Origin: Archangiaceae bacterium
GTDB lineage: Bacteria; Myxococcota; Myxococcia; Myxococcales; Myxococcaceae
DNA: 19,242 bases
NCBI GenBank assembly: GCA_043750125.1
Contig: JAYVCD010000134.1
Location: 1-19,242, forward strand
Direction of reading: 5' to 3'
Shown: positions 1 to 19,242 of the stretch, piece by piece
Layout: each line of letters opens with the position of its first letter
How positions within the stretch are numbered: position 1 is the first letter of the stretch
The notes under the pieces: model-generated
What the model was told of the DNA's origin: nothing
Seen by the model: the letters and a program-made list of their open reading frames with translations, nothing else
The model's database searches: none
Program-made: the position numbers and the translations under genes

Positions 1-94
1 CGAAAGCCGTGTGCGGGAAATCCGCACGCACGGTTTGAATGGAGGTGGGGGAAACCGGATCGCGTGAGCGAAACCGGCGCCCCCATCCACCTAT
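1..94 (+). mobile_element. 3' end of a group II intron (catalytic domain V and branch-point domain VI); the rest of the intron and any RT/maturase ORF lie upstream of the window
   Basis: Nt 4-36 AAGCCGTGTGCGGGAAATCCGCACGCACGGTTT fold as a domain V hairpin: AGC triad at 5-7, AC bulge at 26-27, GAAA-containing loop. Nt ~41-91 fold as domain VI: TGGGGG 46-51 pairs with CCCCCA 80-85, CCGG 55-58 with CCGG 74-77, and TCGC-GTGA-GCGA forms a GNRA tetraloop. Candidate branch A is at 89 and an AY end at 93-94. The exact 3' splice site is inferred. Confidence 0.92.
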
Positions 95-1298
95 GCGCGT
101 GCTGATCGCCGACGAATTCTCGAAGCGTCACCTCGACTCGCTGCGGGGCCTTGGGCTGAGCGTCGAGTACAAGCCCGAGGCGAAGGCCGATGATCTTCCG
201 GCCTTGAGCGCGAACGTCGCAGTGCTGGTGGTCCGCAGCACCGAAGTAAAGCGGCCGGTCTTCGAGAGCTGCCATTCGCTGTCCCTGGTGATTCGGGCCG
301 GGGCGGGCGTGAACACCATCGACGTGGCGGCCGCGAGTGAGCGCGGAGTGTTCGTCGCCAACTGCCCCGGCCAGAACGCGATCGCCGTCGCCGAGCTCGC
401 GATGGGGTTGATGGTGGCCAGCGACCGACGGATTCCGGACAACGTGCAGGCGCTGCGGGAAGGGAAGTGGAACAAGAAGCTGTTTTCGCAGGCCCGGGGT
501 TTGTTCGGCCGAACGCTGGGAGTGGTGGGGCTGGGGTCGATTGGGGTCGCGACGGGTGAGCGGGCCAAAGCCTTCGGGATGCGGGTCGTGGGCCACTCGC
601 GCAGCTTCACCGCCGACAAAGCCCGAGAGCTGGGCTTCGAGTTCGCTCCCAACCTGCTCGAGCTGGCGCGCCAGTCGGACGTGTTGAGCGTGCATGTGCC
701 GGGCGGCGCCGAGACGAAGGGCTTCATCAGCCGCTCGATTCTCGCGGCCCTGCCCGACGGGGCGCTGTTCATCAATACTTCGCGCGCCGACGTGGTGGAC
801 CAGGCCGCGCTGTTGGAAGAGGCGAAGTCGGGGCGGCTGCGGGTGGCGACGGACGTCTATGCCGACGAGCCGAAAGGGGGGGCCTCAGACTGGGTCAGCG
901 CGTTGGCCCAACTGCCCAACGTCTACGGGACCCATCACATCGGAGCCTCGACCGAGCAGGCGCAAGAGGCGATCGCGGACGAGGCGGTGCGCATCGTCGA
1001 GAGCTTCCTCACCCGAGGGGAAGTGCCCAACTGCGTCAACGTCGCGAAGATGACTCTCGCGCGCTTCCAGCTGATCGTTCGCCACCACGACAAGGTCGGA
1101 GTGCTGGCGAACGTGCTGGGCGAGCTGCGCGAGGCGGGCATCAACGCGCAGGAGCTCGAGAACACCATCTTCGAGGGCGGGTTGGCCGCCTGCTGCAAGA
1201 TTCAGATCGACTCGCGACCGGGAGACGAGGTGTTGGCGAAGATCCGGGGACGCACGAACGAGGTGATCTTCACCGACCTGATCGAGCTCAAGAGCTGA
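93..1298 (+). CDS. serA: D-3-phosphoglycerate dehydrogenase-like D-2-hydroxyacid dehydrogenase with C-terminal ACT domain (401 aa)
   Basis: Motifs LVVRS, RAGAGVNTID, NAIAVAE, GLGSIG (NAD binding), NTSRADVVD (catalytic Arg), DVYADEP, HIGASTEQAQ (catalytic His) and ACT-like HHDKVGVLANV. Real start is ATG93 (MRVLIAD); the 39-92 extension is intron sequence. Confidence 0.85.
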   Translation: MRVLIADEFSKRHLDSLRGLGLSVEYKPEAKADDLPALSANVAVLVVRSTEVKRPVFESCHSLSLVIRAGAGVNTIDVAAASERGVFVANCPGQNAIAVAELAMGLMVASDRRIPDNVQALREGKWNKKLFSQARGLFGRTLGVVGLGSIGVATGERAKAFGMRVVGHSRSFTADKARELGFEFAPNLLELARQSDVLSVHVPGGAETKGFISRSILAALPDGALFINTSRADVVDQAALLEEAKSGRLRVATDVYADEPKGGASDWVSALAQLPNVYGTHHIGASTEQAQEAIADEAVRIVESFLTRGEVPNCVNVAKMTLARFQLIVRHHDKVGVLANVLGELREAGINAQELENTIFEGGLAACCKIQIDSRPGDEVLAKIRGRTNEVIFTDLIELKS

Positions 1299-1307
1299 AG
1301 CCGGCGC

Positions 1308-2114
1308 CTACTGGTCGCTGACCGATTGGCAGCTGAAGCCGACGATCTGGTTGATCGCGTAGCTGCCCGACTGGAAGCAGGCCTGCAGGCCGTTCGAGTA
1401 GGGGGTGAGGGTTTGGGACAAGCCCAGGTCGTAGGTCGCGCTGACGTTGGTGGCCTGCTCGAACGACCACTGAACGAAGTAGGGCACGTCGTAGGTCGAG
1501 TCCGGTTGCAGGCCCACCTGGCCCGAGAGCTGGGCGAAGACCGGCTGACTGGTGGCGCCGTTGGGCCCGACGATCGCCACGCTCACCGAGTAGTTCCCCA
1601 CCGCGCAGAAAGCCGAGCCTCCGGTGGTCACGATTCGGGCGCGGCCGGTCGCGCGGCAGACGACGGTGCGCGCATTGACGGTGAAGTCGGTCTGCACGGT
1701 CGAGCGGCGCAGCAACGTCGCCTGGGTGCAGGGGGCGAACGGACCGCTGGTCATGTTGCAGCTGTTGATCAGCTGGCTGCCGAAGAAGGTGTTGGGTCCC
1801 GCCGGCCCCTGGGGCCCTTGAAAGCCGGTCGTCCCGGCTGTGCCTTGTGCTCCGGCAGGACCTTGCGCGCCGGTGGCTCCCGCCGAACGCGCAGTTGGCC
1901 GGGCCGGGAATGGAAGTGCCGACCACCGCCGCACCCGCAGGGCCGGTGACGATCACAATTCCCCCATCGACCCCATCTCACCCATCGCGCCGACTTCCCC
2001 CCGCGCTCCGGGCAGGCCCATTGGCCCTTGCCCCCCGTCCAATCCTCCAAAATTTCCGTTGTTACAACCGATCAACGCCAGGGAGAAAAAGATGGTGAGG
2101 GCGGACTTGGACAT
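1308..2114 (-). pseudogene. Disrupted collagen-like (Gly-X-Y) lipoprotein with a Cys-containing C-terminal domain
   Basis: ATG2114 gives the lipoprotein signal MSKSALTIFFSLALIG-C, then GQGPMGLPGARGEVGAMGEMGSMG, stopped by TGA at 1955-1953. The same frame resumes with GATGAQGPAGAQGTAGTTGFQGPQGPAGP and ends at 1308. The ~80 nt in between read as protein-like (IVTGPAGAAVVGTSIPGPANCAFGG) only in another frame. Confidence 0.7.
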
Positions 2115-2180
2115 GGGGGGCGGCCTGCTACCCAAATCCGGTCCGAACTGCACGCGCTCGACAAAAATGACCCCAGAAGG

Positions 2181-5045
2181 TCAGCCCGCGACGCGGTGAC
2201 CGACGCGCAGCCGCCGCGCTTTCTCGAGCACGTTCTTCAGGTACTTCCCGGTGAAGCTCGCTTTGACCTCGGCCACTTCTTCAGGCGTCCCGGTCGCGAG
2301 CAGCTTTCCTCCGGCGAAGCCCCCTTCCGGCCCGAGGTCGATGACGTGATCGGCGTTCTTGATCACATCGAGGTTGTGCTCGATCACCAACACCGAGTTG
2401 CCCGCATCGACGAGGCGATTGAGCACCTTCAGCAGCTTGCGAATGTCCTCGAAGTGCAGCCCGGTGGTCGGCTCATCGAGAATGTAGAGCGTCCGTCCGG
2501 TCGCGACCCGCGCCAGCTCGCGAGAGAGCTTGATTCGCTGCGCCTCTCCGCCCGAGAGCGTCGGTGACGGTTGACCCAGCCGCAGGTACGACAACCCCAC
2601 ATCGTCCAGCGTCTTCAACACCCGGCTGATGTCGCGGTGGACGCCGAAGTGGCCGATTGCCTCGCGCACCGACAGCTCGAGGATCTCAGCGACGTTCTTG
2701 CCCTTGTAGCGGACCCGCAGAGTCGCATCGTTGAAACGCTTGCCGCCGCAGACTTCACACGGCACGTAGACGTCGGCGAGGAAGTGCATTTCGACCTGGC
2801 GCACTCCATCGCCTTCGCAGGCCTCGCAGCGACCGCCTTTCATGTTGAAGCTGAAGCGGCCCGGGGCATAGCCGAAGGCGCGGGCCTCGGCGGTCTGCGC
2901 GAGCACTTCACGAATGGGATCAAAGACCTTGGTGTAGGTGGCCGGGTTGCTGCGCGGCGTCCGTCCGATCGGCCGCTGATCGATGTCGATCACCTTGTCG
3001 AGGAACTCGAGGCCCTTGATCGAGTGGTGCGCGCCGGGGACGTCGCGGGTGTTGTAGAGCGCGCGGCTGAGCGCCGGGAAAAGAATCTCGTTGATCAGCG
3101 TCGACTTGCCCGCGCCCGAGACTCCGGTGACGGCGACGAACACCCCCAGGGGAATTTCAATGTCGAGGTTCTGAAGGTTGTTCGCCTTCGCCCCGAGAAT
3201 CTGCAGCTTCTGTTTCCCCGGCTTGCGGCGCTTGGCCGGCACTTCGATTTCTTCCCGGCCGGACAAGAATGCGCCGGTCAGGCTCTTCGGATCTGCCATC
3301 ACCTGGGCCGGAGTTCCCTGCGAGACGACTTCTCCACCCAGCTCGCCCGCACCGGGGCCGAAGTCGATCAACCAGTCGGCCTCTTCCATCGTCTCTTCGT
3401 CGTGCTCGACCACGATCACCGTGTTGCCCAGGTCTCGCAGTCGCTTCAGAGTGGTGAGCAGCTTTCCGTTGTCGCGCTGATGCAGCCCGATGCTCGGCTC
3501 GTCGAGGATGTAGATGACGCCGGTCAGCTCGCTGCCCATCTGGGAGGCGAGGCGAATGCGCTGGCTCTCTCCGCCACTGAGCGTGGACGCGGTGCGCTCG
3601 AGCGTGAGGTAGGTGAGGCCCACGTTCTCGAGGAACCCCAGCCGGCTGCGAATCTCTTTCGTCAGCTCGGCGGCGATCTTCGCCTCGGTCGCCGTCAGCG
3701 GCATCTCGTCGAGAAACTTCAACGACTCGCCAATCGTCATTCGCGACAGCTCGACCAACGACTTGCCCGCCACCTTCACCGCGCGGGACTCGGGCTTGAG
3801 CCGCTCTGCCTTGCAGGTCGGGCAGGGCTTGTCCGAGAAGAACTTCAGGTAGTACTGCCGCATCGCTTCTGAGCCGGTGGTCTTGAAGCTCTTCATCAGC
3901 TTGTTGACCAGCCCTTCCCAGCTCATCCGGAACTTGTAGTCGCCCCACTTCATCTTCAGCTCAGCGCCCTGGGCCCCGTAGAGGATCACGTCGCGCGCCT
4001 TCTTCGGCAGCTGCGCCCACGGGGTGTCGAGATCGATGCCAAAGCCTTTGCTGAGTTGATCGACGAGGTCCGCGGTCCAGCCCTCGCCCTTCGCCATCCC
4101 GGTGGCCCAGACCTCGACCGCTCCCTCACGAATGGTGCGGGTCTGGTCCGGGACGATCAGATCGGGATCCATCTCGGGCTTGGTGCCCAGGCCGTTGCAG
4201 TCGGTGCACATCCCCAACGGGTTGTTGAACGAGAAGCTCGCCGGAGTCAGCTCGGGGAAAGAGAGGCCGCAGTGGTGACAGGCGTTCAGCTCGCTCATCG
4301 GGCGGTCGCTCTTGGGGTTGGCGTTTTCGTCGGTGACGATCAGCACCCCCTTCCCCTCTTTGAGCGCGGCTTCGACCGAGTCGGTGAGCCGCGGACGAAG
4401 GTCGCTCTTGAGCACCAGGCGATCGATGATCAGCTCGACGTCGTGCTTGCTCTTCTTGTCGAGGTCAATTTTTTCATCGAGCCCCCGGACCTTGCCGTCG
4501 ACCCGCGCGCGGGTGAAGCCCCGCTTCAGCGCCTCGAGCATCAGGTCTTTGTGCTCGCCCTTGCGGTGGGTCACGATCGGAGCCAGCAGCTGCAGCTTGG
4601 TCCCGTTGGGCGACTTCATGATCTCTTCGACGATCTGCTGGGCCGACTGCTTGCCGACCTTCCGGTCGCAGTTGTGACAGTGCTGAACGCCGATGCTGGT
4701 GTAGAGCACGCGCAGGTAGTCATGAACTTCGGTCACCGTGCCGACGGTAGACCGCGGATTGTTGCTGGCCGCTTTCTGCTCGATCGAGATGGTCGGCGAG
4801 AGGCCCTTGAGCGTGTCGTACCGCGGCTTGTCCATCTGGCCGAGGAACTGGCGCGCGTAGCTCGAGAGCGACTCGACGTATCGGCGCTGACCTTCGGCGT
4901 AGAGGGTGTCGAAGGCCAGGCTGCTCTTTCCCGAGCCCGACACCCCGGTAAAGACGATCAACTTCTTCTTCGGGATGTCGAGGGACACCCCTTTGAGGTT
5001 GTGCTCGCGAGCTCCGCGGACCGACAGGAATTCCGGTTCAGACAT
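2181..5045 (-). CDS. uvrA: Excinuclease ABC subunit A (954 aa)
   Basis: N-terminal GAREHNLK, two Walker A motifs (GVSGSGKSS, GVSGAGKST), two LSGGE signatures, LDEPSIGLH and LDEPTTGLH, and CxxC zinc-finger pairs. Confidence 0.99.
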   Translation of the reverse strand: MSEPEFLSVRGAREHNLKGVSLDIPKKKLIVFTGVSGSGKSSLAFDTLYAEGQRRYVESLSSYARQFLGQMDKPRYDTLKGLSPTISIEQKAASNNPRSTVGTVTEVHDYLRVLYTSIGVQHCHNCDRKVGKQSAQQIVEEIMKSPNGTKLQLLAPIVTHRKGEHKDLMLEALKRGFTRARVDGKVRGLDEKIDLDKKSKHDVELIIDRLVLKSDLRPRLTDSVEAALKEGKGVLIVTDENANPKSDRPMSELNACHHCGLSFPELTPASFSFNNPLGMCTDCNGLGTKPEMDPDLIVPDQTRTIREGAVEVWATGMAKGEGWTADLVDQLSKGFGIDLDTPWAQLPKKARDVILYGAQGAELKMKWGDYKFRMSWEGLVNKLMKSFKTTGSEAMRQYYLKFFSDKPCPTCKAERLKPESRAVKVAGKSLVELSRMTIGESLKFLDEMPLTATEAKIAAELTKEIRSRLGFLENVGLTYLTLERTASTLSGGESQRIRLASQMGSELTGVIYILDEPSIGLHQRDNGKLLTTLKRLRDLGNTVIVVEHDEETMEEADWLIDFGPGAGELGGEVVSQGTPAQVMADPKSLTGAFLSGREEIEVPAKRRKPGKQKLQILGAKANNLQNLDIEIPLGVFVAVTGVSGAGKSTLINEILFPALSRALYNTRDVPGAHHSIKGLEFLDKVIDIDQRPIGRTPRSNPATYTKVFDPIREVLAQTAEARAFGYAPGRFSFNMKGGRCEACEGDGVRQVEMHFLADVYVPCEVCGGKRFNDATLRVRYKGKNVAEILELSVREAIGHFGVHRDISRVLKTLDDVGLSYLRLGQPSPTLSGGEAQRIKLSRELARVATGRTLYILDEPTTGLHFEDIRKLLKVLNRLVDAGNSVLVIEHNLDVIKNADHVIDLGPEGGFAGGKLLATGTPEEVAEVKASFTGKYLKNVLEKARRLRVGHRVAG

Positions 5046-5063
5046 GGCTTCGACTCAGTAGCA

Positions 5064-5080
5064 CCGCACGGGCGTTCAGT
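5064..5080. promoter_or_regulatory. Candidate Myxococcus-type LexA (SOS) box upstream of uvrA
   Basis: CCGCACGGGCGTTCAGT matches 14 of 17 positions of the M. xanthus LexA consensus as I recall it (CTRHAMRYBYGTTCAGS), with the GTTCAG half intact. It lies 19-35 nt upstream of the uvrA ATG. Confidence 0.45.
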
Positions 5081-5205
5081 CCGTGAATTTGGGGAATGAG
5101 TTGAGATACTCACCGTGCCCCTTCCCAGCAATGGCTTCTTGGCGAGACGCCCGCGGGGGGGGGCGGTTTTGTATTGAGGGCCAGAGGGGTGTCTATGCTC
5201 GCCAG

Positions 5206-5937
5206 ATGTTCAGTCGCGCGCGTGGTGCTGCCGGCGCGACCAGCTGTGGCGGTTGCTGCATTTCAGGACTCTGCGTCGGAACTCAATTTCAAAATGCCTC
5301 GCTCTGTGGAGTGAATGGCAAGACCTGCTCTCCCTGCAACGCAATGCAGCTGTGCGTCAGCGGAGTCGGCGGAGGAGGCGGTGGCTTCTCTCAATCTGGC
5401 CCGGGCAGCTGCGCGGGTTGCTGCATCGGCGGCGTCTGCCTCGACCCTCTCTTTGAGAACGCTCTCGACTGCGGCTTGAACGGAAAGATGTGCGGCGCCT
5501 GTGCTTCCGGCGAGGTCTGCGCGGCAGGCTTCAGCCTCGACGGGGGAGCTGTGGGCTCGCCGTGCTCGTACGACGGCCAGTGCCAGCCGCCGAGCAATGG
5601 CCTTTGCATTCCTCAATCCGTGGTCGGGAATTCGACCGGCTGGCCCGGCGGATACTGCACTGCCAGCTGCGCGATGACCGCCTGCGGGCCGGGCTCGTCG
5701 TGCATCAATGCGGCGAACGCGAGCGGCGTTGCGAATTGGCTGTGCTTCCACAGCTGCGTCGGGCCGCGCACCGGTCAGTCGACCTGCCGCTCCAACTATC
5801 TGTGCGAGTTCGATCTCGGAAACCCCACCGGTCTGGGCGTCTGCTTTCCGCGGTGCGACAGCCCGGGCTTCACCTGCTGGTCGGGGACCGTCTGCAGTCC
5901 GCTCACCGGGTACTGCATGAGCGCAGGCCCCAAGTAG
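5206..5937 (+). CDS. Cys-rich, probably extracellular protein with two 41-aa 8-Cys repeats; 5' end uncertain or damaged (possible pseudogene)
   Basis: Very Cys/Gly-rich ORF including a WPGGYCTASC segment typical of myxobacterial Cys-rich proteins. There is no signal peptide in frame, and the best SD+ATG (GAGGGG 5184-5189, ATG 5195) is out of frame. Confidence 0.6.
   Translation: MFSRARGAAGATSCGGCCISGLCVGTQFQNASLCGVNGKTCSPCNAMQLCVSGVGGGGGGFSQSGPGSCAGCCIGGVCLDPLFENALDCGLNGKMCGACASGEVCAAGFSLDGGAVGSPCSYDGQCQPPSNGLCIPQSVVGNSTGWPGGYCTASCAMTACGPGSSCINAANASGVANWLCFHSCVGPRTGQSTCRSNYLCEFDLGNPTGLGVCFPRCDSPGFTCWSGTVCSPLTGYCMSAGPK
5242..5529 (+). repeat. Internal duplication of a 41-codon Cys-rich module (5242-5364 and 5407-5529)
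   Basis: SCGGCCISGLCVGTQFQNASLCGVNGKTCSPCNAMQLCVSG versus SCAGCCIGGVCLDPLFENALDCGLNGKMCGACASGEVCAAG: same length, 8 Cys at identical positions, joined by a Gly-rich linker. Confidence 0.85.
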
Positions 5938-5948
5938 CGGGCCCGTGT

Positions 5949-6587
5949 TCAGAGCTGAACCCTGAGCTCGCGCGCCTTCTCGGCCCGCTTGCGCGAGAGC
6001 TCGACCCCGATCGCGTCCATCCCCAACGCGTTGGCCACCGCCAGCGCACTGCCCAGCCCGCAGAACGGATCCACCACCGTACGCGAGGAAGTGCAGTCGA
6101 GCAGGAAGCGGCACGACACCACGCACGCTTCGATTCCCATCGCGCGGGCCCAGGTCATCTTGCCCAGCCGGGGAATCACGTCGGCAGTCGATTGATCGAG
6201 ATCCGCGCGCAGCCCTCGAGAGAACGCGAGCAGGTGCGCATACGACGGTCGGCCGAAGGTGATCGTGCCCGCGGGCGCCCGGCAGACGATTCGATGCCAG
6301 AGCAGGCGTGCTCCTGCGGCTTCAGCGCCCAGCTGACACAGGTGCCCCTTGTCGATCCACGCGCCCTCTCGCTTCACGTCGGTCTGAAAGAAGAGCGCCG
6401 CCGAATCGTCGGGACACGCTTCCAGACAGGTCTTCACCCCTTCGATGAACCATTGCCGCCAGCCCAGAAAGCCGAGCGAGGGAATCTCGCAGCTGTCCGG
6501 TAGCGAGGTGATGATCGACTGGCCGCTGCTCAGGGGGTTGGCCTTGAGCCAGGCGATGCCATCGGTTTGGTGAACGACGCGATTCAT
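5949..6587 (-). CDS. SAM-dependent methyltransferase, N4/N6 DNA-methylase-like fold with beta-class motif order (212 aa)
   Basis: C-terminal motif I VVDPFCGLGS...AIGVELS and N-terminal IITSLPD at the motif IV position. Start is ATG6587 (MNRVVHQTDG) with an AGGAG SD just upstream. Confidence 0.8.
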   Translation of the reverse strand: MNRVVHQTDGIAWLKANPLSSGQSIITSLPDSCEIPSLGFLGWRQWFIEGVKTCLEACPDDSAALFFQTDVKREGAWIDKGHLCQLGAEAAGARLLWHRIVCRAPAGTITFGRPSYAHLLAFSRGLRADLDQSTADVIPRLGKMTWARAMGIEACVVSCRFLLDCTSSRTVVDPFCGLGSALAVANALGMDAIGVELSRKRAEKARELRVQL

Positions 6588-6663
6588 TGCTCCTGCTCTT
6601 AGACCTGCCGCCGCCTTTCTGTTCACTGGAACTCGTCTCGCGCTGAGGTTAACTGCGCTCGCC

Positions 6664-6904
6664 ATGCCGACCGACTTCACGTTGCCCGCACGCGACGGCG
6701 TTCCTCTCGCCGCCACCTTGTTCGAGTCTGAGCTCACGCCGCGCATGGGCGTGGTGCTGATCAACTCGGCGACCGCGGTCAAGCGCGTCTTCCATGCACG
6801 GTTTGCCGGGTGGCTGGCGTCGCAGGGCCTACGACGTCATCACCTATGACTACCGCAGCATCGGAGGTTCCCGGCCCCCCCCCCCGCGGTTCAGCCTCCA
6901 ATAA
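6664..6904 (+). pseudogene. N-terminal fragment of an alpha/beta-fold hydrolase, frameshifted and truncated
   Basis: MPTDFTLPARDGVPLAATLF...VVLINSATAVKRVFHARFAGWLASQG; removing one base near 6828 continues as YDVITYDYRSIGGSRP, the typical (T/F)DYRGxGxS segment. It then runs into a poly-C tract (6875-6885) and TAA 6902-6904 without reaching a GxSxG nucleophile motif. Confidence 0.8.
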
Positions 6905-6971
6905 TTGAGCGCCGGCGCAGTCGGCTGAAGGCTACAACCGCGCGTGTTTTCCACGCTCTGGGGGTTGCTTC

Positions 6972-9900
6972 GTGAGCCACAAATCAATCGCACTCTTCTG
7001 CGCTGCCGGGCTGCTGTTCGGCGCGTGCACCTGTGCTGACAACTCGACGACGGCCTCCGACAAAGTCGGTTTGAACGGACAGTCGCCTCCCCTGGACTTG
7101 AAGCCGTTGCCGGTTCCTCCGCGGATGCACGTTTCGCCCGAAGCTCTGCCGGGCGCAGGCCAGGAGCTCGCCGTCGCCGCCAAGCGACCGACCGGCGAAG
7201 TTCCGGGTGAAGTGCGACCCACGGTGACGTTCACCCGGCCGGTGAAGAGCCTCGAGCAAGTCGAAGATCAGCGCGCCGCCGATGCCGCCCACCCGTTCGC
7301 GAAGATCGAGCCCGCGCTCAAAGGCGAATGGCGCTGGCTGGGTTCGGCGTCGGCCGAATTCGTCCCCGACGGGTTGGTTCCGATGTCCACCTCCTTCACC
7401 GTCACCGTCTTCAAGGGGCTCAAGGCGCTGGACGGAAGTGAGCTCAAAGCAGACGTGCTCTGGGCCTTCAATACCCCGGCGCTCGAGCTGCAAGAGACCC
7501 TGCCTCGCCGCGACTTCCATTGGATGAAGCCCGATGAAGCGGTGAACCTGCTGTTCAACCAGCCGGTCAACGACGCTGAATTGGTCGCGGCTGCGAAGTT
7601 CGAAGTCGACGGCCAGCTGTGGAAAGCCCAGTTGATGAAGCGGGTTTCGATCGCCGACGAACGGCGCGAGCTGATGGAAAAGGCGAAAAAAGAAGGCCAC
7701 CCCCTCGCGCCGCTGGGCGACGAAGTCCGCGGGTGGCGCAACGCGCAGGTTCGCTACACCCTGGCTCCCGAGAAGCCGTTTCCGCTGGGAAAGGCGATCT
7801 CTTTGAAGCTCGACCCGGGGCTCCACGGCGAGCAGGGCCCGCTGAAGATGAAGCCGACAGCTCCGATTTCGTGGCGCACCTATGGCCCGCTGGCGCTGCT
7901 CGAAGTCAAGCCGTGCGGTCCAGACCCCTACCGCTGTTCCTGGGGTCCGCTGGTGGTGCGCACGTCCAACGAGGTCGAGGTGTCGACTCTGAAGGGCAAG
8001 CTGAAGATCACGCCCCCGGTGGAGATCGACTGGGACGCCTCGCGCGCGGACAGCTGGGGCGACTCGGAACAGGCGGTCCGGCTGGTCGGAAAGTGGCGTC
8101 CGGGCACCAGCTACAAAATCGAAATCGACCCGGGAGCGGCAGACGTCTTCAACCAGGTCGACCCCTCGGGCTTGAAAGGCAGCGTCGCGTTCAGCGACTT
8201 GAGCCCCGCGCTGGTGACCGGTGGCTACCTGGCCCTGGTCGAAGCGTCCGGCGTGGCGCCCAGGCTTCCCGTCGAGCTGAGCAACTTGAAGACGCTGGAC
8301 GTGAAGATGTGGAAGCTCTCGATCGAAGAGCTGGTGAAAGCAGTGGCCCGCGCCGCCTACGACGATCAAGCGGTGATCACCCGGGCTCCCGACTTCAGCG
8401 AGCGGCAAGACATCAAGTACCCGAAGAACCACGCGCGGGTGCATTCGATCGAGCTGGCGAAGCTGTTCGGCGAATCGAAGACCGGGGTCGCGCTGGTGAG
8501 CGTGAACTCGGAGCAGCTCGAGTCCAAACCGAAAGAAGGGTTTCTGCAGTTGGCGCAGGTGACGGACCTGGCGGCGCACGTGAAGGTCGCTCCGAAGAAG
8601 TCGCTGGTCTGGGTGACCCGGCTTTCCACCGGGGCTCCGGTCGCCGGTGCAGACGTGACGTTCTACGACGACACCGGCGCGGTGAAGTGGACAGGGAAGA
8701 GCGACGAAAACGGCTTTGCGGATCCCCCCGGCACGGTCGAGCTCAAGCTGAGCAACCCGAAATACCAGTGGGAATATCCGTTCGCGTTGATCACCGCCGC
8801 GAAGGACGGCGACCTGGGCTTCACCGCCAACACCTGGAGCACCGGGGTCGAGCCCTATGAGTTTGGCCTTTCCCAGGGCTGGGAAGGCGAGGCTCCCGCC
8901 AATGCCTCGTTCGTCTTTGCCGACCGTGGCATCTACCGCCCGGGCGACACCGCCTACATCAAAGGCGTGATCCGCTATCGCACCGTCGGCGAGCTGCGTG
9001 CGCCGGCCGAAGGATCTCAGCTGTCCGTGATCCTCACCGACTCGCATGGAGAGAAGGTGAAGTCGCAGACCGTGAAGGTCTCGAAGTACGGAACGTTCGC
9101 GATCGAAGCGGTGATCCCCAAAGACTCCCCCCTGGGCTACTGGGGCGTCAGCGTCACCGGCAGCGCGTCTTACGGAAACCTCGAAGCGAACGGATCCTTT
9201 CGGGTCGAGGAGTACCGCGCCCCCCAGTTCAAGGTGGACCTCGAGGCCCCGAAGAAATCATTGGTGATTGGCGACGTCCTCGAGGCTCGGGTCTTCGCCC
9301 GATACCTGTTCGGCGGCGCGATGAACGACGCCCGGGCCAAGTGGAGCGTGAACCGCAGTTCGTCGACCTTCACCGCTGCCTCCGCTCCCGACTTCACCTT
9401 CGCCCAGGAGACGTGGTGGTGGGACGACCGCCAGCCCGAGCAGACTTTGGGGTTCTTCGGCGCCGGCGAAGGCCGCGTCGACGCGAAGGGTGAGCTGCTG
9501 ATCAAGGCGGGCCAGGTCGAGGCTCCGGGCGAGAAGCCGTTCGAGTACACGATTGAAGCCGAGGTCGAAGACGTGAACCGCCAGTCGGTGGCAGGTCGCG
9601 CCGAAGTGATGGTGCACCCCGCGTCTTTCTACGTGGGCCTGCGCTCGAGCAGCGGGTTTCTCAAGGTCGGCGCCGAGGTCGCGCTCGACACCGTCGTGAC
9701 CGACACCTCGGGGAAGAAGGTCGCGGGCCGAAAGGTCGAGGTCACGATCAACGCCCGCACCTGGAAGTCGGTGAAGAAGAAGGACGCCACCGGTGGCTTC
9801 AGCACCGTCAGCGAGCCGGAAGAAAAAGAAGTCCACAAATGTGCGCTCACCAGCAGCGATGCGGCGGTTCCGTGCAAGTTCAGTCCGGCCACCGCGGGGT

Positions 9901-12900
9901 TCTTCATCGTCACCGCCGCGGTCAAGGACGACGCGGGCCGGCGCCACCGTTCGTCCCTCGGGGTCTACGCGACGGGCGAGCAGTTCGTCGCCTGGCAGCG
10001 CAACGACACCGATCGCATCGAGCTGGTGGTCGACAAGCCCAGCTACGACGTGGGCGACGTCGCCCGCGTGTTGGTCAAGTCTCCCTACCCCGAGGCCGTC
10101 GGAGTGCTGACCGTCGAACGGGAAGGCGTGCTCGAGCGTCGGGCGTTGAAGCTCAAGGGCAGCGTGACCGCGGTCGAAATCAAGATCACCGAAGAGATGG
10201 TGCCGAACATCTTCGCCGGCGTGGTGCTGGTGCATCCCCGGGTGGCCAAAGGGGGCATCGAGACCGGAGACGATCCCGGCCGGCCCGCGGCGCGCATCGG
10301 CTTCGTGAAGCTCAACGTCGAGAAGAAGACCAAGCGCCTGGCGGTGGACGTGAAGGCCGATCGGTCGGCCTATCGTCCCGGCGAGCAGGTGACGGTCACC
10401 GTCGACGTGAAGGACTCGAACGGCAAATCGCAAGACGGAGAAGTCACGCTCTATGCGGTCGACGAAGCGGTGCTGCGGTTGACCGCCTACGAGACCCCGG
10501 ACCCGATCGCTGCGATTTTCCCCGAGCGCCCCTTGTCCGTTCGCCTCGGCGAGCCGCTGCTGCACCTGGTCCGACAGCGCAACTATGGCGAGAAGGGCGA
10601 GTCGCAAGGCGGAGGCGGTGGCAGCTCTGAAGGCGCCGGCTTCCGCACCAACTTCAAGACCACGGCGCTCTGGCTTCCCTCGCTCGAGACGAAGGGCGGC
10701 ACCGCGACGGCGAAGTTCACGCTGCCCGACAACCTCACCACCTTTCGTTTGATGGCGGTGGTGGTGACCCAGCAAGAACGGTTTGGATCTGGAAAGAGCG
10801 ACCTGGTGGTGAACAAGCCGGTCCTTGCGCTGCCGGCGTTGCCGCGCTTCGCCCGGGTGGGCGACAAGTTCGAGGCGGGGGTGGTGGTGCACCTGCACGA
10901 CATCAGCGGGAAGGGCGATGACACCGCGGCCCAGGTCACGGTGACCGCCTCGGCCGAAGGGGCAACCGTCAGCGGGCCGGCGCAGCAGCAGGTGACGGTG
11001 TCGCCGAGCGCGCCGCGAGAAGTGCGCTTTGCCTTCACCGCCGACAAAGCGGGGATCGCCACGTTCCGGTTCAAGGCGACGAAGGGCGCCGACTTTGATG
11101 GGGTCGAGCAGAAGATCCCGATCGAGCTGCCGGTGGCGATCGAGACGGTGGCGACGTACGGCGACACGACGGACAGCCGGGTGGAGGGCCTGGCTCCTCC
11201 GAAAGACGCCGTCGAGGATCTCGGAGGCCTCGAGGTCACGCTGGCCTCGACCTCGCTGGGCAACTTCGGCAAAGGCTTTCAACAGCTGGTCGAGTACCCC
11301 TACGGCTGTCTCGAGCAGCAGTCGTCGCGGTTGGTTCCGTTCGTGGCGATGCGGGAAATCGCCGGACAATTTGCGATTCCCTGGCCGGGCAGCAACCCGA
11401 AGAAACAAGCGCAAGAGGACGAGCTGAACGCGCTGATGCGCACCTACCTCTTCGACACCCTCGACGTGAGCGGCGAGAAGAACCCCGACAAGGTCGTCGC
11501 CAGCACGGTGCGATCGATTCTCAATCTGCAGGATGAAGACGGCGCCTTCCGGTACTGGAGCACCTCGACCTGCGCTTCCAGCTGGCAAAGCGCGTACGCG
11601 ACGATGGCGTTGTCGCGGGCGAAGGAAGTCGGGTTTGCGGTACCGGCGGACAAGCTGCGCCGCGCCGAGGCTTTTCTCACCAAGGTGGTGGGCGGCACCT
11701 GTCATCCGTGTGAGCTGGGTTGCCCGGACGAGGTGCGGGTGTTTGCAGCCTACGTTCTGGGTCGCAACAAGAAGGCGAAGGCCAGCGCGTACCCTGAATT
11801 TTATGCGCGGCGTCAGAAGCTCTCGTTGTTCTCGCGGGCGCTGCTGGCCAACGCGATGTTCACCGCCGGCGGTGACCGGAAGCAGGCCAATGCGCTGATG
11901 GCCGAGATCCTCAATTACGCCAAAGAATCGGCCAAGGGCATTCACTTCGAGGAAGCGAGCTCTTCGACCTACGCGACGCTCTGGCAGTCGGACACCCGGA
12001 CGACTGGAGTGGTGTTGCAAGCCCTGACGAACATCACTCCGGATCATCCGTTCGTCTCGAAGATGGCGCGCTACCTCACCGGGGTGCGGCAGGGCGATGG
12101 GAAGTGGCGCTCGACCCAGGAAGCGGCGTTCTCGTTGATGGCGCTCACCGAAGTGCTGCGCACCAAAGAACGTGAGACTCCCAACTACAGCGCGACCGTG
12201 GCGCTGGGGCCGGCCCCGCTGGTGGAACAGAAATTCGAGGGGCGCTCGCTCACCAGTCCGTCGAAGAGCATCGCGATGGCCGACCTGCTCAAGCTTGCGA
12301 CCGGCAAGCCGCAGAACCTGACGTTCAAGAAAGACGGAACGGGCGTCCTTTATTACTCGGCGACGCTGAAATACGCGTCGAAGAACATGCCGACCACGGC
12401 GTTGGACAACGGGCTGTTCGTCCAGCGGTGGTTCGAGCCCTACACCGGCGGAGGACAGGCGCTGAAGTTCTACGCCGGCGACCTGGTGCGGGTGCGGGTG
12501 CGGGTCGGGTCGAACCAGGAACGTCACTGGGCTGCGATCGAAGTGCCGCTGCCCGCGGGCCTCGAGCCGGTCGACACCACGCTGGCGAGCACCGCGAAGC
12601 TGGCTGCGGGTCCCGGCGAAGAGAGCCGGGGACCGGGCTACGAGAGTCAAAGTGAGCTCGACGAGGAAGGCGGCAGCGCGGTCGAGCCCGAAGAGGCGGG
12701 GCCGTGGGCGACCGGGTTCTGGACTCCGTTCACCTTCACCGAGACCCGCGATTCGAAAGTGGTGTTGTTCGCAGATCACCTTCCCCCGGGGGTGCACGTC
12801 GCAAGCTTCGTGGCGCGCGCGACGACGCCGGGCCGCTTCATCTTGAAGCCCGCCCGCGGGACATTGATGTACGAGCCCGAGGTCTGGGGCCGCAGCGAAG

Positions 12901-12947
12901 GAGGGACATTCGAGGTGGTGATCCCCACTCCAGTGAGCTCGAAATAG
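6972..12947 (+). CDS. yfhM: Bacterial alpha-2-macroglobulin family lipoprotein (1991 aa) with thioester motif
   Basis: Lipobox LLFGA-C, MG2 motif FADRGIYRPGD, FRVEEYRAPQF, a Gly-rich bait-like region before FRTNF, LPDNLTTFR, thioester YPYGCLEQ (CLEQ at 11307-11318), WRSTQE and C-terminal MYEPEVWGRS. Directly followed by pbpC. Confidence 0.96.
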   Translation: MSHKSIALFCAAGLLFGACTCADNSTTASDKVGLNGQSPPLDLKPLPVPPRMHVSPEALPGAGQELAVAAKRPTGEVPGEVRPTVTFTRPVKSLEQVEDQRAADAAHPFAKIEPALKGEWRWLGSASAEFVPDGLVPMSTSFTVTVFKGLKALDGSELKADVLWAFNTPALELQETLPRRDFHWMKPDEAVNLLFNQPVNDAELVAAAKFEVDGQLWKAQLMKRVSIADERRELMEKAKKEGHPLAPLGDEVRGWRNAQVRYTLAPEKPFPLGKAISLKLDPGLHGEQGPLKMKPTAPISWRTYGPLALLEVKPCGPDPYRCSWGPLVVRTSNEVEVSTLKGKLKITPPVEIDWDASRADSWGDSEQAVRLVGKWRPGTSYKIEIDPGAADVFNQVDPSGLKGSVAFSDLSPALVTGGYLALVEASGVAPRLPVELSNLKTLDVKMWKLSIEELVKAVARAAYDDQAVITRAPDFSERQDIKYPKNHARVHSIELAKLFGESKTGVALVSVNSEQLESKPKEGFLQLAQVTDLAAHVKVAPKKSLVWVTRLSTGAPVAGADVTFYDDTGAVKWTGKSDENGFADPPGTVELKLSNPKYQWEYPFALITAAKDGDLGFTANTWSTGVEPYEFGLSQGWEGEAPANASFVFADRGIYRPGDTAYIKGVIRYRTVGELRAPAEGSQLSVILTDSHGEKVKSQTVKVSKYGTFAIEAVIPKDSPLGYWGVSVTGSASYGNLEANGSFRVEEYRAPQFKVDLEAPKKSLVIGDVLEARVFARYLFGGAMNDARAKWSVNRSSSTFTAASAPDFTFAQETWWWDDRQPEQTLGFFGAGEGRVDAKGELLIKAGQVEAPGEKPFEYTIEAEVEDVNRQSVAGRAEVMVHPASFYVGLRSSSGFLKVGAEVALDTVVTDTSGKKVAGRKVEVTINARTWKSVKKKDATGGFSTVSEPEEKEVHKCALTSSDAAVPCKFSPATAGFFIVTAAVKDDAGRRHRSSLGVYATGEQFVAWQRNDTDRIELVVDKPSYDVGDVARVLVKSPYPEAVGVLTVEREGVLERRALKLKGSVTAVEIKITEEMVPNIFAGVVLVHPRVAKGGIETGDDPGRPAARIGFVKLNVEKKTKRLAVDVKADRSAYRPGEQVTVTVDVKDSNGKSQDGEVTLYAVDEAVLRLTAYETPDPIAAIFPERPLSVRLGEPLLHLVRQRNYGEKGESQGGGGGSSEGAGFRTNFKTTALWLPSLETKGGTATAKFTLPDNLTTFRLMAVVVTQQERFGSGKSDLVVNKPVLALPALPRFARVGDKFEAGVVVHLHDISGKGDDTAAQVTVTASAEGATVSGPAQQQVTVSPSAPREVRFAFTADKAGIATFRFKATKGADFDGVEQKIPIELPVAIETVATYGDTTDSRVEGLAPPKDAVEDLGGLEVTLASTSLGNFGKGFQQLVEYPYGCLEQQSSRLVPFVAMREIAGQFAIPWPGSNPKKQAQEDELNALMRTYLFDTLDVSGEKNPDKVVASTVRSILNLQDEDGAFRYWSTSTCASSWQSAYATMALSRAKEVGFAVPADKLRRAEAFLTKVVGGTCHPCELGCPDEVRVFAAYVLGRNKKAKASAYPEFYARRQKLSLFSRALLANAMFTAGGDRKQANALMAEILNYAKESAKGIHFEEASSSTYATLWQSDTRTTGVVLQALTNITPDHPFVSKMARYLTGVRQGDGKWRSTQEAAFSLMALTEVLRTKERETPNYSATVALGPAPLVEQKFEGRSLTSPSKSIAMADLLKLATGKPQNLTFKKDGTGVLYYSATLKYASKNMPTTALDNGLFVQRWFEPYTGGGQALKFYAGDLVRVRVRVGSNQERHWAAIEVPLPAGLEPVDTTLASTAKLAAGPGEESRGPGYESQSELDEEGGSAVEPEEAGPWATGFWTPFTFTETRDSKVVLFADHLPPGVHVASFVARATTPGRFILKPARGTLMYEPEVWGRSEGGTFEVVIPTPVSSK

Positions 12948-12996
12948 CGTGGGCTGTCCCGTTCACCTCGAGCCCCGTCGAAGGACGCGCCGGTAG

Positions 12997-15381
12997 ATGC
13001 TGCGGCGAATCCGGCGGGGCATCTTCGGGGCGGTGGCAGTGGCGGGCTGCGTGGCGCTGGCGTTCATCGCCGCTCCGCTGCCGCCAGGCCTGACCGACTA
13101 CCGCCCGGTGTCCTCGGTACGGGTGCTCGATCGAAGCGGAGGGCTGCTTCGGGAAATCAAGTCGAGCGCCGACGGCCGGTCGACTCCGCTGAAGAGCTCA
13201 GAAATTCCCCTCCCCGTGCGCAACGCGTTTCTCGCCGCCGAAGACCATCGGTTCTTCCAGCACCTGGGAGTGTCCGTCACGGCGCTGGTGCGCGCGGCGT
13301 GGCAGGACGTGCGGGCGGGAAAAATCGTCGCCGGGGGCTCGACAATCTCGATGCAGCTGGCCCGGACGCTGGTGCCGCGCGAGCGAACCCTGCTCGGGAA
13401 GGCCGGAGAAGCGCTCTGGGCGCTGCGGCTCGAAGCGCACCTGTCGAAGGACGAGCTGCTGACCCAGTATTTGAATCGGGTCCCGTTCGGAAACAACACC
13501 TTCGGGCTCGAGGCGGCCTCGCAGCTGTACTTCGCGCGCCGGGCCGAACACCTGTCGCTGGGCCAGGCGGCGGCCCTGGCGGCGCTGCCCCGAGGACCCT
13601 CGGCCTACAACCCCTACCGCCGGCCCGAGGCGCTCGAGCGACGACGGCAGTGGGTGCTTTCCCGCATGGGGCAGACGGGGCTCGCGTCCCACGACGCGAT
13701 CGAAGAGGCGAAGGTCACGGCGCTCGACTTGTCCGCGTTCGAGGCCACCTTTCGAGCCCCCCACTTCGTCGAGTACGTCATCTCGCACCTGGCAGCGTGG
13801 GGCTTGTCGGATGCCACCGTGGTTCAGACTTCGCTCGATCCCCAGCTGCAGCCGCAGGTCGAACAGCTGATTCACGAAGAGCTCTTGCGCCTGTCTGATC
13901 GCCGGGTCGGCTCGGCCGCGGCGGTCGTGATCGACAACGAGACCGGACAGGTGCTCGCCTACCAGGGGAGCATCGATTTTTTCGATGACGCGGTCGGCGG
14001 GCAGAACGACGGAATCCAGATGCATCGGCAGCCCGGGTCGGCGCTCAAGCCCTTCGTCTACGCCCAGGCCTTCGCGCAGGGCTTCACTCCGGCAACGGTG
14101 ATCGCGGATCTCGAGACCCACTTCGCGGCGCAGAAAGGCACCTGGTCCCCGAAGAACTACGACCGGAAGACCCACGGGCCGGTTCGGGCGCGAGAGGCGC
14201 TCGCCAACAGCTACAACGTCCCGGCGGTTAAGGTGGCCGAGGCGATCGGCCCTTCGGCGCTGCTGGCCTTGTTGCGCCGCGCGGGGTTCGAGTCGCTGCA
14301 TGAATCGGCCGAGCACTATGGCCTGGGGCTGGTGCTCGGCAATGGCGAGGTGTCCTTATGGGAAGCCGCGCGCGCCTACCGGGGGCTCGCGCAGGGTGGG
14401 GTGGTGCGGCCACTGCACCCGGTGCTTCAGGCCTGGCGCGCCGACGGCACCGAGCTCGCACTGACTCAGGAGCTCAAGCCGCGCCGATTCGCCCAACCCC
14501 AGGCGGCTGCGCTGGTGACCCACGTGCTGCAGGACAACGCCGCCCGCGCGAGGGCGTTCGGGCTCGACAACGCGCTTCGGTTGCCCTTTCCCACTGCGGC
14601 CAAGACCGGAACGAGCAAGGGCTACTCGGACAATTGGACCGTCGGGTTCACCCACGAGCGCACGGTCGCGGTCTGGGCGGGGAACTTCGATGGCTCGCCG
14701 ATGATTCGGGTGTCGGGAATCACCGGGGCGGGCCCTGTTTTTCGGCGGGTGATGACCGCGGCAATGGCGGGGGTGAACCCGTCCGGGCTGGTCGACGAGC
14801 GGGGACTGACGACCGCTCAGATTTGCCCGCTGTCGGGCCGACTGGCGGGGCGCTACTGCCCGGCCCAGATGGAAGAGAAGTTCGCGCTGGGCACTGAGCC
14901 GACCCAGAGCTGCCAGATGCACGATGCCGCGTCGCCGCGACTGCCGCCCGAGCTGGCTCAGAAGTGTCTGCAGCTGCAGGCGGGGCAGGGGCGCCTGGTG
15001 GATCTGGGAGTCGACTACTACGACTGGGCGCAGGCGCAGGGGCTGTCCGATGAGCCGTGGCTCGCGGCGGCTTGTCGCGTCGACCCAGCGACCGACCCCG
15101 CCGTTCCCCACATTCTGTTTCCCATCAATGGAGATGAGTTCCTGCTGCTGTCAGATCTTCCCCTCGAAGATCAGGCCATTCCGGTGCGGATCCGAGCGAC
15201 CGCCGCCGTGGGCCCGCTCGAGCTTCGGGTCGACGGTCGGCTGGCGCAGACGATCTCGGTTCCGTTCACGACGCGAATTCCGGCGCTGCGCGGGGCCCAT
15301 ACGCTCTCGGTCCACAAGCCGGGAGATCTGCGCGCGCTGGGCGAGGTGAAGTTCCAGGTCCGAGCTGAAACGTCGCTTTAG
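12997..15381 (+). CDS. pbpC: Penicillin-binding protein 1C (bifunctional transglycosylase/transpeptidase, 794 aa)
   Basis: N-terminal TM anchor, transglycosylase motifs EDHRF, GGSTISMQLAR and YLN, transpeptidase motifs SALK (SxxK), SYN and KTGTS, and the canonical position downstream of alpha-2-macroglobulin. Confidence 0.95.
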   Translation: MLRRIRRGIFGAVAVAGCVALAFIAAPLPPGLTDYRPVSSVRVLDRSGGLLREIKSSADGRSTPLKSSEIPLPVRNAFLAAEDHRFFQHLGVSVTALVRAAWQDVRAGKIVAGGSTISMQLARTLVPRERTLLGKAGEALWALRLEAHLSKDELLTQYLNRVPFGNNTFGLEAASQLYFARRAEHLSLGQAAALAALPRGPSAYNPYRRPEALERRRQWVLSRMGQTGLASHDAIEEAKVTALDLSAFEATFRAPHFVEYVISHLAAWGLSDATVVQTSLDPQLQPQVEQLIHEELLRLSDRRVGSAAAVVIDNETGQVLAYQGSIDFFDDAVGGQNDGIQMHRQPGSALKPFVYAQAFAQGFTPATVIADLETHFAAQKGTWSPKNYDRKTHGPVRAREALANSYNVPAVKVAEAIGPSALLALLRRAGFESLHESAEHYGLGLVLGNGEVSLWEAARAYRGLAQGGVVRPLHPVLQAWRADGTELALTQELKPRRFAQPQAAALVTHVLQDNAARARAFGLDNALRLPFPTAAKTGTSKGYSDNWTVGFTHERTVAVWAGNFDGSPMIRVSGITGAGPVFRRVMTAAMAGVNPSGLVDERGLTTAQICPLSGRLAGRYCPAQMEEKFALGTEPTQSCQMHDAASPRLPPELAQKCLQLQAGQGRLVDLGVDYYDWAQAQGLSDEPWLAAACRVDPATDPAVPHILFPINGDEFLLLSDLPLEDQAIPVRIRATAAVGPLELRVDGRLAQTISVPFTTRIPALRGAHTLSVHKPGDLRALGEVKFQVRAETSL

Positions 15382-15893
15382 ACCAGGGCCTCTTTCTTCT
15401 TCTTCGCTTCGCGATCGCGCTTCCACCCGGCGAAGAGCAAAAAGGCAATTCCGGCCAGGATCGCCAGGTCGGCAACGTTGAACACCCCGGTGCGCAACCG
15501 ACCGATGCCCATGTTCATGAAGTCGACCACCGCGCCGTCATTGCGCGCCCGATCGACCCAGTTCGACAAGCCGCCGCCGGCAATCATCGCGTAGCCGGCG
15601 ACCTGGCCGCTGTCGAGGGCTCCGCTGGTGGCAGTGAAGATCACGATCCCCAGCAGCAGCAGCCCGACCGCCACGGTGAGAATTCCAAACCGCATCCCAT
15701 CGGGAAGGTTCGCCCCCAAAGAGAGGAACGCGCCTTCGTTGGTCGCCCAGGTCAGCCGAAACGTGTCCCCCAAAAACGACCGCATCGGCTCGCCCTTGAG
15801 CGTCGCATTCGCCAATTGCTTGGACGCTTGATCGCATCCGACTGAGAGGCCGAGCACAGCGAAGAGCAGCAGCAAGCGATTGAAGAGCGTCAC
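15378..15893 (-). CDS. lspA: Lipoprotein signal peptidase (signal peptidase II), 171 aa
   Basis: Motifs DQASK, NEGAFLSLG, GGGLSNWVDR, VVDFM and FNVAD (catalytic Asp pair), with hydrophobic TM segments. AGGAG SD precedes the GTG start; the stop overlaps the pbpC stop (convergent). Confidence 0.95.
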   Translation of the reverse strand: MTLFNRLLLLFAVLGLSVGCDQASKQLANATLKGEPMRSFLGDTFRLTWATNEGAFLSLGANLPDGMRFGILTVAVGLLLLGIVIFTATSGALDSGQVAGYAMIAGGGLSNWVDRARNDGAVVDFMNMGIGRLRTGVFNVADLAILAGIAFLLFAGWKRDREAKKKKEALV

Positions 15894-15911
15894 ACGCGTC
15901 TCCTGCCAGAT

Positions 15912-15977
15912 TCAGAAGCGCCCCGCCAGAGCGATGCCGCCGACGACAACCACGACCCGCGCGAGCCCGCCTTCGCC
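15912..15977 (-). pseudogene. Possible C-terminal remnant of a deleted exported protein gene (...VVVVVGGIALAGRF*)
   Basis: The spacer between the YfiR-like gene and lspA reads GEGGLARVVVVVGGIALAGRF-TGA on the minus strand, resembling the terminal-Phe beta-strand endings of myxobacterial exported proteins. It has no start codon of its own. Confidence 0.35.
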
Positions 15978-16525
15978 TACTGCTGGATGCGTGCGACGCG
16001 CATCACTGCAGAGCTGAACTCGGCTTTGATCGCCCGGGCCGCCACCACGTTGAGAATGACCTGCGCTTTTCCCGAGTTGAGCGCGACCCCGACGGTGATC
16101 CCCGTCTTCACCAACTCTTCATCGAGTGTCATTCCGTATCGATTGTGCTTCGTCGCGACTGCGGCCAGCGACGTGGCCAGCTCGGCCGAGGTGCCGGTGG
16201 GAATGAAGACGGCGCCTGCCTGACGCGTGACGAGCTGCGTTTCGAGCTCGCCCGAGGGAATCGCCTCGAAGCGCAGCGTTCGTCCCAGCATCGCTTTGAT
16301 CGGCAATGCGGCGGCCGCGGTGACGATGTTCTTGGCGATGTCGGCGGTGTTCTTCCCGAACGGGACCAGCACCAGGAATTCGTGCGCGCCAAGGCGGCCC
16401 TCGAAGGCGGCGTCGTAGGTGAGCACCTTGAGCATCACCAGCAGCCCCAGGTCGCGCGGAACTTCCTCGGCCTGCGCGCGTGAGGCTGCGAGCGTGCTCA
16501 GGAGCACCGCGAGAGCCACCGACAA
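15977..16525 (-). CDS. YfiR/HmsC (DUF4154)-like periplasmic protein
   Basis: Signal peptide ending AQA, LLVMLKVLTYD near the N-terminus, C-terminal GKAQVILNVVAARAIKAEFSSAVMRVARI, ~180 aa, immediately downstream of a TonB-dependent receptor. The TTG start is uncertain. Confidence 0.75.
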   Translation of the reverse strand: MSVALAVLLSTLAASRAQAEEVPRDLGLLVMLKVLTYDAAFEGRLGAHEFLVLVPFGKNTADIAKNIVTAAAALPIKAMLGRTLRFEAIPSGELETQLVTRQAGAVFIPTGTSAELATSLAAVATKHNRYGMTLDEELVKTGITVGVALNSGKAQVILNVVAARAIKAEFSSAVMRVARIQQ

Positions 16526-16526
16526 G

Positions 16527-18515
16527 TTAGTGAGCCGACAGTGCGTAGGACAACCTCAAGAAGATCTCACGGCCCCGGCCAGGAATCGGCGCCGCGCCGC
16601 TGTTATACGGTTGAACGAAGGGAACATTCGAATCGAGCAGGTTGGAGCCCCCGAGCTGAATGGCCAGGCCCTTCAAACCCAGGTCCTCGTAACCGGCCCA
16701 GACCCCGAGCAACGCGGAAGGTCCGAGCCGACCGAGCTCGCCCGTGCCGTCGAGTGCTGCGGTGGGAGTGAGGTACGCATAACGGTCGGAAGAATAGACC
16801 AACGAGCCGCCCAGTGAGAGCCCCCGCCACAGCCGCCATTTCCCGCTGCCCGTCACCTTGTGCAGCGGAAAGCCCAATGTGCGTCCCGGGTACCCGTCCA
16901 CGGCGTAGCCCGACGGTTTGGTCGGCAGGGCCAGCGAATAGGAAGCGCTCGCAAAGCCATGCCGTCCGCGCAACACCAGCTGCACTTCCGCGCCGGTGCT
17001 GGAAATCGAATCGGCGTTCTTGTACTGATCGCTCATCAACGTCTCGTCGTAGAGGTACGCGATCGGCTGATCGATGTTGGTGTAGAACCCATTGACGCTC
17101 GCATAGAGAACGTCGAACAGCGCGACGCCCATTTCAGCTTCGGCGGCTTGAACCTGCTCGGCGTGCAGAGCCGGGTTCAAGTTGATGTTCTCGATCGAGG
17201 GAGAACGAAAAGCTCCGCTGTAGAGCAGCTTGAAGTTGAAGCGGTCCACCTGGCTCGTCAGCGCAATGCGCGGAGCGAAGTTCGAGCCGACCTGGCTGTG
17301 TTCCTCGAACCGCCCTCCGACCGTCACGCTCAGGTACTTCAGGTCCCAGAGCGCCTGGGCGTAGACGGAAGTGTTGACGTAACTAACGGTCGGAAGTCCG
17401 CCGAAAGTGGTCTGGCTCCCGGTGATCAGTGGGTTGTTGAGCCAGGCCCGGTCATTGAAAGTCTCGACTCCCAACAACAACGAGAAATCCGGGGTCGGGT
17501 CGTATTGCAGAGCAATGCCCGCCAGCACGCGCATCGCAGATTTATCATAGAACAGCGGGCTCGCCTCGTTGGTCGATTCCCACGGGGTGTTCTGCCGGGC
17601 GCTGAAGTGCGGCCGAAGAACGACCGTCTCGCTCATCTGGAAATCGTATTGAACGTCGGCGGCCAGGGTGCGAAACCGCACCGAATCGTCGGGGTCCGTG
17701 CCCAGCGTTCCGTACCCGATGCGCGCGCCCGCATGGTAGTCGTCGTAGAGGAAGCGCATCTTCAGCCCCTGATACTTCACCCCCAGCGAGGCGGTCAGCG
17801 GGTCGAGGCGCGAACCGTCGCGCAGATCTGCGCTCTGCCCGGTGAAGTCGGTGTAGGTGCGGGTGGTCCGGCGGCCCTGCCCCGCGGTGACGTTGAGGCT
17901 CACGTCGAGCTTTTTATCAGGGTCGGCCCAGCCGACGGCCAGGGCAGTGCTCCAGTCCGCAAACCCGCCCGCGGTCTGGGCATAGCGGCCCGCCACTTCG
18001 CCGCCCATCAGGTCCGCGCCCGAGCGGGTGACGACGTTGATCACCGCGAGCTCAGCAGTGCCGCCGTAGATCGCCGAGCCAGGGCCGCGGATGACTTCGA
18101 TGCGCTCGATGTTGTGCGGAAGAATGTGATGGCCGAACTGGGTGGTGGAATAGAGCAATTCGTTCTGCTCGATGCCGTCGAGCAGCACCAAGACCTTTCC
18201 TTCGTGACCCCACAGCCCGCGGAAGCCGATGCCGACTACCCCTTCTACGTCGGCGTGGAAACTGAACCCGGGCACCAACTGCAGCACCTCGAGCAGGTCG
18301 CGCGCACCGGTGGCAAGAATTTCTTCTCGGGTCAGCACGAGCACGATACCGGGCGCCTGGCGAACCTTTCGGGCTCGACGGGTGGTCACCTCGACCGGTT
18401 GGTCGAGCAAGTCTTCAAGAGACAAATCCTTCACGTCACGGGTACCGCTTTCCTCTGCAAAGACTGCGGAAGGCACCAACGCGGCGATCACGAAATACAG
18501 CCGGAGCGTTCTCAT
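16527..18515 (-). CDS. TonB-dependent outer-membrane receptor (plug + barrel, 662 aa)
   Basis: Signal peptide (VFA), DLSLEDLLD N-terminal motif, plug motifs LLEVLQLVPG, KVLVLLDG and IERIEVIRGPGSAIYG...VINVVT, and C-terminal NLLD...GREIFLRLSY. Confidence 0.95.
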   Translation of the reverse strand: MRTLRLYFVIAALVPSAVFAEESGTRDVKDLSLEDLLDQPVEVTTRRARKVRQAPGIVLVLTREEILATGARDLLEVLQLVPGFSFHADVEGVVGIGFRGLWGHEGKVLVLLDGIEQNELLYSTTQFGHHILPHNIERIEVIRGPGSAIYGGTAELAVINVVTRSGADLMGGEVAGRYAQTAGGFADWSTALAVGWADPDKKLDVSLNVTAGQGRRTTRTYTDFTGQSADLRDGSRLDPLTASLGVKYQGLKMRFLYDDYHAGARIGYGTLGTDPDDSVRFRTLAADVQYDFQMSETVVLRPHFSARQNTPWESTNEASPLFYDKSAMRVLAGIALQYDPTPDFSLLLGVETFNDRAWLNNPLITGSQTTFGGLPTVSYVNTSVYAQALWDLKYLSVTVGGRFEEHSQVGSNFAPRIALTSQVDRFNFKLLYSGAFRSPSIENINLNPALHAEQVQAAEAEMGVALFDVLYASVNGFYTNIDQPIAYLYDETLMSDQYKNADSISSTGAEVQLVLRGRHGFASASYSLALPTKPSGYAVDGYPGRTLGFPLHKVTGSGKWRLWRGLSLGGSLVYSSDRYAYLTPTAALDGTGELGRLGPSALLGVWAGYEDLGLKGLAIQLGGSNLLDSNVPFVQPYNSGAAPIPGRGREIFLRLSYALSAH

Positions 18516-18587
18516 GAGCTCGGGACCGTAACGTTTTTTGCGACCGAAACAACTTTGTGACCCCAGCCTTGCGATCGGAAGGGTCGG

Positions 18588-18722
18588 TTAGCGGTGGGGT
18601 TCCGGGTCGTGAAGCTGCGGGCGCCGCAGGGACCTTGAAGACCACTTCCAGAAATGTCCGATCTCGACGCAGATCAGTGGGAAGTTTCTCAATGCATCAC
18701 GACCCGTAATGACTCCGCGCAT
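18588..18722 (-). pseudogene. Small ORF (44 aa, MRGVITGRDALRNFPLI...), probably a frameshifted remnant of a short conserved protein
   Basis: Strong SD AGGAGG (18728-18733), ATG at 18722 and TAA at 18590-18588. A TFLEVVFK segment follows in another frame (~18657-18634), suggesting an internal deletion. Not in the supplied ORF track. Confidence 0.5.
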
Positions 18723-18747
18723 TAGAACCTCCTGTGGCTTTTTGAAG

Positions 18748-18763
18748 AGCAAGCCCGATGCCG
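18748..18763 (-). promoter_or_regulatory. Candidate sigma-54 (-24/-12) promoter
   Basis: Minus strand CGGCATCGGGCTTGCT gives GG-N10-GC with GGCA and TTGCT, close to the consensus TGGCACG-N4-TTGCW. The predicted start falls just upstream of the AGGAGG SD of the small ORF. Confidence 0.6.
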
Positions 18764-18859
18764 AAAGTTAACGGACGAAAGGCCCAAGGGCAGGTGCGTG
18801 GGGACGTGGGATTTATTGCCCCAACATGGAGTGAAAGCTTCCATCACCTGGGCTGAAAT

Positions 18860-19084
18860 TCAGGGTTCGTCCTCGACGACTTTGACGTTCGGCCCGAAAG
18901 GATTCACCGGCGTTCGCGGCCTCGCTGCAAGTTTTTTGAGTTTTGCTACCGCCGATTCTGGGACCCCACCCCGACCCTTGATCACAGGCAAAGGCAGGGG
19001 CGGCGTGGGCTCAGGCTCGAGCACCGCCCCGAGCTTCTGGGCCAGCGCTTCAAAGGCCGGATCCGTGGCGCCCGCCTTGTTCAT
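18860..19084 (-). CDS. Small Pro-rich hypothetical protein (74 aa, MNKAGATDPAFEALAQKLGAVLEP...)
   Basis: ATG19084 is 10 nt after the upstream gene's stop on the same strand, and the composition is plausible. No recognisable domain. Confidence 0.55.
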   Translation of the reverse strand: MNKAGATDPAFEALAQKLGAVLEPEPTPPLPLPVIKGRGGVPESAVAKLKKLAARPRTPVNPFGPNVKVVEDEP

Positions 19085-19094
19085 CGGGGGCGCT

Positions 19095-19242
19095 CTATCT
19101 CGGCGGCGCATCGGCGGTGCTCGAGGCCAGGGTCTTCAGATGCCAGGCCTGCAGGAACAACTTCTTCTCAGCCTCTTCCAGCGAGTCGCGCAGCCGTCCC
19201 ACCAGCACCGCTGGAGTCACCACCAGGGCGACGCTGCCCAGG
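19095..19242 (-). CDS. 3' end of a membrane protein running off the window; resembles the C-terminus of myxobacterial membrane-anchored Ser/Thr kinases
   Basis: Minus-strand frame LGSVALVVTPAVLVGRLRDSLEEAEKKLFLQAWHLKTLASSTADAPPR-TAG(19097-19095): a TM helix followed by an amphipathic helix. The kinase assignment is recalled similarity only; no kinase domain is visible in the window. Confidence 0.55.
   Translation of the reverse strand, partial: LGSVALVVTPAVLVGRLRDSLEEAEKKLFLQAWHLKTLASSTADAPPR

What the first reader, a model, noticed from the sequence alone, without database searches (positions are those of the whole stretch)
1..100. Group II intron ends inside the start codon of a serA-like gene: candidate splicing-dependent translation switch
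Seen: domain V (4-36) and domain VI (~41-91) are followed by ...CCACCTAT|GCGCGTG, so the AY terminus (A93-T94) is the AT of the serA ATG (93-95). There is no Shine-Dalgarno before this ATG (CCCCATCCACCT), and that stretch pairs within domain VI. Established: group II introns end in AY and rarely interrupt housekeeping genes, though a specialised lineage (e.g. the Azotobacter groEL intron) targets translation start/stop signals. Inference: the intron inserted at AT|G, leaving the native RBS in the 5' exon. Efficient translation of this metabolic enzyme would then require splicing, which could act as a regulatory switch, while the intron's terminal AT rebuilds an ATG and limits damage.
Basis: partly seen in the sequence, partly recalled or inferred. 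Interest (0 to 1): 0.85.

Follow-up and report, generated by a model that had tools for sequence, protein, structure and literature searches.

The report
Group II intron on leaderless start codons
The window opens inside a mobile self-splicing intron that sits on the start codon of a serine-pathway gene, and it belongs to a widespread, apparently undescribed intron lineage that settles on promoter-adjacent (leaderless-type) start codons, reads its own enzyme from the host's start codon and carries a spare start codon at its end.

Summary
Window 2-96 matches Rfam Intron_gpII (44.3 bits), and the serA-like ORF starts at the ATG at 93-95.

The window is the start of a contig broken by a multi-copy repeat. 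Eight contig ends share the same ~95 nt up to ...CCACCTATG. Contig C318 is the 5' partner and reads TATGGT-6 nt-ATG|GTGCG. It has no Shine-Dalgarno sequence. It has a -10-like box at leaderless distance.

Among 82 related loci from many phyla:
- 59 of 62 callable 5' junctions follow ATG/GTG/TTG.
- 51 of 55 have TAnnnT 6-7 nt upstream, against 0.36% of control sites.
- 52 of 57 callable 3' ends finish in ATG/GTG in frame with a host ORF.
- The reverse-transcriptase ORF is fused to the host start codon through ribozyme domains I-III (28 full-length loci: 0 stops in that frame, 145 and 172 in the others) or coupled to a start-codon ORF (26 of 30).

Intron-less orthologues show that the upstream codon and the -10-like box are native to the host.

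It is not the known IIB1 start/stop-codon clade. A serA-specific switch is unsupported. The AT|G versus ATG| register stays open.

This scan noted the same habit before on other DNA (e1-4911794).

The parts
1..95 (+). 3' end of a ~2.0 kb group II intron. The rest of the intron lies off the contig; its 5' end is on contig C318 of the same assembly.
   Evidence: Rfam RF00029 at 2-96, 44.3 bits. Identical or near-identical in 8 contig ends. 95.8% identical to the end of the 2023-nt intron in L058.
4..36 (+). Domain V hairpin
   Evidence: Rfam alignment and MFE fold
39..94 (+). Domain VI, with the candidate branch-point A89 in a C-A-C bulge
   Evidence: Fold with z -4.53. A CYAYC branch motif followed by 4 nt recurs in 52 of 57 callable relatives.
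2..67 (+). C-terminal end of the intron-encoded RT/maturase ORF (...ESRVREIRTHGLNGGGGNRIA, stop TGA at 65-67), running through domain V into domain VI
   Evidence: Read directly from the window sequence, in the frame set by the C167 copy and by the 665-codon ORF of L058, whose stop lies 25 nt before the terminal ATG
93..95 (+). Intron-borne terminal start codon, in frame with the host gene. The 3' splice site is either after T94 or after G95.
   Evidence: Shared by 8 of 8 copies here. 52 of 57 callable relatives end in ATG or GTG. Empty sites hold only the upstream codon.
93..1298 (+). serA-like D-2-hydroxyacid (phosphoglycerate) dehydrogenase gene, 401 aa; the exonic part starts at 95 or 96
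   Evidence: Pfam 2-Hacid_dh_C and 2-Hacid_dh. Orthologues are 62-90% identical from residue 1.

Best explanation
[quoted passage not shown] It is inserted at the start codon of a serA-like gene.

Shown:
- The occupied site reads [-10-like TATGGT][6 nt][ATG] | GTGCG...intron...CCACCTATG | codon 2 of serA.
- Same-genus intron-less alleles have one ATG.
- The intron is multi-copy in this genome, always on a start codon.
- It belongs to one RT clade found in many phyla whose members sit after ATG/GTG/TTG preceded by TAnnnT at 6-7 nt, end in their own ATG/GTG in frame with the host ORF, and keep the frame that begins at the host start codon open through ribozyme domains I-III. That frame is either fused to the RT or ends on or next to the RT's start.
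- A conserved terminal loop carries CAU(G), the complement of a 5' exon ending in (C)AUG.

Inferred:
- The targets are leaderless genes, so transcription starts at the A/G of the start codon.
- Ribosomes that load on that 5'-terminal start codon translate through the ribozyme and make, or are handed on to, the RT. The element would thus borrow the host's combined transcription and translation start.
- Splicing rebuilds the leaderless host mRNA exactly.
- The spare terminal start codon limits damage to the host gene when splicing fails.

For serA this means expression probably depends on splicing. That is a side effect of the element's lifestyle, not a dedicated switch.
For: Intron identity: RF00029, 44.3 bits; fold, z -4.53; RT/X fragment on C167; L058 ORF: RVT_1 2.2e-32, GIIM 6e-14, TIGR04416 403.7 bits over residues 236-600.

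Multi-copy: 8 contig ends; repeat unitig 10-95 at depth ~103 against ~9.3 for the serA unitig in runs X1 and X2.

5' partner: 4 identical 5' ends plus C3 and C90; 6 of 6 preceded by ATG; only C318 of the 6 five-prime contigs aligns with the serA-upstream 1500 nt of L008, 80-82% over ~1400 nt.

Empty sites: L007, L008: single ATG; nadD: occupied GTG|...ATG|GAC against the intron-less 95%-identical L122, TAGAAT-7 nt-GTG GAA; L117, L124, L125 keep TACAAT-6/7-GTG; L055 ATG|...GTG|CTG against L129, TACGATGCTCCGCC ATG CTC.

Lineage counts:
- 59 of 62 callable 5' junctions follow a start codon (48 ATG, 10 GTG, 1 TTG).
- TAnnnT with a 6/7-nt spacer at 51 of 55, against 70 of 19195 control NTG sites.
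- 52 of 57 callable 3' ends are ATG/GTG, and 50 of those 52 open an ORF of at least 60 codons or run off the locus.
- Fusion ORFs of 617-680 codons in 25 of 29 junctions at >=60% RT identity, with the other frames open for 3-76 codons.
- 28 full-length fusion-type loci have 0 stops in frame 0 against 145 and 172 in the other frames, and 13 length classes that are all multiples of 3.
- In 26 of 30 non-fusion loci the start-codon ORF ends at a GTGA/ATGA overlap or 5-9 nt before an RT-frame start.

Ribozyme: 87 of 149 predicted pairs show compensatory changes, and CAU is invariant in 16 of 16 sequences in the loop at alignment columns 287-295. C at -1 in 40 of 55 junctions.

Clade: a branch with SH-aLRT 99 separates 66 rows (61 of 61 callable with the arrangement) from 14 rows (0 of 13 callable).

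Host genome: its own TAnnnT peak at spacer 6, 77 of 11690 long-ORF starts against ~15 background.
Against: - No RNA data. The only RNA run holds 4% of the words, so no transcription start, splice junction or translated product has been seen.
- The interior of the window's own copy is not assembled. Its structure and ORF are inferred from C167 (a 98.9% variant over the shared 95 nt) and from L058 (~90% identical).
- A conserved GAGGG(C/A)ATG stands at the canonical RT start, so the RT could start internally as in other bacterial group II introns.
- A 2-3 nt RNA 5' exon would bind the CAU loop with only 2-3 pairs, which is hard to reconcile with efficient splicing.
- TAnnnT could be a recognition motif for the intron particle rather than a promoter.
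- Exceptions: 2 of the 10 three-prime junctions in this genome open only 6 and 37 codons (C427, C46). C90's 5' exon has TAAAGA, not TAnnnT. C3 has an 8-nt spacer. 4 of 29 close-clade copies are out of frame.
- The related loci are kin, so the counts overstate independent support.
- The tree is the quick one; the careful search did not finish.
Confidence: 0.62

Rival explanations
1. First reader's model. The intron cut AT|G, the native Shine-Dalgarno sequence stays in the 5' exon, and splicing acts as a regulatory switch for serA translation.
For: The intron lies on the start codon. The AT|G register cannot be excluded, because both flanks share TG. It would give an invariant G as first intron base and an AY end. 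Host translation probably does need splicing.
Against: The 5' exon on C318 has no Shine-Dalgarno sequence and instead has TATGGT-6 nt-ATG. The 5' exon ends in a full ATG. The same element sits on at least 10 unrelated start codons in this genome and on about 60 in other genomes, so the placement is not serA-specific. No evidence of regulation was found.
Confidence: 0.1
2. Ordinary retrohoming with an unusual target. TAnnnT and (C)NTG are simply the DNA motif read by the intron particle (protein contacts in the distal 5' exon plus a short EBS1 pairing). The RT starts at its own internal ATG. The open upstream frame only lets stray ribosomes pass.
For: A conserved CAU(G) loop and C at -1. A conserved GAGGG(C/A)ATG at the canonical RT start. 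Recalled, not from a call: En-less RmInt1 needs a T at -15 of its target (Jimenez-Zurdo 2003, seen only as a reference entry).
Against: The hexamer-to-codon spacing varies (6 nt in 33 junctions, 7 in 18, 8 in 3), which fits a promoter better than a rigid contact. Intron-less orthologues keep the hexamer at 72-95% protein identity, so it is a conserved host element. The host genome has its own TAnnnT peak at spacer 6. Passive tolerance does not explain 0 against 145 and 172 stops, 13 in-frame length classes, or stop-start overlaps in 26 of 30 loci.
Confidence: 0.2
3. It is a member of the known specialised IIB1 clade at initiation or termination codons (Avi.groEL, EcKTE56.groEL).
For: Same habit of sitting on translation signals (PMC12584367: Introduction read in full, other passages by term search).
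Against: The defining features are not met. No endonuclease domain. The distance from the 5' end to the RT is only 504-597 nt in total, leaving no room for a 300-700 nt subdomain Ia. Hosts span Myxococcota, Acidobacteriota, Planctomycetota, Actinomycetota and others.
Confidence: 0.03
4. A dead remnant or an assembly artefact: only a 95-nt intron tail lies upstream of serA.
For: The window itself holds only domains V and VI, and the genome is a 460-contig bin.
Against: The contig breaks ~97 nt inside a repeat, as do 7 other contig ends. The partner contig C318 ends in the intron's 5' end. 100% identity among 5 copies argues for recent activity. Independent metagenome unitigs join positions 70-500.
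Confidence: 0.03

Closest known systems
Specialised IIB1 introns at initiation or termination codons (Michel et al. 2007, not held and not read; described in Gomes et al. 2025, PMC12584367: Avi.groEL, EcKTE56.groEL)
   Same: Group II introns that sit within or next to translation start or stop signals. The first or last intron bases rebuild the signal (TA|G... for groEL).
   Different: The known clade is proteobacterial, has a CL1 RT with an endonuclease domain, a 300-700 nt subdomain Ia, and its own SD and UUG start in DIVa. Here there is no En domain, no large insertion, hosts from many phyla, a -10-like box in the 5' exon, an RT frame joined to the host start codon, and a terminal ATG/GTG.
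Group IIC introns (insertion after Rho-independent terminators or attC sites)
   Same: The target is a functional signal class rather than one sequence, with only a short EBS1-IBS1 pairing. The effect on host genes is minimal.
   Different: IIC introns read a DNA hairpin downstream of genes. This lineage sits at promoter-plus-start-codon sites and interrupts the gene's first codon boundary.
Yeast mitochondrial cox1 introns aI1/aI2
   Same: The intron-encoded RT ORF is continuous and in frame with the upstream exon and runs through ribozyme domains I-III.
   Different: Those are organellar IIA introns deep inside a gene, with a long exon-encoded N-terminus. Here the 'exon' part is only the start codon, in bacteria, where free-standing DIV ORFs are the rule.
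En-less bacterial classes F and g1-g4 (Toro and Martinez-Abarca 2013, PMC3552965, passages read; includes Mx.xa.I1, Sg.ce.I1, Ca.ac.I1, Rh.js.I1)
   Same: An RT plus X protein without a D/En region, and IIB-like RNA in myxobacterial and actinobacterial hosts. This is probably where the lineage belongs taxonomically.
   Different: The passages searched contain 0 mentions of ATG, promoter, target site, insertion site or 'in frame'.

Membership tests
Group II intron | Domain V/VI covariance-model match at or above the gathering score | tested here: met
   RF00029, 44.3 bits against 40, window 2-96
Group II intron | Domain VI with a bulged branch-point adenosine near the 3' end | tested here: met
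   A89 in a C-A-C bulge; 5 or 6 nt from the end, depending on the register
Group II intron | GUGYG-type 5' end | tested here: met
   GTGCG on partner contig C318 and on 5 other contigs. Relatives also show TTGCG and TCGCG.
Group II intron | Structured domains I-IV with covariation | tested here: inconclusive
   Met in 16 relatives (87 of 149 pairs compensatory; RF02003 at 62 and 60.3 bits in L019 and L020). The interior of the window's own copy is not in the assembly.
Group II intron | Intron-encoded RT/maturase | tested here: met
   C167 fragment. L058 ORF: RVT_1, GIIM, TIGR04416 at 403.7 bits.
Group II intron | Self-splicing or retrohoming activity | not testable with these tools
   No RNA run holds the locus
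Specialised IIB1 start/stop-codon clade (Michel 2007; Gomes 2025) | Insertion within or next to an initiation or termination codon | tested here: met
Specialised IIB1 start/stop-codon clade (Michel 2007; Gomes 2025) | Large 5'-subterminal insertion (subdomain Ia, ~300-700 nt) | tested here: not met
   Intron nt 1 to RT residue 1 is 504-597 nt in 28 loci
Specialised IIB1 start/stop-codon clade (Michel 2007; Gomes 2025) | CL1-lineage RT with a C-terminal endonuclease domain | tested here: not met
   Only RVT_1 and GIIM are found, and the ORF ends ~60 residues after domain X
En-less classes F / g1-g4 (Toro 2013) | RT plus X with no recognisable D/En region | tested here: met
En-less classes F / g1-g4 (Toro 2013) | Phylogenetic grouping with named members (Mx.xa.I1, Sg.ce.I1, Ca.ac.I1 and others) | not tested
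Leaderless gene start | -10 hexamer TAnnnT 6-7 nt upstream of the start codon, with no Shine-Dalgarno sequence | tested here: met
   C318 has TATGGT-6-ATG. 51 of 55 related junctions. Conserved in intron-less nadD orthologues.
Leaderless gene start | Transcript 5' end at the first base of the start codon | not testable with these tools
   No RNA data

The most novel reading that the evidence does not exclude
A bacterial group II intron lineage has merged its expression with the host's leaderless start module. It inserts directly behind promoter-adjacent start codons. It is transcribed with a 5' exon of only two or three bases. Its reverse transcriptase is made by leaderless translation straight through ribozyme domains I-III. 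It also carries a spare start codon for the host gene. Target choice may itself depend on the promoter (a transcription-coupled or promoter-read target) rather than on long EBS-IBS pairing.
Probability: 0.4. Interest if true: 0.9.

Novelty: new variant of a known kind. Interest (0 to 1): 0.8.

Why it matters
Group II introns are the presumed ancestors of spliceosomal introns and are used as gene-targeting tools. How some of them colonise start or stop codons is explicitly stated to be unknown (PMC12584367, Introduction).

This lineage offers a concrete, testable answer for one case. The target is a functional class (a -10 box plus a start codon) with minimal base pairing. The element's protein is read from the host's start codon through a folded ribozyme, an arrangement known from yeast mitochondria but not, as far as my five literature searches reach, from bacteria.

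It also raises three mechanistic questions: how a ribozyme tolerates being translated, how splicing works with a 2-3 nt 5' exon, and whether an intron can regenerate a leaderless mRNA.

There is a practical point too. Gene callers will mis-start the host genes. Here, for example, an ATG at window 39 inside the intron gives a false 419-aa ORF.

Tried and rejected
- RNA evidence. The look-up of sequencing runs gave 20 runs, of which 1 is RNA and holds 4% of the words. Nothing can be said about expression.
- Intron-less allele in the population. Contigs of runs X1, X2, X3 and X5 were laid on window 1-500. No contig with an empty site was listed (60 loose ends and 145 pieces were not shown). One X3 unitig starts at position 93, which could reflect a branch there but proves nothing.
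- The interior of the window's own intron. It is not present in the 460-contig bin: BLAST of the C167 piece found only fragments (C19, C90).
- Michel et al. 2007 could not be opened, so I cannot rule out that it mentions this lineage.
- Literature searches that found nothing on the arrangement: 'group II intron' with 'leaderless' (14 papers, none on topic by title or abstract); class F/E with start codon; named introns (2 papers); start-codon phrases; initiation codon with specialized lineages.
- Supplementary tables of Toro 2013 (intron lists) are closed and might bear on class assignment.
- An internal -10-like box as a general way to express the host gene. TAGGAT-CTACCA-ATG occurs at the 3' end of only a subset of relatives, and not in the window's intron.
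- Reinitiation after the RT stop as a general rule. The stop lies 25 nt before the terminal ATG only in the window/L058/L059 subfamily. In L019 the RT stop lies before domain V.
- Register 'intron inserted before the start codon'. Rejected by the two empty-site tests.
Full report
WHAT IS IN THE WINDOW. Rfam's Intron_gpII model matches window 2-96 on the + strand (44.3 bits, gathering 40, E 6e-06). It is the only gathering-level RNA hit in the 19 kb. Folding 2-98 gives domain V (4-36) and domain VI (39-94) with a C-A-C bulge holding A89 (z -4.53, 0 of 200 shuffles as stable). The GGAGG-like run at 41-51 is the 5' strand of domain VI and pairs with 80-91, so there is indeed no free Shine-Dalgarno sequence before the ATG at 93-95. 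From that ATG a 401-aa ORF runs to 1298 with 2-Hacid_dh_C and 2-Hacid_dh domains. Orthologues in related genomes align from residue 1.

THE WINDOW STARTS AT A REPEAT-INDUCED CONTIG BREAK. The window is contig C134:1-19242 of a 460-contig, 6.17 Mb bin. The first ~95-99 nt recur at the ends of seven other contigs: C2, C362, C427 and C363 at 100%, C167 at 98.9%, and C439 and C298 at 96.8%. All eight are alike through ...CCACCTATG and unrelated afterwards. In two metagenome runs the repeat unitig covers 10-95 at depth ~103, whereas the serA unitig (70-500) has depth ~9.3. This is consistent with roughly ten copies, with the caveat that other organisms could add to that depth. A second, related subfamily is present: C90 is a complete but internally deleted 844-nt copy, and C46 is a 3' fragment. 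From the terminal ATG, 8 of the 10 junctions open ORFs of 81-812 codons, several with signal-peptide-like or lipoprotein-like N-termini. C427 opens 6 codons and C46 opens 37.

THE 5' END AND THE EMPTY SITE. Clustering all contig ends found four (C317, C318, C319, C79) that share an identical 92-nt GTGCGTCGTGAAGG... end. C3 and C90 carry variants. All six are directly preceded by ATG. Same-genus genomes G003 and G004 have intron-less serA loci with a single ATG. Of the six 5' contigs, only C318 aligns with the 1500 nt upstream of serA in G004 (80-82% over ~1400 nt). So the occupied locus is C318...TATGGT gcgcgg ATG | GTGCG ... CCACCTATG | CGC GTG ..., and the empty locus has one ATG. C90 shows both ATGs within one contig. 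The 5' exon has no Shine-Dalgarno sequence. It has a TAnnnT hexamer 6 nt before the ATG.

THE BODY OF THE INTRON. C167 keeps 1149 nt upstream of domain V. These encode RT domains and domain X in a frame that runs through domain V and stops at the TGA matching window 65-67. The closest full-length relative, L058 (an Archangium MAG), is a 2023-nt intron. It is 90% identical to the C167 and C318 pieces and 95.8% identical to window 1-95. It has one 665-codon ORF from the exon ATG to a stop 25 nt before its terminal ATG. That ORF has RVT_1, GIIM and TIGR04416 (403.7 bits over residues 236-600) and no endonuclease domain. Its first ~235 residues match no family.

A LINEAGE-WIDE ARRANGEMENT. I searched the species-representative genome collection with the RT, so the sample was not selected on insertion site. 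With L019 and L020 from relatives this makes 82 loci.

- 5' side. A 5' end could be called in 62 loci. 59 follow a start codon (48 ATG, 10 GTG, 1 TTG). The three that do not are among the most distant, at 46-50% RT identity. Three further loci show the pattern by eye.
- Hexamer. Of 55 junctions with at least 20 nt of flank, 51 have TAnnnT with a 6- or 7-nt spacer (33 and 18), and 3 more have an 8-nt spacer. The rate at control NTG sites in the same loci is 70 of 19195. Apart from the hexamer, the codon and a C at -1 (40 of 55), the flank is not conserved.
- 3' side. 57 ends were callable from a branch motif plus 4 nt. 52 end in ATG (48) or GTG (4), mostly CTACC-AATG. 50 of the 52 open at least 60 codons or run off the locus. 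The five exceptions are four outgroup loci and one probable mis-call. As a frame control, 14 and 33 of the 52 are equally open in the other two frames, so in this GC-rich DNA the ORF criterion alone is weak.
- Tree. A quick maximum-likelihood RT tree (the careful search did not finish) has a branch with SH-aLRT 99. It separates 66 rows, in which all 61 callable loci have the arrangement, from 14 rows, in which none of 13 callable loci has it.

THE READING FRAME. In the clade closest to the window's intron, 25 of 29 junctions give one ORF of 617-680 codons from the flanking start codon through the ribozyme into the RT. The other two frames stay open for 3-76 codons. Over 28 full-length fusion-type loci, the ribozyme part (mean 555 nt) has 0 stops in that frame and 145 and 172 in the others. 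Its 13 length classes (504-597 nt) are all multiples of three. The same region is a structured RNA: 87 of 149 predicted pairs have compensatory changes. In the more distant, mostly actinobacterial clade, the start-codon frame is open for 100-162 codons (other frames 3-23). Across the 30 non-fusion loci, 26 end at a GTGA/ATGA overlap (16) or 5-9 nt before an RT-frame start (10), which is the usual look of translational coupling. G000's own pieces agree: stops per frame are 0, 0, 2 in C318; 0, 2, 5 in C3; and 0, 5, 10 in C90.

WHOSE START CODON IS WHOSE. In 7 loci the upstream codon and the terminal triplet differ. For nadD in L082 (GTG | intron ... ATG | GAC CGA), the 95%-identical intron-less orthologue L122 reads TAGAAT-7 nt-GTG GAA CGA. 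L117, L124 and L125 keep TACAAT-6/7 nt-GTG. For the host gene of L055 (ATG | ... GTG | CTG CCG), the intron-less L129 reads TACGATGCTCCGCC ATG CTC CCC. So the upstream codon and the hexamer are native host features, and the terminal ATG/GTG belongs to the intron. This excludes insertion in front of the start codon. It does not separate a cut after the U from a cut after the G. For ATG|: the GUGCG register, and 6 nt after the branch A as in the Rfam consensus. For AT|G: an invariant G as first base (many relatives read TTGCG or TCGCG after the codon), and an AY end.

HOW IT PROBABLY WORKS (inference). TAnnnT 6-7 nt before a start codon without a Shine-Dalgarno sequence is the signature of leaderless genes (established knowledge). 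G000 itself shows a TAnnnT peak at spacer 6 before long ORFs (77 of 11690 against ~15 background), so this class of start exists there but is rare. The intron copies sit almost only in it. I infer four things. Transcription starts at the codon. Ribosomes load on the 5'-terminal start codon and read through domains I-III into, or up to, the RT. Splicing restores the leaderless host mRNA exactly. The spare terminal start codon softens the cost of unspliced RNA. The invariant CAU(G) loop (16 of 16) can pair with (C)AUG and explains the codon and the -1 C. It does not explain the hexamer. Whether the hexamer is read by the particle, required through transcription, or merely selected afterwards is open.

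COMPARISON WITH THE KNOWN. The nearest described case is the IIB1 clade at initiation and termination codons (Michel et al. 2007, which I could not open; characterised in PMC12584367, whose Introduction I read in full and other passages by search). That clade is proteobacterial, has an En-containing CL1 RT, a 300-700 nt subdomain Ia, and its own SD and start in DIVa. Three of these features are not met here. By protein architecture the lineage fits the En-less classes F and g1-g4 of Toro and Martinez-Abarca 2013 (passages read). That paper contains no mention of ATG, promoter, target site, insertion site or 'in frame'. Membership could not be tested. Five literature searches found no description of the arrangement. 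Earlier AI notes of this scan reported the same habit on other DNA: e1-4911794 shares 4 of 180 words with the L058 RT. They also reported ORF-less start-codon introns (e1-2078246, e1-2078247). I treated these as leads only.

VERDICT. It is wrong about a Shine-Dalgarno sequence in the 5' exon and about kinship with the groEL intron, and a serA-specific switch is unsupported. What is really there is a member of a widespread and, as far as I can find, undescribed variant of group II intron biology.

Noticed in passing
window 39-1298: An in-frame ATG at 39, inside domain VI of the intron, gives a 419-aa ORF. Automatic annotation would probably over-extend the serA-like gene into the intron.
   Followed up: partly
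G000 contig ends (for example C119, C208, C255 ... 13 ends; C110, C19 ... 8 ends; several families flanked by CTAG): The bin holds many other multi-copy repeat families that break the assembly. Several abut CTAG or TA-like target sequences, which suggests insertion sequences.
   Followed up: no
G000 C90:691-1534; L020:1243-2359: Two independent internally deleted copies of the intron, missing most of domains I-IV and part of the RT, still keep the start-codon frame open into the remaining RT sequence.
   Followed up: partly
L034, L047, L049, L050, L052, L053, L055, L057, L090 (3' ends): A subset of relatives ends in TAGGAT (or TAGGCT)-CTACCA-ATG/GTG. That is their own TAnnnT-6 nt-start codon, mimicking the lineage's target site. 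It could give an internal leaderless promoter or a site for tandem insertion. It is not present in the window's intron.
   Followed up: partly
L082 and L084 (same MAG): Two copies with identical RT sit on GTG start codons of nadD and of another gene. Both have TAGAATCCCG in the 5' flank.
   Followed up: partly
L083 and L064: The 5' end lies far from the RT (about 3.3 kb and 1.2 kb instead of ~0.5 kb), which suggests something inserted inside these introns.
   Followed up: no
G000 C427:1-120: One copy of the intron is followed by only a 6-codon frame (MRRAGG stop). This is either a non-genic insertion or a disrupted host gene.
   Followed up: no
G000 C19:12354-12584: A 231-nt fragment 91% identical to part of the RT gene lies inside a 47-kb contig, away from any contig end. 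It looks like a decayed remnant.
   Followed up: no
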